Shown here: piece by piece, positions 1 to 64,000 of the stretch
Layout: each line of letters opens with the position of its first letter
Numbering within the stretch: position 1 is the stretch's first letter
Origin: an uncultured Microbacterium sp.
GTDB taxonomy: Bacteria; Actinomycetota; Actinomycetes; Actinomycetales; Microbacteriaceae
Assembly (NCBI RefSeq): GCF_945952435.1
Contig: NZ_CAMFHZ010000006.1
Coordinates: forward strand, 83,183 to 147,182
Reading direction: 5' to 3'
Length of the DNA stretch: 64,000 bases
Translations under genes and position numbers: made by a program
The notes under the pieces: model-generated
Seen by the model: the letters and a program-made list of their open reading frames with translations, nothing else
Told to the model about the DNA's origin: nothing
The model's database searches: none

Positions 1-275
1 CCGGGGAAGATCCCCCGGCCCTCGGGCGACTGCGAGATCCCCTTGACCACCCGCAGGTGGGCCTTCATCTTGGTGATGTCCTGCCCGTCGAACGTGATGG
101 ATCCGCTCGACGGGTTCAGCAGGCCCGAGATCGTCCGCATGGTCGTCGTCTTGCCCGCGCCGTTCGCGCCGATGAGGGAGACGATCTCGCCCTCGTCGAC
201 CGAGAACGAGATGTCGTGGATCGCTTTGATCCGGCCGTAGTGGACGGAGACGTCCTTGAGCTCAAGCAGCGTCAT
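1..275 (-). CDS. livF: Branched-chain amino acid ABC transporter ATP-binding protein (LivF type); 3' part lies beyond the window edge
   Basis: Reverse translation from cat at 273-275 gives [53 protein letters not shown] (Walker A GANGAGKT). It overlaps the livG stop by 14 nt. Confidence 0.85.
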   Translation of the reverse strand, partial: MTLLELKDVSVHYGRIKAIHDISFSVDEGEIVSLIGANGAGKTTTMRTISGLLNPSSGSITFDGQDITKMKAHLRVVKGISQSPEGRGIFP

Positions 276-1170
276 CTTCGGGCTCCCCCAGGTAGGCGGC
301 GATCACGCGCGGATCGTTGCGGATGGCGAGCGGCACGTCGTCGGCGAGCTTGCGCCCGAACTCGAGCACCACGATGCGGTCGGTGACGCCCATCACGAGC
401 TTCATGTCGTGTTCGATGAGCAGAACCGTGTACCCCTCGTCCCTGATGGACCGGATGAGGGCCATCAGATCCTCCTTCTCCGCCGGGTTGAAGCCCGCGG
501 CGGGCTCGTCCAGGCAGAGCAGCTTCGGATCGGTCGCGAGGGCTCGGGCGATCTCCAGACGGCGCTGGGATCCGTACGACAGGTCGCGCGAGCGCTTCTG
601 CGCGTGCTGTGCGATGCCGACGAACTCCAGCAGCGCCATGGCGCGCTCGACCGAGCTCTTCTCCTCCCGCACGTGCCGCGGCAGGCGCAGCAGCGCACCG
701 GGGACCGACGTGCGGTGACGGGCGTCCAGGCCCACGACCACGTTCTCCAGGGCGGTCATCTCGCCGAACAGGCGGATGTTCTGGAACGTGCGCGCCAGGC
801 CCATCCGGGTGATCTGATGCTGCTTGCGCCCCTTGACCGACACGCCCTCGAGGAGCACGTCGCCGCTCGTGGGCTTGTAGACGCCGGTCATGGCGTTGAA
901 GCAGGTCGTCTTGCCCGCGCCGTTCGGCCCGATGAGTCCGAGGATCTCCCCCCGCTTGATGTCGAACGTGACGTCGTCCAGGGCCGTGAGGCCGCCGAAC
1001 TTGATCGTCAGGTTCTTCACCTCGACGAGCTTCTCGCCCACCTCGACGTCGATCGGACGCTCCGACTCCGCACCCTCGACGAGAGGCGGCTCCTGACCGG
1101 GCACGATCGCCGGCTCCGCGGGGTCGAGGACGGGCTCGACGTTCTCCGGCTGCGCGCTCTGGTCGCTCAT
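262..1170 (-). CDS. livG: Branched-chain amino acid ABC transporter ATP-binding protein (LivG type)
   Basis: Lies in ORF 262..1566(-). I set the start at MSDQSAQ (ATG 1170), which overlaps the livM stop as ATGA. Walker [10 protein letters not shown], signature [13 protein letters not shown], Walker [11 protein letters not shown]. Confidence 0.9.
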
Positions 1171-2366
1171 GATGCGCTCCCTTCCGTGCGCGGCGCGGCC
1201 GGTGGTGCCGCGTTCTTGGGCACCTTCGGCGGCATGATCCACTCGCCCGCCTTGCGTCCAAAGGCCATCAGGCGCATCTTGGCGGGGATCAGACCCTGCG
1301 AACGGTAGATCATCAGGATCACGAGGGCGACGCCGAAGATGAGGTACTTGTAGTCGGCGATCGCCGTGAAGCGCAGCGGGATGTACGCGACGATCGCGCC
1401 ACCGAGGATCGCACCCACCTTGTTGCCCGTACCGCCCAGGACGACCGCGGCGAGGAAGAGGATCGAAGTCTGCACATCGAACTTCTGGTTGTTCACGAAG
1501 CCGACCTGACCGGCGAACAGCGCCCCGGACAGACCGCCGACGCTCGCGCCGATCGCGAAGGCCCACACCTTGTACTTGAAGGTGGGCACGCCCATCGTCT
1601 CCGCGGCGTCCTCGTCCTCGCGGATCGCGATCCAGGCGCGGCCGACGCGCGAGCGCTCCAGGTTGCCCACGAGCAGCAAGATGATGATGAGGATCGTGAT
1701 CGTCAGCCAGTACCAGGGCGTGCCGTTCGAGTTGGCGAAGATCGGGATCCCGTTGGGACCGTTCCCCGGAGGCCGGCCGACGTTCTGGAAGCCGACCTGG
1801 CCCTTCATCGCGGGGATGATCGTGGCGAGGATGCGGACGATCTCACCGAAGCCGAGCGTCACGATCGCGAGGTAGTCGCCCCGCAGACGCAGCGTCGGCA
1901 CGCCGAGCACCACGCCGAAGATCATCGCGATGACCATCGCCAGCGGCAGCGTCCACAGGTACGGGATCTTCAGATACGGCGAGTCCGGGCTCGTGAACAT
2001 CGCCGCCGTGTACGACCCGACCGCGAAGAACGCGACGTAGCCGAGGTCGAGCAGACCCGCGTAGCCGACGACCACGTTCAGGCCGACGGCGACGAGTGCG
2101 TAGACCGCCATCGCGAAGAGCGCGAGCGGCCAGTCGTTGCCGGGCGAGGTGGTGAGCGGGAAGAAGTTCAGGTAGGGCATCGCATAGGCGATCGCCACCA
2201 CCGGGATCATCCACGCCCACTGCATGGGACGCGAGAGGCCGTTCCAGCGCTCGCGGAAATCCCGGAACGGTCCGCGACGCGGGGTCGCGATCGATTCGGT
2301 CTCGATCGCCTCGCGGGCGGATTCCGCGGTCGGGAGGGGACGGGGTCCGTCGGCCGAGGTGCTCAT
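1167..2366 (-). CDS. livM: Branched-chain amino acid ABC transporter permease (LivM type)
   Basis: Lies in ORF 1167..2459(-). Start set at MSTSADG (ATG 2366), in ATGA overlap with the livH stop. Polytopic membrane sequence typical of LivM (LDLGYVAFFAVGSYTAA). Confidence 0.85.
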   Translation of the reverse strand: MSTSADGPRPLPTAESAREAIETESIATPRRGPFRDFRERWNGLSRPMQWAWMIPVVAIAYAMPYLNFFPLTTSPGNDWPLALFAMAVYALVAVGLNVVVGYAGLLDLGYVAFFAVGSYTAAMFTSPDSPYLKIPYLWTLPLAMVIAMIFGVVLGVPTLRLRGDYLAIVTLGFGEIVRILATIIPAMKGQVGFQNVGRPPGNGPNGIPIFANSNGTPWYWLTITILIIILLLVGNLERSRVGRAWIAIREDEDAAETMGVPTFKYKVWAFAIGASVGGLSGALFAGQVGFVNNQKFDVQTSILFLAAVVLGGTGNKVGAILGGAIVAYIPLRFTAIADYKYLIFGVALVILMIYRSQGLIPAKMRLMAFGRKAGEWIMPPKVPKNAAPPAAPRTEGSAS

Positions 2367-3379
2367 GCCTTGCTCCTTCCGAGGGTGGTTCCGAGGATGC
2401 CGGTCGGCCGCACGAGGAGGACGAGCACGAGGATCACGAAGGCCACGACGTCGGCCCACTGCGCGTCGCCGAGCAGGATCTGCCCGTAGTTGCCGACGAC
2501 GCCGAGCAAAATGCCGCCGAGCAGCGCTCCGCGCACGTTGCCGATGCCGCCGAGCACCGCCGCCGCGAACGCCTTGACGCCGAGGATGAAGCCGCCGTTG
2601 TAGATGACGCCGGACGGGACCAGCATCACGTAGAACAGGGCCGCAGCGCCGGCGAGCAGACCGCCGATGATGAACGTGATCACGATGGTGCGCTCCTTGG
2701 AGACGCCCATCAGGGTCGCGGTGTCGGGATCCTGCGCGACCGCGCGGATCCCGCGGCCGGTGCGGCTGCGCCGGATGAACAGGTCGGTGCCGACCATGAG
2801 CAGCACGGCCGCGACGACGATGATGATCTGCTGGTTCGTGATGATCGTCCCGAACACGTCGAACACGGGCGTCGGGATGAACATCGTCACCGCGGGCTGC
2901 GCGTTCGCCCCGCCGATGAACGGCAGGAAGATCAGGTACTGGATCGCGAACGAGACGCCGATCGCTGTGATGAGGAACGCGAGTCGCGGCGCGTTCCGTT
3001 TGCGCAGCGGTCTGTAGGCCACGCGTTCGACGATGAACGCGGTGACCGCCGAGGCCAGCATGCCGACCACGAGGGCGAGCAGCAGGTCCATGATGATCGC
3101 GGCGGGGCCGATCGTCGGCGCGCTCGGGCCGAAGCCGAGAGAGGTGAGGGTGATGACGACGCCGTAGGCGCCGACGATGAAGACCTCCGAGTGGGCGAAG
3201 TTGATGAGGCTCAGGACGCCGTAGACGAGCGTGTAGCCCACGGCGATGAGTCCGTAGACGGCCCCGAAGGTGAGGCCGTCGAAGGTGGCGCTCCAGAAGT
3301 TCTGGAAGAGCGCGTTGACGTCAAAGTTGATCCAGGAGGAGTCCGCGTGCACGACGGACAGGGCGAAGAGATCGAGCAT
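2363..3379 (-). CDS. livH: Branched-chain amino acid ABC transporter permease (LivH type)
   Basis: ORF 2363..3379(-), 338 aa, polytopic. LivH-like motifs (GLIAVGYTLVYGVLSLINFAHSE). Confidence 0.85.
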   Translation of the reverse strand: MLDLFALSVVHADSSWINFDVNALFQNFWSATFDGLTFGAVYGLIAVGYTLVYGVLSLINFAHSEVFIVGAYGVVITLTSLGFGPSAPTIGPAAIIMDLLLALVVGMLASAVTAFIVERVAYRPLRKRNAPRLAFLITAIGVSFAIQYLIFLPFIGGANAQPAVTMFIPTPVFDVFGTIITNQQIIIVVAAVLLMVGTDLFIRRSRTGRGIRAVAQDPDTATLMGVSKERTIVITFIIGGLLAGAAALFYVMLVPSGVIYNGGFILGVKAFAAAVLGGIGNVRGALLGGILLGVVGNYGQILLGDAQWADVVAFVILVLVLLVRPTGILGTTLGRSKA

Positions 3380-3430
3380 TCAGGGTCGCTTCCAAGCGGG
3401 CGCGGGTCTCGCGCCGGGAACGAGCGGGGG

Positions 3431-3472
3431 AAAAGGATCCCGCGACGCGGTGGTGTCTGCGTCGCGGGATCC
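3431..3472 (-). terminator. Intra-operon rho-independent-type hairpin after the binding-protein gene
   Basis: Perfect 14-bp stem: ggatcccgcgacgc (3435-3448) pairs with gcgtcgcgggatcc (3459-3472). On the minus strand it is followed by TTTTCCCCC. It sits between the SBP stop (3479) and the livH start (3379). Confidence 0.6.
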
Positions 3473-3478
3473 CGTCGG

Positions 3479-4696
3479 TCACTTTCCGATCTGTCCGATG
3501 TAGACGATCTTGCCGTCCTCGATCTTGTAGCCGTAGACCGCCGGAGCCTGCAGTTCACCCGTGGAGTCCCACTTGTAGTGCTTGCTCAGGCCGTCCTTGT
3601 CGTAGTCCTTCACCCAGGACTTGAGGTCGGCGCGGCTGGTCTTGCCCGCGTCGATGCCGCTCAGCAGCACGGTGGCCGCGTCGTAACCCTCGATGGAGTA
3701 CGTGCCGGGCTCGGCGCTGAACGCCGTCTTGTACTGGCCCTCGAAGTCCTTCAGCAGCTCGCCCGGGATGCAGGGGCAGGTGAAGAAGGCGTTCTTGGAC
3801 GCGTCGCCGGCCAGCTTGATGAACTGGTCGTCCTTGACGCCGTCGGGGCCGACGAACGAGCCGGTGAAGCCCTTGGCGACTAGCTGCTGGTCGAACGGGG
3901 CGGCCTCGGCGTAGTAGCCGGCGTAGTAGACCGCGTCGGGCTTGGCGTTCATGATCTTGGAGATCACGGCCGAGAAGTCCTTCTGGCCCGTGGTGACCTT
4001 GTCGCTGCCGATCTTGGCGGAGCCGAGCGCGTCACCGGTCGTCTTGGCCAGGCCGATGCCGTAGTCGGAGTCGTCCTGCACGAGGTAGACCTTCTTGGCC
4101 TTGAGCGTGTCGGTGACGAACTTGGCGGCGGCGGGACCCTGCTGCGAGTCGTTGCCGAGGCCGCGGAAGAACGTCGACCAGTCGTTCTTGGTCAGGTCGG
4201 GGTTCGTCGCCGAGGGCGTGATGTGCACGAGGCCCTGCTGCTCGAAGATGTTGCCCGTGGCCTTGGACTCGCCCGAGAAGGGGAGGCCGATGACGCCGAC
4301 GATGTCGGACTCGCTGACCGCCTGGGTCACCGGGCCCGTCGCCTTGTTCGGGTCGCCCTCGGTGTCGAACTTCTTGAACGCGACCTGGCAGCCGGGGTTG
4401 GCCTTGTTGTGCTGGTCGATCGCCAGCTGGACGCCGTTGAAGATGTTGATGCCGAGCTGGGCGTTGGGGCCGGTCTCCGCACCGATGTAGCCGATGGTGA
4501 GATTCGAGCACGTCGCCTTGCCGTCGCCCGCGGGCAGGACCGCGTCCTTCGGGGTCTCGACGGACGTCACCGTGGGGACGTCGACTCCGCCGCTGCCGGA
4601 GGAGGACGACGGCGTGGCCGCCTGGTTCGCGCAGCCCGCCAGCAGCAGCAGCGCTGCCGCAGCCGCGACACCCGCGATGGCCTTCTTTCGCAACAT
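3479..4696 (-). CDS. Branched-chain amino acid ABC transporter substrate-binding lipoprotein (LivK/LivJ family)
   Basis: ORF 3479..4696(-), 405 aa. Lipoprotein signal MLRKKAIAGVAAAAALLLLAGC. Periplasmic binding protein type I composition. It heads the liv operon. Confidence 0.85.
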   Translation of the reverse strand: MLRKKAIAGVAAAAALLLLAGCANQAATPSSSSGSGGVDVPTVTSVETPKDAVLPAGDGKATCSNLTIGYIGAETGPNAQLGINIFNGVQLAIDQHNKANPGCQVAFKKFDTEGDPNKATGPVTQAVSESDIVGVIGLPFSGESKATGNIFEQQGLVHITPSATNPDLTKNDWSTFFRGLGNDSQQGPAAAKFVTDTLKAKKVYLVQDDSDYGIGLAKTTGDALGSAKIGSDKVTTGQKDFSAVISKIMNAKPDAVYYAGYYAEAAPFDQQLVAKGFTGSFVGPDGVKDDQFIKLAGDASKNAFFTCPCIPGELLKDFEGQYKTAFSAEPGTYSIEGYDAATVLLSGIDAGKTSRADLKSWVKDYDKDGLSKHYKWDSTGELQAPAVYGYKIEDGKIVYIGQIGK

Positions 4697-4875
4697 GTGA
4701 TTGCCTTCCGATTCGGGTCACCGGTCGACCACTTCGTGGACTCCGGCGTCATCAAGGTGTGGTGAGCGTACAACGCTGTGGCCGCTCCGCGCACGACATT
4801 AGTCCGACGGAGTCCAGTTTTCGCGTGATAACGCGGGATGGATGTTCGGATCGTTACCTGCGCGACTTCTGCGCG

Positions 4876-5907
4876 TCATCTGTCGAAGGCGAGGAGGACT
4901 TTTCCGGAGCGGGAGGGATCGGCGGCCAGGCGGAACGCCTCGGCCGATTCCGACACGCCGAGCACGTGCGTGACGATCCCCTCGACGTCGAGCGATCCGT
5001 CCGCGAGGGCCGCGATCACCGCATCCAGCTCGCCCGCGAAACGCAGGGATCCGATCAGGCGCAGCTCCCGGACGATCGCGGTCGCGATCGGGACGGGGAC
5101 CTCACCGGCGCGCTGGAGCCCCAGCAGGACGACGGTCCCTCCCGGTCTGGCCGCGGAGATCGCTGCGGCCAGACCCTGCGGCGTCCCGCTCGACTCGACG
5201 ACCACGTCGGCGTACAGCCCCGAGATCGTCGACGCGTCGCGCGCGTCGATCGCCGTGGCCCCGCGGCGGGCGGCGAGTGCGAGCGGGAGGGGATGCAGGT
5301 CCGTGACCGCCACGGACGCCGCTTCGTGGTGCCGCGCGACCGCCGCGACGAGTTGACCGATCGGACCTCCGCCGATGACCACGACGCTGCGCCCTCGGAC
5401 GTCGCCCGCCTGCCCGAGGCCGTGCCAGGCGACCGCGGCGGGCTCCGCGACCGCGGCGAGGGCCGGATCGAGTCCGGCCGGAAGCGCGCGCAGCATGCGC
5501 GTCGGCACCGCGACCCGCCGCGCGAACGCGCCCTGCGTGTGCGGGAGGTGCATCGCGGAGCCGAGATAGGTCGAGGCCGGCGCCAGGTTGGGCCTGTCCT
5601 GCGGCCAAGGCGTCACGCCGTCCCCGTGCGGGGTGAGCGGGTGGACGGCGACGGCCGTCCCTGCCGCAGGACCGGATCCGTCCGCCGCGGCGACGAGCAC
5701 CGTGCCGGAGACCTCGTGCCCCAGGATCATCGGCTCGCGTAGGACGGAGGCCCCTGCGGCGCCGTGCTGGACGTAATGCAGATCGGAGCCGCAGATGCCG
5801 CCGAACGCGATCTCGACGACGGCCTCGTCGGGGCGCGGTGCCGGCTCGGCGATCTCCTCGACGCGCAGGTCGCCCGCGGCGTGGACGACGACGGCGATGT
5901 TCGGCAT
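4876..5907 (-). CDS. idnD: L-idonate 5-dehydrogenase-like zinc-type (MDR) alcohol dehydrogenase
   Basis: 343 aa. GGICGSDLHY, ILGHEVSG and YLGSAMHLPHTQGAF resemble E. coli IdnD (GGICGSDLHYY ... FFGSAMYFPHVDGGF). The structural-zinc Cys cluster is absent. Confidence 0.7.
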   Translation of the reverse strand: MPNIAVVVHAAGDLRVEEIAEPAPRPDEAVVEIAFGGICGSDLHYVQHGAAGASVLREPMILGHEVSGTVLVAAADGSGPAAGTAVAVHPLTPHGDGVTPWPQDRPNLAPASTYLGSAMHLPHTQGAFARRVAVPTRMLRALPAGLDPALAAVAEPAAVAWHGLGQAGDVRGRSVVVIGGGPIGQLVAAVARHHEAASVAVTDLHPLPLALAARRGATAIDARDASTISGLYADVVVESSGTPQGLAAAISAARPGGTVVLLGLQRAGEVPVPIATAIVRELRLIGSLRFAGELDAVIAALADGSLDVEGIVTHVLGVSESAEAFRLAADPSRSGKVLLAFDR

Positions 5908-5974
5908 GGGTTCCTCCTCGAGTGGGGTCCGGTCCTCTGGGACAGGACGGGTCTTCAGCGTCGCCGGCGTGCGT

Positions 5975-6703
5975 TCAGCGCAGCGGCGTCTCCAGTCGCA
6001 CGCCGCCCACGGTCACCGCGACGACCTGCCCCGGACGCACCGCGTTCTGCGAGAACGGGGCACCGGTCATGACGACGTCTCCCGGCCCGAGCGGCGACCA
6101 CGCCGCCACGTAGGCGAGACACCGCCGGATCGGGACGGGCAGAGCGGCGGCCCCCGTCGCGGCGACCGTCACGCCGTCGATCTCGAGCCTCAGCGCGACG
6201 TCGTCGAGGTCGAGAGCGGTGTCGATCCACGGCCCGAGCGGGGTGTACCCGGCACCGGACTTGGACTCGAAGTTGCGCGGATCGAAGGACGACCTGTCCG
6301 GGCTGGACAGGTCGTCGACCGCCGTGATCCCGAGCACGTACTCGTGCGCGTTCTCCGCGGTGAGCCCGTCCGTCCCGCGACCGAGCACGACCGCGATCTC
6401 CCCCTCCGCGACTACCTGGCCGGCGTCTCGACGCAGCAGCACGGGGACCCCAGAGCCCACGATCGTGCGCGGGCTCTTCAGCCACGCCTGCACAGGCGAG
6501 ACATGGTCGGGGCCGTTCTGCGCGATCCCCACGACGACGAGCGGATCCGAGGGCGCCAGGAGCACTCCCTCGGCAGGGCCGAGATCGGCCGGCTCCCTGC
6601 CCGCGGCGAAGGCGCGGTAGGGGTCCTCGATGCGGACGAGGCCCTCCCCCTCCTCGCGCACGAACACGGTGCCGTCGTGGGTCGCCGCACGCCCGATCCG
6701 CAT
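5975..6703 (-). CDS. Fumarylacetoacetate hydrolase (FAH) family protein
   Basis: Lies in ORF 5975..6817(-). Start set at MRIGRAA (ATG 6703), a 1-nt overlap with the idnO stop. FAH-family C-terminal pattern (GEIAVVLGR ... GITAVDDLS ... GDVVMTGAP). Confidence 0.75.
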   Translation of the reverse strand: MRIGRAATHDGTVFVREEGEGLVRIEDPYRAFAAGREPADLGPAEGVLLAPSDPLVVVGIAQNGPDHVSPVQAWLKSPRTIVGSGVPVLLRRDAGQVVAEGEIAVVLGRGTDGLTAENAHEYVLGITAVDDLSSPDRSSFDPRNFESKSGAGYTPLGPWIDTALDLDDVALRLEIDGVTVAATGAAALPVPIRRCLAYVAAWSPLGPGDVVMTGAPFSQNAVRPGQVVAVTVGGVRLETPLR

Positions 6704-7494
6704 CAGACCACCGCCGTCATTCCGCCGTCCACGTAGAGCGTCTGTCCGTTCACGAAGTCGCTCGCGGCACTGGCGAGGAAGACCGCGGCACCGACCAGAT
6801 CGCGAGGATCGCCCCATCGCCCGGCCGGGGTGCGTCCGCGCACCCAGGCCGAGAACGCCTCGTCGTCGACGAGGGCGCGGGTCAGCGCCGTCTCGAAGTA
6901 GCCCGGCGCGATCGCATTCGCCTGCACGCCGTGCGGACCGAGATCGGCGCAGAGCCCCCGCGTGAACATCACGATCGCCCCCTTCGTGGCCGCGTAGGCC
7001 GCGATCGACGGACGGGCGAGCTGCGACTGCACCGATCCGATCTGGATGAGCTTGCCGGATCCCCGTGCGATCATGCCTCGCGACACCGCCCTGCTGAGCG
7101 CGAACACCGCGCCGAGGTTGGTCTGCACGAGCGCGTCCCAGTCCTCGTCGGCGAAGGCGTCGATGCGTGCGCGGCGCTGGATCCCCGCGTTGTTCACGAG
7201 CACGTCGATGCGGCCGTGACGCGCCTCGATCCTCGCCACGGCGGCGTCGATGCCCGCGGTCTCCGTGAGCTCGAAGGCCTCTGCCGCCGCAGGCACCCCC
7301 GTCGCCGCCGCGATCTCCTCCGCGACCGCCTCCGCCGACCGCAACGAGCGTCCGTGCACGATCACCGTCGCCCCGGCCGCGGCGAGCCCCTCGGCGATCG
7401 TGCGGCCCAGTCCTCGGGTGGAGCCGGTCACGAGCGCGACGCGCCCGGTGAGGTCGAAGGCGGACAGTCCCGCGGGGAGGTCGATCGCGCTCAT
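6703..7494 (-). CDS. idnO: Gluconate 5-dehydrogenase / 5-keto-D-gluconate 5-reductase (SDR)
   Basis: C-terminal part of ORF 6703..9039(-), from MSAIDLPAG (ATG 7494). TGSTRGLG, VLVNNAGIQRR, YAATKGA and RWGDPRDLVGAAVFLASAASDFVNGQTLYVDGGM align closely with E. coli IdnO/Gno. Confidence 0.85.
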   Translation of the reverse strand: MSAIDLPAGLSAFDLTGRVALVTGSTRGLGRTIAEGLAAAGATVIVHGRSLRSAEAVAEEIAAATGVPAAAEAFELTETAGIDAAVARIEARHGRIDVLVNNAGIQRRARIDAFADEDWDALVQTNLGAVFALSRAVSRGMIARGSGKLIQIGSVQSQLARPSIAAYAATKGAIVMFTRGLCADLGPHGVQANAIAPGYFETALTRALVDDEAFSAWVRGRTPAGRWGDPRDLVGAAVFLASAASDFVNGQTLYVDGGMTAVV

Positions 7495-8903
7495 GCCCGC
7501 ACCGCCGAGAGGGACACGGTCGTGGCGTCGACCCCTTCCCCGGTCTCGTCGCGCGACACCTTCACGGCGTCGTCCACCCGCGTCAGGTCGCGGCGCAGCG
7601 TCTCCGGGGCGAGGAAGGTCGATGCGGTCGTGATGAGCGCGAGCACGGCCATGTAGGTCGCGAGCAAGACCCAGTTGTTGCCGCTCACCGCGAGCAGGTA
7701 GGCGCCGAGCACACCGGCCAGACCACCGGCCAGCACCGCCGAGATCTCCCGGGCCATCGCGACGCCGAGGTAGCGGTGCCGGTTGCCGAAGAGCTCGGGG
7801 AGCATGGCGCACTGCGGACCGAGCATCGAGTTGACGGCGACCCCGATGCCGATGGCGATCACGCCGACCGCGAGGAAGGGGTTGCCGAGCGACAGCATCC
7901 ACCAGGCGGGGAACGCGTACGCGAGCATGAACACCGCTCCGAACCGGTACACGGTGCGCCGGCCGAACCGGTCGGAGAGATAGCCGGTGAACGGCACGGA
8001 GAACACGCCGATCAGGGAGCCGATCGTCACGCCCCAGGTCAGCAGGCTCTTGTCCGCGATGGGGCCCACGACGGCCACGAAGAACGCCAGGCCGAGGGTC
8101 TGGAACATGTACGAACCGCCGTTCTCCGCCATGCGCAGTCCGATGCCGACGATCACGCCGGGCAGGCCGTGGCCGAAGATCTCGCGGAACGGGTGCTCTG
8201 CGACCTGCTCGTGCTTCTCCAGCTCCACGAAGGTCGGGGTCTCGCGCAGCCGCATCCGGATGAACAGGGCGAGCAGGATCAGCACGAACGAGAAGAGGAA
8301 CGGAACGCGCCAGCCCCAGCTCAGCAGCTGCTCCTTCGGCAGCGTCGAGATGCCCGCGAAGACGAGGGCGGCGAGCACCGTGCCGGCCTGGATCCCGATG
8401 AACGGCAGCGCCGCGAAGTAGCCGCGCCGGCGCACGGGCGCGTACTCGGCCATGAGCACCGTCGCCCCGGCCTGCTCCGCGCCGGCGCCGAACCCCTGGA
8501 GCAGGCGCATGAGCACGAGGAGGACCGGCGCCCACAGCCCCACCGCCGCGTACGTCGGCAGCAGCCCGATCGCGGTGGAGGCGCCTCCCATCAGCACGAT
8601 CGTCGCGACGAGCACCCACTTGCGCCCGAGCTTGTCGCCGAGGATCCCGAAGAACAGACCGCCGAAGGGCCGGGCGAGGAAGCCGACGCCGAAGGTCGCG
8701 AACGCGGCGACGGTCGCCATCCCCGGGTTGCCCTGGGGGAAGAACAGGACGTTGAAGATGAGCGCCGTGGAGAGGCCGTAGAGGGCGAAGTCGAAGTACT
8801 CCAGTGCGCTCCCGATGCTCGAGGCGAGCGTGGCCCGACGCAGATTCGCTGCGTACTCCGGATCCTCCGACGGTGTCTGCGCGGCGGGGTGCGTGGTCGT
8901 CAT
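7491..8903 (-). CDS. MFS transporter (metabolite:H+ symporter type), probable sugar-acid importer
   Basis: Lies in ORF 7491..8951(-). Start set at MTTTHPAAQ (ATG 8903). 12-TM-like profile. MFS motif GILGDKLGRKWVL. First gene of the idnO-FAH-idnD operon. Confidence 0.8.
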   Translation of the reverse strand: MTTTHPAAQTPSEDPEYAANLRRATLASSIGSALEYFDFALYGLSTALIFNVLFFPQGNPGMATVAAFATFGVGFLARPFGGLFFGILGDKLGRKWVLVATIVLMGGASTAIGLLPTYAAVGLWAPVLLVLMRLLQGFGAGAEQAGATVLMAEYAPVRRRGYFAALPFIGIQAGTVLAALVFAGISTLPKEQLLSWGWRVPFLFSFVLILLALFIRMRLRETPTFVELEKHEQVAEHPFREIFGHGLPGVIVGIGLRMAENGGSYMFQTLGLAFFVAVVGPIADKSLLTWGVTIGSLIGVFSVPFTGYLSDRFGRRTVYRFGAVFMLAYAFPAWWMLSLGNPFLAVGVIAIGIGVAVNSMLGPQCAMLPELFGNRHRYLGVAMAREISAVLAGGLAGVLGAYLLAVSGNNWVLLATYMAVLALITTASTFLAPETLRRDLTRVDDAVKVSRDETGEGVDATTVSLSAVRA

Positions 8904-8948
8904 GCCATCTCCTTCGATCGGCTCGCCTCGGCGATGGGATGACAATAC

Positions 8949-8978
8949 CAACCCGCTGGTCCTTGTTCAACCCTGTGG
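8949..8978. promoter_or_regulatory. Tandem pair of 11-nt boxes (caacccgctgg / caaccctgtgg) upstream of the MFS-idnO operon; candidate operator
   Basis: Copies at 8949-8959 and 8968-8978 (19-bp spacing), 46 nt upstream of the MFS start. The same CCAACCC-N9-TGTTCmACCC architecture recurs at 11036-11061. Confidence 0.45.
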
Positions 8979-9091
8979 ACGGACCTTCCGCGGCACTCGA
9001 CAGTCCCTCCCCGATCGCGTCACGATCGAACGCGCGCACGAATGCGGCGCGAGAGGGATCCGGGCGCGGGCCAGGCGCGGATCCGAGCCGT

Positions 9092-9889
9092 TCAGCGCGA
9101 GCGCGCGGCGCCGCTGAACGGGTTCGTCAGCGCCTTCGCGGCATCCTGCAGCGCATGACCGACGCGTTCGATGCGGTCGTATCCTGCGTCGGCGGCCGGG
9201 ATCGCGACGCCCAGCGCGAGCGCCGGATCCGACGGGGACCATCCGTCCAGCGGCACGGCGACGCCGACGATCCCACGGAACGACTCCTCGCCGTCGATCG
9301 TCCACCCGCGCGTCCGACCCGCCCGGAGCGCCTCCCACAGAGCTTCCAGGCCCGTGGCGCTGCGCTCCGTGAGCGCGGGGAAGGAGGCGTCCGCTCCGAG
9401 CAGCGCCTCCACCTCGGCGTCGCTCAGGGCCATGAGCAGCGCACGACCGGCCGCCGAGAGCGCGGCGGGCAGCCGGGAGCCCAGAGGCGTGCCCAGGCGC
9501 ATCGTGCGCGAGCCCTCGTACCGGGCCAGGTACAGCGCGTCGGTGCCGTCGAGCATCGCGACCTGGACGAGCTCGCCGGACAGGACCGGCGACGCCTCGC
9601 AGACGGCGTAGAACTCGCGGACCTGATTGAACTGCGCCGCGAAGGCACCGCCGAGCTCGGCCGTCCGCACCCCGAGACGATAGCCCTGGGCGCCTCGTTC
9701 CACCATGCCACCCGCCTCGAGGGCGAGGCAGAGGTTGGCGGTCGACGACTTGGCGAGACCGAGGCCGCTCGCGAGCTCCGTCAGCGTCCGCGGCCCCGCC
9801 GCCTCGGCGAGCAGGCCGAGCAGACGGATGCTCCGGGTCACGGCGGGCGCCGGATCGCGTCCTTCGCGGACGTCGCCCTCATCGGCCAT
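9092..9889 (-). CDS. IclR family transcriptional regulator
   Basis: C-terminal part of ORF 9092..10681(-), from MADEGDV (ATG 9889). N-terminal wHTH (RSIRLLGLLAEAAGPRTLTELASGLGLAKSSTANLCLALE) plus an IclR effector domain. Confidence 0.85.
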   Translation of the reverse strand: MADEGDVREGRDPAPAVTRSIRLLGLLAEAAGPRTLTELASGLGLAKSSTANLCLALEAGGMVERGAQGYRLGVRTAELGGAFAAQFNQVREFYAVCEASPVLSGELVQVAMLDGTDALYLARYEGSRTMRLGTPLGSRLPAALSAAGRALLMALSDAEVEALLGADASFPALTERSATGLEALWEALRAGRTRGWTIDGEESFRGIVGVAVPLDGWSPSDPALALGVAIPAADAGYDRIERVGHALQDAAKALTNPFSGAARSR

Positions 9890-9912
9890 GCGGAACTCCC
9901 TCGGTGATGCGG

Positions 9913-10974
9913 TCAGTAGAACTCGACCGTATCGACCACGGCGCGCGGAGCACCGCCGTCGAGCAGGCGCGTCGCGTCCGCCGCGAACCGCCGCGCGATC
10001 CGCTCCTCCTCCTTCGCGCTCAGCGCGGCCGTGTGCGGGCTGACGAGCACGTGCGGATGCGACCACAGTCGGGAGCTGCGCGGAAGGGGCTCGACCTCGA
10101 AGACGTCGAGGGCGGCGAACGCGATGCGACCGTCGTCGAGGGCGCCGAGAAGGGCCTCCTCGTCGATCACCGTCCCGCGCCCGACGCTCGCGAGGATCGT
10201 CCCGGGACGCACCGCCGCGAGCACCTCCGCGCCGATGAGGTGGTGCGTCTGCGCGGTGCCGGGAAGCGTGACCACGATGGCGTCGACGTGCGCGACGGCG
10301 TCGACGAGCTCCGCGAGCGGGACGAGCCGGTCGACCCCCTCGACGGGAGCCCCCGAGCGCGTGGTCCCCCACACCCGCGCCCCGAGCGCATGGAACCGGC
10401 GCGCGCATTCCGCGCCGATGCCGCCGAGCCCGACCACCAGCACGGTCATCTCGTCGAGTTGCCGCATCTCCCAGCGCTCCGGCCAGCTCCTCTCGCGCTG
10501 ATCCGCGAGGAGGCGCGGGAGGCCCTTCGCGCCGGCGAGCACACCGAACACGGCGAACTCGGCCAGTGGGGAGCCGTGCACTCCCGCGCTCGTGCTGAAG
10601 ACGACCCTCTCCAGGTCGGCGCGCTCCAGTTCGGCGGCCTTGATCTGGGCGCCGCCGCCGGCCGCGGTCGTCATCACCCACCGCAGCCGCGGATTGGCGC
10701 GCACGGTGCGGGCGAGGGCCGCGGGGTCCACGTCGGGGATCCCGAGAAGCGCATCGGCGGAGTCCACCATCTGCTCGAACGCCCGCTGCTCCGCGTCGGT
10801 CCTGTGGTGCTCCGGGTCGCCGGACCAGTCGGCGGGACCCCGCATCGGGCGCATGAGCGAGGGGTCGCGCACCATCTCCACGCGCGGCTCGAGCTCCTCG
10901 ATCAGCCGGCAGAGCGCGTCGTCCAGCGGCACCGCGGCGACCGCCCGCAGTCTCGTCGTCGCCTCATCGACCAT
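9913..10974 (-). CDS. D-isomer-specific 2-hydroxyacid dehydrogenase family protein (NAD-binding)
   Basis: ORF 9913..10992(-). I prefer ATG 10974 (MVDEATT), preceded by aaggagg. Rossmann motif VLVVGLGGIGAECARRF. C-terminal SPHTAALS. Confidence 0.8.
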   Translation of the reverse strand: MVDEATTRLRAVAAVPLDDALCRLIEELEPRVEMVRDPSLMRPMRGPADWSGDPEHHRTDAEQRAFEQMVDSADALLGIPDVDPAALARTVRANPRLRWVMTTAAGGGAQIKAAELERADLERVVFSTSAGVHGSPLAEFAVFGVLAGAKGLPRLLADQRERSWPERWEMRQLDEMTVLVVGLGGIGAECARRFHALGARVWGTTRSGAPVEGVDRLVPLAELVDAVAHVDAIVVTLPGTAQTHHLIGAEVLAAVRPGTILASVGRGTVIDEEALLGALDDGRIAFAALDVFEVEPLPRSSRLWSHPHVLVSPHTAALSAKEEERIARRFAADATRLLDGGAPRAVVDTVEFY

Positions 10975-11036
10975 CGCGGCCTCCTTCGTCACGCCGTCTT
11001 TCCGTCGCCACTTCCGTCGTCACTGTAGCGCGAATC

Positions 11037-11066
11037 CAACCCAATGAATACTGTTCCACCCAATGG
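11037..11066. promoter_or_regulatory. Second tandem pair of the CA(A)CCCNNTG(G/A) box, in the divergent promoter region
   Basis: caacccaatga (11037-11047) and cacccaatgg (11057-11066), between the 2-hydroxyacid dehydrogenase start (10974) and the downstream + strand operon (11087). Confidence 0.45.
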
Positions 11067-11086
11067 ATCTTCGCTACCATGACACC

Positions 11087-11992
11087 ATGAGCGACGCGAA
11101 CGACGATGTCACGGTCGGCATGCTGGGCCTGGGAGCGATCGGGCACCCGATGGCGCGACGGCTGCTGGACGGCCATGGGCGACTGCTGATCTCCTCGCGT
11201 CGTCCGCAGACCGAGCTCTCCGCCGCCGGGGCGACGGAGGTGCCGACCCCGCGCGAGCTGGGCGCCCGCGCGGACGTCGTCCTCGCCATGCTCCCCGACC
11301 TCCCCGAGCTGGAAGAGGTGCTCGCAGGATCCGACGGACTCCTCGCGGATGCGGGCGACCTCCTCCTGCTGATCGGATCCACCTCGTCCGCACCCGGCGT
11401 CCGCGCCCTCGCCGAACGGATCGCCGTGCAGACCGAGGGCCGGGTGCGCGTCGTCGACTGCCCCGTCTCCGGCGGCGTGGACGGCGCCGTCGCCGGGACG
11501 CTCTCGATCATGCTGGGCGGCGAGGACGCGGACGTCGCCCTCGCCGCCCGCGTCCTCGCCCCGTGCGGGACCCCCGTCGCTCTGGGGCCGCTCGGGTCGG
11601 GAGAGGTCGCGAAAGCGTGCAATCAGCTCGTCGTCGCCGCCACGATCCTGGCCCTGGGCGAGGCCACCGTGCTCGCCCACCGTTCCGGCCTCGACCTCGA
11701 CGCGCTGTGGACGCTGCTGGCCGGGGGCTACGCGGGATCGCGTCTGCTCGACAGCCGCCGCGCGCAGCTCGTCGCCGGAACCGATGAACCGAGCGGCATC
11801 GCCCGCTACATGGTCAAGGACCTCGGCTTCGCCCAGGCGATCGCCGAGGCGACCGGGACCGACCCGGCGCTGCTGCCCGCGCTGCGTGCGGCCTTCGACG
11901 ACATCGTCGCCTCCGGCCTCGGCGAGAGGGACATCTCCGTCACGCGACGGTACGTCGATCAACGACAGCCGCAGAATGGAACCAGGGGATGA
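11087..11992 (+). CDS. NAD(P)-dependent oxidoreductase, 3-hydroxyisobutyrate / tartronate-semialdehyde reductase family
   Basis: ORF 11063..11992(+). GMLGLGAIGHPMARRLL dinucleotide fold. Family motifs SGGVDGAVAGTLSIMLGG and KACNQL. The start (11063 or 11087) is uncertain. Confidence 0.75.
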   Translation: MSDANDDVTVGMLGLGAIGHPMARRLLDGHGRLLISSRRPQTELSAAGATEVPTPRELGARADVVLAMLPDLPELEEVLAGSDGLLADAGDLLLLIGSTSSAPGVRALAERIAVQTEGRVRVVDCPVSGGVDGAVAGTLSIMLGGEDADVALAARVLAPCGTPVALGPLGSGEVAKACNQLVVAATILALGEATVLAHRSGLDLDALWTLLAGGYAGSRLLDSRRAQLVAGTDEPSGIARYMVKDLGFAQAIAEATGTDPALLPALRAAFDDIVASGLGERDISVTRRYVDQRQPQNGTRG

Positions 11993-12041
11993 CAGCGATA
12001 CGCTGAACCCCTTCCCCCATCGGACACACGAGGAGATCACC

Positions 12042-13490
12042 GTGCCCACTCCCGCAGCCAACATCGGAGTCGTCGGACTCGCCGTCATGGGCTCGAACCT
12101 CGCCCGCAACCTCGCCAGCCGCGAGGGCAACACCGTGGCGATCTTCAACCGCAGCCCCGAGAAGACCGAGGCGCTCGTCTCGGCGCACCCCGAGTCCGGA
12201 TTCGTGCCGACGTACTCCTACCAGGAGTTCGCCGACGCGCTGCAGAAGCCGCGCACCGCGATCATCATGGTCAAGGCCGGGGCCGGCACCGACGCAGTGA
12301 TCGACGAGCTCGTCAAGGTCTTCGAGCCCGGCGACATCATCGTCGACGGCGGGAACGCCTACTTCCCCGACACGATCCGCCGCGAGAAGGCGGTCCGCGA
12401 GACCGGGATCAACTTCGTGGGCGCGGGGATCTCCGGCGGCGAGGAGGGCGCCCTGCACGGTCCGTCGATCATGCCGGGCGGATCCGACGAGTCCTGGGTC
12501 ACGCTCGGCCCGATCCTCCGCTCGATCGCGGCCGTCGCCGAGGGCGAGCCATGCGTCACGCACGTCGGCCACGACGGCGCGGGCCATTTCGTCAAGATGG
12601 TGCACAACGGCATCGAGTACGCCGACATGCAGCTCATCGCGGAGGCCTACGACCTCATCCGCCGGGGCACGGGCAAGAGCCCCGCCGAGATCGCCGACAT
12701 CTTCGCCGAGTGGAACAAGGGCGAGCTCGAGTCGTATCTCATCGAGATCACGGCCGAGGTCCTCCGCCAGGTCGACGCCGAAACCGGCAAGCCGCTCGTC
12801 GACGTCATCCTCGACCAGGCCGGCGCCAAGGGCACCGGCGCGTGGACCGTGCAGACGGCGCTGGCCCTGGGGGTCCCGGTCTCCGGCATCGCCGAGGCCA
12901 CGTTCGCCCGTTCGCTCAGTTCGCACCCGGAGCAGCGCGCGGTCGCGACCGACCTCCCGGGCCCTGACCACGCGCTGACCGTCGCGGACCCCGATGCGTT
13001 CATCGAGGACGTGCGCCTCGCGCTCTACGCATCGAAGATCGTCGCGTACTCCCAGGGCTTCGACGAGATCCGCGCCGGCGCCGCCGAGTACGGCTGGAAC
13101 ATCGACCTCGGCGCCATCGCGAAGATCTGGCGCGGCGGCTGCATCATCCGCGCGCAGTTCCTCAACCGGATCGCGGACGCCTACGCCGAGACGCCGGATC
13201 TGCCCGTCCTGATGACCGCACCGTACTTCGCCGAGGCGATCGGGCGCGCACAGTCGGCCTGGCGCCGCGTCGTCGTCGCGGCCGCGGAGGGAGGGATCCC
13301 CGCCCCCGCGTTCTCGTCCTCGCTCTCGTACTACGACGGGATCCGCGCCGACCGCCTGCCCGCCGCGCTCGTGCAGGGTCAGCGCGACTTCTTCGGCGCA
13401 CACACCTACCAGCGCGTCGACAAGCCCGGCACCTTCCACACGCAGTGGTCCGGCGACCGGACCGAGGTGGATGCCGTCGACACGCACTGA
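12042..13490 (+). CDS. gnd: 6-phosphogluconate dehydrogenase, decarboxylating
   Basis: Lies in ORF 11784..13490(+). GTG start at 12042, preceded by aggag. IGVVGLAVMGSNLARNL, GISGGEEGA, GHFVKMVHNGIEYADMQLIAEAY and FFGAHTYQRVD are canonical Gnd motifs. Confidence 0.95.
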   Translation: MPTPAANIGVVGLAVMGSNLARNLASREGNTVAIFNRSPEKTEALVSAHPESGFVPTYSYQEFADALQKPRTAIIMVKAGAGTDAVIDELVKVFEPGDIIVDGGNAYFPDTIRREKAVRETGINFVGAGISGGEEGALHGPSIMPGGSDESWVTLGPILRSIAAVAEGEPCVTHVGHDGAGHFVKMVHNGIEYADMQLIAEAYDLIRRGTGKSPAEIADIFAEWNKGELESYLIEITAEVLRQVDAETGKPLVDVILDQAGAKGTGAWTVQTALALGVPVSGIAEATFARSLSSHPEQRAVATDLPGPDHALTVADPDAFIEDVRLALYASKIVAYSQGFDEIRAGAAEYGWNIDLGAIAKIWRGGCIIRAQFLNRIADAYAETPDLPVLMTAPYFAEAIGRAQSAWRRVVVAAAEGGIPAPAFSSSLSYYDGIRADRLPAALVQGQRDFFGAHTYQRVDKPGTFHTQWSGDRTEVDAVDTH

Positions 13491-13501
13491 CCTGCGCCCT
13501 C

Positions 13502-13551
13502 GCACCGAAAGGCCCCTGCATCCCTCCGAGGGTGCAGGGGCCTTTCGGTGC
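13502..13551. terminator. Bidirectional terminator hairpin between convergent gnd and the ABC ATPase gene
   Basis: Perfect 19-bp inverted repeat: gcaccgaaaggcccctgca (13502-13520) and tgcaggggcctttcggtgc (13533-13551). Confidence 0.7.
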
Positions 13552-13561
13552 CGCCGGCGGC

Positions 13562-14266
13562 TCAGACCTCGGTCACGTGCCCGTTCTTCAGCCGGAGGCG
13601 CCGATGCGCCCGGCGGGCGACCGCCGAATCGTGCGTCACCACGATCAGGGTGAGCCCGCCGGCGCACAGCGATTCGAGCAGGTCGAGGATCTCGTCGCGC
13701 ATCTCCTCGTCGAGGTTCCCGGTGGGCTCGTCCGCGAGCAGCACGCGCGGGGTCTTCACGATCGCCCGTGCGATCGCGACGCGCTGCTGCTGTCCGCCGC
13801 TGAGCTCGCCCGGCAGGTGGTCGCCCCGATCCGCGAGACCGACCTGCGCGAGGGCCTCGTCCACGAGGCGCCGACGCTCGGCGGGAGCCGTCTTCGTCGG
13901 GACGAGGGCCATCGCGACGTTCTCCCTCGCCGTCAGCGTCGGGATGAGGTTGAACCCCTGGAAGACGAAGCCGATCTCCTCGGCGCGGATCCGGCCGAGC
14001 TCCCGATTCGACGCGGAGGACAGCTCGGTCCCCGAGAGCTCGAGCGATCCGCCGGTCGGGCGGTCGAGCGCGCCGAGGAGCTGCAGCAACGTCGACTTGC
14101 CGCCCCCGGTCGGCCCCTGGATCGTGACGAACTCGCCGGATCCGATCTCGACGTTCACGCCGATGAGCGGCGTGACGGTCTTCCCGTTGCCCTTGTAGGT
14201 GCGGGTGACGCCGGTGAGGCGGTAGAGCGCGGGCGTCTCGACCGGGGCGTTCTCGATGGTGCTCAT
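13562..14266 (-). CDS. ABC transporter ATP-binding protein (MacB/LolD/FtsE-like)
   Basis: 234 aa. Walker A GPTGGGKST, signature LSGGQQQRVAIARA, Walker B LLADEPTGNLD. Confidence 0.9.
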   Translation of the reverse strand: MSTIENAPVETPALYRLTGVTRTYKGNGKTVTPLIGVNVEIGSGEFVTIQGPTGGGKSTLLQLLGALDRPTGGSLELSGTELSSASNRELGRIRAEEIGFVFQGFNLIPTLTARENVAMALVPTKTAPAERRRLVDEALAQVGLADRGDHLPGELSGGQQQRVAIARAIVKTPRVLLADEPTGNLDEEMRDEILDLLESLCAGGLTLIVVTHDSAVARRAHRRLRLKNGHVTEV

Positions 14267-14315
14267 GTGTTCTCCTGTGTTCTGCTACGCCGTGGATCTC
14301 GTTCGGATGTCCGCG

Positions 14316-15869
14316 TCACGCCGCGGAACGGAGGGCTTCGGCCGGGCTCAGCCGCGCGGCACGCCAGCCGCCGACCGCACCGGCGACGAGACCGCCGAGG
14401 ATCGCGAGCCCCACGGCGGCGACGAGGATCTCCACGCTGAGCGGCGCGTGCAGCACCACGTCCTGCACCGACCGCCCGAATCCGCCGAAGCCTCCGCCGC
14501 CCGGTGCACCGGCACCGGCGCCGCCCGCGAGACCGCCCGCGGATTCCGCGCCCCCCGATCCCGCGGATGCCCGGCGCGCCAGGCCGCCCGCGCTCGCCCC
14601 CGAGATCGTCGGATGCACGAGATTCACGACGAGCACGCCGACGAGACCGAGCGCCAGGCCGGCGCCCCCTCCGATCACGCCCTGGACGAGGGACTCCCCC
14701 GCGACCTGTCGCACGATCCGTCCGTTCGACCAGCCGATGGCCTTGAGCGTCCCGAACTCGCGCGTACGCCGCGTCACGCCCGAGAGCGTGAACAGCACCG
14801 CCAGCAGCACGGCGACGGCGAGGACGATGATCGACAGCCAGGTGCCGAGGCCGGAGATCATCCCGGCCGCGCTGGACAGGGCGCCCGAGACGGTCGAGGC
14901 GAGCTCGGCCTGCGAGCTCACGGTGGCCGTGGGCACGGACTTCGTCAGCGCGGCCTGGACCGCGTCGATCTGCGCGGCGGAGGACGCCTTGACGTAGACC
15001 GTCGAGACGACGTCTCCCGTGCCGGCGATCTTCTGCGCGGTGCCCAGCGGCAGGTACACGTTCGCGGCGGTGTCTGCCGTGTCCGACGTGGAGGACACCA
15101 CCCCGACGATCGTGACGGTCGACCCGCCGACGTCGAGCGTGCTGCCGACGGACAGGCTCTTCGAGGTGGCGTACGTGCTGTCGACGAGCGCGACGAGCTG
15201 GCCGTCGTCGGCGGTGCGCAGCGTGCGCCCCGACGCGACCTTCACCGACGACAGCGGCCCCACCGTCGATCCTGCGGCCGGGTCGACCCCGAGCACCGTG
15301 AACGAGTTGATGCCGAAGCTGCCTCCGCCGAAGCGCGGGCGCTCACCCGAGCCGGATCCTTCGCCCGAACCGCCCTGTGCCGAGCCCTCCTGCCCGGTAC
15401 CCCCGGCCGAGGGCTGCTGCGCCGTGCCGCCGCTCTGCGTGCCCTGCTGGACCTGGCCGTCGAAGTTCAGGTTCGTCAGGCTGAGCGCGCCGGTCGACGC
15501 CGCGACCCCCGAGGTCTTCGCGACCGCGGCGACCGTGGCGGCGTCGAGGGTGCCCCGCGCCGGCGACGTGCGCAGGACCGAGGTCTTCAGGGTCGTGCTG
15601 CTTCCGTCGCTCCCCTGCCTCCCCCCTCCGGCTCCGAAGTCGAAGCGCTGACCGCCGTCGCTGCCGCGCTCCGCCTGGGCGCCCGTGACGGTGAGGTCCG
15701 TGCCGACGCCGTAGACGCTGGCGAGCGCCTGAGTCTGCGCGTCGCGGACCCCCGCGGACAGGGCGTTCACGACGATCACCAGGGCGATCGCGATGGCCAG
15801 ACCGACGGCGACGATGACCGTCTGCTTCTTGCGACCGGCCAGTTCGCGGCGCAGGTATGTCCCGTACAT
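14316..15869 (-). CDS. ABC transporter permease, FtsX/MacB type, with a large extracytoplasmic domain and Gly-rich inserts
   Basis: ORF 14316..15887(-). ATG 15869 (MYGTYLRR) is preceded by gaggag. N-terminal TM, long extracytoplasmic domain, C-terminal FtsX-like TMs. Contains low-complexity G/S/A stretches. Confidence 0.8.
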   Translation of the reverse strand: MYGTYLRRELAGRKKQTVIVAVGLAIAIALVIVVNALSAGVRDAQTQALASVYGVGTDLTVTGAQAERGSDGGQRFDFGAGGGRQGSDGSSTTLKTSVLRTSPARGTLDAATVAAVAKTSGVAASTGALSLTNLNFDGQVQQGTQSGGTAQQPSAGGTGQEGSAQGGSGEGSGSGERPRFGGGSFGINSFTVLGVDPAAGSTVGPLSSVKVASGRTLRTADDGQLVALVDSTYATSKSLSVGSTLDVGGSTVTIVGVVSSTSDTADTAANVYLPLGTAQKIAGTGDVVSTVYVKASSAAQIDAVQAALTKSVPTATVSSQAELASTVSGALSSAAGMISGLGTWLSIIVLAVAVLLAVLFTLSGVTRRTREFGTLKAIGWSNGRIVRQVAGESLVQGVIGGGAGLALGLVGVLVVNLVHPTISGASAGGLARRASAGSGGAESAGGLAGGAGAGAPGGGGFGGFGRSVQDVVLHAPLSVEILVAAVGLAILGGLVAGAVGGWRAARLSPAEALRSAA

Positions 15870-15870
15870 G

Positions 15871-15902
15871 CTTCTCCTCATCATCACGGTGATGAGGAGA
15901 AG
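15871..15902 (-). promoter_or_regulatory. Hairpin sequestering the Shine-Dalgarno of the permease gene
   Basis: Perfect 12-bp stem: cttctcctcatc (15871-15882) pairs with gatgaggagaag (15891-15902). On the mRNA the GAGGAG SD, 1-2 nt upstream of the AUG region, is paired with CUCCUC. Confidence 0.5.
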
Positions 15903-16038
15903 CTAGGAGCCGGTTCTGGGGCCGGATGATGACGGACCTATGCGCGCGCTAAGCGCCGACGTCCACCTCCGACCGGCGGGATCACCGAGACCTCGGTCTT
16001 CATAGTTGGTTCATAGGCAATTGAGGAGAATGGTCTTC

Positions 16039-16773
16039 ATGAACGATCACGCGCCCGAGTTGCGCCGCCCTGACGGCTCTCCCCTGCGGATCCTCGCGGT
16101 CGACGATGAGCCGATGCTCACCGACCTCCTCGCGATGGCGCTGCGGATGGAGGGCTGGGAAGTCCGCACCGCCGGATCCGGTCTCGATGCGCTGCAGGTG
16201 GCGCGCGATTTCGGTCCCGACGCCCTCATCCTCGACGTCATGATGCCCGACCTCGACGGCCTCGGCGTGCTCAGACGCCTTCGGGAGCAGGGGAACATGG
16301 TCCCTGTCCTGTTCCTCACCGCCAAGGACGCGGTGGGCGACCGGATCGCCGGTCTCACCGCCGGCGGCGACGACTACGTCACGAAACCGTTCAGCCTGGA
16401 GGAGGTCGTCGCACGCCTGCGGGCGGTGATCCGCCGCTCCGGCGGCGCGACCGCGGACGCGAGCGACTCGATCCTGCAGGTCGGCGATCTCACCCTCAAC
16501 GAGGACAGCCACGAGGTGGTGCGGGGCAGCGACGAGATCGAGCTGACCGCCACGGAGTTCGAGCTGCTGCGCTATCTCATGCGCAACGAGCGCCGCGTGC
16601 TGTCGAAGGCGCAGATCCTCGACCGGGTCTGGAGCTACGACTTCGGCGGACGGTCCAGCGTCGTCGAGCTCTACATCTCCTACCTGCGTAAGAAGCTCGA
16701 CGCCGGTCGCGAGGTGCCCCTGATCCACACGGTGCGCGGCGTCGGCTACATGATCAAGGCGCCGCAGCAGTGA
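16039..16773 (+). CDS. OmpR/PhoB-family response regulator
   Basis: ORF 16006..16773(+). ATG 16039 lies 9 nt after gaggag. Receiver (ILAVDDEPML ... DALILDVMMPDLDG ... LTAKD) plus a winged-helix output domain (RVLSKAQILDRVW ... VRGVGY). Confidence 0.9.
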   Translation: MNDHAPELRRPDGSPLRILAVDDEPMLTDLLAMALRMEGWEVRTAGSGLDALQVARDFGPDALILDVMMPDLDGLGVLRRLREQGNMVPVLFLTAKDAVGDRIAGLTAGGDDYVTKPFSLEEVVARLRAVIRRSGGATADASDSILQVGDLTLNEDSHEVVRGSDEIELTATEFELLRYLMRNERRVLSKAQILDRVWSYDFGGRSSVVELYISYLRKKLDAGREVPLIHTVRGVGYMIKAPQQ

Positions 16774-16777
16774 CGTC

Positions 16778-18382
16778 GTGCCGCTCGACACCCCGGCGAC
16801 CATGAACCCGTCCTCCGCGCGCGGCCGCGGGCCGCTCTCGCTGCAGGCGCGCCTCATGGCCGCCGTGACCGGCTTCGTGTCGCTCGTGCTCGTCGTCATC
16901 GCGATCGCGACGAGCGTCGTGCTCGGCAACGTGCTCAACGGGCGTCTGCAGGACGAGCTCGTGTCGGCGGGCAAGGGCATCGCCGCGGTGGCGATGCAGC
17001 GCACCGTGCTCAGTCATTCGCTTCCCGACGCCTCGGATCTCGTCGTCGGGCAGACGGGCGTGCAGACCGGGACGCTGGTCATGGTCGTGACCGAGAACTC
17101 CGCGACGGGCACCTTCGTGAGCGCCGACCACGTCGCGCAGGATCTCAGCCCGCTGCAGATGAACCAGGTCATCACCGCTCTCTCGCAGAACCGCTACGCC
17201 CAGGAGATCGCAGGGCTCGGCGACTACCAGTTCTCGCACCAGACCATCCGCGCCGCACCGGGCTACCAGATCATCACCGGGCTGCCCCGTGCGGCCACCG
17301 AGGCGCAGATCACCACGCTCTTCTCGGTCATCGCGATCACCACGATCGCGGGGCTGATCCTGCTCGCGCTCTCCACCGCGATCACCATCCGCCTCGCCCT
17401 GCGACCGCTGCGCGAGGTCGCGGCGACCGCGAACCGGGTCGCGAACCTGCCGCTGGACCGGGGAGACGTCTCGATCTCGGAGCGCGTCCCCGCCTCGGAG
17501 GCCGACCCGCGCACCGAGACGGGACTCGTGGGCGCCGCGCTGAACACCCTGCTCGACCACGTCGACGCCTCCCTCTCCGTGCGCCAGCGCAACGAGGAGC
17601 GGATGCGACAGTTCGTCGCCGACGCGAGCCACGAGCTGCGCACCCCGCTGTCCTCGATCCGGGGCTACTCCGAGCTGTCGCTGCGGGCGCTCGCCTCCCG
17701 GGATCCCGGCGTGCCGGAGGATCCCGCCACCGCGTCCGCGCACACGGCGCTGGAGAGGATCCAGGCGCAGTCGCTGCGCATGACGAGCCTCGTCGAGGAT
17801 CTGCTGCTCCTCGCACGCCTCGAGGAGGGTCGGGAGCTGACCCTGTCCACCGTCGACCTGTCCCGGCTCGCGATCGAGGGCGTCGAGGACGCGCGCCCCA
17901 CCGCACCCGAGCACCACTGGGCGATCGAGGTGCCCGAGGAGCCCGTCGAGATCATCGGCGACACAGGCAGGCTCCAGCAGGTCGTGACCAACCTGCTGGC
18001 CAACGCGAGGACGCATACGCCGGCCGGCACGCGGATCGCGATCGCCGTGGCCGAGGACGGCGATCACGCCGTCCTGCGCGTGAGCGACGACGGGCCGGGC
18101 ATCGATCCGGCCGTCCGCGACGAGTTGTTCTCGCGGTTCGCGCGCGGCGACCGCTCGCGGAACAGGGCTACGGGCGGATCGGGCCTCGGGCTCTCGATCA
18201 CCAAGGCGATCGTCGACGGTCACGGAGGGACCATCTCCGTGCAGAGCGAACCGGGATCGACCGTGTTCACGGTGCGCCTGCCGCGCACGCCCGAGACGGC
18301 AGCCGAGACCGCGGTCGCGGAGGGCACGGATCGACCCTCCCGCGGTGGCCACGACCTCGACGGAAGGCTCGGCGGACGCTGA
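16778..18382 (+). CDS. Sensor histidine kinase (periplasmic loop, HAMP, HisKA, HATPase_c)
   Basis: 534 aa, GTG start 4 nt after the RR stop. H-box FVADASHELRTPLSSIRGY, N-box LANARTH, G-boxes DDGPGI and GGSGLGLSI. Confidence 0.9.
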   Translation: MPLDTPATMNPSSARGRGPLSLQARLMAAVTGFVSLVLVVIAIATSVVLGNVLNGRLQDELVSAGKGIAAVAMQRTVLSHSLPDASDLVVGQTGVQTGTLVMVVTENSATGTFVSADHVAQDLSPLQMNQVITALSQNRYAQEIAGLGDYQFSHQTIRAAPGYQIITGLPRAATEAQITTLFSVIAITTIAGLILLALSTAITIRLALRPLREVAATANRVANLPLDRGDVSISERVPASEADPRTETGLVGAALNTLLDHVDASLSVRQRNEERMRQFVADASHELRTPLSSIRGYSELSLRALASRDPGVPEDPATASAHTALERIQAQSLRMTSLVEDLLLLARLEEGRELTLSTVDLSRLAIEGVEDARPTAPEHHWAIEVPEEPVEIIGDTGRLQQVVTNLLANARTHTPAGTRIAIAVAEDGDHAVLRVSDDGPGIDPAVRDELFSRFARGDRSRNRATGGSGLGLSITKAIVDGHGGTISVQSEPGSTVFTVRLPRTPETAAETAVAEGTDRPSRGGHDLDGRLGGR

Positions 18383-18454
18383 GGACCGCCGGGAGCGTCG
18401 CTGCGGGCCTGTCGCCCGTGCGGCACGGCCGCAGGCGCGCGATAGCCGGCGGCC

Positions 18455-19984
18455 TCAGTAGCCGGCGAAGGCGTCCGTCCGGACGCTGCGGGCACCGCGC
18501 AACGCCGGTGCGATCTCGGCGATGAGGCGCGGAGGACCGGAGACGTAGGCGTGCCGGCGCGCGAGATCCGGCACCAGGTTCCGCAGCAGCGCGGCGTCGA
18601 GGCGGCCGCCGCCGGCCCATTCTGCGCGATCGGGAAGGATCTCGGGGCGCTCGGGCGTCACGACCAGCACGCGCGAGGCCGACGCGGCGAGCTCGGGCAG
18701 ATACGCAGCCTCGTCCGCCGAGGAGGCGACGAGCACCACCACGGCGTCGCCGCGGTCCCCGGCCGCGAGCTGTGCCACGAGCGGCGTCACGCCGATCCCG
18801 GCCCCGACGAGGAGAACCGGCTCGTGACGTCGTCGTGGCAGCACGAAGTCGCCCCACACGCCCGTGGCGGTGAGCACGTCGTCGCGCTGTGCGGCGCCGA
18901 GCGCCCGCTTGTACGACGAGGAGCGCTCGGCCTGCCGATAGGCGATGCGCACGATCGGCAGCTCGGCCGGCGTGGACACGATGCTGAACTCCCGCCGCGT
19001 CCCCCGGGCGTCAGGGCGCCGGTGCGGCACCTGCAGCTCGAGGTACTGGCCGGCGACCGCACGGAACGGACGCCGTGCCCGGAACGTCAACTCCTGCACG
19101 GTCGGCGTGACCGCCCGGCTCCCCTGCAGCACCAGCCGGATGCCGGATCGCGCGACGAGCACGGCCGCGACGAGGTTGCCGACGAGGAGCGCGCGCTCCT
19201 GACCGAGTGTGATCGGACCGAGCGGGATCGGCCACCCCACGAGAGCGCCGACGATCACCGCCACGAGGAGCTGCTGCCACCTCCGCGCGGGCAGGGTGAG
19301 CGGCTCGGAGAGCATGAACGCGCCGAGGAAGAGCAGCGGGGACTGCACCAGGAGCAGGCTCAGCGTCCCGAGCGGATCCACGGGAAGGCCTGCGGCCGCC
19401 GACTGCAGCGCGAGCCGGGTCGTGCCGACGGCGAGGGCCACGACGGCGAACACGAGCGCGACCAGGATCCGCTCCGTCCGCCAGAGCACGAGCAGGCCCA
19501 GGATCAGCACGGGCAGGGCGAGGGCGGGAGTGCCGACCCACCAGGCCGAGAAGCCCAGACCGGTGAGCGTCAGCACGGTCGCCCCGACGGCGGCAGGGTT
19601 CAGCAGATGCCGCCCCCGCCAGACGAGCACGTACTTGGACAGGGCGGCGGCCACGCCCGCGAGCGCGATCCCGCCGATCTGGTCCGGATTGGCGCCCGGC
19701 TGCACGACGAACAGCAGGATGAACGCCGTGATGAACGAGGACTCCGCGCGGCGCGGAACCCGCAGCAGGGTCTGCGCCACCGCGTCGGTCGCGGAGGTCG
19801 CGAGCACGAGCAGGGCGAGGGTGGCGAGAAGGTCGAACGGCGTCGGCGAGATCGCCCCGACGGCGGAGAGCACCACCGCGATCACCGTGAGGAGCATCAA
19901 CGCGAAGAGCGTCAGGCGGTACATCGAGAGGCGGCCGAGCAGGCCGAGCACCCGCTCGCGGGCGCCGATCAGCGATGCGATCAT
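18455..19984 (-). CDS. Fusion protein: RnfD/NqrB-like polytopic membrane domain plus ferredoxin-NADP reductase-type FAD/NAD(P)-binding domain
   Basis: Lies in ORF 18455..20251(-). Start MIASLIG (ATG 19984), in ATGA overlap with the apbE stop. Membrane part contains RHLLNPAA (NqrB/RnfD-like). C-terminal part has REFSIVS (RxYS-type FAD site) and GAGIGVTP (NAD(P) site). Confidence 0.75.
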   Translation of the reverse strand: MIASLIGARERVLGLLGRLSMYRLTLFALMLLTVIAVVLSAVGAISPTPFDLLATLALLVLATSATDAVAQTLLRVPRRAESSFITAFILLFVVQPGANPDQIGGIALAGVAAALSKYVLVWRGRHLLNPAAVGATVLTLTGLGFSAWWVGTPALALPVLILGLLVLWRTERILVALVFAVVALAVGTTRLALQSAAAGLPVDPLGTLSLLLVQSPLLFLGAFMLSEPLTLPARRWQQLLVAVIVGALVGWPIPLGPITLGQERALLVGNLVAAVLVARSGIRLVLQGSRAVTPTVQELTFRARRPFRAVAGQYLELQVPHRRPDARGTRREFSIVSTPAELPIVRIAYRQAERSSSYKRALGAAQRDDVLTATGVWGDFVLPRRRHEPVLLVGAGIGVTPLVAQLAAGDRGDAVVVLVASSADEAAYLPELAASASRVLVVTPERPEILPDRAEWAGGGRLDAALLRNLVPDLARRHAYVSGPPRLIAEIAPALRGARSVRTDAFAGY

Positions 19985-20853
19985 GCGAAGACCTCCACCC
20001 GGCCCCCGGCCGACCCTTCGACCACGCCGTCCGTGGTCATCCGCACCCATTCCACACCGTGCCGGCCCGCGAACGCCTCCCCGCCGTCGAAGAAGAGCGC
20101 CGTGGCGGCCGCGTCGGCGAGCATCGCGACGGACGCGATCGCCCAGGTCGCCGCGACCGTCCGCACCGGCTCCCCGGTGCGGGCGTCGAGCACGTGATGC
20201 AGCCCGCCGTGGATCCCCGGCCAGGAACGACGGTTCACCGCGGATGCGCACAGGGCCTCGTCGGCGATCGTCGCAATGCCGATCGCCCGGGTGGGATCGA
20301 ACGGATGCTCGAGCCCGACCCGCAGGGGGCGCCCCGTCGTGCGCAGGTCGCCGCCCGCGTCCACGGTCCGCACGGCGTGGCCGAAGTCACCGAGCACGTC
20401 GTGCACGATGTCCACGAGACGCCCCTTGCCGACCGCGCCGACGTCGATCGTCGACGGCGTGCGCAGACGGAGCGCGCCGTCCGTCCAGGTCAGCGACGCC
20501 TCCCAGGCTTCCGGCGCGGGGAGCGCGCCCCGATCGCGCAACGAGTACGCGGCGTCGTACCCGCGCGCCGCGAGACTGTCCCCCACGAGCGGCTGCACCG
20601 CGCCGCCCGTCGCCGCGGAGAGCTCCTGGTACGCGTCGAACATCGCCCGGCCGTCCGCCGGCAGCGGGACCTCCTGGGGCTGCTGCGCGAGCGCGCGGAC
20701 GAGCGAGTCCGCACGGAAGCGCGACCAGGTGCGATCGAAGTCGTCGATGACGGCGAGGATCGCGTCGCGCTCACCGGATGCCGGCGCGCGCGCCTCCGCT
20801 CCGACGCCGACCTCCCAGACGGTGCCGATGGCCTCGAACCGCCAGGCGTCCAC
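19981..20853 (-). CDS. apbE: FAD:protein FMN transferase (ApbE family)
   Basis: 290 aa, GTG start abutting the upstream stop. ApbE-like blocks (DSLVRALAQ ... IDVGAVGKGRLVD ... VDAGGDL ... ASAVNRRSW ... HHVLDARTGEP). Confidence 0.85.
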   Translation of the reverse strand: MDAWRFEAIGTVWEVGVGAEARAPASGERDAILAVIDDFDRTWSRFRADSLVRALAQQPQEVPLPADGRAMFDAYQELSAATGGAVQPLVGDSLAARGYDAAYSLRDRGALPAPEAWEASLTWTDGALRLRTPSTIDVGAVGKGRLVDIVHDVLGDFGHAVRTVDAGGDLRTTGRPLRVGLEHPFDPTRAIGIATIADEALCASAVNRRSWPGIHGGLHHVLDARTGEPVRTVAATWAIASVAMLADAAATALFFDGGEAFAGRHGVEWVRMTTDGVVEGSAGGRVEVFA

Positions 20854-21340
20854 TCAGCCCTTGGCCTCGGAGCGGATCGTGTCGAGCGCCTGGTTGAACC
20901 CCTTGCCCGTCAGCGACGACCCTGCGACCTTGTCGACGCTCAGACCGTCGAGCTTCTTGCCGACCACGACGGCGGAGATCCCGTCGATGAACTGGCCCTG
21001 GTAGTTCCTGGTCTCCGGCGCCTGCGGATCGCCCGTCACCGTCACGGCGGTGACCGTGTCGTCGGCGACCGTGAGGGAGACCGAGATCTTCTCGACCGTC
21101 TCGGGGGTCTGGTACGAGCCGTCGGCCGCGTACGTCCCGTCCTTGTACTCGGTCGTGGACGTGGCCGCGGAGGTGGAGGAGACGGACGGAGTGCTCGTCG
21201 CCGACGTCTGCGGGGTGCTCGACGCCGAGGAGGCGGGGGTCTCCGCGGAGGACACCTCGGCGGCGCACCCGGACAGCAGCAGCGCACCGGCGATGCCGAC
21301 GAAGGCGGATCCTTGACGGACGGCGGGTGAGATGTTCATG
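20854..21340 (-). CDS. FMN-binding domain lipoprotein (extracytoplasmic, predicted flavinylation substrate)
   Basis: C-terminal part of ORF 20854..22164(-), from MNISPAV (ATG 21340). Lipobox LLSGC, S/T-rich linker, FMN_bind-like domain with VDKVAGSSLTGKGF (Dxx[S/T]GA[S/T]-type motif). Confidence 0.75.
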
Positions 21341-21395
21341 GGCACAGCCTGAGCAATGCAGCTGTGTATCGGCTTTGAGGCGTCGTTGTGCGACG

Positions 21396-22433
21396 TCAAG
21401 CCGCGCCGTCGAACATGCTCGTGACCGAGCCGTCCTCGAACACCTGGCGGATCGCCGTGGCGAGCAGCGGCGCGATCGGGAGGATGCGCAGACCCGGGAA
21501 TCGGCGCGATGCGGACAACGGGATGGTGTCGGTCACGACCACCTCGTCGATCGCGGGATCCTGCAGACGCTCGCTCGCCGGATCCGAGAAGATCGCATGC
21601 GTCGCCGCGACGATGACCTTGCGTGCCCCGTTCGCCTTGAGCGCCTGCGCCGCCTTGACGATCGTGCCGCCCGTGTCGATCATGTCGTCCACGAGGAGGC
21701 AGGTGCGCCCCTCCACCGTGCCGACGATCTCGTGCACGGACACCTGGTTGGCGACCTTGGGGTCGCGGCGCTTGTGGATGATCGCGAGCGGCGCGTCCAG
21801 GCTGTCGGACCAGGTGTCGGCGACCCGCACACGGCCCATGTCGGGCGAGACGATGGTCAAGGTCTCCCGATCCTCCGCCGTGAGGGTCTCCTCGAAGTGC
21901 TTGAGCAGCACGGGCTTGGCGAAGAGGTGGTCGACCGGGCCGTCGAAGAAGCCCTGGATCTGCGCCGCGTGCAGGTCGACGCTCATGACCCGGTCGGCGC
22001 CGGCGACCTTGAGCATGTCGGCGACGAGGCGGGCCGAGATCGGCTCGCGCCCCCGGCCCTTCTTGTCCTGGCGGGCGTAGGGATAGTAGGGGGCGACGAC
22101 GGTGATGCGCTTGGCAGAGGCGCGCTTGGCGGCGTCCAGCATGATGAGCGTCTCCATGAGCCACTCGTTGATCGGATTCCCGAAGGACTGCACGATGAAC
22201 AGATCGCAGCCGCGAATCGACACCTCGAAGCGTGCGTAGATCTCGCCGGATGCGAACGTGCGGTGCTCCACGGGGGCGATCTCGGTGCCCAGCGCTGCGG
22301 CGACGGCGGCCGTCAGGTCGGGGTGCGAGCGGCCACCGGCGACGACGAGCCGCTTCTTGGTCTTCGCGACCAGACCGGGCGCGATGTCGTTGTCGCGATC
22401 CAGCTCGACCGTCGTGTTCTTCTTGCGCCCCAT
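21396..22433 (-). CDS. prs: Ribose-phosphate pyrophosphokinase
   Basis: 345 aa. YYPYARQDKK, VSPDMG and LLVDDMIDTGGTIVKAAQALK are canonical PRPP synthetase motifs. Confidence 0.95.
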   Translation of the reverse strand: MGRKKNTTVELDRDNDIAPGLVAKTKKRLVVAGGRSHPDLTAAVAAALGTEIAPVEHRTFASGEIYARFEVSIRGCDLFIVQSFGNPINEWLMETLIMLDAAKRASAKRITVVAPYYPYARQDKKGRGREPISARLVADMLKVAGADRVMSVDLHAAQIQGFFDGPVDHLFAKPVLLKHFEETLTAEDRETLTIVSPDMGRVRVADTWSDSLDAPLAIIHKRRDPKVANQVSVHEIVGTVEGRTCLLVDDMIDTGGTIVKAAQALKANGARKVIVAATHAIFSDPASERLQDPAIDEVVVTDTIPLSASRRFPGLRILPIAPLLATAIRQVFEDGSVTSMFDGAA

Positions 22434-22443
22434 CGGACCCGCC

Positions 22444-23874
22444 TTATTCCGCCGAATCGGCCCGCGACGCGGCCTCAGCCGCCGCGGTGCCTGCTCTGTT
22501 CTTCTCGACCCACCCCTCGATGTTGCGCTGAGGGGCGACGCTCATGGCGAGAGCACCGGCCGGGACGTCCTTGCGGACGACGGCTCCTGCACCGGTCTTC
22601 GCACCGTCTCCCAGCCTAACGGGCGCGACCAGCACCGTGTGCGACCCGGTGTGCACCTCGTCGCCGATCTCCGTGCGGTGCTTGTTCACGTCGTCGTAGT
22701 TCGCCGTGATCGTGGAGGCTCCCAGGTTGACGCCGCGCCCGACCGTCGCATCGCCCACGTAAGAGAGGTGTGGCACCTTGCTGCCGTCCCCGATCTGCGC
22801 GTTCTTCGTCTCGACGTAGGCGCCGATCTTGCCGTCCGCGCCCAGGGTCGTGCCCGCGCGCAGGTAGGAGAACGGTCCCACCGTCGCCCGCGGCCCGATC
22901 ACGGCGAGCGTCGCCTCGGAACGGCGCACCTCGGCGTCCTCGCCCACCTCCGTGCTCACGAGAGTGGTGTCCGGCCCGACGGTCGCGCCCGTCGCGATCG
23001 ACGTGGCGCGGTGCAGATACGTGTTCGGCAGGATCGTGACGTCGGGGGCGAGCGTCACGTCGTCGTCGATCCACGTCGTCGCCGGATCCTGGATCGTCAC
23101 GCCCTCGCGCTGCCAGCGGCGCAGGATCCGCTCGTTCATGATCCGCCCGACCTCGGCCAGCTGCACGCGGTCGTTCACGCCGTACGTCACGGCGACGTCG
23201 GCGACGACCGAGGCGGCCACGCGCGCACCGTCGCGGCGGAGCAGACCAGGGACGTCCGTGAGGTACATCTCGCCCTGCGCGTTTTCGCTGCCGACCTCGG
23301 GGAGGTAGCGGCGCAACGTCTCCACGCGGAACACGTACATGCCCGCGTTGATCTCGTGGATCGCTGCTTCCTCCGGTGTCGCGTCCTTCTGCTCGACGAT
23401 GCGGTCGACGTCGCCGTCCGCGTCCCGCACGATGCGCCCGTACCCGGTCGGATCCGCCACGACGGCGGTCATCAGGGTCGCCGGGACGTCGGCGGCGCGA
23501 TGCTCCGCGACGAACGCGCCGAGCGTGTCGGCATCCGCGAGGGGGCAGTCACCGGAAAGCACGAGCACGTCCCCGGCGAAGTCCGCGGGCAGGGCGTCGA
23601 CGGCGAGCTGCACGGCCCGGCCCGTGCCGGGGATCTCGTCCTGATCGACGAAGAGCACGCCGGGGTGGTCCTCGGCGAGCGCCGCGACGATCCGGTCGCG
23701 CTCGTGCCGCACGACGACCTCGATGTACTCGGCGTGCAGGTGACCGGCCGTGGCGAGGACGTGACCCACGAGCGGACGTCCCGCGATCGGATGCAGCACC
23801 TTCGGAAGGCGCGACTTCATGCGCGTGCCCTGACCGGCCGCGAGCACGATGATGGCGAGCGTGTTCTGCGTCAT
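22444..23874 (-). CDS. glmU: Bifunctional UDP-N-acetylglucosamine pyrophosphorylase / glucosamine-1-phosphate N-acetyltransferase
   Basis: Lies in ORF 22444..23907(-). Start MTQNTLAIIVLAAGQGTRMKS (ATG 23874). C-terminal left-handed beta-helix hexapeptide repeats. Confidence 0.95.
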   Translation of the reverse strand: MTQNTLAIIVLAAGQGTRMKSRLPKVLHPIAGRPLVGHVLATAGHLHAEYIEVVVRHERDRIVAALAEDHPGVLFVDQDEIPGTGRAVQLAVDALPADFAGDVLVLSGDCPLADADTLGAFVAEHRAADVPATLMTAVVADPTGYGRIVRDADGDVDRIVEQKDATPEEAAIHEINAGMYVFRVETLRRYLPEVGSENAQGEMYLTDVPGLLRRDGARVAASVVADVAVTYGVNDRVQLAEVGRIMNERILRRWQREGVTIQDPATTWIDDDVTLAPDVTILPNTYLHRATSIATGATVGPDTTLVSTEVGEDAEVRRSEATLAVIGPRATVGPFSYLRAGTTLGADGKIGAYVETKNAQIGDGSKVPHLSYVGDATVGRGVNLGASTITANYDDVNKHRTEIGDEVHTGSHTVLVAPVRLGDGAKTGAGAVVRKDVPAGALAMSVAPQRNIEGWVEKNRAGTAAAEAASRADSAE

Positions 23875-23875
23875 G

Positions 23876-23947
23876 CTCCGCCGCCAGGATTCGAACCTGA
23901 ACCTCACAGCTCCAAAGGCTGTCGTGCTGCCGTTACACTACGGCGGA
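23876..23947 (-). tRNA. tRNA-Gln (anticodon UUG), no encoded CCA
   Basis: Minus-strand sequence tccgccgtagtgtaacggcagcacgacagcctttggagctgtgaggttcaggttcgaatcctggcggcggag. It folds as a cloverleaf: acceptor tccgccg/cggcgga, anticodon stem acagc/gctgt with loop cTTTGGa, and T loop ttcgaat. Confidence 0.9.
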
Positions 23948-24061
23948 CCGCGGCCGTCGCCCTGCGACGCCCGCGTCTCAAGTCTGCCATGCGGGCGCGG
24001 TGTGATCCGGACGGAACGAGACGGACATCGCTCCGCAACACATCCCGGCGATGCTGGAGGC

Positions 24062-24562
24062 ATGACCCTCACGATCGCCCGCGTCCGGACCGGCACTCCC
24101 GAGCTGTCCGGTTTCCTCGCCGATCACCTTCGCGACCTGGAGCCGACGGCACCTCCCGAGAGCCGCCATGCCCGCCCGCTCGCGGCGTTGCTGTGCCCGG
24201 ACGTACGGCTGTTCGCGGTGACGCTCGACGGCGTCCTGGCCGGCACGGGTGCCCTCGCGGCGCTCGAACCGGACCACGAGGAGCTGAAGTCGATGCGCAC
24301 CGCACCGTCGTTCCGAGGCAGGGGCGTCGCGGTCGCCCTCCTCCGAGCACTCCTGGCCGACGCCCGCGCACGCGGCATCCAGCGCGTCTCGCTCGAGACG
24401 GGGAGCTCCGACTTCTTCCGGCCCGCACGCCGTCTGTACGAGCGAGCAGGGTTCCGCCCCTCCGGCCCTTTCGGCGGCTATGCGCCGGATCCGCACAGTG
24501 TGTTCCTGACCCTCGCGCTCGCCCCGGCCCCCGATCGCGCTTCTGTCATGATGGCCGGATGA
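24062..24562 (+). CDS. GNAT family N-acetyltransferase
   Basis: Lies in ORF 23849..24562(+), from MTLTIARV. Acetyl-CoA motif RGRGVAVALLRALLADAR. ATGA overlap with the downstream marR. Confidence 0.8.
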   Translation: MTLTIARVRTGTPELSGFLADHLRDLEPTAPPESRHARPLAALLCPDVRLFAVTLDGVLAGTGALAALEPDHEELKSMRTAPSFRGRGVAVALLRALLADARARGIQRVSLETGSSDFFRPARRLYERAGFRPSGPFGGYAPDPHSVFLTLALAPAPDRASVMMAG

Positions 24563-25068
24563 GCATCGCCGACGAGCGCACCGGAGACGAGGTCGACCGC
24601 ATCGTCGCGGCATGGAACACGCAGCGCCCTGATCTGGACTTCTCGCCGCTCGAGGTGCTCTCCCGCGTCGACCGGCTCTCCCGGCTGCTCGACCGCGCGC
24701 GCCGCGACGTGTTCCGCCGCAGCGACCTGGAGCCCTGGGAGTGGGATGTGCTCTCGGCGCTGCGACGCGCCGGCTCCCCCTTCCAGTTGAGTCCCAAGCA
24801 GCTCCTGCAGCAGACGCTCGTGTCGAGCGGCACCATGACGAACCGGATCGACCGCCTCGTCGGACGCCGCCTCGTGCGCCGCGAGGCGGATCCCGACGAC
24901 GGACGCAGCGTGCACGTCACGCTCACCGACGACGGCCGGGTGCGCGTCGACGCGGCGATCACGCGGCTCGTCGACGCCGAGGCGACCCTGCTCTCCGCAC
25001 TTCCCCGCGGCGACCGCGAGCGACTCGCCACTCTGCTGCGAAAGCTCAGCCTCAGCTTCGACGCCTGA
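24559..25068 (+). CDS. MarR family transcriptional regulator
   Basis: C-terminal part of ORF 22258..25068(+), from MSIADERTG. wHTH LSPKQLLQQTLVSSGTMTNRIDRLVGRRLVRREADPDDGRSVHVTLTDDG. Confidence 0.85.
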   Translation: MSIADERTGDEVDRIVAAWNTQRPDLDFSPLEVLSRVDRLSRLLDRARRDVFRRSDLEPWEWDVLSALRRAGSPFQLSPKQLLQQTLVSSGTMTNRIDRLVGRRLVRREADPDDGRSVHVTLTDDGRVRVDAAITRLVDAEATLLSALPRGDRERLATLLRKLSLSFDA

Positions 25069-25074
25069 ACCGGG

Positions 25075-26028
25075 TCAGGCGTCGGCGTCCGCATCGACCA
25101 GGACGACGACCTTGCCGGTCACCCGGCCGGTCTCGACGCGCTCCTGCGCTGCGGCAAGCTCGTCGAGCGGATACGTCGCGTCGAGGTGCACCGTCAGCGC
25201 TCCGGCGTCTGCGAGCGCGGCGATGCGCGCGAGCTGAGCGCCGTCGGCGGAGACGAGGATCCGCGTGACCGGATCCGCTCCTGCCTCGCGCAGCCGCTCC
25301 TCCTGCTCCTTCGAGAGACCGGTGATCGTGACGACGGCTGTGCCCTGCCCGATCGCCCCGTGCGGGGGTGCACCGTCCACCGTGACGATGACGGCATCGA
25401 CGGGCCCGATCGCGGACAGCGCCGCCTTGTCCCGGTAGTCCACGACCTCGGCGGCGCCCCAGCCGGCGACGAGCGCGCTCTTGGCAGGGCTCGCCGTGGC
25501 GATCACGTGCGCTCCCCGCGACGCGGCCAGCTGCACGGCGAGGTGCCCCACTCCCCCGGCGCCCCCGAGCACGAGCACGCGGCGCCCCTCGGCACGGTCT
25601 CCGATCCCTGCGGCGTCGAGCGCCTGCCATGCGGTCAGCGCGGCGAGGGGCGCCGCCCCGGCCTGCGCCGCGGTCCAGCGGCGAGGAGGCGCGGCCAGAT
25701 CCGTCGCCGGTACGACCGCGTACTCGGCGAGCGTGTGCGCGGCCTCGGGGAACGCGGCGAGCGCGAACACCCTGTCGCCGGCACTCCACTCCTGCACGCC
25801 CTCTCCGGCGGCGACGACCGTCCCTGCGACGTCCCATCCGGGATGCGCAGAGTAGCGGATCGCGCCGAAGTCGTGGCCGGCGGCGCGGATCTTGACGTCG
25901 ACCGGGTTGAGCCCCGCCGCCGCCACCTTCACGAGCACCTCGCCCGGCCCGGGCTCCGGCGTCGCGATCTCCTGGATCGAGACGACCTCCGCCGCGGATC
26001 CTGCTCCGGTGTATGCCGCTGCACGCAT
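25075..26028 (-). CDS. NADPH:quinone oxidoreductase-like MDR family oxidoreductase
   Basis: 317 aa. EVLVKVAAAGLNPVD. Nucleotide motif VLVLGGAGGVGHLAVQLA. C-terminal GRVTGKVVV. Confidence 0.8.
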   Translation of the reverse strand: MRAAAYTGAGSAAEVVSIQEIATPEPGPGEVLVKVAAAGLNPVDVKIRAAGHDFGAIRYSAHPGWDVAGTVVAAGEGVQEWSAGDRVFALAAFPEAAHTLAEYAVVPATDLAAPPRRWTAAQAGAAPLAALTAWQALDAAGIGDRAEGRRVLVLGGAGGVGHLAVQLAASRGAHVIATASPAKSALVAGWGAAEVVDYRDKAALSAIGPVDAVIVTVDGAPPHGAIGQGTAVVTITGLSKEQEERLREAGADPVTRILVSADGAQLARIAALADAGALTVHLDATYPLDELAAAQERVETGRVTGKVVVLVDADADA

Positions 26029-26046
26029 GTCTCTTCCCCTTCGCCG

Positions 26047-27000
26047 TCAGGCCTGCGCCGGGGACCACTCGGAGACGCGACGCAGATGGTCGATCTCGTC
26101 CGGAGCGAGCTCCAGACGTCCTCCGACGAGCAGATCCGGCACCTGGTCCACCGTGCGAGCGCTGGCGATCGGCGCGACGACCGCCGGCTGCGCACGCAGC
26201 CAGGCGAGCGCCGTCGACGCGATCGAGGCTCCGTGCGCGTCGCCGATCTCCTCTAGGGCATCGATGATGCGCAGTCCGTGCGCCGTGGCGTACTTCGCCG
26301 CGCCTCCGGCACGCGGTGAGGTCTGGCCCGCGGTGTCCGTAGAGCGGTACTTGCCGGTCAGGAAGCCGCTCGCGAGCGACGAGTACGGGACGAGCCCGAG
26401 GCCCAGCTCGGTCGCGAGCGGGGCGATGCTCTCCTCGACGTCGTTGCGGTGCACGAGGTTGTAGTGCGGCTGCACGGCGACCGGGCGTGCGACACCGGTC
26501 TCGCGAGCGATCCGATCCCACTCGCGGATCCGGTCCGCCGAGTAGTTCGAGACGCCGACGTACCGCACCAGTCCGTCCGAGACGAGCCTGCCGAAGGCCG
26601 CGACGGTCTCCTCGAGCGGCACGGACGGGTCGTCGAAGTGGGCGTAGTACAGATCGATCGCGTCCACGCCGAGCCGCCCCAGCGACGCCTCCGCGGCGCG
26701 GCGCACGTTCGCCGCGGACAGCCCGGGGAACTGCGGATGCTGGCTCACCTTCGTCGCGACGACGGTCCCTGCGGGGCGGCGCGAGGCGAGCCATTCACCG
26801 AGGATCGTCTCGCTCTCCCCGCCGCTGTTCCCCGGCGCCCAGGCGCTGTACGAGTCGGCGGTGTCGACGAAGTCCCCTCCGCCGGCGGTGAAGGCGTCCA
26901 GCACCGCGAAGGACGTGTCCCGGTCGGCGGTCCAGCCGAACACGTTGCCTCCGAGGGAGAGGGGGAAGACGGAGAGGTCACTGGATCCGATGCGCGTCAT
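26047..27000 (-). CDS. Aldo/keto reductase
   Basis: Lies in ORF 26047..27489(-). Start MTRIGSSDLSVFPLSLGGNVFG (ATG 27000). AKR blocks FVDTADSY, LYYAHFDD, VRYVGVSNY. Confidence 0.85.
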   Translation of the reverse strand: MTRIGSSDLSVFPLSLGGNVFGWTADRDTSFAVLDAFTAGGGDFVDTADSYSAWAPGNSGGESETILGEWLASRRPAGTVVATKVSQHPQFPGLSAANVRRAAEASLGRLGVDAIDLYYAHFDDPSVPLEETVAAFGRLVSDGLVRYVGVSNYSADRIREWDRIARETGVARPVAVQPHYNLVHRNDVEESIAPLATELGLGLVPYSSLASGFLTGKYRSTDTAGQTSPRAGGAAKYATAHGLRIIDALEEIGDAHGASIASTALAWLRAQPAVVAPIASARTVDQVPDLLVGGRLELAPDEIDHLRRVSEWSPAQA

Positions 27001-27077
27001 ACTCGGCGCAACCGCCGGACCCCGATGACTATTTCCTGGCACACCGCTCGGGCTCGCCCCTGGCTCTGGCCATCGGC

Positions 27078-27098
27078 GCTGGTCGCTGGTCGCTGGTC
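27078..27098. repeat. Microsatellite (GCTGGTC)x3 at the head of an A-depleted tract (27061-27134)
   Basis: Read directly. Three perfect 7-mers are followed by GCTC-rich sequence. There is one A in about 74 nt. Confidence 0.9.
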
Positions 27099-27134
27099 GC
27101 TCGCTCTTGCCGCTCGCTCTGGGCCTTCTTCGCC

Positions 27135-27368
27135 CGCGATATGTCGGCCCGGTGCAGGAAGGCAGGACTGGTGCGCGGATCCCGGCCGATATACCGAACC
27201 CTGGCCGACATATCGCAGCGTGGTGGCGAGTGACAGGCGAGGCAGTGGCGAGGCGAGGGAGCGACGGAGGCCGGGCCGCGGTCCCAGACGGAGGGGCGGC
27301 GTGATGCACGAATGTAGGACCGCTGCACCGATCAGGACCGACACACCGGACCCTGGCCGACATATCGC
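27135..27368. repeat. Three copies of a 14-15-bp motif GGCCGACATATCGC(G): one inverted, two direct
   Basis: cgcgatatgtcggcc (27135-27149) is the exact reverse complement of ggccgacatatcgcg (27354-27368). A third copy, ggccgacatatcgc, is at 27203-27216. The two direct copies share a 23-nt context, ccg(a/g)accctggccgacatatcgc. Confidence 0.9.
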
Positions 27369-27404
27369 GCAAGTCACGGGGAGCAAGCCGGACCACGGAC
27401 TCGG

Positions 27405-27510
27405 AACAGACCAACAACCCAACAGACCAACAGACCAACAGACCCGACAACCCCACAATCCCACAACCCAACGGACCCAACAACCCCACAGATCCGACAC
27501 CCCGACAGAA
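27405..27510. repeat. A+C-rich, T-depleted tract with CAGACCAA repeats
   Basis: aacagaccaacaacccaacagaccaacagaccaacagaccc... There are only two T in 106 nt. It mirrors the A-depleted left tract. Confidence 0.9.
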
Positions 27511-27524
27511 CTAGGCTGGGCGGA

Positions 27525-28499
27525 ATGGCGATGCGCTCTCCCCTGCCCGTGCGCGACGGCGTCGGCGCGACCCGGCTGCGCGTGCCCGCAGAAGGGCCGT
27601 GGCCCACGGTGGGCGCCTACATGGTCGAGCGCTTCTTCCACCTCGACCCCGAGCGACTGCTCGGCCGGTTCGACCGGGGCGAGATCGTGACGTTCGACGG
27701 CACGCCGCTCTCCCGCGACACTCCGCTGGGCGTGCACGATTTCGTCTGGTACTACCGCGAGCCCCCGGTCGAGAAGGAGATCCCGTTCGAGGTCGAGATC
27801 CTCCACCAGGACGCGGATCTCGTCGTCGTCGACAAACCGCATTTCCTGCCGACGACGCCCGGGGGCAAGTACCTGCAGAACTCTGCGCTCGTGCGGCTGC
27901 GCAACGCGCTCGACAACCCCGACCTCACGCCGATCCATCGCCTCGACCGCGCGACGGCGGGCCTGCTCATGTTCTCGACGCGGCCGGTCACCCGCGGCGC
28001 GTACCAGCTGCTCTTCGAGCGGCGCGAGGTCGCGAAGGTCTACGAGGCCGTCTCATTGCTGCCGGAGGGCTGGGATCCGTCGTCCCCCGCGCTCGGCGGA
28101 CGCCCCTTCCCGCTCGTGCACCGCAACCACATCGAGAAGCTGCGCGGGAACGTGCGCGTGCACGTCGATCCGACCAGGGAACCGAACGCCGAGACTCTCA
28201 TCGAGCTCCTCGGCTCCGACGATCGCGTGCTGCACACGCTGCTGCGCCCGCACACGGGCCGGATGCACCAGCTGCGCGTGCACCTCGCCGAACTCGGCGC
28301 AGGGATCCTGCACGACGGGTTCTATCCCGACCTCCTCCCCGAGGCGCCGGACGACATCGCCCGCCCCCTGCAGCTGCTCGCCCGCGAGCTGCGCTTCACC
28401 GATCCGCTGACGGGTGCGCCGCGGGCGTTCGTCACACGGCGCACCCTGCAGGACGCTCCGCGGAGCGGATCGGCCCGATCCGGCGTCAGCGGCGCATGA
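27525..28499 (+). CDS. RluA-family pseudouridine synthase
   Basis: 324 aa. Catalytic motif HRLDRATAGLLMF. DLVVVDKPHFLPTTP. C-terminal HQLRVHLA. Confidence 0.85.
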   Translation: MAMRSPLPVRDGVGATRLRVPAEGPWPTVGAYMVERFFHLDPERLLGRFDRGEIVTFDGTPLSRDTPLGVHDFVWYYREPPVEKEIPFEVEILHQDADLVVVDKPHFLPTTPGGKYLQNSALVRLRNALDNPDLTPIHRLDRATAGLLMFSTRPVTRGAYQLLFERREVAKVYEAVSLLPEGWDPSSPALGGRPFPLVHRNHIEKLRGNVRVHVDPTREPNAETLIELLGSDDRVLHTLLRPHTGRMHQLRVHLAELGAGILHDGFYPDLLPEAPDDIARPLQLLARELRFTDPLTGAPRAFVTRRTLQDAPRSGSARSGVSGA

Positions 28500-29145
28500 T
28501 CCGCCGGGCGAGCCACGTGCCCAGCGTCTGCACGAGATGCACGAACACGACGATGAGCACGATCGCCGCCCACATCACGTACGGCTCGAACTGGCGCAGA
28601 CCGTAGTCGAGGGCGAAGGCGCCCAGGCCGCCGCCGCCGATCGCCCCGGCCATCGCCGTCATGTCGATGAGAGCGACCACCACGAACGTGTAGCCGAGGA
28701 TGAGCGGTCCGAGCGCCTCCGGGATGGCGACCGTGAAGAGGATCCGCCACGGGCCGGCGCCCATGGCTCTGGCCGCCTCGAGAACCCCGGCCGGAACCGA
28801 GACGAGGTGCTGCTCGACGATGCGGCCGATCGCGAAGGACGCGGCGATCCCGATCGCGAAGGCACCGGCGTTCACGCCGATGCTGGTGCCCACGACCACC
28901 CGGGTCAGCGGGGTGAGCACGACGATGAAGATCACGAACGGGATGGGTCGGAAGAAGTTCACGACCAGTCCGATCACGCCGTACACGGCGCGGTTCGCGA
29001 GGAGCCCCCCGGGGCGGGTGACGTAGAGCCCCGCGCCGATGATCGTGCCGAGGATGCCGCTCATCACCAGCGCGATCGTCGCCATGTAGAGCGTTTCGAC
29101 GGCGGCCTGCCAGAACTCCGGCTGCAGTTCGAAGAGCCGATCCAT
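28486..29145 (-). CDS. metI: Methionine ABC transporter permease
   Basis: 219 aa. MetI-like, with EAARAMGAGPWRILFTVAIPEA (EAA loop). Coupled to the metN stop. Confidence 0.9.
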   Translation of the reverse strand: MDRLFELQPEFWQAAVETLYMATIALVMSGILGTIIGAGLYVTRPGGLLANRAVYGVIGLVVNFFRPIPFVIFIVVLTPLTRVVVGTSIGVNAGAFAIGIAASFAIGRIVEQHLVSVPAGVLEAARAMGAGPWRILFTVAIPEALGPLILGYTFVVVALIDMTAMAGAIGGGGLGAFALDYGLRQFEPYVMWAAIVLIVVFVHLVQTLGTWLARRIMRR

Positions 29146-30212
29146 CAGCGCACCTCCTCGTCGGACGCGGAGGTGTCGACGGCATCGACGCCCTCGGTCA
29201 CGGTCGCGTGCGTGCGGATCGTCGCGAGCGCCCGATCGATCACCTCGTCCGCACCGCGGATCGCGAGCGTCAGATGCCCGAAGGCCCGCCCGCGGATGTC
29301 GTTGATGCCGCCGTAGACCAGCTCGAACGGCAGCCCGGCCTGGGCGAGATCCAGGAACACCTGCGCCTGCGAGGAGTCGCCGTCGCGGAAGGAGAACGTG
29401 ACGAGGCGGCCCTCGTGCCGTGCGGCCAGCGAGGACCGTTCGGTGGGGCTCGGCACCCCCTTGATGACGGTGCCGACGAAGCGCTGCGAGGCCGGGTTCT
29501 GCGGCGCCGAGAACACCTCGAACACGTCCCCCTGCTCGACCACGCGCCCCGCCTCCATGACGGCGACCTTCGTCGCGAGGGTCTGGATCACGTCCATCTC
29601 GTGCGTGATGACGACGATCGTGACGCCCTGCTCCCGATTCACGCGCGCCAACAGCTCGAGCACCTCGTGCGTGGTCTGCGGATCGAGTGCGCTGGTCGCC
29701 TCGTCCGCGAGCAGGATCGCGGGACGCGTCGCGAGGGCCCTGGCGATCCCGACGCGCTGCTTCTGACCCCCGGAGAGCTGCTCGGGAAAGGATCGGGCCT
29801 TGTCCGAGAGACCGACGAACGCGAGGAGCTCTGCGACCCTCGCCTCGATGTCGGCCTTGGCCCAGCCCGCGAGCTTGAGCGGGTAGGCGACGTTCGCCCG
29901 CACGCTCTTCGCGGCGAAGAGGTTGAACTGCTGGAAGATCATCCCGATGCCGCTCCGGACGTCGCGCAGCTCCCGCTCGGAGAGGGTCGTGATGTCGGTG
30001 CCGTCGACGGTCAGGCTTCCGCTCGTGGTCGGCTCCAGCGCGTTGATGAGCCGCACCAGGGTGGACTTGCCCGCACCGGAGTACCCGATGATCCCGAACA
30101 CGTCGCCCTGCTCGATGTCGAGGGTGACGTCGTCGACCGCGACGACGGGCGCACCATCGCGGGAGGTGGGCGGATAGGTCTTGGTGACGCCTCTCAGGCT
30201 GACGATCGGCAT
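29145..30212 (-). CDS. metN: Methionine ABC transporter ATP-binding protein with C-terminal NIL/ACT-like regulatory domain
   Basis: Lies in ORF 29145..30332(-), from MPIVSLRGVTKTY (ATG 30212). Walker A GYSGAGKST, LSGGQKQRVGIARAL, LLADEATSALD. C-terminal NIL-type domain. Confidence 0.9.
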   Translation of the reverse strand: MPIVSLRGVTKTYPPTSRDGAPVVAVDDVTLDIEQGDVFGIIGYSGAGKSTLVRLINALEPTTSGSLTVDGTDITTLSERELRDVRSGIGMIFQQFNLFAAKSVRANVAYPLKLAGWAKADIEARVAELLAFVGLSDKARSFPEQLSGGQKQRVGIARALATRPAILLADEATSALDPQTTHEVLELLARVNREQGVTIVVITHEMDVIQTLATKVAVMEAGRVVEQGDVFEVFSAPQNPASQRFVGTVIKGVPSPTERSSLAARHEGRLVTFSFRDGDSSQAQVFLDLAQAGLPFELVYGGINDIRGRAFGHLTLAIRGADEVIDRALATIRTHATVTEGVDAVDTSASDEEVR

Positions 30213-30273
30213 GGAGGTCCTTCTCGCTTCGTGAATGCCGTGGCCCGCGCGCGAGCGGGCCGCCGGCGGCGGG

Positions 30274-30323
30274 CAGAGGGAACCGGGCGACGCAGGAGCG
30301 CGACGCCCGGTTCCGCTCTCTGC
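30274..30323 (-). terminator. Intercistronic hairpin between metQ and metN
   Basis: Perfect 11-bp stem: ggaaccgggcg (30279-30289) pairs with cgcccggttcc (30304-30314), with imperfect outer extension gcagag/ctctgc. Confidence 0.45.
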
Positions 30324-30345
30324 GGCGGGCAACGGTGGTCCGGGA

Positions 30346-31233
30346 TCAGCTCCGGTGATCCTTCGCGTCCTTCTCGACGGTCGTGAGGACCTTCTCCAGG
30401 TCGGCGCCGTCGAGGGCGACGGGCACCGCGGTGTCGCCGGAGGACTTCTTGAGCCCCGCCTGCACGGCCTTGTCGGTCTGGAAGATCTTCACGAGCTTGA
30501 GGTAGGTCGCGTTGTCCTTGTCCTCGGGACGGGACGCGAAGATGTTGACGTAGGGCTGAGCCTGGGCGTCCTTCGCGTCGTCGGTGGTGAGCGCGTCCTT
30601 GAAGGTCAGCCCGGCCTTCGTCACGAAGTCGTTGTTGAGGATCGCGGCGTCCACGTCGGGCAGCGCGTTGGGGATGAGCGCGGCCTCGAGCGGCGTGACC
30701 TTGACCTTCGACTTCGCCGTGTCGATGTCGGCGATGTCGCTGAACGCGGTGCCGCCGCTCTTGAGCGAGATGAGTCCGGCGGACTGCAGCACGAGCAGCG
30801 CGCGGGCCTGGTTCGACGCATCGTTCGGAACCGCCACGCTGCCGCCGGCGGGGATGGCCTTCACGCTGTCGTGCTTCTTGGAGTAGAGGCCGAGGGGGTA
30901 GATCGCGGTGGATCCGATCGGGACGAGCTTCTGCCCTGAGGCCACGTTGTACTGCGCGAGGTAGACGATGTGCTGGAACTCGTTGAGGTCGAGGTCCTTC
31001 TCGGTGAGGGCCGGGTTGGGCTTGTCGTAGGACTGGAAGTCGACGAGCTGCACGTCGATGCCGTCCTTCTTCGCGGCCGCGACGAAGGCGGGCCACTGCG
31101 GGTCGCTCTTGCCGACGACTCCGATCTTGACGGTCTTGTCCGAGGAGGACGCGGACGAGCAGCCGGCGAGCGAGAAGGCGAGCGCGGCGGCCGCGGTGGC
31201 GGCCACGAGCACGGTGGTGAGACGACGGGACAT
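30346..31233 (-). CDS. metQ: Methionine ABC transporter substrate-binding lipoprotein (MetQ/NlpA family)
   Basis: 295 aa. Lipobox FSLAGC. NlpA-family blocks (FQHIVYL ... VAVPNDASNQARALLVLQSAGLI). Confidence 0.9.
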   Translation of the reverse strand: MSRRLTTVLVAATAAAALAFSLAGCSSASSSDKTVKIGVVGKSDPQWPAFVAAAKKDGIDVQLVDFQSYDKPNPALTEKDLDLNEFQHIVYLAQYNVASGQKLVPIGSTAIYPLGLYSKKHDSVKAIPAGGSVAVPNDASNQARALLVLQSAGLISLKSGGTAFSDIADIDTAKSKVKVTPLEAALIPNALPDVDAAILNNDFVTKAGLTFKDALTTDDAKDAQAQPYVNIFASRPEDKDNATYLKLVKIFQTDKAVQAGLKKSSGDTAVPVALDGADLEKVLTTVEKDAKDHRS

Positions 31234-31335
31234 GACGGTGGGTTTCCTCTCTTGGGGGACTCCGTCACGCTATGCGTGGGATCGGATCCCTCCCGAATCG
31301 AGGTGTCACACGGCGTCACAGCCTCCCGTGCTCGC

Positions 31336-33153
31336 TCAGTCGACCTCTTCCAAGCCCTGCAGCCGCAGCTGCTCCAGATCGAGCCGAGCCGAGATCCGCC
31401 GGACGATGAGGTCGTCCACCGTGCCGGACCTGCGCAGCCCGAGCAGCACCTCGCGCTTGCGATCGAGCAGCGCGAGCTTGAGCCGGGTGAACTCCTCGTG
31501 CCGCACCAGCGGCGAGCGCTGGAGCAGGTCGACGTCGTCCGAGGTGGCGAGCATCTGCAGCGTGGCGCCCTCGGCGGAGGCGCGCGCGCCGACGGCTCCC
31601 TGACCGTCGTCCCCGTCCGGCGCGTCGCCGTCCGGGGAGGGATCCGAGCGCGCGGACTCCAGGTCTCCGATCGATTCCCTCCGATCCGTTTGCCCGGCGA
31701 GCGGATCGGGTTGGTCGAGGATGGCGTCCAGCGCCTCCACCTCGGCATCGACGAGGGCCTGCTCGCGGGCCAGGGTGCGCGCGTTTGCATATTCCAGCAT
31801 CTGGTAGCCCTCGAAGCGCACCCGGTCCCGCACGTCGTCGCTGACCCCGTGCTCGACCGCGAGGTCGTCGAGCGCGGCGAGCGCCGCCCCCGAGATCGCA
31901 CGCTCGGCGAGCTCGTACTCCTCGGCCTCGCCCTGATCGCGCGGGATCCTCGCCCAGCGCACCATCGCGGGAAGGAGCATCCCCTGCACGAGCAGGCTCA
32001 GCAGGATGACGCCCGCCGTGACGAAGACGATCTCGTCCCTGCCGTCCAACGCTCCCCCGGCGATCTGGCCGGTGGGCACGCTCAGCGCGATCGCGAGCGA
32101 GACCGCGCCCCGCATTCCCGCGAAGGTGCTCAGCACCCGGGAACGGGCGCGCACCCCGCGCGGAGGCCGAGGCCCCCCGCGCGGCGAGAGGAACGGGACG
32201 CCGAGCAGCTGGAACGCGTAGCGCACGGCCAGCAGCACGACCCAGACCGCGATCGTGACGAGCACGAGGCGTCCGATCGCGCCGATCGACGTGTGGTGCA
32301 GCACGAACTGCACCTCGAGGCCGATGAGCACGAACAGGGCGCCGTTGAGCAGGAAGACCCCGAACGGCCAGGCGGCGTCCGCTTGGCGCCGCGAGGCGGC
32401 CGTCGTGACCCTGGGCGACACGTAGGCGATGATGACGCCGGCGACGACGACCGCGAGCACGCCCGACGCGCCGATCACCTCGGCGAGGAGGAAGGCGACG
32501 AACGGGATGAGGAGCAGCGTCGTGTTGATCACGATGGTCGAGGCGACGGCCCGCAGCAGCAGGTAGCCGAGCGCGGCGACGACGACGCCGGCGAGGATGC
32601 CGCCGACGTAGGACACGACGACCGTCCACGTCACGCTGAGCGGGCTGATGCGTCCGCCGACGGCGAGAGAGAGCGCGATCGCGTACAGCACGAGAGCCGT
32701 GCCGTCGTTCGTCAGGCTCTCCGCCTTGAGCTTCATGAACATGCGCCGCGGGAGCATGCGTCCCAGCGCCGCGACCGCCGTGGCGTCCGGCGGGGCGACG
32801 GCGGCGCCGAGGATCAGCGCGGTCTCCCAGGGCAGGCCGAACAGCAGACCGACCGCGGCGACGGAGAAGGCGGACGCCACGACGAGCAATGTGCTCATGG
32901 GCAGGATGTAGCGGAAATCACGACGGATCGACCGCAGCGAGGTCGTCAGGCTCTCCCAGAACAGCATCACCGGCAGGAACAGCAGCAGCACCGTCTCCGG
33001 AGGGAGCTGGATCTCGCGCAGCGCGGGCACGAACCCGAGGGCGAGTCCCAGCACGACCAGGACGAGAGGGAGCGCGATCCGCAGACGCGGGGCGAGAAGG
33101 GCTCCGACCAGAATGGTCGCGCCCAGCAGTACGGTGACTTCGAGTCCTTGCAT
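31336..33153 (-). CDS. Na+/H+ antiporter (CPA1/NhaP type) with a long cytoplasmic C-terminal domain
   Basis: Lies in ORF 31336..33195(-). Start MQGLEVTVLL (ATG 33153). About 12 TMs with AVAPPDATAV and ESLTNDGTALV motifs, then an acidic coiled C-terminal region of about 200 aa. Confidence 0.85.
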   Translation of the reverse strand: MQGLEVTVLLGATILVGALLAPRLRIALPLVLVVLGLALGFVPALREIQLPPETVLLLFLPVMLFWESLTTSLRSIRRDFRYILPMSTLLVVASAFSVAAVGLLFGLPWETALILGAAVAPPDATAVAALGRMLPRRMFMKLKAESLTNDGTALVLYAIALSLAVGGRISPLSVTWTVVVSYVGGILAGVVVAALGYLLLRAVASTIVINTTLLLIPFVAFLLAEVIGASGVLAVVVAGVIIAYVSPRVTTAASRRQADAAWPFGVFLLNGALFVLIGLEVQFVLHHTSIGAIGRLVLVTIAVWVVLLAVRYAFQLLGVPFLSPRGGPRPPRGVRARSRVLSTFAGMRGAVSLAIALSVPTGQIAGGALDGRDEIVFVTAGVILLSLLVQGMLLPAMVRWARIPRDQGEAEEYELAERAISGAALAALDDLAVEHGVSDDVRDRVRFEGYQMLEYANARTLAREQALVDAEVEALDAILDQPDPLAGQTDRRESIGDLESARSDPSPDGDAPDGDDGQGAVGARASAEGATLQMLATSDDVDLLQRSPLVRHEEFTRLKLALLDRKREVLLGLRRSGTVDDLIVRRISARLDLEQLRLQGLEEVD

Positions 33154-33286
33154 CAGTGCCTTCCGACGAGCGCGATCGCACGGGGCGGCGCGCACCCGTG
33201 CTGGGCTTCAGCACCGTCCACCCCCACGGTATTCCCGTCCGCCGCCTCCGACCAGGGCATCCGTGCGAACAGCGGCCCGGGACGCC

Positions 33287-33898
33287 TCAGAGTTTGAAGA
33301 AGGCGACGACGCCGTGCAGCGCGAGCTCGACGCCGATCGCCGCGATGAGGAATCCCATCACGCGGGTGAGCGCGCCGATCCCCGTCGGCCCGAGCTTCTC
33401 GACCAGTGCGGTGCCGTAGCGCAGGGAGATCGCGATGACGACGGCGATCGCGAGGCAGGCGAGGACCACGCCGATGCGCTCGTCGACGCGGGTGTGCCGC
33501 GCGGAGAGCGCGATCACCATGCCGATCGCGCCCGGACCCGCCACGAGCGGGAGCGCCATCGGTGAGAAGCTGATGTCGCGCTTGCTGATCGCCCCCTCCT
33601 TCTCCTCCCCGGAGAGCTTCGGCTGGGCGGTCAGCATCCCGTATCCCGAGTGCAGGACCACGAGGCCACCGGCGATCTGCAGGGCCGCCAGGGAGATCCC
33701 GAAGACGCTGAGCAGCAGCGTGCCGGCGACCGCGAAGACGATGAGGATCGCGGCGACGCAGATCCCGGTGCGCCAGGCCTGCCGGCGCACGTCTTTCTCC
33801 GCCATCCCGGACGTGAGACCGGCGAACGCGGCGAGCGCGCCGATCGGATTGGTGATCGGGATGAGCGCGACGAACGACGCGAGCAGGACGGTCCACAT
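33287..33898 (-). CDS. MarC family membrane protein
   Basis: Lies in ORF 33287..34132(-). Start MWTVLLASFVALIPITNPIG (ATG 33898). MarC signature ITNPIG and FSPMALPLVAGPGAI. Confidence 0.8.
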   Translation of the reverse strand: MWTVLLASFVALIPITNPIGALAAFAGLTSGMAEKDVRRQAWRTGICVAAILIVFAVAGTLLLSVFGISLAALQIAGGLVVLHSGYGMLTAQPKLSGEEKEGAISKRDISFSPMALPLVAGPGAIGMVIALSARHTRVDERIGVVLACLAIAVVIAISLRYGTALVEKLGPTGIGALTRVMGFLIAAIGVELALHGVVAFFKL

Positions 33899-33966
33899 GG
33901 CTCCATTCTCCTCCGAGGCGGATACTGTTCGAGGAGGGCGACCCGCCCGCGAGTCGGAGGAGAGCA

Positions 33967-34144
33967 CATGTTCGGTGAGAAGCGACGCGAGGAACGACGC
34001 GACGAGGAAGCACTCGACCTCGCGAAGAAGCAGGCGGCGGAGGCCGTCGATTCGAGCGAGACCGACGATGCGTCGTTCGAGCCGGACGAGCCCCTCGAGG
34101 AGTCCGAGGAGACCGACGACGTCCGGGAGCACCCCGGTCGCTGA
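33967..34144 (+). CDS. Small, highly acidic hypothetical protein (58 aa)
   Basis: ATG 33967 is preceded by ggaggagag. MFGEKRREERRDEEALDLAKKQAAEAVDSSETDDASFEPDEPLEESEETDDVREHPGR. Third-codon positions are mostly G/C. No recognisable family. Confidence 0.45.
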
Positions 34145-34181
34145 CCTCTGACGTGCGCGGCCCGCGCCTCGCGTGTCAGAG
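34145..34181. terminator. Hairpin between convergent genes, overlapping the cls stop
   Basis: cctctgac (34145-34152) pairs with gtcagagg (34174-34181), around a GC-rich loop. Confidence 0.4.
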
Positions 34182-35636
34182 GATCGGGGACATCATCGCC
34201 ACCGCGTTCTGTCCCAGCCGCCGCGGCCACGGCCACGCCGCGACCTCCTCGGCGGTCACTCTGCGCGAGGCCGCGAGATACTCCTGCTGACGCGCGCCGA
34301 CGCGCGCGGCGAGGGCCGGGCTGTCCGCGAGGAGGTTGTTCTCGTCGTTCAGCTGCAGGCTGCGCCGATCCATGTTGGCGGATCCGACGAGGCACAGTCG
34401 GTCGTCGATCGTCATGGTCTTCGCGTGCAGCAGTCCGAGCGGGTACTCGTACACCTCGACCCCTGCGTGCAGCAGGTCGGCGTAGGTGCTCCGTGCCGTC
34501 GCGGCGACCAGCCAGGAGTCGTTGTGCGCCGGGAGGATCAGGGTCGTCGCGACGCCGCGCTGCGGGGCCGCGCAGATCGCCTGCAGCAGCGGCTGGTCCG
34601 GGGCGAAGTACGGCGTCGTGATGGTGAGGCGATCGCGCGCGGATGCGATCGCCGTGACGAAGGCCTCCGACATCGCGGGATCGGGCGAGGTCGGCCCCGT
34701 CCCGAACATGGCCGCCACGTCGCTCCCCGCGTGCGGTGCGGGCGCGCCGGGTGTCGCCGAGCCGGTGTCCGCCGTCACCTGCTCCCCCGTCTCGGCGCGC
34801 CAGGAGGTGAGGAACAGCCACTGCTCCTGGGCGACCACGGGTCCTTCGCAGCGGAAGAAGACGTCGACCCAGGGAGCGAACCGCGGCTTGATGCGGAAGG
34901 CCGCGTCCGCGCAGTTCCGGCTCCCGCAGAAGGCGACACGCCCGTCGATCACGACGATCTTGCGATGGTTGCGCAGGTCGGGACGCCCGATCGCGAGGTG
35001 CCCGAGTCGCGGCACGTCATCGAGCGCGGCCACGAGGTGTGCTCCCGCGTCGCGCAATTGCCCGACGCGCGGAGAGCGCAGGAAGAGCTTCGATCCGAGC
35101 GCGTCGACGAGGATCCGGCACGCGACACCACGCCGCGCTGCGGCGGCCACGGCGTCCGCGACGCGGCCCCCGTCCCCGTCGTCGAGCCAGATGTAGAAGC
35201 TGATGTGGACGCTCGTGGTGGCGGCATCGATGTCGGCGACAAGCTCGTCGATCGCCCCTTGGGAACTCTCCGCGAGGGTGATCCGGTTGCCCGCGGTCGG
35301 ACCGAAGCCGTTGATCGACTGGACGAGGCGGAACGCCGACGCGTCCGTGGGGTCCAGGTGCTCCGGCGCGGGTGCGACCGGTCGGGCGATCGCCTGCTCC
35401 GCGTCGCGGAGCGCCTTGACCCTCCGTCGTCCGATGTCGGTCTCGCCGAGGAGGAGGTAGGCGAGGATCCCGACCAGCGGCAGGAAGAGCACGACGGCCA
35501 CCCACGCGACGCGCGCGGACGGGGTGCGGTTCGGACGGACCAGGGCCAGGCCGATGACGACGAGCTGCGCGACGAGGACGACGATCGAGAGGATCACGCC
35601 TCCGGGGCCGAAGGCGGTGCTTCCACTCCAGATCAC
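34176..35636 (-). CDS. cls: Cardiolipin synthase (phospholipase D superfamily)
   Basis: Lies in ORF 34176..36047(-). GTG 35636 (VIWSGST) lies just after the upstream stop. Two N-terminal TMs and two HKD motifs (NHRKIVVIDGRVAFCGSRN and LHAKTMTIDDRLCLVGSANMD). Confidence 0.9.
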   Translation of the reverse strand: MIWSGSTAFGPGGVILSIVVLVAQLVVIGLALVRPNRTPSARVAWVAVVLFLPLVGILAYLLLGETDIGRRRVKALRDAEQAIARPVAPAPEHLDPTDASAFRLVQSINGFGPTAGNRITLAESSQGAIDELVADIDAATTSVHISFYIWLDDGDGGRVADAVAAAARRGVACRILVDALGSKLFLRSPRVGQLRDAGAHLVAALDDVPRLGHLAIGRPDLRNHRKIVVIDGRVAFCGSRNCADAAFRIKPRFAPWVDVFFRCEGPVVAQEQWLFLTSWRAETGEQVTADTGSATPGAPAPHAGSDVAAMFGTGPTSPDPAMSEAFVTAIASARDRLTITTPYFAPDQPLLQAICAAPQRGVATTLILPAHNDSWLVAATARSTYADLLHAGVEVYEYPLGLLHAKTMTIDDRLCLVGSANMDRRSLQLNDENNLLADSPALAARVGARQQEYLAASRRVTAEEVAAWPWPRRLGQNAVAMMSPIL

Positions 35637-35643
35637 GGGCGCG

Positions 35644-36534
35644 TCAGTCCCAGAGCGGATCCTGCGGAACCGCGAGATAGCCGGCGCGGAGCTCGTCCCG
35701 CAGGCTCGGTCGGGACGGATGCCAGCCGAGACGCTCCCTGGCACGGTCGGCTCCGGCGTGCTGGTCCAGCAGGAGCAGTTCGGCGAGCGCCGGATGGATC
35801 CGCGGCGCGGCCTCCGCGACCGTCTCCGCCTGCGTCGCGCCACCCACCGCGGACGCGGCGGCCTCTGCGAGTTCCCCCACGGTCGGGGCGTCGTCGTTCG
35901 CCGCGATGTAGAGCTCGTTGTTGTGCGATTCGGCACCGACGATCCGCACATACAGGTCGGCGAGGTCGTCCACGTGCACCGTAGCCCAGTGCTGTGCGCC
36001 ATCGCCGAGGTATGGGACGACCGTCGATCCGTCGCTCGTCCGCGCATCGTCCACGAAGCGCCGCGGGATGCCCTGTCCGTGGCCGTAGACCACCCCGGGG
36101 AAGACGATGACGGAGCGGACCGACTCCTGCGCCATCAGGCTCTTCTGCATGTCCACCATCCACGACACCGCGGCGGGCGGACGCTGCGGGGACCGCTCGG
36201 TGAGGTCGCGGCCGGATCCGAACGTCCAGAGGCTGCTGGTGTAGATGAACGGCTTGTCCCCGTTGGTCAGCCCCGGCGTGATCGCCGCGATGAACTCGGC
36301 GTCGCCCGCGTGCGACGTGGCGGTGTGGATCACGCCGTCCGATTCCAGCGCGAGCGCGTCGAGCGTGCGGGAGTCGTCCTCGTCCGCGAAGAACGCCTCC
36401 GCCCCTGCCGCCTGCACCTCCGCCGCCTCGTCCTGGTCCTCGACGAGCGCGGTCACCCGATAGTCGGCCGCGAGGAGAGCGTTCATCACCCCCCGCCCGA
36501 GGAAGCCGGTGGCTCCGGTCAGCAGCACGCTCAT
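35644..36534 (-). CDS. NAD-dependent epimerase/dehydratase family protein (atypical/extended SDR)
   Basis: 296 aa. N-terminal VLLTGATGFLGRGV. Confidence 0.75.
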   Translation of the reverse strand: MSVLLTGATGFLGRGVMNALLAADYRVTALVEDQDEAAEVQAAGAEAFFADEDDSRTLDALALESDGVIHTATSHAGDAEFIAAITPGLTNGDKPFIYTSSLWTFGSGRDLTERSPQRPPAAVSWMVDMQKSLMAQESVRSVIVFPGVVYGHGQGIPRRFVDDARTSDGSTVVPYLGDGAQHWATVHVDDLADLYVRIVGAESHNNELYIAANDDAPTVGELAEAAASAVGGATQAETVAEAAPRIHPALAELLLLDQHAGADRARERLGWHPSRPSLRDELRAGYLAVPQDPLWD

Positions 36535-36722
36535 CTTGTCCTCCTCGTGGGCCCTCGCGGTCCGGTCTGCGTCCGACGCTATCCGCCGCCCGGCCCGGCG
36601 ACAAGGGTCGGATCCCCGTGCCGGAACGACGCGCCGTGGCGTCCGCTGGTCAACGGATCGCCCGCGGAGTACCGTCGCTCCCAGCGGGCGCGCCCGGCCC
36701 GCCCGGAACGAGGGAGTGCAGA

Positions 36723-37385
36723 ATGAGCGATCACGCCGACAGGGTCTCCGCCGCGCTGATGGGGTCGCCGGCTCCCCGAGACCTCGCCTGGACGGACTTC
36801 GTCATGCTCTGGAAGGAGCGTGCGGACGAAGTCGAGGAGGAGTCGGGAGATCGCCTGGCCGTGCGCATGAACGGCCACCGGGTCGTCTTCCGGCGCCCCC
36901 ACGACGGCGTGGTCTCGATCCAGGACGTCGAGGACGCCCGCCACCTGCTGACCGCGCAGCCGGTCGAGAAGGGCGAAGGACGTCTCCTCGCCGTCACCAT
37001 GGACGACGAGCGGGCCCGCATCTGGGATTTCGATCTCGACGCGACGACGGTCCAGGACGAGACGCACACCCTGCGGGACGGGGATCCGCGGGCGCATCAC
37101 CTGCGCACGGTCGAGCGGCACACCGGGCGCGACGACGAGCGCGACCTCGTGCACTACTTCGACGAGGTGGCCGATCGGATGCAGACCGAGTTCGCGGGCC
37201 GCCGATTCGTGCTGTTCGGTCACGGCGACGGCACGTCGGATGCGGCCGCGCTCTTCGCCGCGCGTCTGCGCAAGGAGCATCCGCTCGTCGCGGGCGCGAT
37301 GATCGCCGAGGAGCGGATCGACCTGAGCGCCGCCACCCCTGCCGACATCGAGGCGGCGGCGCAGAAGGCCGCCGCCCGGGGCTGA
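36723..37385 (+). CDS. Hypothetical two-part cytoplasmic protein (220 aa), no confident family assignment
   Basis: Lies in ORF 36618..37385(+). ATG 36723 is preceded by gagggag. Third-codon positions are mostly G/C. The C-terminal part (ARIWDF ... HYFDEVADRM ... RFVLFGHGDG) loosely recalls host-attachment/eRF1-like proteins. Confidence 0.6.
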   Translation: MSDHADRVSAALMGSPAPRDLAWTDFVMLWKERADEVEEESGDRLAVRMNGHRVVFRRPHDGVVSIQDVEDARHLLTAQPVEKGEGRLLAVTMDDERARIWDFDLDATTVQDETHTLRDGDPRAHHLRTVERHTGRDDERDLVHYFDEVADRMQTEFAGRRFVLFGHGDGTSDAAALFAARLRKEHPLVAGAMIAEERIDLSAATPADIEAAAQKAAARG

Positions 37386-37692
37386 CCGGCCCTCACCGCA
37401 ACGGGCCGTATTCCGCGGCCGCGGCCGCGACGCGGTTGTTGTAGTGGCCGGAAGCAGGCGATCAACGCTCGGCGCCGAGCACGTCCGTTCGACACCCGCA
37501 GCGCAGGGTGCCCCGGGCGGCGAGATGTCCGCGGCCGTGCCGGTGGGCGCGGGCGAGGGACGCCTGCGCGGATCCTCCGCTCGGGCGTTCCGCGGAACGG
37601 CGAGACCCGGAGCGCCCGGGCGGGCGGGAGATGCGTCGTGCGTGCGTGCTCGGCATCTCGTCACCACCCTCGCGTCTCATCGCGTCATCCCC

Positions 37693-37727
37693 GTTATTTA
37701 GCATGATTCTCGTTTTCGTTAATGATC
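37693..37727. promoter_or_regulatory. AT-rich island with promoter-like hexamers and a degenerate Zur-like half-site
   Basis: gttatttagcatgattctcgttttcgttaatgatc. TTAGCA-N17-AATGAT on the + strand. Minus-strand cgagaatcatgctaa matches 10/15 of the box at 40000. Confidence 0.3.
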
Positions 37728-37798
37728 CGGCCCGGCGATGCAACTCCTGTCAAGTCGAGTGCGACGCAGCGATTCACCGCGAAGGATGCGGCTGTTAT

Positions 37799-37813
37799 TG
37801 AGAACGGTTGTCA
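37799..37813. promoter_or_regulatory. Zur-type (Fur-family) palindromic box upstream of the COG0523 gene
   Basis: tgagaacggttgtca = TGAgAAC-G-GTTgTCA, within the extended palindrome ttattgagaacggttgtcagtaa. It lies 13 nt upstream of ATG 37827. Confidence 0.7.
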
Positions 37814-37826
37814 GTAAGCTGGCGGG

Positions 37827-38852
37827 ATGATCCTGCCTCGCGTTCCGGTCGTCGCCGTGACGGGGCATCTCGGCGCGGGTAAGACGAGCCTGCTCAACCA
37901 CCTGCTGCGCGCGGAGGGCGCACGGATCGGCGTGGTCGTGAACGACTTCGGCACGCTGAACGTCGACGCGGCCCTGGTCACCGGTCAGATCGACGAGGCC
38001 GCGGCCATCTCCGGAGGTTGCGTGTGGTGCCTCCCCGACGCCGGCGGCTTGGACGAGGCCCTGGAACGCCTCTCCCACCCCCGCCTCCGCCTGGATGCGA
38101 TCGTGGTGGAGGCCAGCGGCGCGGCGGACCCCGTCGTCCTGGCGAGACTGATCCGGTTCAGCGGCGCCGAACGCGTCAGGCCCGGCGGCGTGGTCGAGGT
38201 GATCGACGCGGTCGAGCACTTCACCACCGTCGACACGCGCGAGGCCCCGCCCCTGCGCTATCGCGCCGCGACCCTCGCCGTGATCGGCAAGAGCGACCTG
38301 CTGCCGCCGGACGAGCGCGCACGCACGGTCGAACGGATCCGACACCGCATCCGGGAGAGCAATCCACGGATCCCCGTCCTCCTCGCTCGCCACGGCGGCA
38401 TCGACCCCGCACTGGTCTTCGATGTCGCGGAGCACGCGGATCCCGCCGACCAGCTGCCGATCGCCGCCCTCCTGCGGGAGGAGGCGCACGACCACTCGCC
38501 CGGGCACGCGCACGCGCAGGCGACGTCGATCGCGCTGCGCGGGCCCGTCGCGCCCGGAGCCCTGGTCGATTTGCTCGAAGATCCGCCGCCAGGCGCCTAC
38601 CGGATCAAAGGACGCGTGCGCGTTCGTACTCCGAGGGACGATCGCGGGTACGTGGTCAACGTCGTCGGGCGCATGCTCCACATCGCCGCGTTGCCCGAGC
38701 CGCCGCGCGACGGAGAGCTCGTCGCCATCGGGCCGATGCTCGACCCCGTCGAGGCGCATCGGCGGCTGGCCGCCGTGCTCGACGCTCCGTCCGCGGCCCC
38801 CGATGCCGCCGGGCTCAGGAGACTCCGGCGGCATCGACGCCTCAGCGAGTGA
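37827..38852 (+). CDS. COG0523/CobW-family G3E GTPase (putative zinc metallochaperone)
   Basis: 341 aa. P-loop GHLGAGKTS, EASGAADP, GKSDL. His-rich linker EEAHDHSPGHAHAQ. CobW_C-like domain YRIKGRVRV. The metal motif is GCVWC instead of GCxCC. Confidence 0.85.
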   Translation: MILPRVPVVAVTGHLGAGKTSLLNHLLRAEGARIGVVVNDFGTLNVDAALVTGQIDEAAAISGGCVWCLPDAGGLDEALERLSHPRLRLDAIVVEASGAADPVVLARLIRFSGAERVRPGGVVEVIDAVEHFTTVDTREAPPLRYRAATLAVIGKSDLLPPDERARTVERIRHRIRESNPRIPVLLARHGGIDPALVFDVAEHADPADQLPIAALLREEAHDHSPGHAHAQATSIALRGPVAPGALVDLLEDPPPGAYRIKGRVRVRTPRDDRGYVVNVVGRMLHIAALPEPPRDGELVAIGPMLDPVEAHRRLAAVLDAPSAAPDAAGLRRLRRHRRLSE

Positions 38853-38928
38853 CGTGCCCGTGCCCCCGGTGCGGCGATCCGTCAGGGGACGCGCGCGGCG
38901 TAGGCGACCGTCGCCTTCGTCGACGCGA

Positions 38929-39819
38929 TCAGGTGCGGGACGCGCGAGCGATGGACTCGATCGACGCGTCCAGGGTGCGGGTGAACTCGTCGTCGCTCTG
39001 CGACACGGCCAGGCCGTCGAGCAGCGCACGGCTGAAGCTCGCGATCACGCCGGGATTCCGCGCCAGACGTGCGTTCGCCTCGTCCCGGCCGTACCCGCCG
39101 GAGAGCGCGACGACGCGCGCGACCCTCGGATGGTCGACGAGCTCCCCGTAGAAGCCGTCGACGCTCGGCAGGGTGAGCTTGACGGCGACCCTCCCCGCCT
39201 CCGGGAGCGCGTCCAGCTGCGCGAGGAGCTGCGCTTTCAGGAGTTCCTCCGCCCGTTGCTTGTCGGGGATGCGGATGTCGATCTCCGGTTCGAGGATCGG
39301 CACGAGTCCCGCCGCCAGAACGTGCTCGGCGACCTGGATCTGCTGCGCCACCACCCTCGCGATGCCGATCGGGTCGGCGGCATGGACGAGCGACCGCTCC
39401 TTCGTGCCGAACACGCCGCGGTCCGCGGCGTGGGCGAGCAGACCGTCGAGATCGTTGATCTCACGCATCGTCTGCACGCCGTCCCGGGGATCGTCGAGTC
39501 CGTGATCGATCTTCAGGAAGGGCAGGATCCCCTTCACCTTCCACAGGTACGCAGCCACGCCGATCCCGTCGACCGTCCGATCGAGGGTGCCGTCGAACAG
39601 GATCGCCCCCAGGATGCGATCCCCGGTGAAGGCCGAGCTGGTGAGGACGCGGGAGCGGGCGGCGTGGATGCGCTCGAGCATCTCCTCCTCGTCGCGATAC
39701 TGCGACTCGTCGACGCCATAGCGCCGGAGCGCGTCCGGCGTGCTTCCCCCGCTCTGGTCGAGCGCGGCGATGAAGCCCCTCCCCTTCTCGAACCGGGCGA
39801 GCTGGGCGGCGTCGGGCAT
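38929..39819 (-). CDS. Class I (Schiff-base, metal-independent) fructose-bisphosphate aldolase
   Basis: Lies in ORF 38929..39861(-). MPDAAQLARFEKGRGFIAALDQSGGSTP, PFLKIDHGL, FGTKERS, LVPILEPEI, VAVKLTLP and VALSGGY align along the whole length with staphylococcal-type class I Fda. An alternative GTG start is at 39861. Confidence 0.85.
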   Translation of the reverse strand: MPDAAQLARFEKGRGFIAALDQSGGSTPDALRRYGVDESQYRDEEEMLERIHAARSRVLTSSAFTGDRILGAILFDGTLDRTVDGIGVAAYLWKVKGILPFLKIDHGLDDPRDGVQTMREINDLDGLLAHAADRGVFGTKERSLVHAADPIGIARVVAQQIQVAEHVLAAGLVPILEPEIDIRIPDKQRAEELLKAQLLAQLDALPEAGRVAVKLTLPSVDGFYGELVDHPRVARVVALSGGYGRDEANARLARNPGVIASFSRALLDGLAVSQSDDEFTRTLDASIESIARASRT

Positions 39820-39863
39820 CGGCAGGTGCTGGGGGCCTCGGCGGGCCGGTCTGGCAACCACGC

Positions 39864-39986
39864 TCAGCCCTGTCGGCCTTTGAAGCGCGGGTTGAGCTTG
39901 TTGATGACGTAGACCCGCCCTCGGCGGCGCACCACCTGGGCTCCGGGCTGATTCTTGAGGGATTTGAGGGACGCACGGACTTTCAT
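39864..39986 (-). CDS. rpmJ: Ribosomal protein L36, cysteine-free (C-minus, zinc-independent) paralog
   Basis: Not in the ORF track (40 aa). Read by hand: [40 protein letters not shown]. It has no Cys or His zinc ligands, like YkgO-type L36. SD aaggag lies upstream. Confidence 0.85.
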
Positions 39987-39999
39987 GATGACTCCTTAC

Positions 40000-40014
40000 T
40001 GAGAATGATTATCA
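40000..40014. promoter_or_regulatory. Zur-type palindromic box in the divergent L36 / COG0523-like promoter region
   Basis: tgagaatgattatca = TGAgAAT-G-ATTaTCA. It lies 13 nt from the L36 start codon and 48 nt upstream of ATG 40063. Confidence 0.75.
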
Positions 40015-40062
40015 TTCGCTAGCATACGAGGCACCAGACAAAAGATGAAAAGAGGGACGCGC

Positions 40063-41094
40063 ATGGAACCGGTCGGCGTGATCGCGGTGGTGGGCGCAGG
40101 CGACACGGAACGAGGCGGCTACGCGACCGCACTGGCGCACCGGACGAACCGGGCGCTCATCCCCGCGTCGCGGCTGTCAGGATCTCCCGATCCAGCGCAG
40201 GAGGCCGCCGTGCTGGCGTCCTGGACCGACGTCCCGGAGGGCGTCGTGGTCGACATGCCCGACGAGGTGCCCGCGGGCGAGATCATCGGCACCTTCGTCG
40301 ACGTCGAGCAGGGGAGCACCCTCCTCGGCATCGTGTGCGTCGTCGACGCGGCACGAGTGCGCGACGAACTGCGACGGGTGGACGACGTGCCGCTGAGGGA
40401 CAGGGACAGCGGTATCGCCGCCCTGCGGGAGTCGCGCGCACGGCTCACCGCGTGGCAGATCGAGTTCGCCTCGACGATCGCGCTGGTGAACTGGTCGACT
40501 CTGGCCGCCTCGGAGCTGTCGCTCATCGCGTCGCTGCTGAGTCATCTGAGCCCCCGCGCGCGTCTACGCTTGCACGGCGGTATCGTGGAGCGCCTCGTCT
40601 CGGACGACGCCTACGCGGTGGAACAGGACCGCCCAGGATGGATGTGCCTTCTCAACGAGAGCTTCGATCCCCCGCTGACGGATCCCCGGGTGTCCGCCCT
40701 GCGCTACGAACAGGTCCGCCCGCTGCATCCGGGGCGCCTGGCCCACCTCCTGGACGCGCGGATCGAGCCGGGAGAGTTCGGCACCGTGGTGCGCTCCGCC
40801 GGATTCTGCCGTCTCGCGAGCCGCGGCGGCATCGTCGCGCAATGGGAGCACGTCGGGTCCGTGATCTCCCTCAATCCGGTCGCCGTCGACGCGCGACTCG
40901 ACGATGCGGACGAGATGCTCTCCCTCGGACAGGACCTCGCGTTCGTCGGGATCGACCTGGACCGGGACGGTCTCGTCGCCGCGCTGGACGAGGCCGCACT
41001 CACCGATGCCGAACTCGCCGAGGGCCCCGAAGCCTGGGCGAGGTTCGCCGACCCGTTCCCCACCTGGGCGACGGCATCCGATCGGCAGGACTGA
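40063..41094 (+). CDS. Degenerate COG0523/CobW-like protein (predicted pseudo-GTPase) retaining a CobW_C-like domain
   Basis: ORF 40045..41094(+). ATG 40063 is preceded by agaggga. The P-loop position reads VVGAGDTERG (no Lys-Ser/Thr). There is no CxCC. The NKxD position reads VNWS. The C-terminal part (VRSAGFCRLASRGGIVAQWEHVGSVISL ... LAFVGIDLD) resembles CobW_C. Confidence 0.65.
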   Translation: MEPVGVIAVVGAGDTERGGYATALAHRTNRALIPASRLSGSPDPAQEAAVLASWTDVPEGVVVDMPDEVPAGEIIGTFVDVEQGSTLLGIVCVVDAARVRDELRRVDDVPLRDRDSGIAALRESRARLTAWQIEFASTIALVNWSTLAASELSLIASLLSHLSPRARLRLHGGIVERLVSDDAYAVEQDRPGWMCLLNESFDPPLTDPRVSALRYEQVRPLHPGRLAHLLDARIEPGEFGTVVRSAGFCRLASRGGIVAQWEHVGSVISLNPVAVDARLDDADEMLSLGQDLAFVGIDLDRDGLVAALDEAALTDAELAEGPEAWARFADPFPTWATASDRQD

Positions 41095-41201
41095 ACGCCC
41101 CGGCGCGTGTGAGGCACGAGACGCGGCAGGGGTGCGTCGCGCACGACGCACCCCGGGCGTGCAGGAGCGTTCGACGCGCTCCGCGAACGGTTCCGACCGA
41201 C

Positions 41202-41846
41202 TCAGTGCTCGTCGTAGTGGTCGCCGTGCTGCGCGTGCTTGTGGCCGTCGTGGAGATAGTCCACGTGCCCGTCGTGCTCGACGGTGTCGTGACCGCAGTC
41301 GGCGCCGTGCGCATGGTCGGCGGGCGTGTGCTCCGCCACCGACTCGTGCTCGTCGTAGTGGTCGCCGTGCAGCGCGTGCCGGTGCGTGCCGTGCACGTAG
41401 TCGACATGGTCGCCATGAGGCACTGCCTCGTGGCCGCAGGCCGCCCCGTGCTCGTGCTCCGCGGCGGTGTGCTCGGCGTGGACGTCGGTGTCGGTCATGA
41501 TGACCCTTTCTCTATTGATGGGCGGTGCGGAGGGTGACGCTTGCGGAATCGCGGCCTGAGTTTCCGCAGTTTCCCGGACGTGCGCGAGCGCATCGGCGAT
41601 GACGTGGCTGACATGCAGATCCGCGAGCCGGCAGATGACCTCCTTGCCGCTTCGCTGCGATGTGACCAGCCCCGCCTGGCGCAGGGTCCGCAGATGCTGG
41701 GACACCAGCGGCTGCGACATGCCCGTCGCCTCGACCAGCGCTCCGACCGTCCGCGGCTCCTGCCCGATCGCGTGCAGAAGCTCCAGTCTCGACGCACTGC
41801 CCAGCACTTTGAAGAGTTCGGCAGCGGCGGCGATTCCCCGATTCAT
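41202..41846 (-). CDS. ArsR/SmtB-family metalloregulator with alpha5-type metal site, fused to a C-terminal tandem His/Cys-rich domain
   Basis: Lies in ORF 41202..41918(-). ATG 41846 is preceded by ggagg. HTH LFKVLGSASRLELLHAI ... SQPLVSQHLRTLRQAGLV. ADLHVSHVIADALAHVRE fits DxHx10Hx2E (SmtB D104/H106/H117/E120). No stop occurs before the tail, which has 25 His and 2 Cys in 94 aa. Confidence 0.8.
   Translation of the reverse strand: MNRGIAAAAELFKVLGSASRLELLHAIGQEPRTVGALVEATGMSQPLVSQHLRTLRQAGLVTSQRSGKEVICRLADLHVSHVIADALAHVRETAETQAAIPQASPSAPPINRERVIMTDTDVHAEHTAAEHEHGAACGHEAVPHGDHVDYVHGTHRHALHGDHYDEHESVAEHTPADHAHGADCGHDTVEHDGHVDYLHDGHKHAQHGDHYDEH
41205..41486. repeat. Tandem duplication (2 x 141 bp) encoding the 47-aa His-rich unit
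   Basis: The 25-mer gtgctcgtcgtagtggtcgccgtgc occurs at 41205-41229 and 41346-41370. The protein units both end HVDYxHxxHxHAxHGDHYDEH. Confidence 0.85.
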
Positions 41847-41910
41847 GATCTTTTCCTCCATACGACCATACATATAAATATATTGCAATGTGTCGATAGA
41901 GTTGGGAATC

Positions 41911-41952
41911 GTTCTCACTCGGGGCGCCGACGTCGAAGCCCCGAGTGAGAAC
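41911..41952 (-). terminator. Terminator hairpin downstream of the ABC-F gene
   Basis: Perfect 14-bp stem: gttctcactcgggg (41911-41924) pairs with ccccgagtgagaac (41939-41952). Confidence 0.6.
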
Positions 41953-41986
41953 GAGTCGCCGGTCGAGGCGGTCCCGGCGCAGGCGC

Positions 41987-43795
41987 TCAGCCGAGTCGCT
42001 CTGTGAGGTCGAACCAGCGGAGCTCGAGCTCCGAGACCTCGTCCTCCTGCGCCGTGATCGCCTTCATCCGCTCCCCCAGCCCCGCGTAGTCGGACTGGTC
42101 GTGGTCGGCGAGCGCGTGCTTCGCCTTCTCGACCTCGCCGTTCAGCTTCTCCATCCGCCGTTCGAGCGCCGCGAGCTCCTTCTCCGCGGCACGCCGATCC
42201 GCCCCGGTCAAGACGGCGCTGCCGGACGCGGCGGCGGGATCCGGGCGCCCTGCAGACGCGTCGGGGAGCTGTGCCCGCATCCGCAGATACTCATCGACGC
42301 CGCCCGGGAGATGCCGGAGACGCCCCGAGCCATCCGGTCCCGGAAGAATCGCGTACTGCTGATCCGTCACCCGCTCCAGGAAGTAGCGGTCGTGCGAGAC
42401 GACGAGCAGAGTGCCCGGCCAGGAGTCGAGCAGGTCCTCGATCGCGGCCAGCATGTCGGTGTCCATGTCGTTCGTCGGCTCGTCGAGGATCAGCACGTTC
42501 GGCTGGTCGAGCAGCACGAGCAGCAGCTGCAGGCGCCGCTGCTGACCGCCCGACAGATCCTTGACCGGAGTGGACAACTGCGCCGACGAGAAGCCCAACC
42601 GTTCGAGCAGCTGCCCCGGGGTGAGCTCGGCCGCCTTCGATCCCGTGCCGAAGGTGTAAGTCGTGCGGAGGCGCCCGATCACGACCCGCACGGGCTCGTC
42701 CCACACGTCCTGCAGCTCATCGAGGCGCTGTGTGAGCGTGCGCACCTGCACGGTCTTCCCGTGCTTGACCCGTCCGGAGGTCGGCGCGACCGTGCCGGAC
42801 ACGAGTCCCAGCAGCGTCGACTTCCCCGCACCGTTGACGCCGAGGATCCCGGTGCGCTCGCCCGGCGCGATCCGCCACTCGACGTCGCGGAGGACGTCCC
42901 TGTCCCCGAAGCGCACGCCCGCGTCGACGAGGTCGACGACGTCCTTGCCCAGGCGAGAGACGGCGAGCGACTGCAGAGCGATCCGATCGCGGATCTCCGG
43001 GACGTCGGAGATGAGCGCGTTGGCGGCGTCGATCCGGAACTTCGGCTTCGAGGTGCGGGCCGGGGCGCCGCGGCGCAGCCAGGCGAGCTCCTTGCGGGCG
43101 AGGTTCTGACGCTTCGCCTCCGTGGCGGCGGCCATGCGGTCGCGCTCGACGCGCTGCAGGATGTACGCGGCGTATCCGCCCTCGAAGGGCTCGACGATCC
43201 TGTCGTGCACCTCCCAGGTCTCCGTGCAGACCTCGTCGAGGAACCAGCGGTCGTGCGTCACGACGAGCAGGGCGCCCTGGTTCGCCGGCCAGCGCCTCTT
43301 GAGGTGAGCGGCGAGCCACGTGATGGCCTCGACGTCGAGGTGGTTGGTCGGCTCGTCGAGGGCGAGCACGTCCCAGTCGCCGGCGAGGAGCCGGGCGAGG
43401 GCGACGCGGCGCCGCTGGCCGCCGGACAGGTCCGCGACCGAGGCGTTCCAGTCGAGATCGCCGACGAGCCCCTCGATCACATCGCGGATCTTCGCGTCAC
43501 CGGCCCACTCGTGCTCCGGCGCCTCTCCGACGATGGTCCGCCCGACCGTGAGCGCATCGTCGAGCACGTCCGCCTGATCCAGGACGCCGATCGTGGTGCC
43601 TCCGCGCACGGTGACCCGGCCGCGGTCCGGCTCGCGCCGCCCGGCGAGCATCGCGAGGAGGCTGGACTTGCCGTCGCCGTTGCGGCCGACGATCCCGATC
43701 CGATCGCCCTCCTCGATCCCGAGGGTGAGGGAGTCGAAGACCACGCGGGTGGGGAACTCGAGGTGGAGGCCTTCGGCCCCGAGGAGATGTGCCAT
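41987..43795 (-). CDS. ABC-F family ATPase (Uup/EttA-like, no transmembrane domain)
   Basis: 602 aa. Two ABC cassettes (GRNGDGKSS and GVNGAGKST, with LSGGQRRRVALARL and LSGGQQRRLQLL) and a C-terminal coiled-coil. Confidence 0.9.
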   Translation of the reverse strand: MAHLLGAEGLHLEFPTRVVFDSLTLGIEEGDRIGIVGRNGDGKSSLLAMLAGRREPDRGRVTVRGGTTIGVLDQADVLDDALTVGRTIVGEAPEHEWAGDAKIRDVIEGLVGDLDWNASVADLSGGQRRRVALARLLAGDWDVLALDEPTNHLDVEAITWLAAHLKRRWPANQGALLVVTHDRWFLDEVCTETWEVHDRIVEPFEGGYAAYILQRVERDRMAAATEAKRQNLARKELAWLRRGAPARTSKPKFRIDAANALISDVPEIRDRIALQSLAVSRLGKDVVDLVDAGVRFGDRDVLRDVEWRIAPGERTGILGVNGAGKSTLLGLVSGTVAPTSGRVKHGKTVQVRTLTQRLDELQDVWDEPVRVVIGRLRTTYTFGTGSKAAELTPGQLLERLGFSSAQLSTPVKDLSGGQQRRLQLLLVLLDQPNVLILDEPTNDMDTDMLAAIEDLLDSWPGTLLVVSHDRYFLERVTDQQYAILPGPDGSGRLRHLPGGVDEYLRMRAQLPDASAGRPDPAAASGSAVLTGADRRAAEKELAALERRMEKLNGEVEKAKHALADHDQSDYAGLGERMKAITAQEDEVSELELRWFDLTERLG

Positions 43796-43914
43796 GTCCG
43801 TACCAGGCTAGTCGTGCCGTGCTCGGCGCTCTCCGTGCACGGGCGAGTCCGGTACGGTCGGGGAGTGCGCGCCGATGCGATGATCAAGCCCCGCGGCCGC
43901 AGGATGAAGGTGGT

Positions 43915-45282
43915 ATGAACGTTTCGCGTCACTCGTCGGAACGAGCGCGTTTCTCCGTGAGCCTGCTTCTCGTCGCGGCCGTGGTCGTCGCAGGCGCGTA
44001 CATCACCTGGGCCCGCCTTCCCGCCGAGCATCGCCGTAGGCCGTGGGCGGAGGACGCGAACGTCTTCCTCTTCGACGCCGTTCGCCACGGCCCTTGGAAC
44101 GTGGTCGTCGAGGGCTACGCGGGGTATCAGCATCTCATCCCTCGTCTCGTCATCGCAGCCATCTATCCATTCTTCGACATCGTTCGATACCCGATGCTCG
44201 TCTTCGCCATCTGTTCCGTACTCACAGGACTCGCCGCCGCTGCGGTTCTCTGGCTCGCGCGGGACCTCGTGCCGTGGCTGCCCGCGCGATTGACGCTCGC
44301 CACGATCACCGTGCTCCTTCCCTTGTCCGCTCAAGAGACCGTCGGGAATCTCGCCGACCTGCACGTCTACGCGATGTGGCTCGCGCCGTGGCTACTCCTG
44401 TACAGACCGCGCAAGTGGAGCACAAGCGCGGGCTGGGCCGTCGTCACCTTCCTCGTGGTCATGACGGAAGTACAGGCGGTCTTCTTTCTCTGGATCATCG
44501 CATTCCGGCTTCGCCGCGCCGAAGTACGAGCCTTTCCGATCTTTGCGGCGTATCTCTCGGGCGCCGCGTGGCAGATCGTCACTGCTCTCCTCGTCTCCCG
44601 CCCTCCCGGTGAAGGACCGCTGAGCATCGGCTCGACCACGCTTGGATGGATGATCAACACGGTGATCCCCATAGTGCAAGCGGACCCAGACGCGGTCCGA
44701 GCGATCATCCGGACGTCGGGCGTTCTCCTTGCCTGGCTGATCCTCATCCCGATCGTCGTCGCTGCGGGCGTCGTCTTTTGGAAAGGCGCGACCGCGCAGC
44801 GCGTGCTCACCGCCGCTCTGTTGTTGGGCTCCGCGGCAACCTACACCGGCAGCGTCTGGGCGAACAGCTCGAACGCCTTCCGCTATGCCGAAGTCGGCCT
44901 GGAGCACATCGATGCGCTTGCGGTGAACATACGGTACGGCGTCCCGTCCGGCATGTTCCTGATCGCTGTCATCCCGGTCGCTGCCGCAGTCCTCGTGGAT
45001 CGCGCACGGGACGCCCCTGCATCCGAGCACCGAACGTCGACACGCGTGCATCTGACGGCGGCCATTGCCGCGATCTGCTGCAGCGCCCTGATCGTCCTTC
45101 TTTGGCATGGGTCCCTTCATGTCTTCTCGCTCCGCACGACGGTCCCCGAATGGCCGACCGCCGCGCGCGCGGCGATTGACGAATGCCAGTCTGTGTCGCC
45201 GCCGACCACCGTCACGCTTCCGGTGGCCCCGTGGCGATCCGTGACGCTTTCCTGTCACGAGCTGCTTGCCGTGCATCGATGA
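43915..45282 (+). CDS. Polytopic integral membrane protein of unknown function (possibly GT-C-like)
   Basis: Lies in ORF 43789..45282(+), from MNVSRHS (ATG 43915). At least 10 hydrophobic segments. Sampled lines have lower GC (about 48-68%) than neighbouring genes. Confidence 0.65.
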   Translation: MNVSRHSSERARFSVSLLLVAAVVVAGAYITWARLPAEHRRRPWAEDANVFLFDAVRHGPWNVVVEGYAGYQHLIPRLVIAAIYPFFDIVRYPMLVFAICSVLTGLAAAAVLWLARDLVPWLPARLTLATITVLLPLSAQETVGNLADLHVYAMWLAPWLLLYRPRKWSTSAGWAVVTFLVVMTEVQAVFFLWIIAFRLRRAEVRAFPIFAAYLSGAAWQIVTALLVSRPPGEGPLSIGSTTLGWMINTVIPIVQADPDAVRAIIRTSGVLLAWLILIPIVVAAGVVFWKGATAQRVLTAALLLGSAATYTGSVWANSSNAFRYAEVGLEHIDALAVNIRYGVPSGMFLIAVIPVAAAVLVDRARDAPASEHRTSTRVHLTAAIAAICCSALIVLLWHGSLHVFSLRTTVPEWPTAARAAIDECQSVSPPTTVTLPVAPWRSVTLSCHELLAVHR

Positions 45283-46352
45283 CGATCGCGTTTCCCGAAG
45301 GGGAATCCGCGGGCCTGCGATCCGAGCCCTCGCCCGTCGAAAGCGGCGGCTCCCTGACGCACGAGAAACGTCCTCTCTTGAAGGGCGCCGCCCATCCGCT
45401 GACCGCGTCGCCGGTCGATCTGGCCACGCGGCTGCCGGAGGGCCTGACGCTCGACGCGGCACAGCGCGCCGCCGCGCAGGCGTTGGACGCGCCGCACCGG
45501 CACGGCGTCTATCTGTACGGCCCCGTGGGCCGGGGAAAGACCGTGCTCGCGGAGGCGTACCTCGACGCCCTCCCGACGCGACGCCGACGGCGCGTGCACA
45601 TGCACGACTTCTTCCGCGACCTGCAGGGATCCCTCGGCGCCGACCGCATCCCGCTCCCCCAGGCGCTGGACCGCTTGGTCGGGCGGACACGCGTGCTGCT
45701 GTTCGACGAGTTCCACGTGGACGACGTCGCCGACGCCGTGTACCTCGCCGCGACCGTCCAGCACGTGCGGGAGCGCGGGATCCTCCTCGTCGCCACCTCG
45801 AACGAGACGCCGGCGGAGCTCCTTCCCGGGGTCTGGCACGAACGCTTCGTCCCGACGATCGACCTCATCGAGCGCCATCTGGACGTCATCCCGATCGGCG
45901 AGGGCGCCGACTACCGGCGCACCGACGCGGGACGACCCGCGATCGGTTTCGCGGCGGGGTCGTGGATCGTCGCGGATCCCGGCGAGCAGCCGCCGCCGAC
46001 GCTCCTCGCCGCGGACGGCGGAATAGAGATCCCCGTCCGCGCGCAGGACGGGGATCGCATCGTCGCGTCGTTCGACGACCTGTGCCGCTCGCCGCTCGGA
46101 ACGGCACAGTATCTGTGGCTCGCCGAGCGCGCCACAGGGCTGCGCCTCGTGGACGTGCCCGACCTGTCCGGCGCCGACAGGGAGGCGCTGCTCCGGTTCT
46201 GCCATCTCGTCGACGTGCTGCACGATCGCGACGTGCGCCTCGACGTGCGCGCCGCCGCCCCGGCCGAGAGCATGAGCTCGGCGGCGGTCCCTCCGCGGGC
46301 GCTCCAGCGCACCCTCAGCCGCCTTGCGATGCTCGCGCGCGGGACGGCCTGA
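45279..46352 (+). CDS. zapE: AFG1/ZapE-family AAA-type ATPase
   Basis: Lies in ORF 45183..46352(+), from MTIAFPEG (ATG 45279), in ATGA overlap with the upstream stop. Walker A GPVGRGKTV, Walker B LLFDEFHVDD, SN sensor VATSNE. Confidence 0.75.
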   Translation: MTIAFPEGESAGLRSEPSPVESGGSLTHEKRPLLKGAAHPLTASPVDLATRLPEGLTLDAAQRAAAQALDAPHRHGVYLYGPVGRGKTVLAEAYLDALPTRRRRRVHMHDFFRDLQGSLGADRIPLPQALDRLVGRTRVLLFDEFHVDDVADAVYLAATVQHVRERGILLVATSNETPAELLPGVWHERFVPTIDLIERHLDVIPIGEGADYRRTDAGRPAIGFAAGSWIVADPGEQPPPTLLAADGGIEIPVRAQDGDRIVASFDDLCRSPLGTAQYLWLAERATGLRLVDVPDLSGADREALLRFCHLVDVLHDRDVRLDVRAAAPAESMSSAAVPPRALQRTLSRLAMLARGTA

Positions 46353-46382
46353 CGGAGGAACGCCCGACCACCCGGCGTCCGG

Positions 46383-47153
46383 TCACTCGGCCGTCCGCAG
46401 GTGGACGACGTCGCCCGCGGACACGCGGCGCTCGACGCCGTCGACCCGCACGACGAGCGCGCCGTCCGGGGCGAGCGCCGTCGCCTCCCCGAGGAGCTCG
46501 GCATCGCCGGGGAGAACCACGCGCACCCGGCGTCCGAGCGTCACACAGCGTTCCGCCACCGCGGCGTGCAGGCCGCTCGCGACCGCGGAGCCGTGCTCGA
46601 TGAGACCGGCGACGGCCGCGTCGAGTCGCGCGAGGTACCCCGCCACGAGCAGATCCAGATCGGGCTCGACGCCCTCCGCGGCGAACGACGTCGCGGTCGG
46701 GACGGGCAGCTGCTCGGGCGTCATCGCCGTGTTGACACCCGAGCCGACGACGACGACGTCGGCTCCTACCGCCTCCGCGAGGATCCCGCAGATCTTGCGA
46801 TCGCCGACGAGCACGTCGTTGGGCCACTTCAGCCCGACCGCCGCCCGGCCGAGCTGCGCGGCGATCGCCTCCGCCATCGCCAGCCCTGCCGCGAGCGGGA
46901 TCCAGCCCCGCTCCGAGACCGGCACACCGCCGACCCGCAGCAGCACGGAGAGCGCGATCGCCGATCCCGCCGGCGCCGTCCACACGCGGTCCAGGCGTCC
47001 CCGCCCCGCCACCTGGTCCTCGGTGAGCAGGGCCGAGAGGTGAGGCCAGCCCACGACGTCCCCCGCATGTGCGCGCAGGTCGGCGTTCGTGGATCCGGTG
47101 GACGGGACGATCTCGAGACGGGAGGCGGCCGCGGCGCTGTGCGGGAAGGTCAT
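46383..47153 (-). CDS. birA: Biotin--[acetyl-CoA-carboxylase] ligase (class I, no HTH)
   Basis: 256 aa. [12 protein letters not shown] (GRGRxxR biotin motif) and KWPNDVL. Confidence 0.9.
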
Positions 47154-47297
47154 GCGGTCACCCTAGTCCGACCGCCGCGTCGTCCTCCGACGGCCGGAAC
47201 GCGCCCCTCGGAATCAGAGAGGGGGCACAGAGGAACGGCGATCGGGTTGTGCCGGTCATCCAAGTCGTGCACGGGACCCGGCGCTAGTGTGGGAAGC

Positions 47298-48887
47298 GTG
47301 ACGGACACGCCTGACCTCTACACCACCGCCGGCAAGCTCGCCGATCTCCGCGCCCGCTACGAGGAGGCCGTGGTCGCCCCCGAAGCCGCCGCGCGCGACA
47401 AGCAGCACGCGAAGGGCAAGATGACCGCCCGCGAGCGCATCGAGCTGCTCGTCGATCCCGGCAGCTTCGTCGAGTTCGACGAGTACGTGCGCCACCGCAC
47501 CACCGCGTTCGGCATGGACAAGAACCGCCCCTACGGCGACTCCGTCGTCACCGGGGTGGGAACGATCAACGGCCGCACCGTGGCCGTCTACTCCCAGGAC
47601 TTCACGACGTTCGGCGGCTCCCTCGGCGAGGTGTCGGGCGACAAGATCATCAAGATCATGGAGTTCGCGCTGCGCAGCGGCGTGCCCATCATCGGCATCC
47701 TCGACTCCGGCGGCGCGCGCATCCAGGAGGGCGTGCTCGCTCTCAGCAAGTACGGCGAGATCTTCCGTCTCAACACCCGCTCCTCCGGCGTGATCCCGCA
47801 GATCTCGATCATCATGGGTCCGGCGGCGGGCGGCGCCGTGTACGGCCCCGCGCTGACCGACTTCGTGATCATGGTGGACAAGACGAGCCAGATGTTCGTC
47901 ACCGGCCCCGACGTCATCAAGACCGTGACCGGCGAGGACGTCGGCATGGAGGAACTGGGCGGCGCCTACACGCACAACACGCGGTCAGGGGTCGCGCACT
48001 ATCTCGCGGAGGACGAGGACGACGCGATCGACTACGCGCGGACGCTGCTCGGCTTCCTTCCGGACAACAACATGGCGGAGCTGCCGTCCTACTCCTCGAC
48101 GTTCGAGTTCGAGACGACGGACGCGGACCGCGAGCTCAACGTCCTCATCCCGGACTCCCCCAACCAGCCCTACGACATCCACACCGTGATCGAGCACGTC
48201 GTCGACGACGGGGACTTCATCGAGGTGCAGCCGCTGTTCGCCCCGAACATCGTGATCGGCTTCGGCCGGATCGAGGGGCGCTCGGTCGGCATCATCGCCA
48301 ACCAGCCCTCGCAGATGGCGGGGACGCTGAACATCGAGGCCGGCGAGAAGGCCAGCCGTTTCGTGCGCTTCTGCGACGCGTTCTCGGTGCCGATCGTGAC
48401 ACTCGTCGACGTGCCGGGCTACCTGCCGGGAACCGACCAGGAGTGGACCGGTGTGATCCGCCGCGGCGCCAAGCTCATCTACGCCTACGCCGAGGCCACG
48501 GTGCCGCTGGTGACCGTGATCCTGCGCAAGGCCTACGGAGGCGCGTACATCGTGATGGGCTCCAAGCAGCTCGGCGCCGACGTGAACCTGGCCTGGCCGA
48601 CGGCGGAGATCGCCGTGATGGGCGGCCAGGGGGCGGTCAACATCCTCTACCGCAACGAGATCAAGAGGGCCGAGGAGGCGGGCGAGGACGTCGCCGCCGT
48701 GCGCACCCGACTCGCGAACGAGTACACGTACAGCGTCACGAGCCCGTTCCTCGCCGCAGAGCGCGGCGAGATCGACGGTGTCATCGAGCCCGCGACCACC
48801 CGCGTCGCGATCGCCAAGGCGCTGCGCGCGTTGCGTGGCAAGCGGGCGGAGCAGCCGCCGAAGAAGCACGGGAACATCCCGCTGTGA
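47298..48887 (+). CDS. accD5: Acyl-CoA (propionyl/acetyl-CoA) carboxylase carboxyltransferase beta subunit
   Basis: Lies in ORF 46401..48887(+), from GTG 47298 ([17 protein letters not shown]). Canonical carboxyltransferase blocks ([29 protein letters not shown]). Confidence 0.9.
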
Positions 48888-49108
48888 GCGCGGAGGAATC
48901 GCCCGCGGCCGTCGAGATCCAGGTGCTCCGCGGCACGGCGTCGGAGGAGGAGCTGGCGGCTCTCATCGCCGTGCTCTCGGACGCCTATCTCGCGGAGGAG
49001 GCCGACGCCGTGGCCGCGGAACGTCGCGTCTCCGTGTGGGAACGCAACCAGCGGGGATTGCGCTCCCCTCTGCGCCGGGACATTCCCTGGGGACGCTTTT
49101 CCGGCTGA
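48884..49108 (+). CDS. Acyl-CoA carboxylase epsilon subunit
   Basis: GTG 48884 overlaps the beta-subunit stop. 74 aa, [19 protein letters not shown] ... WERNQRGLR, typical of AccE. Confidence 0.75.
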
Positions 49109-49274
49109 TCCCGGCACATTTCCCGGAGCGATCGGAACGTTCTTCGCCTGGATCCGGATTTGTCCCCCGAAATACCTACATACACCTGAACGGCGTTTCG
49201 GAATACTTTTTCTTGCAACGCTTCGCGTTCGGCCGGATCTCTGCCACAGGGTAGGCAGACGATCTCCGGTCTCT

Positions 49275-49339
49275 GCGGAACGGTTTTCGGGTAACTGTTC
49301 CGCACTGGCGAGGGGCCGGCGATCACGCCGCCCCTCGCC
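49275..49339 (+). terminator. Two consecutive hairpins in a long convergent spacer (possible terminator of a + strand transcript)
   Basis: gcggaac (49275-49281) pairs with gttccgc (49297-49303). ggcgagggg (49307-49315) pairs with cccctcgcc (49331-49339), followed by cttt. Confidence 0.35.
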
Positions 49340-49426
49340 CTTTCCGTTCCCGGGCACCGAACGCGCGCGCACGAGCACGCGCGGCGCGCTCGCGGCCACG
49401 GGGGCGCGAACGGCTGCGCGGGGCGC

Positions 49427-50422
49427 TCAGCGCGGGATCTCGTGCCAGAGCTCGACGGAATCGTCGTCCGAGGACTGTCCCGCGGCGGATCGGCCGACGA
49501 CGGTGACCGCCACCCGCTCGTCCTTGGGCGCGCGAATGATGAGACGCGCGGACGTGGCCTCCGCGAGCACGTCGGCGAGTTCCTCCCTCACCCTGACCTT
49601 CACGGCCTCGTCGAGACCGGCGAGCCCGCCGTCGTCGAAGACCGTGACGGCGGCGCCGCGGGCTCGCGCGATCGCGATCGTCTCCCGCGCACGGTCGTTG
49701 AGCAGCTCCCCGCCGCGCATCTCGTCGCGCAGGCGGCCCTCCGCGAGGTGGGCGACGCGGCGCTCCTCGGCCGAGAGGTTCCCCCGGGTCTCGATCACCC
49801 TGCTGAGGCTGGGGCCGGCCGCGTGCAGCGCGTACTGCACGCGTTCGCGTCGCTCGCGCTGTCGCACGGCCTGCGTGGCGTGCCACGCCGAGGCGTCCTG
49901 CTGCACGAGGGCGAGGCGGTCCGTGTCGCGCACGGCACGCCCCCAGAAGCCCACCAGCAGCTGGGCGATCACCATCCAGACGATCGAGCCGACGAGGCCG
50001 AGGCCGAGGGCATCGGGAAGCCCGATCCATCCCGCGGCGGACAGCGTGAGCACGGCCAGCACGATCCACCCGATCGTGGGCCGTCGTCGCACCACGCAGA
50101 CCACGCCGATGAGACCCACGGAGCCGATGTACCAGGTGGCGTAAGGAGCGCGCAGGGTCTCCGGGGAGAGCCCGAGGTTGGTGAGCTCGGGGATCGCCGC
50201 GGCGGCGAGCAGGGCGATCACCGCCGCCCAGGCGGGCATGCGCACCTCGGCCGCGGAGCCGACGAGGGAGATGGTGGCGATGGTGGCGAGGAAGGTGAGG
50301 ACAGAGAGGAGCACGAGCACCGGTCGTGCCGGAATCGTGGTCCACCAGACGGCCCTCGCCGCGAAGTAGAGGGAGAAGATCAGGGCGAGTCCGGTCGCCA
50401 CCGTGCGGACGGTCAGCTTCAT
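49427..50422 (-). CDS. Polytopic membrane protein with a degenerate histidine-kinase-like cytoplasmic domain
   Basis: Lies in ORF 49427..51406(-), from MKLTVRTVA (ATG 50422), in ATGA overlap with the HK stop. About 6 TMs. RRERVQYALHAAGPSLSRV resembles the neighbouring HK H-box region (HERVAVAALMHDSVLAAL). I saw no N/G1/G2 ATPase boxes. Confidence 0.6.
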   Translation of the reverse strand: MKLTVRTVATGLALIFSLYFAARAVWWTTIPARPVLVLLSVLTFLATIATISLVGSAAEVRMPAWAAVIALLAAAAIPELTNLGLSPETLRAPYATWYIGSVGLIGVVCVVRRRPTIGWIVLAVLTLSAAGWIGLPDALGLGLVGSIVWMVIAQLLVGFWGRAVRDTDRLALVQQDASAWHATQAVRQRERRERVQYALHAAGPSLSRVIETRGNLSAEERRVAHLAEGRLRDEMRGGELLNDRARETIAIARARGAAVTVFDDGGLAGLDEAVKVRVREELADVLAEATSARLIIRAPKDERVAVTVVGRSAAGQSSDDDSVELWHEIPR

Positions 50423-51648
50423 ATCCGTGCCCACCTCAGCGTCACCGTCGTGCCTCCGCTCCCGGAATCGATGGTCGCCGATCCGCCGACGGCCGCCATC
50501 CGGGCGATGATCGAGCCGCGGATCCCCAGCCGGTCCGGACGCACCTGGGACGGATCGAATCCGCCGCCGGTGTCGCGCACCGTCACCTTCGTGCCGCCTT
50601 CGCCGATGCCCTCGACGACGACCGCGAGGCCGCGGGCGCCGGCATGGGCGACCGCGTTGCTGATCGCCTGGCGCGCGGCGAGCGCCATCGCACGGGCGAT
50701 CCGGTCGGGCACCGTGCCCTGTCCGTGGCACTGCACGTCGGCGGTGACGCCCAGCTGCTCGATCGCGAGACGCAGATCCTCGGCGATGAGCTCGATCCGC
50801 ACCGGCTCCTCGTTGCCTTCCTGGGTCGGCGCCTCCGCGTTCGCGAGCCGGGTCAGCGCCTCGCGGGCCATCTCGACGGCGAGGTGCCGCGCACGGTCCG
50901 TGCTGGCGCGCTCGGCCGCGATCAGCGCCGCCAGGACGCTGTCGTGCATGAGCGCCGCGACCGCGACGCGCTCGTGCTCCGCCGCCTCGGCCGCGGCGGC
51001 CGCGGTGTAGAGGGCGACGGCCCGCTCCCTCGCGTCGTCGACACCGCTCGCCACGGAGCGGAACATCCAGCCGAGCCCGACGAGCACGAGGCCCAGGATC
51101 AGGGTGAAAGAGACGTCGAACGCGGTGACGATCCAGAATTCGGGGCGGAAGTCGCCCTGGATGAGGCGGATCGTGCCGTATAGGAACGGGCCGAACACGG
51201 CCCAGGCGACCTGGACCCGGAGGGGGAAGGCGACGACCGCCGCCACGCCGGCGACGTTGACGAGGAAGAAGATCCAGGGCTGGTCCGCCGGCTGCACGCC
51301 CGGACCCCGGCTCGCGACGACCGGCCACAGCACGAGGACCCCGATGTAGGCGATGAAGAACAGTCCCGCGGCCACCCGCGCCCCGCGCCCGATCACGCAG
51401 CAGCACAGCATCGCGAGCCAGGGGCCGAACACGAGGGCGAGCAGGGCGAGGTGCGGGAGATCCGGACGGGTCATCTTGACCAGCGCGTTGATGAGCGCCT
51501 GGGCACCGAGCGCGAACGCGCCGACGCCCACGACGATCATGATGATGCGCTCCATGCGACGGCCGGTGAAGCGCTCGAACTCCTGGCCGACCTCCTTGGG
51601 CGTCGAGACGTGCTCCCAGGCCTCGCGCAATCCCTGATCGGCGGACAT
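50419..51648 (-). CDS. Sensor histidine kinase (HisKA_3 / NarL-partner type), polytopic
   Basis: Lies in ORF 50419..51726(-), from MSADQGL (ATG 51648). H-box ALMHDSVLAAL, N-box ISNAVAHA, G-boxes RDTGGGF and GIRGS. Confidence 0.85.
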   Translation of the reverse strand: MSADQGLREAWEHVSTPKEVGQEFERFTGRRMERIIMIVVGVGAFALGAQALINALVKMTRPDLPHLALLALVFGPWLAMLCCCVIGRGARVAAGLFFIAYIGVLVLWPVVASRGPGVQPADQPWIFFLVNVAGVAAVVAFPLRVQVAWAVFGPFLYGTIRLIQGDFRPEFWIVTAFDVSFTLILGLVLVGLGWMFRSVASGVDDARERAVALYTAAAAAEAAEHERVAVAALMHDSVLAALIAAERASTDRARHLAVEMAREALTRLANAEAPTQEGNEEPVRIELIAEDLRLAIEQLGVTADVQCHGQGTVPDRIARAMALAARQAISNAVAHAGARGLAVVVEGIGEGGTKVTVRDTGGGFDPSQVRPDRLGIRGSIIARMAAVGGSATIDSGSGGTTVTLRWARI

Positions 51649-51667
51649 GTCGTTCAGCCGATCCGGT

Positions 51668-52360
51668 TCAGCCGACGCTCTGCGCGTCGTCCTCGGAGGC
51701 GTCGACGATGCCGTCCTCCATCGCACGCCGCAGCAGATCCACCTTGGTCGGCGCGGGACGGCCGACCTCCACGTACTTCACCCGGATCCGGGTGATGTTC
51801 TCCTTCGCCGTGGAGTACGCCACGCCGAGCCGCTCCGCCACGACCTTGAGCGGAAGGCCGGTCGCGTACAGGCGCAGCACCTCGCGTTCGCGCACCGACA
51901 GCTGCGCGTCGGCGAAGGCGGTGTCGCCGTCGACGGCGTTCGCCCACTCCACGTTGTTGAGGGGCTCCCCGCTCGCGACCGTGCGGACCGCATCGATCAC
52001 GTCGTCGAGAGGGGCGGATTTCGAGATCACGCCCGCGGCACCGGCGGCGAGAGCCTCGCGCACCGCTGCGGGGCGGTCCGCGACGCTGTGGATCACGACA
52101 CTGGATCCGTCGGCGACGAGGCGCGTGACGTTCTCCGTGACGGTGCTGCCGTCGCCGAGCATGAGGTCGAGGACGACGACGTTGGCCGGCCGGGGAAGGC
52201 TCGCCCGGCGATGCTCCAGATACTGCGGCACCCCGGCGCCCGAGAAGACGACGTGGAAGGACGCCTGCTCGAGGGCAGCCGCGAGGCCCAATCGCACCGA
52301 CTCGTGGTCATCGACGAGAGCTACGCTGTTCACGGATTCACCATAGCCGGGAAAAGGCAT
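51668..52360 (-). CDS. NarL/LuxR-family response regulator
   Basis: Lies in ORF 51668..52597(-). Receiver (ALVDDHESVRLGL ... VVLDLMLGD) plus LuxR HTH (LSVREREVLRLYATGLPLKVVAERLGVAYSTAKENITRIRVK). The start is ATG 52360 or GTG 52333. Confidence 0.85.
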   Translation of the reverse strand: MPFPGYGESVNSVALVDDHESVRLGLAAALEQASFHVVFSGAGVPQYLEHRRASLPRPANVVVLDLMLGDGSTVTENVTRLVADGSSVVIHSVADRPAAVREALAAGAAGVISKSAPLDDVIDAVRTVASGEPLNNVEWANAVDGDTAFADAQLSVREREVLRLYATGLPLKVVAERLGVAYSTAKENITRIRVKYVEVGRPAPTKVDLLRRAMEDGIVDASEDDAQSVG

Positions 52361-52397
52361 CCGATCCGCCTCCGTGCGCGACAACCGCCACGCATCG

Positions 52398-53681
52398 TCA
52401 TCCGCGGCCGAACAGCACCACGGTCTCGAGGTGATGGGAGTGCGGGAAGAGGTCGAAGGCGCGCAATCGCTGCGGTTCGTACCCGAGGCCGCGGAACGTC
52501 GCCAGGTCTCTCGCGAGGGCGACGGGATCGCAGGCGACGTAGGCGATCGCGGCGGGATCCAGGGCGGCGACGTCCTCGACGACCGCGCGTCCCGCACCCG
52601 ATCGCGGCGGATCCAGGATCACCGCGCCGCCGGCGATCGCGGCCCGCTCCTCCCCCTCCTGGTCCCGGAGGAACCGATCCACCCGGGCCGTGACCGCGCG
52701 CGCCCCGAGGTCGCGGAGGTTCTCCGCGGCATGACGGGTCGCGCGCGGCGAGGACTCGACGGTCGTGATCCGGCGTGCGCCGAGCCGCGCAAGCGTGGCC
52801 GAGAAGAGGCCGACGCCGCCGTAGAGGTCCAGGTGCGCGGCGTCCGGGTCCACGCGTCCGTCGAGCACGTCGGCCACCGCGTCGTCGAGCAGCGTCGCCG
52901 CGGCCGGATGGATCTGCCAGAACCCGTTCGCATCGAGGGCGAAGTCGCGGCCGGCCACGCTCTCCCGGATGGTCTCGGGATCCGCACGGCGGGGTGTGGT
53001 CCGCCGCCGGCCGGATCCGGACCTCGCCGGATCGCGAGAGGCGCGCGCGGACTCGGGACGGAGCAGTCGCCGTACCTCCCCGTCCCCGGGCTCGACGAGC
53101 TCGATCCTTCCCTCCGGGAGTCCGTCCAGCCCCCGGGCGACGGCGGCGATCGCCGGACGGGCGAGCACGTGATCCGCGACGGGCACGACTCGGTGGCTGC
53201 GCGCGGCGAACGGCCCGATCCTGCCCTCCGCGTCGATGTGCAGCGTAACCCTGGTGCGCCAGTGCTCGTCCGCACCCGGCGCCTCGACCTCGGGCGCAAT
53301 GAGGCCGCCCCCGGCGAACCGGTCGAGCGCCTCCTGCAGCACGGTCCTCTTCAGGACGCGCTGCTCGGCGATGTCGATGTGCCCCAGGTCCGCGCCGCCG
53401 GGGCGCAGCGCGGGCGCGCGCGACACGTCCGCCTCGGCCCAGACGTGCGGACGACGATGGGGGGACGCGTCGAGCACCTCGACCGTCTCGGCCCGCCAGA
53501 ACGAACGCGTGTCCTCCCCGGTCTGCGGGTCGCTGAGCCGCGCCCGTACCCGCTCGCCGGGGATCGCGTCCGAGACGAACACGACGCGGCCCTCGTGGCG
53601 GGCGACGAAGACGCCGCCGTGCGCGACGCCCGTCACGTCCAGATCGAGCAGGGGGCCTTCGGCGGGGGACGAGGAGTTCAC
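52398..53681 (-). CDS. TRAM-domain class I SAM-dependent RNA (uracil-5) methyltransferase (RlmD/TrmA family)
   Basis: 427 aa, GTG start. N-terminal TRAM-like GVAHGGVFVARHEGRVVFV. SAM motif LDLYGGVGLFS. DPPRSGAG. Catalytic YVACDP. Confidence 0.8.
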   Translation of the reverse strand: MNSSSPAEGPLLDLDVTGVAHGGVFVARHEGRVVFVSDAIPGERVRARLSDPQTGEDTRSFWRAETVEVLDASPHRRPHVWAEADVSRAPALRPGGADLGHIDIAEQRVLKRTVLQEALDRFAGGGLIAPEVEAPGADEHWRTRVTLHIDAEGRIGPFAARSHRVVPVADHVLARPAIAAVARGLDGLPEGRIELVEPGDGEVRRLLRPESARASRDPARSGSGRRRTTPRRADPETIRESVAGRDFALDANGFWQIHPAAATLLDDAVADVLDGRVDPDAAHLDLYGGVGLFSATLARLGARRITTVESSPRATRHAAENLRDLGARAVTARVDRFLRDQEGEERAAIAGGAVILDPPRSGAGRAVVEDVAALDPAAIAYVACDPVALARDLATFRGLGYEPQRLRAFDLFPHSHHLETVVLFGRG

Positions 53682-53769
53682 CCCCCGATCATTCCAGAGT
53701 GCGCCGAGCGCCGGGAGGAGGCCGCTCCTCTCCTCCCCCTCGCGCCCGCGATCCGGCTAGCGTGGCCTC

Positions 53770-54426
53770 ATGCGCGTCTGCCTCGCCTCGACCTCGCCCG
53801 CCCGCCTCGCCCTGCTCCGGCAGAGCGGCATCGAGCCGCTGTGCGTGTCCCCCGACGTGGACGAGGACGCCGTGGGAGAGGCCGCCGCGGCTCGCGCAGG
53901 GCGGCCGCTCGCGCCCGACGAGCTCGTGCTGCTGCTCGGCCGCGCGAAGGCCGCCGACGTCGCAGCGAGGATCGAGCGGATCGAGCCGGGCTTCGACGGC
54001 ATCGTGATCGGCGGGGACTCGATGTTCGAGATCGACGGCGAGGTCTACGGCAAGCCGCACGAGCCGGAGCGGGCCATCGCCCGCTGGCGGGCGATGCGCG
54101 GACGCACGGGCGTGCTGCACTCCGGGCACAGCGTCATCCGCGTGACTCCCGGCGCCCCGGATCGGGAGGAGCACGCGGTCGCCGATGCCTCGGTCACCTT
54201 CTCCGCGGACGTCGACGACGCGGAGGTCGCCGCGTACGTCGCGACCGGTGAGCCCCTGCTCGTCGCCGGCGCCTTCACGGTGGACAGTCTCGGCGGCGCG
54301 TTCATCGAGCGCGTCGACGGGGATCCGTCCACGGTCGTGGGCATGTCGCTGTCAACGCTCCGCCACCTCGCCGGGCGCCTCGGGATCCGCTGGACCGACC
54401 TGTGGAACGCGGTCCCCGCCGAGTAG
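53770..54426 (+). CDS. maf: Maf-like nucleoside triphosphate pyrophosphatase
   Basis: 218 aa. LASTSPARLALL ... GGDSMF ... KP ... GAFTVD pattern. Confidence 0.85.
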   Translation: MRVCLASTSPARLALLRQSGIEPLCVSPDVDEDAVGEAAAARAGRPLAPDELVLLLGRAKAADVAARIERIEPGFDGIVIGGDSMFEIDGEVYGKPHEPERAIARWRAMRGRTGVLHSGHSVIRVTPGAPDREEHAVADASVTFSADVDDAEVAAYVATGEPLLVAGAFTVDSLGGAFIERVDGDPSTVVGMSLSTLRHLAGRLGIRWTDLWNAVPAE

Positions 54427-54532
54427 GCCCGACGTCCCGAGGGGTCTCTCGTAGGATCCGACAAGGATCGGCCGGTGATTCTTGTGGAGGGTCGTCAAAA
54501 GTATCGCCCCCCATGTGGATAGGCTGACACTC

Positions 54533-56302
54533 ATGCCTGCTATTGCCAAGGTTCTCGTCGCCAACCGTGGCGAGATCGCCGTCCGCATCATCCGCGCCGC
54601 GCGCGACTCCGGCCTCTCCTCCGTGGCGGTGTACGCGGACCAGGATCGGGACGCGATGCACACGAGGCTCGCCGACGAGGCCTACGCGCTGGACGGCGCG
54701 ACCAGCGCCGACACCTACCTGCAGATCGACAAGATCCTCTCGATCGCCCGCCGATCCGGCGCCGACGCGGTGCACCCCGGCTACGGCTTCCTCGCCGAGA
54801 ACGCCGACTTCGCACGCGCGGTCATCGGCGCTGGCCTGACCTGGATCGGCCCGTCTCCCGCGGCGATCGAGGCCCTGGGCGACAAGGTCACCGCACGGCA
54901 CGTGGCCGAGAAGGTCGGCGCGCCCCTGGCACCGGGAACCCCCGGTCCCGTCGAGACCGCCGACGAGGTGGTCGCCTTCGCGAAGGAGGTCGGCCTCCCG
55001 ATCGCGATCAAGGCGGCCTACGGCGGCGGCGGCCGCGGCCTCAAGGTCGCGCGCGAGCTCGACGAGGTCGCCGAGCAGTTCGAGTCCGCGACGCGCGAGG
55101 CCATCGCCGCCTTCGGACGCGGCGAGTGCTTCGTCGAGAAGTACCTCGACAAGCCGCGTCACGTCGAGACGCAGTGCCTCGCGGACGCCGAGGGCAACGT
55201 CGTCATCGTCTCCACCCGCGACTGCTCGCTGCAGCGTCGCCACCAGAAGCTCGTCGAGGAGGCTCCGGCGCCGTTCCTCACGGAGGAGCAGAACCGCGTT
55301 CTCTACGAGGCGTCCAAGGCGATCCTCAAGGAGGTCGGCTACGTCGGGGCCGGCACCTGCGAGTTCCTCATCGGGGCCGATGGCACGATCTCGTTCCTCG
55401 AGGTCAACACGCGACTGCAGGTCGAGCACCCGGTCTCCGAGGAGGTCACCGGGATCGACCTGGTCCGCGAGCAGTTCCGCATCGCCGCCGGCGGCACCCT
55501 CGACTACGACGACCCTGCGCCCCTGGGCCACTCGATCGAGTTCCGCATCAACGGCGAGGACCCCGGCCGCAACTTCCTCCCGCAGCCCGGCCCCGTGCAC
55601 GTGTTCAAGACGTTCGGCGGCCCGGGCGTGCGCCTGGACTCGGGCGTCACCGCGGGCGACGAGGTGTCCGGCGCCTTCGACTCGCTGCTCGCGAAGATCA
55701 TCGTGACGGGCAAGGATCGCGCCGAGGCGCTCGAGCGTTCGCGCCGCGCGCTCGAGGAGTTCGAGGTGTCGGGGCTGCCCACCGTGCTGCCCTTCCACCG
55801 CAAGGTCGTGAACGACCCGGCGTTCACCGCCGAGGACGGACGCTTCGGGGTCTACACCCGCTGGATCGAGACCGAGTTCGTCAACGACATCCCGGCCTGG
55901 GACGGAGAGCTCGAGGCCCCGTCCGCCGCGGCCGGCCGGCACACGGTCGTCGTCGAGGTCGCCGGAAAGCGTCTCGAGGTCAGCCTGCCCGACCGCGTGG
56001 CCGCATCGGTGGTCGGCACCGGGGGCCGCCCGGCCGCCGTGCCGTCGTCCCGACGCAGCCACGCCAAGACGGCGAACGCGGGCGCCTCCGGCGACGCGGT
56101 GAAGTCGCCGATGCAGGCCACCGTCGTCAAGGTCGCGGTCGAGGAGGGGCAGCAGGTCGTCAAGGGCGATCTGGTCGTCGTCCTCGAGGCGATGAAGATG
56201 GAGCAGCCGCTGCAGGCGCACAAGGACGGCGTCATCGGCAACATCAACGCCGACGCGGGTGCGACGGTCGCCGCCGGACACCAGCTCCTCACGATCAGCT
56301 GA
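54533..56302 (+). CDS. accA3: Acetyl/propionyl-CoA carboxylase alpha subunit (biotin carboxylase + BCCP)
   Basis: Lies in ORF 54482..56302(+), from [25 protein letters not shown]-grasp blocks. C-terminal biotinyl motif LEAMKME. Confidence 0.9.
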
Positions 56303-56349
56303 CGCTCCGACTCCGGCCCCCGGTCCCCCGGACGCCCGAACCCCCGGAT

Positions 56350-56433
56350 CGCGTTTCCCTCCCCTCTGCGTCTTTCCCTCCCCTGCGCTGCGTAGCTGGG
56401 GGGAGGGAAAGGCGATCAGCAGAGGGAAACGCG
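56350..56433. terminator. Nested inverted repeats between convergent genes (probable bidirectional terminator)
   Basis: cgcgtttccctc (56350-56361) pairs with gagggaaacgcg (56422-56433). ctttccctcccc (56372-56383) pairs with ggggagggaaag (56400-56411). The direct repeat tttccctcccct occurs twice. Confidence 0.55.
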
Positions 56434-56458
56434 CGTGATCGCCGCGGGCGCGATCGTC

Positions 56459-57898
56459 TCAGCGGGCGATGTAGACCTGGTGCATCGCTCGCGTGGCGTC
56501 GGTGATGCTGCTCGTGATCGAGGGGTAGGCCGCGAAGACGCGCGACACCTGGTCGACGTTGAGCCGACGCTCGACGGCCAGGGCGAGGGGGTAGATGAGC
56601 TCGGACGCCTTCGGGGCGACGATGACCGCGCCGATCACGGTGCCGGATCCCTTGCGCGCGATGATCTTCACGAAGCCGTCGCGGATGCCCATCATCTTGG
56701 CGCGCGGGTTCGCGGCGAGCGGCAGCTTGTGCACCAGTCCGTCGATGACGCCGTCCTCGACGTCCTTCTCGCTCACTCCGATCGTGGCGATCTCCGGCGC
56801 GGTGAAGATGTTCGCGGTGATCTTCTGCTTCTCCAGCGGGATCACCACGTCGCCGAGAGCGTGGAAGACGGCCGTGCGCCCCTGCATCGAGGCCACCGAG
56901 GCGAGCGGGAAGAAGTTGGTGCAGTCGCCGACCGCGTAGATGTTCGAGACCGAGGTGCGGGCGACGCGGTTCACGCGGATGTGCCCGGATTCGGTCAGCT
57001 CGACGCCGACCTCCTCGAGCCCGATCCCCGCCGTGTTCGGGATCGAGCCGACCGCCATGAGGCAGTGGCTCCCCTCGACCGTGCGACCATCCGAGAGCGT
57101 CACCACGACGCCGTCCTCGGTGCGCTGCACGCTGTCGGCACGGGACTTCGACAGCACGGTCATGCCGCCGCGTTTGAAGACCTTCTCCAGCACCTTGGCC
57201 GCGTCCTGGTCCTCCCCGGGCAGCACCTGGTCGCGGCTCGAGATGAGCGTGACCTTGGCTCCGAGGTTCATGTACGCGGAGGCGAACTCGGCTCCGGTGA
57301 CGCCGGATCCGACGACGATGAGATGCTCGGGCAGCGTCTTCATGTTGTACAGCTGGGTCCACGTGAGGATGCGCTCGCCGTCCGGTTTGGCGGAGTCGAG
57401 CTCGCGCGGCGAGGCGCCGACCGCCACGATGAGCGTGTCCGCCTCGATCCGGTCGAAGTCCGTGCCGTCCGCCGACGTCGCCACGACGATCGCGTTCGGT
57501 CCGTCGAGCCGACCGTGGCCGGAGAGGATGGTCACGCCCGCATCGAGCAAAGTCGTGCGCATGTCCTCGGACTGGGCGCCGGCGAGCGCGAGCAGCCGCT
57601 TGTTCACCGCAGCGAGGTTGATCGCGATCTGGGGCTTGAGCGGCTTGCCCTCCGCACCCTTCGCGTAGAACTGCACGCCGAGGTCCGTGGCTTCGGAGAT
57701 CGCGACCGCGGCATCGGCCGTCGCGATGAGGCTCTTGGACGGGACGACGTCCGTGAGCACGGCGGAACCTCCGACGCCGACGCGCTCGACGAGGGTCACC
57801 TCGGCTCCGAGCTGGGCCGCCGCGAGGGCGGCCTCGTATCCACCGGGGCCGCCGCCGAGCACGGCGACGTGCTGAGAACGCTCGAACATCAAGGTCAT
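56459..57898 (-). CDS. lpdA: LpdA-like flavoprotein (pyridine nucleotide-disulfide oxidoreductase family) lacking the redox-active CxxxxC; probable NAD(P)H quinone reductase
   Basis: Lies in ORF 56459..57916(-), from MTLMFERSQ (ATG 57898, SD ggag). GGGPGGYEAA FAD motif. The disulfide position reads GGSAVLTDVVPSK. Synteny with the deoD-pmmB-like genes is as in mycobacteria. Confidence 0.8.
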   Translation of the reverse strand: MTLMFERSQHVAVLGGGPGGYEAALAAAQLGAEVTLVERVGVGGSAVLTDVVPSKSLIATADAAVAISEATDLGVQFYAKGAEGKPLKPQIAINLAAVNKRLLALAGAQSEDMRTTLLDAGVTILSGHGRLDGPNAIVVATSADGTDFDRIEADTLIVAVGASPRELDSAKPDGERILTWTQLYNMKTLPEHLIVVGSGVTGAEFASAYMNLGAKVTLISSRDQVLPGEDQDAAKVLEKVFKRGGMTVLSKSRADSVQRTEDGVVVTLSDGRTVEGSHCLMAVGSIPNTAGIGLEEVGVELTESGHIRVNRVARTSVSNIYAVGDCTNFFPLASVASMQGRTAVFHALGDVVIPLEKQKITANIFTAPEIATIGVSEKDVEDGVIDGLVHKLPLAANPRAKMMGIRDGFVKIIARKGSGTVIGAVIVAPKASELIYPLALAVERRLNVDQVSRVFAAYPSITSSITDATRAMHQVYIAR

Positions 57899-58005
57899 GC
57901 CTCCATTCTCCCGCATCCGCTCCCCCGCGCGTGCCGCTCCGGCCCCGCACGCTCATCCGCGCTCCGCCTCGCGGCGCTCCGATCCGGGGCCGTATCCTCG
58001 ATCTC

Positions 58006-58836
58006 ATGGCTGATCTGAACCACCCCCTCGACGACCCGAGCGCCGACCCCTTCGCCATCGCCGCCGAGGCCGCGAGCGACATCCGCCGGCTCACCGGCGT
58101 CGACCGCCACGACATCGCCGTCACGCTGGGATCCGGCTGGGGCAAGGCCGCCGAGCTGATCGGCGAGACCGTCGCCACGATCCCGGCGACCGAGGTCACC
58201 GGGTTCTCCAAGCCTGCCCTGGAAGGCCATGTCGGCACGCTGCGCAGCATCGTCACCCCGTCCGGCAAGAACGTCCTCGTGATCGGCGCGCGCACGCACT
58301 ACTACGAGGGTCACGGTGTGCGCCGCGTCGTGCACAGTGTGCGCACCGCGGCGGCGACGGGTGCGTCCACCATGGTCCTCACCAACGGCGCCGGCGGGGT
58401 CCGCGAGACCTGGACCCCCGGACAGCCCGTGCTCATCAGCGACCACATCAACCTCACCGCGGACTCGCCGCTCGAAGGGGCGACGTTCATCGACCTCACC
58501 GACCTCTACAGCGCGCGTCTGCGCGACCTCGCCCGCACGATCGACCCGTCCCTGGACGAGGGCGTCTACACCCAGTTCCGCGGCCCTCACTACGAGACCC
58601 CGGCCGAGGTGCAGATGGCCAAGCGCATCGGGGGCGACATCGTCGGCATGTCGACGGCGCTCGAGGCGATCGCCGCGCGCGAGGCCGGCATGGAGATCCT
58701 CGGGTTCTCGCTCATCACCAACCTGGCGGCCGGCATCCAGACCACGCCGCTGAGCCATGCCGAGGTGATCGAGGCGGGGCAGGCCGCCGAGCCCGTCATC
58801 TCCTCGCTGCTCGCCCGCGTGATCGGCGCGCTGTGA
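58006..58836 (+). CDS. punA: Purine nucleoside phosphorylase (trimeric PNP-I family)
   Basis: Lies in ORF 57931..58836(+), from MADLNHP. GSGWG, GHVGTL, YYEGH, LTNGAGG, GPHYETPAEV, GMSTALE. Confidence 0.9.
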   Translation: MADLNHPLDDPSADPFAIAAEAASDIRRLTGVDRHDIAVTLGSGWGKAAELIGETVATIPATEVTGFSKPALEGHVGTLRSIVTPSGKNVLVIGARTHYYEGHGVRRVVHSVRTAAATGASTMVLTNGAGGVRETWTPGQPVLISDHINLTADSPLEGATFIDLTDLYSARLRDLARTIDPSLDEGVYTQFRGPHYETPAEVQMAKRIGGDIVGMSTALEAIAAREAGMEILGFSLITNLAAGIQTTPLSHAEVIEAGQAAEPVISSLLARVIGAL

Positions 58837-60527
58837 GCGCGCGGGAGACCGCACGGCTCGCGGAGGCGCGGGCGTGGATGCGGCAGGATCCGGATCCGGA
58901 GACGCGCGACGAGCTCGCCGGCCTCATCACCCTCGCGGCGTCTGGGGACGAGGCCGCCGTCGCCGAGCTGGAGGACCGGTTCGGATCACGGCTCGCCTTC
59001 GGCACAGCGGGTCTCCGCGGCGCGCTGGCGGCCGGCTCCAACCGGATGAACCGGGTGCTCGTCGCGCAGGCCGCTGCCGGCTTCGCCGCCTACCTGCGGG
59101 AGAAGGCGGCACCGGACGCGACGCCCACGGTCGTCATCGGCTACGACGGGCGCAAGAACTCCCGGGTGTTCGCGCGCGACTCGGCCGAGATCTTCGCCGG
59201 GGCCGGGCTGCGTGCCGTCCTCCTTCCGCGACTGCTGCCCACCCCGGTCCTCGCGTTCGCCGTGCGGCACCTGGACGCGGACGCCGGCGTGATGGTGACC
59301 GCGAGTCACAACCCGCCCAACGACAACGGCTACAAGGTCTACCTGGGCGGCACGGATCAGGGTTCGCAGATCGTGTCCCCCGCCGATGCCGAGATCGCCG
59401 CGCACATCGAGCGGGTGGCCGCCGACTCCGACGCGCTGACCATCCCGCGCTCGACCGGGTACGAGACCGCGGGCGAGGACGTGGTCGACGCCTATGTCGC
59501 CGCGACCGCGACCGTCGCCCCCGCTCCCATCGGCGCCGCCGGTCTGCGCTGGGTCTACACCGCGATGCACGGCGTGGGATGGGAGACCCTCTCGCGGATC
59601 CTCGGCGACGCCGGGTACCCGGCACCGTGGACGGTCGGCGAGCAGCGCGACCCCGATCCGACCTTCCGCACCGTGTCGTTCCCGAACCCGGAGGAGCCGG
59701 GTGCGATGGACCTCGCCTTCGCGAAGGCCCGCACGCTCGGCGCGGAGCTCGTCATCGCGAACGACCCCGACGCCGACCGCCTCGCGGTGGGCATCCCCGA
59801 CGAGACCGCGGAAGGCGGCTGGCGGCGGCTCTCCGGCAACGAGGTCGGGATGCTGCTCGGCTGGCGCGCGGCCCGCGCCGCGACCGCCTCCGGCCCCGCG
59901 GCCCCCGGCACCTCGCTGGCGTGCTCTCTCGTGTCGTCGCCCGCGCTGGCCGCGATCACCCAACGCTACGGCCTCGACTTCCACGAGACGCTCACCGGCT
60001 TCAAATGGATCTCGCGTGCGCCAGGGATCGCGTTCGGCTACGAGGAGGCGCTCGGATATCTGGTCAACCCGGACACGGTGCGCGACAAGGACGGCATCTC
60101 CGCCGCCGTCGCACTTCTCGGCCTGGCCGCCGAGGCCCGCGGTCGGGAGGCGACGATCGCCGATCTGCTCGACGAGATCGCGGCCGAGATCGGGTTCTTC
60201 GCCAGCGGGCAGGTCTCGATCCGGGTGGACGATCTGACGGTGATCGGACGGATCATGTCCGCTCTACGGCAGGATCCGCCGACCGCGTTCGGCGAGGGCG
60301 CGGTCGTGTCGGCCGAGGACCTGCTCGCGGCCCCGGAGGGGGCGCCGACCGGCGACGTTCTCCGGTACCGCCTGGCCGACGGTTCGCGCGTGATCGTGCG
60401 CCCCAGCGGGACGGAGCCCAAGCTCAAGGTCTACATCGACGCCCGCGCCGATTCCGCACCGGCGGCGGCGCAGACCGTGGCGGACCTCGAGGACGCCGTG
60501 CGCGCGCTGCTCGCGGCGCGCGGCTGA
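58833..60527 (+). CDS. Phospho-sugar mutase (phosphomannomutase / phosphoglucomutase / phosphopentomutase-like, alpha-D-phosphohexomutase family)
   Basis: 564 aa. GTG overlaps the punA stop. Active-site TASHNPPNDNGYK, metal loop ANDPDADR, C-terminal RPSGTEPKLKVY. Confidence 0.9.
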   Translation: MSARETARLAEARAWMRQDPDPETRDELAGLITLAASGDEAAVAELEDRFGSRLAFGTAGLRGALAAGSNRMNRVLVAQAAAGFAAYLREKAAPDATPTVVIGYDGRKNSRVFARDSAEIFAGAGLRAVLLPRLLPTPVLAFAVRHLDADAGVMVTASHNPPNDNGYKVYLGGTDQGSQIVSPADAEIAAHIERVAADSDALTIPRSTGYETAGEDVVDAYVAATATVAPAPIGAAGLRWVYTAMHGVGWETLSRILGDAGYPAPWTVGEQRDPDPTFRTVSFPNPEEPGAMDLAFAKARTLGAELVIANDPDADRLAVGIPDETAEGGWRRLSGNEVGMLLGWRAARAATASGPAAPGTSLACSLVSSPALAAITQRYGLDFHETLTGFKWISRAPGIAFGYEEALGYLVNPDTVRDKDGISAAVALLGLAAEARGREATIADLLDEIAAEIGFFASGQVSIRVDDLTVIGRIMSALRQDPPTAFGEGAVVSAEDLLAAPEGAPTGDVLRYRLADGSRVIVRPSGTEPKLKVYIDARADSAPAAAQTVADLEDAVRALLAARG

Positions 60528-60534
60528 GCCGCCG

Positions 60535-60789
60535 ATGGCGAACCGCACCGTCGTGATCCGCGTCGCGGGAGGCGCCCACGCGCGTCCCGTCGCGGAGCTC
60601 GTCCGCCTCGCGATGGCCCACGACGGTGCGGTGGAGCTCACGACGTCCACCGGACGGCGGGTGGACCTCGGCAGCGTGCTCGCGGTGATGGACCTCGCGC
60701 TCCTGGCGGGCGACGAGGTCGAGCTCTCCGCGGACGGAACGGATCCGGAAGCGGTCCTCGACGCGCTCGAGCGCGTGCTCGCCGGCTGA
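60535..60789 (+). CDS. HPr-family phosphocarrier-like protein (orphan, second copy)
   Basis: 84 aa. VAGGAHARPVAELV (His-15 region) and GSVLAVMDL (Ser-46 region). It starts 7 nt after the mutase stop. Confidence 0.75.
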   Translation: MANRTVVIRVAGGAHARPVAELVRLAMAHDGAVELTTSTGRRVDLGSVLAVMDLALLAGDEVELSADGTDPEAVLDALERVLAG

Positions 60790-60802
60790 CGGGACCCGGC
60801 GC

Positions 60803-62797
60803 TCAGCCGTCGATCACGGCGGCGAGCTCGTCGAGGAACCCGGAGAAGGTCTCGCCGCGGCGCAGGATCCGCTGCACGCTGTCCGCCTCGCCGAACACCT
60901 CGACGAGTTGCTCGAACACGGTCTGGAACGCGTCGCGATCCTGCTCGCTGAAGGCGGCGAGCGCGACGACCTGCACCCGTCCGCCGCCCCAGCCGACGGA
61001 TCCGGCGGCGACTCCGATCGCGATCGCCGTGCGCCGGGCGGTCATCTGCAGCGCATGCGGGACCGCGAGGGCGTCGCTGAAGGCCGTCGAGGAGAGCCGT
61101 TCGCGGTGGATCGTGTTCTCGATGTACGCCTCGTCGATGAGACCGGCCGCGACGAGCCGGTCGCCGAGGAGACGGATGATCCCCTCCTCCCCCACGTCCG
61201 GCAGGGGTTGCACGTAGGCGTCGGCGGACAGGTAGCGCGACAGCTCCTCGCGCAGCCGTGCGAGCCGCCTGCTCCGCCGGACGCGGGCCGCGGCCTGCTG
61301 CACCCGCTCCACGTCGGCCTCGGTGAGGAAGGGCTGGATCAGCACCGTGCGATCGCCCGCGGTGCGCAGGGGCACCGTGCTGAGCACGAGGTCGGTGTCG
61401 ATCTCGGAGGCGTCGGGATCGACCGTGGTGATCATCCGCACGACGTCGATGCCCTGCCCGAGCGAGCGGTCCACCCGAGAGCGCAGCACCTCGTGCAGCT
61501 CGTAGTAGCCCGGACAGACGATCGTGGCCGTGAGGAGGGACTCGGCGCGCCGGCTGCGCTCGAGCCGTCCGCCGACGTGCATCGCCACGTAGGCGATCTC
61601 GTCGTCGTCCACGCGCAGGCCCAGGCGATTCTGCAAACCGTTCACGATCGACACCGCGACCTCGAAGATCATCGGGTACGCCGCCTTGAGCGAGCGCGTG
61701 AGCGGGTTGCGCGCCCGCGACTCCTCCTGCGCCCGGCGGAGCAGGTTCTGGGTGTGCAGGGCCAGCCTCAGCACGAAGGCGTCGTCGATGAGATCGACCT
61801 GGTAGTCGTTCGCCGCCTGCACCACCTCGGCGCGCACGGCCGCCTCGACCTCCGGATCCAGCCCCGCACGGGCGAGCGTGGCGGGATCCGTGCCTCCTGG
61901 GCTCACGATGCGGGTGAGGATCAACCCCGACAGATGCGCCAGGTCGCCCGGCCCGAGCCGCACGCCGAGCCGATCCTCGGCGAGCTGCGCGATGACCCGC
62001 GCGACGGGATCCGCCTCCCGGGGGATCTCGTCCGACCGGAGCGCACCCGACCGCGCACTCCCCGGGGCGCGCCCGTCCGGATCCTGCGCGCTGCCGGACT
62101 CGCGCCCCGCGGCGTCGAGCGGCCGGCCTGCGGCGACGCGGTCGGCGGCGATCGCGATGTGCAGCAGCACGTCGGTGATCCCCAGCTCGTTCACGTAGTA
62201 GCCGAGCCCCGCGAGCTCCGCGACGAGGTCCGCCTTGAACGGTGCGACCGCCTCGGGGGTGATCGCCCCTCCCGCGAGCGCCAGGCGGAACGGATCGACC
62301 GGGAAGTCCGCCGCGTCCATCTCGTCGTGCGCGAGGCGGCTGAGCAGCCGGCGCTGCTCCTTCTCCGGACCGACGAGGCGGACCACGTCGCGCTCGCGCA
62401 CGAGCCGCAGCCCTGTCCCGTCCAGCAGCGCGCGCACGCGGGAGAGGTCGGCATCGACCGTCGCCTCGCTCACGTGCAGCCGGTCGGCGGCCTCGAAGAC
62501 GTCGATCCCGTCCCGCTCGTCGAGCAGGGCGCGCACGAGCGCGTGCATGCGCGCCCGCGGCGTCGCGTCGCTCCCCGATCGGGCGGCCAGCGCCTCCCGC
62601 GCCGAGGCGCCGGCACGGTATCCGGAGCCGCCCGACAGCACGGCGTCCCGCTCCGGCACCCGCGCGTTGAGCGCGGTGACGTAGGCGCGCACGCTGCGCG
62701 GCGTCACGCCGAGCATGTCCGCGAGGCGGGGGCCCGGGATCCAGGCGTCTTCCCGCAGGAGCGCGGTGAGCAGCCGATCCTGCCGTCGAGTCGACAC
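60803..62797 (-). CDS. PRD-domain transcriptional regulator (HTH + 2 PRD + EIIB-like + EIIA-like; MtlR/BglG-family architecture)
   Basis: 664 aa, GTG start. N-terminal HTH (RLADMLGVTPRSVRAYVTAL). PRD regions (ITDVLLHIAIAADR ... IAYVAMHVGG). C-terminal EIIA(Mtl/Fru)-like LAVPHAL. Confidence 0.8.
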   Translation of the reverse strand: MSTRRQDRLLTALLREDAWIPGPRLADMLGVTPRSVRAYVTALNARVPERDAVLSGGSGYRAGASAREALAARSGSDATPRARMHALVRALLDERDGIDVFEAADRLHVSEATVDADLSRVRALLDGTGLRLVRERDVVRLVGPEKEQRRLLSRLAHDEMDAADFPVDPFRLALAGGAITPEAVAPFKADLVAELAGLGYYVNELGITDVLLHIAIAADRVAAGRPLDAAGRESGSAQDPDGRAPGSARSGALRSDEIPREADPVARVIAQLAEDRLGVRLGPGDLAHLSGLILTRIVSPGGTDPATLARAGLDPEVEAAVRAEVVQAANDYQVDLIDDAFVLRLALHTQNLLRRAQEESRARNPLTRSLKAAYPMIFEVAVSIVNGLQNRLGLRVDDDEIAYVAMHVGGRLERSRRAESLLTATIVCPGYYELHEVLRSRVDRSLGQGIDVVRMITTVDPDASEIDTDLVLSTVPLRTAGDRTVLIQPFLTEADVERVQQAAARVRRSRRLARLREELSRYLSADAYVQPLPDVGEEGIIRLLGDRLVAAGLIDEAYIENTIHRERLSSTAFSDALAVPHALQMTARRTAIAIGVAAGSVGWGGGRVQVVALAAFSEQDRDAFQTVFEQLVEVFGEADSVQRILRRGETFSGFLDELAAVIDG

Positions 62798-62906
62798 GCC
62801 GCCTCACCTCTCGTCTCGCCCGTCGTCGCCCCGGCGGCATCGCCGGGACGTCACTTCCTCCTCCGCCATGATCTCAGGATCCACGGCGGAAGGGGCCGGA
62901 AGGCGT

Positions 62907-62924
62907 CTTCCGCCCCGGCGGAAG
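62907..62924. promoter_or_regulatory. 8-2-8 palindrome CTTCCGCC-CC-GGCGGAAG, with additional GGCGGAAG/CCGGAAGG copies, in the PTS operon leader
   Basis: Read directly. Further copies are at 62886-62893 (ggcggaag) and 62896-62903 (ccggaagg). Confidence 0.4.
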
Positions 62925-62982
62925 GGATCCTGGTGGCACCCTCCGCCCCTGGGTCGGGAGGATGATCCGGAAGGAGGGTTCG

Positions 62983-63282
62983 ATGAGGATCCAGGTGGTC
63001 TGTGGCGCGGGCGCCTCGAGCACATTCGTCGCCGGCCGGCTGCGCCGGGCCGCGCTCGACGCAGGCCGGGACTGGGAGATCACCGCCTCCTCCGTCGATC
63101 GCCTCGACCCCACCGCCGACATCGTCCTGCTCGGCTCTCATCTCGCCGAACGGCGCGACGAGCTCGCGCAGCGCGCGCTGCGGGCCACGCTCATCGTGCT
63201 GCCCCCGGAACTCCTCACCGACCTCGAGGGGGCCCGGCTGCGGGCCCTCGTCGAGGACACCGCTCTGAAAGGAACGTCATGA
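62983..63282 (+). CDS. PTS EIIB component (lactose/cellobiose-type PTS_IIB fold)
   Basis: Lies in ORF 62962..63282(+). ATG 62983 is preceded by ggaaggaggg. MRIQVVCGAGASSTFVA carries the active-site Cys. Confidence 0.75.
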   Translation: MRIQVVCGAGASSTFVAGRLRRAALDAGRDWEITASSVDRLDPTADIVLLGSHLAERRDELAQRALRATLIVLPPELLTDLEGARLRALVEDTALKGTS

Positions 63283-63560
63283 CCGCCGAGACACGCACCG
63301 TCCGCATCGGCTCCTCGCACGGGCTGCACGCCAGGCCCGCGAAGATCTTCGCGCAGGCCGCGAAGGAGACCGGCCTGCCGGTGACGCTCGCGAAGGACGC
63401 CGGCAAGCCGGTGAACGCCGCCAGCATCCTGGGCGTGATCGCGCTCGGGCTGGAACAGGGGGACTACGTCACTCTCTCCGCCGAGGGCGACGGCGCGGAG
63501 GCCGCACTCGACCGTCTCGCCGAACTGCTGGTCACCGACCACGACGAGGGCGCCGCCTGA
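63279..63560 (+). CDS. ptsH: Phosphocarrier protein HPr
   Basis: 93 aa. GSSHGLHARPA (His-15), NAASILGVIALG (Ser-46 region). ATGA overlap with the EIIB stop. Confidence 0.85.
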   Translation: MTAETRTVRIGSSHGLHARPAKIFAQAAKETGLPVTLAKDAGKPVNAASILGVIALGLEQGDYVTLSAEGDGAEAALDRLAELLVTDHDEGAA

Positions 63561-64000
63561 TGGCCGAGGTGCGCGGCGTCGGCATCGGACAGGGCGTCGC
63601 GGCGGGGCCGGTGCGCCGCATGACGCAGGCCCTTCCCGCGCCGGACGAGACGCCGAGCACGATCGGCGCGGATCAGGAGCGCGTCCGGGTGCAAGACGCG
63701 ATCTCCTTCGTCGCGGCGGACCTGTCGTCCCGGGCGGAGTCGGTCGACGGAGCGGCCGCCGAGGTGCTGGAGGCGCAGGCCATGATCGCCGAAGACCCGA
63801 CACTGGCCGACGAGGTCGAGGAGCGGATCGCGGCGGGGTCGACGGCGGAATGGGCCGTGCATGACGCGTTCGCCGGATTCCGCTCCTCGCTCGAGGCCGT
63901 GGGCGGCTATCTCGGCGAGCGCGCGGCCGATCTGGACGACATCGCCCAGCGCGTCCTCGCCCGCCTCCGCGGAGTCGCGGCCCCGGGCATCCCCGATCCC
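63560..64000 (+). CDS. ptsI: PTS Enzyme I (phosphoenolpyruvate-protein phosphotransferase), N-terminal part; truncated by window edge
   Basis: ATG 63560 overlaps the ptsH stop. Hand translation of the + frame: MAEVRGVGIGQGVAAGPVRRM ... AEVLEAQAMIAEDPTLADEV ... matches the EI N-terminal HPr-binding domain. Confidence 0.8.
   Translation, partial: MAEVRGVGIGQGVAAGPVRRMTQALPAPDETPSTIGADQERVRVQDAISFVAADLSSRAESVDGAAAEVLEAQAMIAEDPTLADEVEERIAAGSTAEWAVHDAFAGFRSSLEAVGGYLGERAADLDDIAQRVLARLRGVAAPGIPDP

Follow-up and report, generated by a model that had tools for sequence, protein, structure and literature searches.

Does the His-rich tail of an ArsR/SmtB repressor make it a sensor with a metal buffer built in, or have two separate genes been joined into one reading frame, and what would the tail do? 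The question is raised by a gene on the reverse strand of the window, by which we mean the whole stretch of 64,000 nucleotides analysed here. The reading that we prefer, with a probability of about 0.6, is that a zinc-responsive two-gene operon has been turned into a single gene and that the tail, called the module below, would be a zinc-induced cytosolic zinc buffer.

Organisation of the fused gene

The gene and its immediate surroundings comprise the following elements:

41202..41846, (-): fused ORF made of an ArsR/SmtB sensor, a linker and a two-repeat His/Asp/Cys module (214 aa plus TGA)
41854..41859, (-): GGAGGA, ribosome-binding site for the arsR start codon (read from the sequence)
41571..41846, (-): ArsR/SmtB winged-helix domain, residues 1-92 (Pfam HTH_5, NCBIfam NF033788)
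41571..41621, (-): alpha5 metal-site motif DxHx10Hx2E, ligands D76, H78, H89 and E92 (sequence and alignment to SmtB)
41499..41570, (-): linker, residues 93-116 (24 residues), in or just past which the arsR stop of relatives falls
41346..41486, (-): module repeat 1, residues 121-167 (Tandem Repeats Finder, alignments)
41205..41345, (-): module repeat 2, residues 168-214 (Tandem Repeats Finder, alignments)
41129..41154, no strand: G+C-rich hairpin lying where the fused gene and a COG0523-like gene converge (read from the sequence)

As the sequence-only reading had it, the frame runs uninterrupted from the winged helix into the His-rich tail (214 codons and a TGA, 41202-41846 on the reverse strand, no internal stop). 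The start codon is the ATG at 41846, with the GGAGGA 5' of it at a spacing of 7 nt. The hairpin beyond the 3' end is likely a bidirectional terminator; a scan for T-run terminators did not pick it up.

One single-base indel in an assembly would be enough to merge two genes wrongly, the junction carries an ATGA as is typical of overlapping genes, and the contigs supporting the fused ORF have a low coverage, of about 3-4x according to their names. Against such an artefact, the 214-aa product was found unchanged on at least 10 metagenome contigs, the five places listed being five ENA samples or assemblies. Related species (P0002, P0003, L006) and finished isolate genomes contain further fusions, with different linkers, and fused forms are present in isolates such as Bartonella sp. 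HY761 (CP104887.1). Because the identical ORF recurs on at least 10 contigs, assembly error was ruled out as the source of the fusion, and we hold an artefact to be extremely improbable.

The sensor domain

Residues 19-63 match Pfam HTH_5 with an E-value of 3.9e-14, and the domain scores 81.3 bits against the NCBIfam model NF033788 'metalloregulator ArsR/SmtB' (cut-off 55). Its PDB relatives are 8qkf, NmtR, SmtB and CzrA, with an E-value of 1e-11 for SmtB (HMMER, 1r22), and in the AF2 model (pLDDT 91-98) helices alpha1-alpha4 are followed by a beta hairpin and then alpha5. The alpha5 site of Zn/Co/Ni type that had been recognised from the sequence was recovered: ADLHVSHVIADALAHVRE fits DxHx10Hx2E, with D76, H78, H89 and E92 as ligands. 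In the HMMER alignment to 1r22 these four residues fall on the C-terminal DHH...H..E stretch of SmtB, which we take to hold its alpha5 ligands D104/H106/H117/E120.

No alpha3 or alpha3N Cys motif occurs in the ArsR part, in agreement with the earlier statement that alpha3N cysteines are lacking. The sole Cys, C72, lies in the beta-wing and is not conserved by relatives, and the protein is therefore an alpha5-only sensor. The alpha5 motif is found in 45 of 52 fused homologs and 56 of 58 unfused ones (lost in 7 and 2, respectively), and is kept in 31 of the 32 unfused partner ArsRs from metagenomes. By these matches the sensor part is assigned to the alpha5-type ArsR/SmtB proteins.

A conserved family of small His-rich proteins

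Two 47-aa repeats encoded by a 141-bp unit had been proposed, and Tandem Repeats Finder returned that unit at 41196-41474 with 2.0 copies, 75% matches and no indels. The count of 25 His and 2 Cys in the 94 residues of the two repeats was also correct. The repeats share 30 of their 47 residues, and the module has 98 residues in all, including the 2 Cys.

Using the window tail as query, 1830 proteins were retrieved at E<=1e-5, mostly 'hypothetical proteins' of 90-130 aa from Actinobacteria, Proteobacteria, Acidobacteria and other taxa. A search with a profile of the module gave 1306 clusters (50% identity), and for 506 the E-value was 1e-10 or lower. Across phyla the columns for His, Cys, Gly, Asp and Tyr are fully or almost invariant and define the motif HxHGxxCGHxxVxHxDHVDYxHDGHxHxxHGDHYDEH, of which the two repeats of the window carry every invariant column (alignments A1 and A2). 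Each repeat offers about 10 His that hardly vary, a single Cys and acidic residues that are conserved. The number of repeats varies in the family, being 1, 2 or 4. Certain genomes contain near-identical repeats (L006, P0124).

These alignments overturn the view of the tail as a tandem duplication that arose locally and was attached to a regulator: the two-repeat family to which it belongs is old and widespread and has columns invariant across phyla. A recent local duplication of 141 bp was rejected as its origin, the two-repeat form being common to Actinobacteria, Proteobacteria, Acidobacteria and Amoebozoa. A low-complexity tail was rejected as well, in view of the cross-phylum invariant columns and of the predicted fold, for which AF2 proposes beta-hairpin meanders with moderate confidence (pLDDT 63 for the module alone, 61-83 in the full-length model).

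The libraries searched contain no counterpart of the module. Foldseek comparison of its model with the PDB gave no match better than E=4, a PDB sequence search with the tail nothing at E<=1, Pfam no match at E<=1 and NCBIfam none. For 11 other module sequences, Pfam at E<=1 returned chance-level matches only (best E 0.041). Literature searches on His-rich proteins with ArsR or the Zur regulon, and on the motif strings, found no description of the family. Judged by its alignments, the module represents a large family of small proteins that is sharply conserved and lacks annotation. The sequence-only reading had proposed a database search for the repeat and its domain contexts; that search leads to this large conserved family, which is normally encoded by a separate cistron after arsR. 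In the window the module forms the C-terminal part of a 214-aa ORF instead of a protein in its own right (about 70-150 aa), and its Shine-Dalgarno (SD) sequence and start codon are still present.

Split and fused forms of the gene pair

Two samples were picked by the module alone, consisting of 80 loci from actinobacterial genomes and 77 usable metagenome loci (157 in total). An arsR gene lies directly 5' of the module on the same strand in 17 of the 80 and 35 of the 77, respectively. Among these 52 ArsR-linked loci, 50 are split and only 2 are fused (L006, L152), a fusion rate of about 4%. The gaps between arsR and module in linked loci range from -35 to +129 nt, and stop and start codons overlap as ATGA in 7/17 actinobacterial and 4/32 metagenomic loci. 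The earlier claim of a buffering module built into the regulator thus holds for this allele, but not for the design of the system, since the two are fused in only 2 of the 52 linked loci.

The junction retains the signals of two genes:

41495..41498, (-): ATGA, made of the in-frame ATG 41498-41496 and the TGA 41497-41495
41504..41510, (-): SD-like gaaaggg, 5 nt ahead of the internal ATG

A ribosome-binding site and an in-frame ATG at 41498 had both been noticed before and are indeed present, but at a spacing of 5 nt and not 7 nt. Read in the +1 frame, arsR would stop at this TGA, and an alternative-frame ORF (41495..41797) ends there. Seven relatives use exactly this ATGA as stop and start (L001, L005, L013, L049, L065, L070 and L074). 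SD-like purine runs occur at the same place in 17/17 actinobacterial and 30/32 metagenomic split loci, and ahead of the internal ATG in all five fused junctions read (the window, L006, L090, L091 and L092). A Met at module position 1 is found in 56 of 57 ArsR fusions, whereas no more than 1 of 7 fusions with other domains has it. Because this Met and the SD sequence are so regularly kept, and the module gene of the window still has both its SD and its ATG, internal initiation probably yields free module as well, as the sequence-only reading had thought possible. Retention of the Met could, however, stem from the youth of each fusion and not from selection.

In a neighbour-joining tree of ArsR domains the fused forms are scattered among unfused ones, and 90%-identity clusters contain fused and split forms together. 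The same tree hinted that fusion might be the rule in a large proteobacterial clade; this was rejected as query bias, only 1 of 35 linked loci being fused in the metagenome sample selected by module alone. Taking these loci together, we read the window as a case of stop-loss fusion, rare and recurrent, in a conserved two-gene operon, and attribute the fused allele to a frame change in the linker. Judged by eye, the linker DNA is too diverged from L001 to place the frame-changing indel.

Recurrence may also be taken to mean that the covalent link itself matters. The module would then be a portable sensing or set-point domain contacting the DNA-binding protein, and the fusion a single-chain version of a two-protein sensor. 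The repeated, independent fusion of the same two proteins in the ArsR tree speaks for it, as does a second, unrelated class of DNA-binding proteins joined to the module, the C2H2 zinc fingers of the Amoebozoa Physarum and Nematostelium. ATGA coupling suggests an approximately equal output of both proteins, and alpha5 ligands are lost in 7/52 fused homologs versus 2/58 and 1/32 unfused ones, although these counts are small and phylogenetically clustered. Fused forms are nevertheless rare and occupy terminal positions in the tree, as would be expected of a tolerated accident. Many modules have no ArsR nearby, and AF2 confidence is low over the linker and junction (pLDDT <50 at residues 112-119 of the full-length model). 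We judge a functional requirement for the link to be very unlikely. It is quite unlikely, too, that the module is a portable zinc-binding regulatory domain partnering ArsR in bacteria and C2H2 fingers in slime moulds, in which case the fused gene would produce a threshold-setting tethered sensor together with a free buffer.

Putative upstream control elements and zinc neighbourhood

Two elements were recognised upstream of the fused gene:

41872..41899, (-): 28-bp imperfect palindrome centred on ATTGCAAT (inverted repeat I2)
41903..41917, (-): Zur-box-like 7-1-7 palindrome TGAGAACGATTCCCA, 3 nt upstream of the 28-bp palindrome

The 28-bp palindrome is conserved in 10 further loci, which represent at least 6 genera, and is a candidate ArsR operator that would overlap the promoter; a scan for sigma-70-like promoters gave no match near the fused gene. 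The second element fits the actinobacterial Zur-box consensus TGaNAANNNTTNtCA (PMC5472717). With the lineage-specific pattern, 3 such sites were detected in the 64-kb window against 0.2 expected by chance; the generic pattern TGAAAATNATTTTCA caught only the site at 40000, the lineage-specific form the other two. Zur-box-like site and palindrome are kept together upstream of arsR across genera, at a fixed spacing. The 64-kb window contains no zur gene.

The fused gene adjoins a zinc-sparing island of Zur type, comprising COG0523 genes, a Cys-less L36 paralog and a class-I aldolase-like gene. The three Zur-box-like sites lie ahead of a COG0523 gene, between the Cys-less L36 paralog and the COG0523-like gene, and ahead of the fused gene, and by these positions all three putative sites mark the zinc-sparing gene cluster. 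The sequence-only reading had given the gene no zinc context, having missed the Zur-box-like site and conserved palindrome upstream as well as the adjoining island. Its remark that no exporter is adjacent was borne out by Pfam scans of the larger ORFs between about 29.1 and 51.7 kb, in which no CDF, P1B-ATPase or RND protein was detected.

The same scans found no nickel or cobalt enzymes or transporters nearby, which counts against a system specific to one of these metals and not to zinc. A His-dominated module would suit Ni(II) and Co(II) as well, and the nickel-storage proteins Hpn and HypB tails are themselves His-dominated. Among the PDB relatives of the ArsR part NmtR ranks second, NmtR and KmtR sense nickel and cobalt at alpha5-like sites, and certain COG0523 proteins serve cobalt. 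DxHx10Hx2E with its terminal Glu is, on the other hand, the ligand set of the zinc-sensing SmtB, and the context here and in relatives is formed by Zur-box-like sites, the Cys-less L36 paralog, ZnuA/ZnuB-type genes and zur. A nickel or cobalt system is in our opinion highly unlikely.

Zinc-related neighbours recur in other loci containing the module. COG0523 or L36 genes adjoin it in 12 loci besides the window. In P0309 it forms the C-terminus of a ZnuB-type ABC-3 permease whose gene lies beside that of its ATPase. The module adjoins zur in M. koreense and znuA in L045 and L069, and in L045, L069, L073 and L011 it is divergent from znuA, a COG0523 gene or zur, with a Zur-box-like site between the two. 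In Pseudomonas it is the last gene of a cluster that reads, from Pfam domains, as folE2-hisI2-cam-pyrC2-thrS and resembles Zur-regulon, apparently zinc-independent paralogs; the gamma-proteobacterial Zur-box pattern gave no match in the Pseudomonas loci. The neighbours of modules without ArsR are heterogeneous, and a second conserved partner was not found among the sampled loci.

Zur boxes, COG0523 neighbours, the ZnuB fusion and the Pseudomonas cluster suggest expression at zinc shortage, the opposite of what a sink would need. The module could accordingly be an acceptor or chaperone for times of shortage, passing zinc from ZnuABC to COG0523 GTPases or clients, and the Zur box, including the one ahead of the fused gene itself, could be a classical repressor site. 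We consider this rather unlikely. By far the commonest partner of the module is an alpha5 ArsR (52 of 157 loci), and most ArsR-less loci have no zinc-related neighbour. The characterised alpha5 sensors SmtB and CzrA let go of DNA once metal is bound; therefore the module at ArsR-linked loci would be made at metal surplus. At low zinc, apo-ArsR would sit on the DNA, and lifting Zur repression could not switch the operon on.

Proposed mechanism

The sequence comparisons show the anatomy of the gene, how the fusion arose, the upstream elements, and that the pair and its junction start signals are conserved. For the zinc-induced buffer, we infer the metal identity, the direction of regulation, the buffering role and the existence of two products. 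In most genomes, arsR and module are separate cistrons, tightly and often translationally coupled through an ATGA in which the stop codon of the first overlaps the start codon of the second. In the lineage of the window, a shift of frame within the unconstrained linker has brought arsR into phase with the module ATG, so that the stop is no longer read and a 214-aa fusion results. As both start signals of the module persist, internal initiation would probably deliver the free module as well.

The apo repressor would occupy the 28-bp palindrome over its own promoter. Binding of Zn(II), or less likely of Ni or Co, at the alpha5 site would take the repressor off the DNA and induce the operon. The module would then take up several metal ions through the His, Cys and acidic residues of each repeat, acting as a cytosolic buffer or sink and thus as a His-based equivalent of SmtA, the metallothionein under SmtB control, and the resulting fall in free zinc would close a negative feedback loop. 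The upstream Zur-box-like site would add an input from Zur. This model requires Zur to activate, because a repressing Zur together with apo-ArsR would silence the operon at every zinc level. Zn-Zur activation may thus be the most coherent reading, as at S. coelicolor zitB, where the Zur box that mediates it lies 8 nt upstream of the -35 hexamer (PMC5472717).

The main interest of the locus lies in the module family, which is large, has no description in the libraries or literature searched, and is tied to zinc control by alpha5 ArsR proteins (about one third of the sampled loci), by Zur-box-like sites and COG0523 genes, and by ZnuB-type permeases. Zinc buffering in the bacterial cytosol is poorly understood. 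To our knowledge, few metallothioneins are known beyond cyanobacteria and pseudomonads, and there is no recognised zinc-storage protein in Actinobacteria. The fusion allele offers a natural experiment on whether tethering a buffer to its own sensor shifts the set point, and the locus is a clean case of ATGA gene pairs flipping between split and fused forms while the internal start stays.

Comparison with known systems

The CzrA-CzrB and NmtR-NmtA operons share with this locus an autoregulated arsR in first position, an effector in second and a palindromic AT-rich operator, which is a candidate here. Their second gene encodes a membrane exporter, whereas the effector here is a soluble metal-binding protein; the scan of ORFs between about 29.1 and 51.7 kb turned up no exporter. 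With S. coelicolor zitB (PMC5472717) the locus has in common a Zur-box motif placed upstream of, and not over, the promoter region, and an expected expression at zinc surplus; zitB has no ArsR operator, and the Zur site ahead of the fused gene is a putative one.

Fusions and extensions of sensors exist elsewhere. ArsRM of Brevundimonas is described as an ArsR fused to an ArsM methyltransferase (PMC10190100) and likewise unites a repressor and an otherwise-regulated protein in one chain, with a different effector and ligand. NmtR, KmtR and P. putida CadR carry a His-bearing stretch after the sensing helix (PMC11672702). Those tails are short and give one or two ligands to the sensing site, whereas the extension described here is an autonomous repeated domain of 98 residues, with its own SD and ATG and normally a separate protein.

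Hpn and Hpn-2 of H. pylori, SmbP of Nitrosomonas and the His-rich Pseudomonas metallothionein are, like the module, small, cytosolic, very rich in His and presumably able to hold many metals per chain. No sequence relation to them was found, and the module has a strict motif and predicted beta-hairpin meanders instead of low-complexity His runs.

A further parallel is SmtB/SmtA of Synechococcus PCC 7942, in which an alpha5 ArsR/SmtB repressor is likewise paired with a small cytosolic metal-binding protein and not with an exporter. SmtA is a Cys-rich metallothionein of the BmtA type, encoded divergently from smtB. The module does not belong to the SmtA/BmtA metallothioneins, having no Pfam match and 2 Cys in 98 residues: it is a repeat protein rich in His and Asp, unrelated to SmtA and having a single Cys in each repeat, encoded co-directionally with arsR and usually overlapping it, and fused to it in the window. 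It may nonetheless function in a metallothionein-like manner.

Organisation of the fused gene

The fused gene is a single open frame of 214 codons plus TGA, read on the minus strand from 41846 to 41202, and its ATG is preceded by GGAGGA with a spacing of 7 nt. It comprises the following elements:

Residues 1-92, minus strand: ArsR/SmtB winged helix (Pfam HTH_5, NCBIfam)
Residues 93-116, minus strand: Pro/Ala-rich linker
Residues 117-214, minus strand: module, Met first, with two 47-aa repeats
41510-41504, minus strand: SD-like gaaaggg, separated by 5 nt from the internal in-frame ATG (41498)

The ArsR part was matched by Pfam HTH_5 (E 3.9e-14) and by the NCBIfam 'metalloregulator ArsR/SmtB' model (81 bits, cut-off 55). 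Among solved structures, 8qkf (an unnamed ArsR, E 1.5e-20), NmtR, SmtB and CzrA come nearest to it. In the alignment with SmtB, D76, H78, H89 and E92 stand opposite the terminal DHH...H..E, at the positions of D104, H106, H117 and E120, which we take to be the SmtB alpha5 ligands. The sole Cys of this part, C72, is not conserved and there is consequently no alpha3 or alpha3N site. The SmtB-type alpha5 site and the absence of alpha3N cysteines, both proposed by the sequence-only reading, are thus upheld; within the alpha5 ArsR/SmtB group, this part is an ordinary member.

The same reading had described an uninterrupted frame entering two 47-aa repeats encoded by a 141-bp duplication. This also held: the repeats are identical at 30 of 47 residues, comprise together 25 His, 13 Asp, 9 Glu and 2 Cys in 94 residues (His and Cys counts as claimed), and correspond to a 141-bp DNA unit that occurs in 2.0 copies, 75% matching and free of indels. 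The gaaaggg run and the in-frame ATG were rightly located, their spacing being 5 nt and not 7 nt, and no exporter was found within about 10 kb, in line with the earlier remark that none is adjacent. In the full-length AlphaFold model, the ArsR domain has a pLDDT of 91-98 and confidence breaks exactly at residues 112-119, after which comes the module.

The ArsR-module operon

Loci were sampled via the module alone, so that the presence of ArsR had no influence on the choice. The first sample comprised the 80 best species-representative genomes, all from Actinobacteria; in 17 of them a same-strand arsR was detected directly upstream of the module, and 16 of these 17 loci were split into separate cistrons. 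Seven loci display an ATGA overlap, in which the arsR stop (TGA) and the module start (ATG) have bases in common; the remaining spacings range from a 14 nt overlap to a 129 nt gap. The second sample consisted of 80 metagenome loci retrieved with a proteobacterial-type module profile, 77 of which were usable. There, arsR lay upstream in 35 loci (34 split, 1 fused), the alpha5 motif was found in 31 of the 32 analysable ArsRs and an SD-like run preceded the module ATG in 30/32. An alpha5 arsR followed by the module is thus an operon conserved across phyla. Fused genes represent 2/52 arsR-linked loci, about 4%. The earlier idea of a module built into the regulator is therefore correct for the frame in the window and does not extend to the 50/52 loci where the genes are split.

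Origin of the fusion

The junction ATGA is retained in the window at 41498-41495, a +1-frame ORF (41495..41797) ends on its TGA, and the arsR frame is in phase with its ATG. From the alpha5 Glu codon to this ATG, the distance is 72 nt in the window versus 3n+2 nt in the closest relative (locus L001); the stop was therefore lost through a net change of frame in the unconstrained linker. At least 10 contigs carry the identical 214-aa product, the places shown coming from five ENA samples. Fusions with unrelated linkers were found in proteins P0002 (75% identical), P0003, P0004 and P0005, in a Propionibacterium MAG (L006), in Kocuria massiliensis and in the complete genome of Bartonella sp. HY761. 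Beside these occurrences, an artefactual fusion is extremely unlikely. In the actinobacterial part of a neighbour-joining tree of ArsR domains, fused proteins are scattered among unfused ones, by eye in about eight separate placements or more, and 90%-identity clusters hold both states together. The fusion is a rare, recurrent stop-loss variant of the conserved operon. A large 'all-fused' clade in the tree was a product of the fused search query, refuted by the unbiased module-only sample. NCBI labels such fused proteins simply ArsR/SmtB regulators.

A Met occupies the stand-alone start position in 56 of 57 ArsR-module fusions, 14-24 residues ahead of the first CGH, and in at most 1 of 7 module fusions to other domains. 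Lys, Glu, Gly and Arg are abundant ahead of it in the ArsR fusions, and in the DNA of the window and of loci L006, L090, L091 and L092 an SD-like run precedes the internal ATG by 5-9 nt. The kept Met and SD fit continued internal initiation; they could also merely reflect the youth of each fusion. A small palindrome, GGTCATGATGACC (41493-41505), spans the internal ATG, and its 5-bp mRNA stem, which includes the start codon, might damp independent initiation. In relatives, examined by eye, a shorter GTCA/TGAC seems to be present in L092 and none in L001.

The alpha5 DxHx10Hx2(E/H) ligands are missing in 7/52 fused proteins (P0008, P0073, P0075, P0099, P0106, P0107 and P0118) versus 2/58 and 1/32 unfused ArsRs. 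These small and phylogenetically clustered counts hint at sensing shifted to the tail in some fusions. That the module is a true co-sensor domain is improbable, the two genes being separate in nearly all arsR-linked loci.

The module family

The database search for the repeat that the sequence-only reading had proposed revealed a large family in fused and split contexts. With the window tail as lone query, 1830 proteins were retrieved at E<=1e-5, nearly all 'hypothetical proteins' of 90-130 aa without Pfam domain, from Rathayibacter, Curtobacterium, Propionibacterium freudenreichii, Streptomyces, Chloracidobacterium, Pseudomonas, Thalassotalea and many metagenomes. Some of them, few in number, bear the wrong name 'threonine dehydratase' or 'zinc transporter permease'. 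The latter name probably stems from fusions such as P0309 (L093, 2376-3605), in which the module forms the C-terminus of a ZnuB/MntB-type ABC-3 permease whose gene comes after an ABC ATPase gene. A profile built from 101 members and searched against 1.84 billion representatives detected 1306 clusters (50% identity), including 506 at E<=1e-10. Each repeat follows the pattern HxHGxxCGHxxVxHxDHVDYxHDGHxHxxHGDHYDEH, with His, Cys, Gly, Asp and Tyr invariant or nearly so, and this strict alignment rules out low complexity. AlphaFold predicts, with moderate confidence, four short beta strands per repeat with two-residue turns between them (module pLDDT 63 alone, 61-83 in the full-length model). Pfam, NCBIfam, PDB sequences and PDB folds yielded no match, and the literature searches, motif strings included, turned up no description of the family.

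Members contain 1 (P0006, P0007, P0018, P0232), 2 or 4 (P0098) repeats. Near-identical repeats, as in L006 and P0124, suggest unequal recombination or gene conversion in some genomes. The module also ends C2H2 zinc-finger proteins (P0260, P0365, P0266, P0287, P0288, P0341); the two with a named source are from Amoebozoa, P0260 from Physarum polycephalum and P0365 from Nematostelium gracile. In these fusions, which have no Met at the junction, the module has joined a DNA-binding domain a second time, independently of ArsR.

Upstream elements and zinc context

The features surrounding the fused gene are:

37799-37813: Zur-box-like site, ahead of the COG0523 GTPase gene
37827-38852, plus strand: COG0523 GTPase gene
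38929-39861, minus strand: class-I aldolase-like gene (weak Pfam match, E 2e-5)
39864-39986, minus strand: L36 paralog, 40 aa, without any Cys
40000-40014: Zur-box-like site, between the L36 paralog and COG0523-like genes
40045-41094, plus strand: P-loop-less COG0523-like gene
41872-41899: 28-bp imperfect palindrome with ATTGCAAT at its centre, ahead of the start codon at 41846 (inverted-repeat analysis)
41903-41917: Zur-box-like site ahead of the fused gene (TGAGAACGATTCCCA, read 41917-41903), 3 nt further upstream of the palindrome

Both the sequence of the palindrome and its symmetry (TATAnAnAnATTGC/GCAATnTnTnTATA) are found again ahead of arsR in loci of Propionicimonas, Brachybacterium, Micropruina, Microbacterium, Agreia and Propionibacterium, and we take the palindrome as a candidate ArsR operator. 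A scan for sigma-70 promoters located none near the fused gene. The TGAGAACGATTCCCA site conforms to the actinobacterial Zur-box consensus TGaNAANNNTTNtCA (PMC5472717), and such a site is kept 11-13 nt before ATTGCAAT in all six loci measured. Scanning the 64-kb window with the lineage form TGAGAAYGRTTMTCA and <=2 mismatches yielded exactly three sites for 0.2 expected by chance, a count reached by 0/100 shuffles. Just 3' of an ABC-F gene (41987-43795, minus strand), two 26-nt arms that are 88% complementary form an inverted repeat (41906-41957). One arm contains most of the Zur-box-like site and the other includes a weaker copy of it, so that the likely ABC-F terminator overlaps the site.

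The region 37799-41094 looks like a Zur-type zinc-sparing island. The 40045-41094 product keeps a CobW_C domain, is similar to ZigA and gave no match for the nucleotide-binding domain. At the N-terminus it has VVGAGDTERGG in place of the GHLGAGKTS of the 37827-38852 paralog, and it may be GTPase-dead. Homologs of this protein are encoded beside the module in several loci of Microbacterium (L005, L011, L012, L013). The window contains no zur gene, second ArsR or second module copy.

Elsewhere, too, the module has links to zinc: COG0523 or L36 adjoins it in 12 other loci, znuA is divergent from it in L045 and L069, and in P0309 it is fused to the ZnuB-type permease. In L011 (Microbacterium koreense, 5399-6285), arsR is absent. 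The module there lies divergent from a FUR-family zur-like gene, two Zur-box-like sites are present, and immediately ahead of the module the ATTGCAAT palindrome persists; either a recent deletion took away arsR or the palindrome serves something besides a cis-encoded ArsR. In L087-L089 (about 1-5351; Pseudomonas and related contigs), a same-strand cluster with GCHY-1, PRA-CH, YidD, Hexapep, Amidohydro_1 and ThrRS domains ends with a stand-alone module. From these Pfam domains we read the cluster as folE2-hisI2-yidD-cam-pyrC2-thrS, which resembles the set of zinc-independent paralogs in the Zur regulons of Pseudomonas. Ahead of the module, a 108-nt spacer is conserved there, and a simple pattern found no gamma-type Zur box. 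The remaining modules without ArsR have heterogeneous neighbours.

Proposed function

Alpha5 ArsR sensors release DNA upon metal binding, as established for SmtB and CzrA. Since the strongest association of the module is with such sensors, it is most likely induced at metal surplus: ArsR would leave the DNA, the module would be made, and each repeat could bind several ions through about 10 near-invariant His, one Cys and conserved acidic residues, acting as a cytosolic metal buffer that closes a feedback loop. A chaperone or acceptor serving during zinc shortage, to which the zinc-sparing neighbours would be congenial, is rather unlikely beside this pairing. The SmtB-like ligand set and the genomic context favour zinc as the metal; specificity for Ni/Co, in favour of which NmtR is among the nearest structures, is quite improbable.

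Under this model, a Zur-box-like site conserved beside the candidate operator is coherent only if Zn-Zur activates, because a repressing Zur combined with apo-ArsR would keep the operon silent whatever the zinc level. Zn-Zur would thus activate from this box, for which zitB offers a precedent, with a box 8 nt upstream of the -35 hexamer (PMC5472717). The full-length product of the fused allele would tether the buffer to its sensor, free module probably still being made.

New here are the description of the module as a family, the close pairing of this family with alpha5 sensors and its connection to Zur-type sites; the significance lies mainly in an uncharacterised zinc-linked protein family and less in the fusion. 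The module is neither a metallothionein, an Hpn-like protein nor a member of another described family, and is at most functionally alike. It can be likened to SmtA under SmtB, of which the His-based module would be a functional analogue only.
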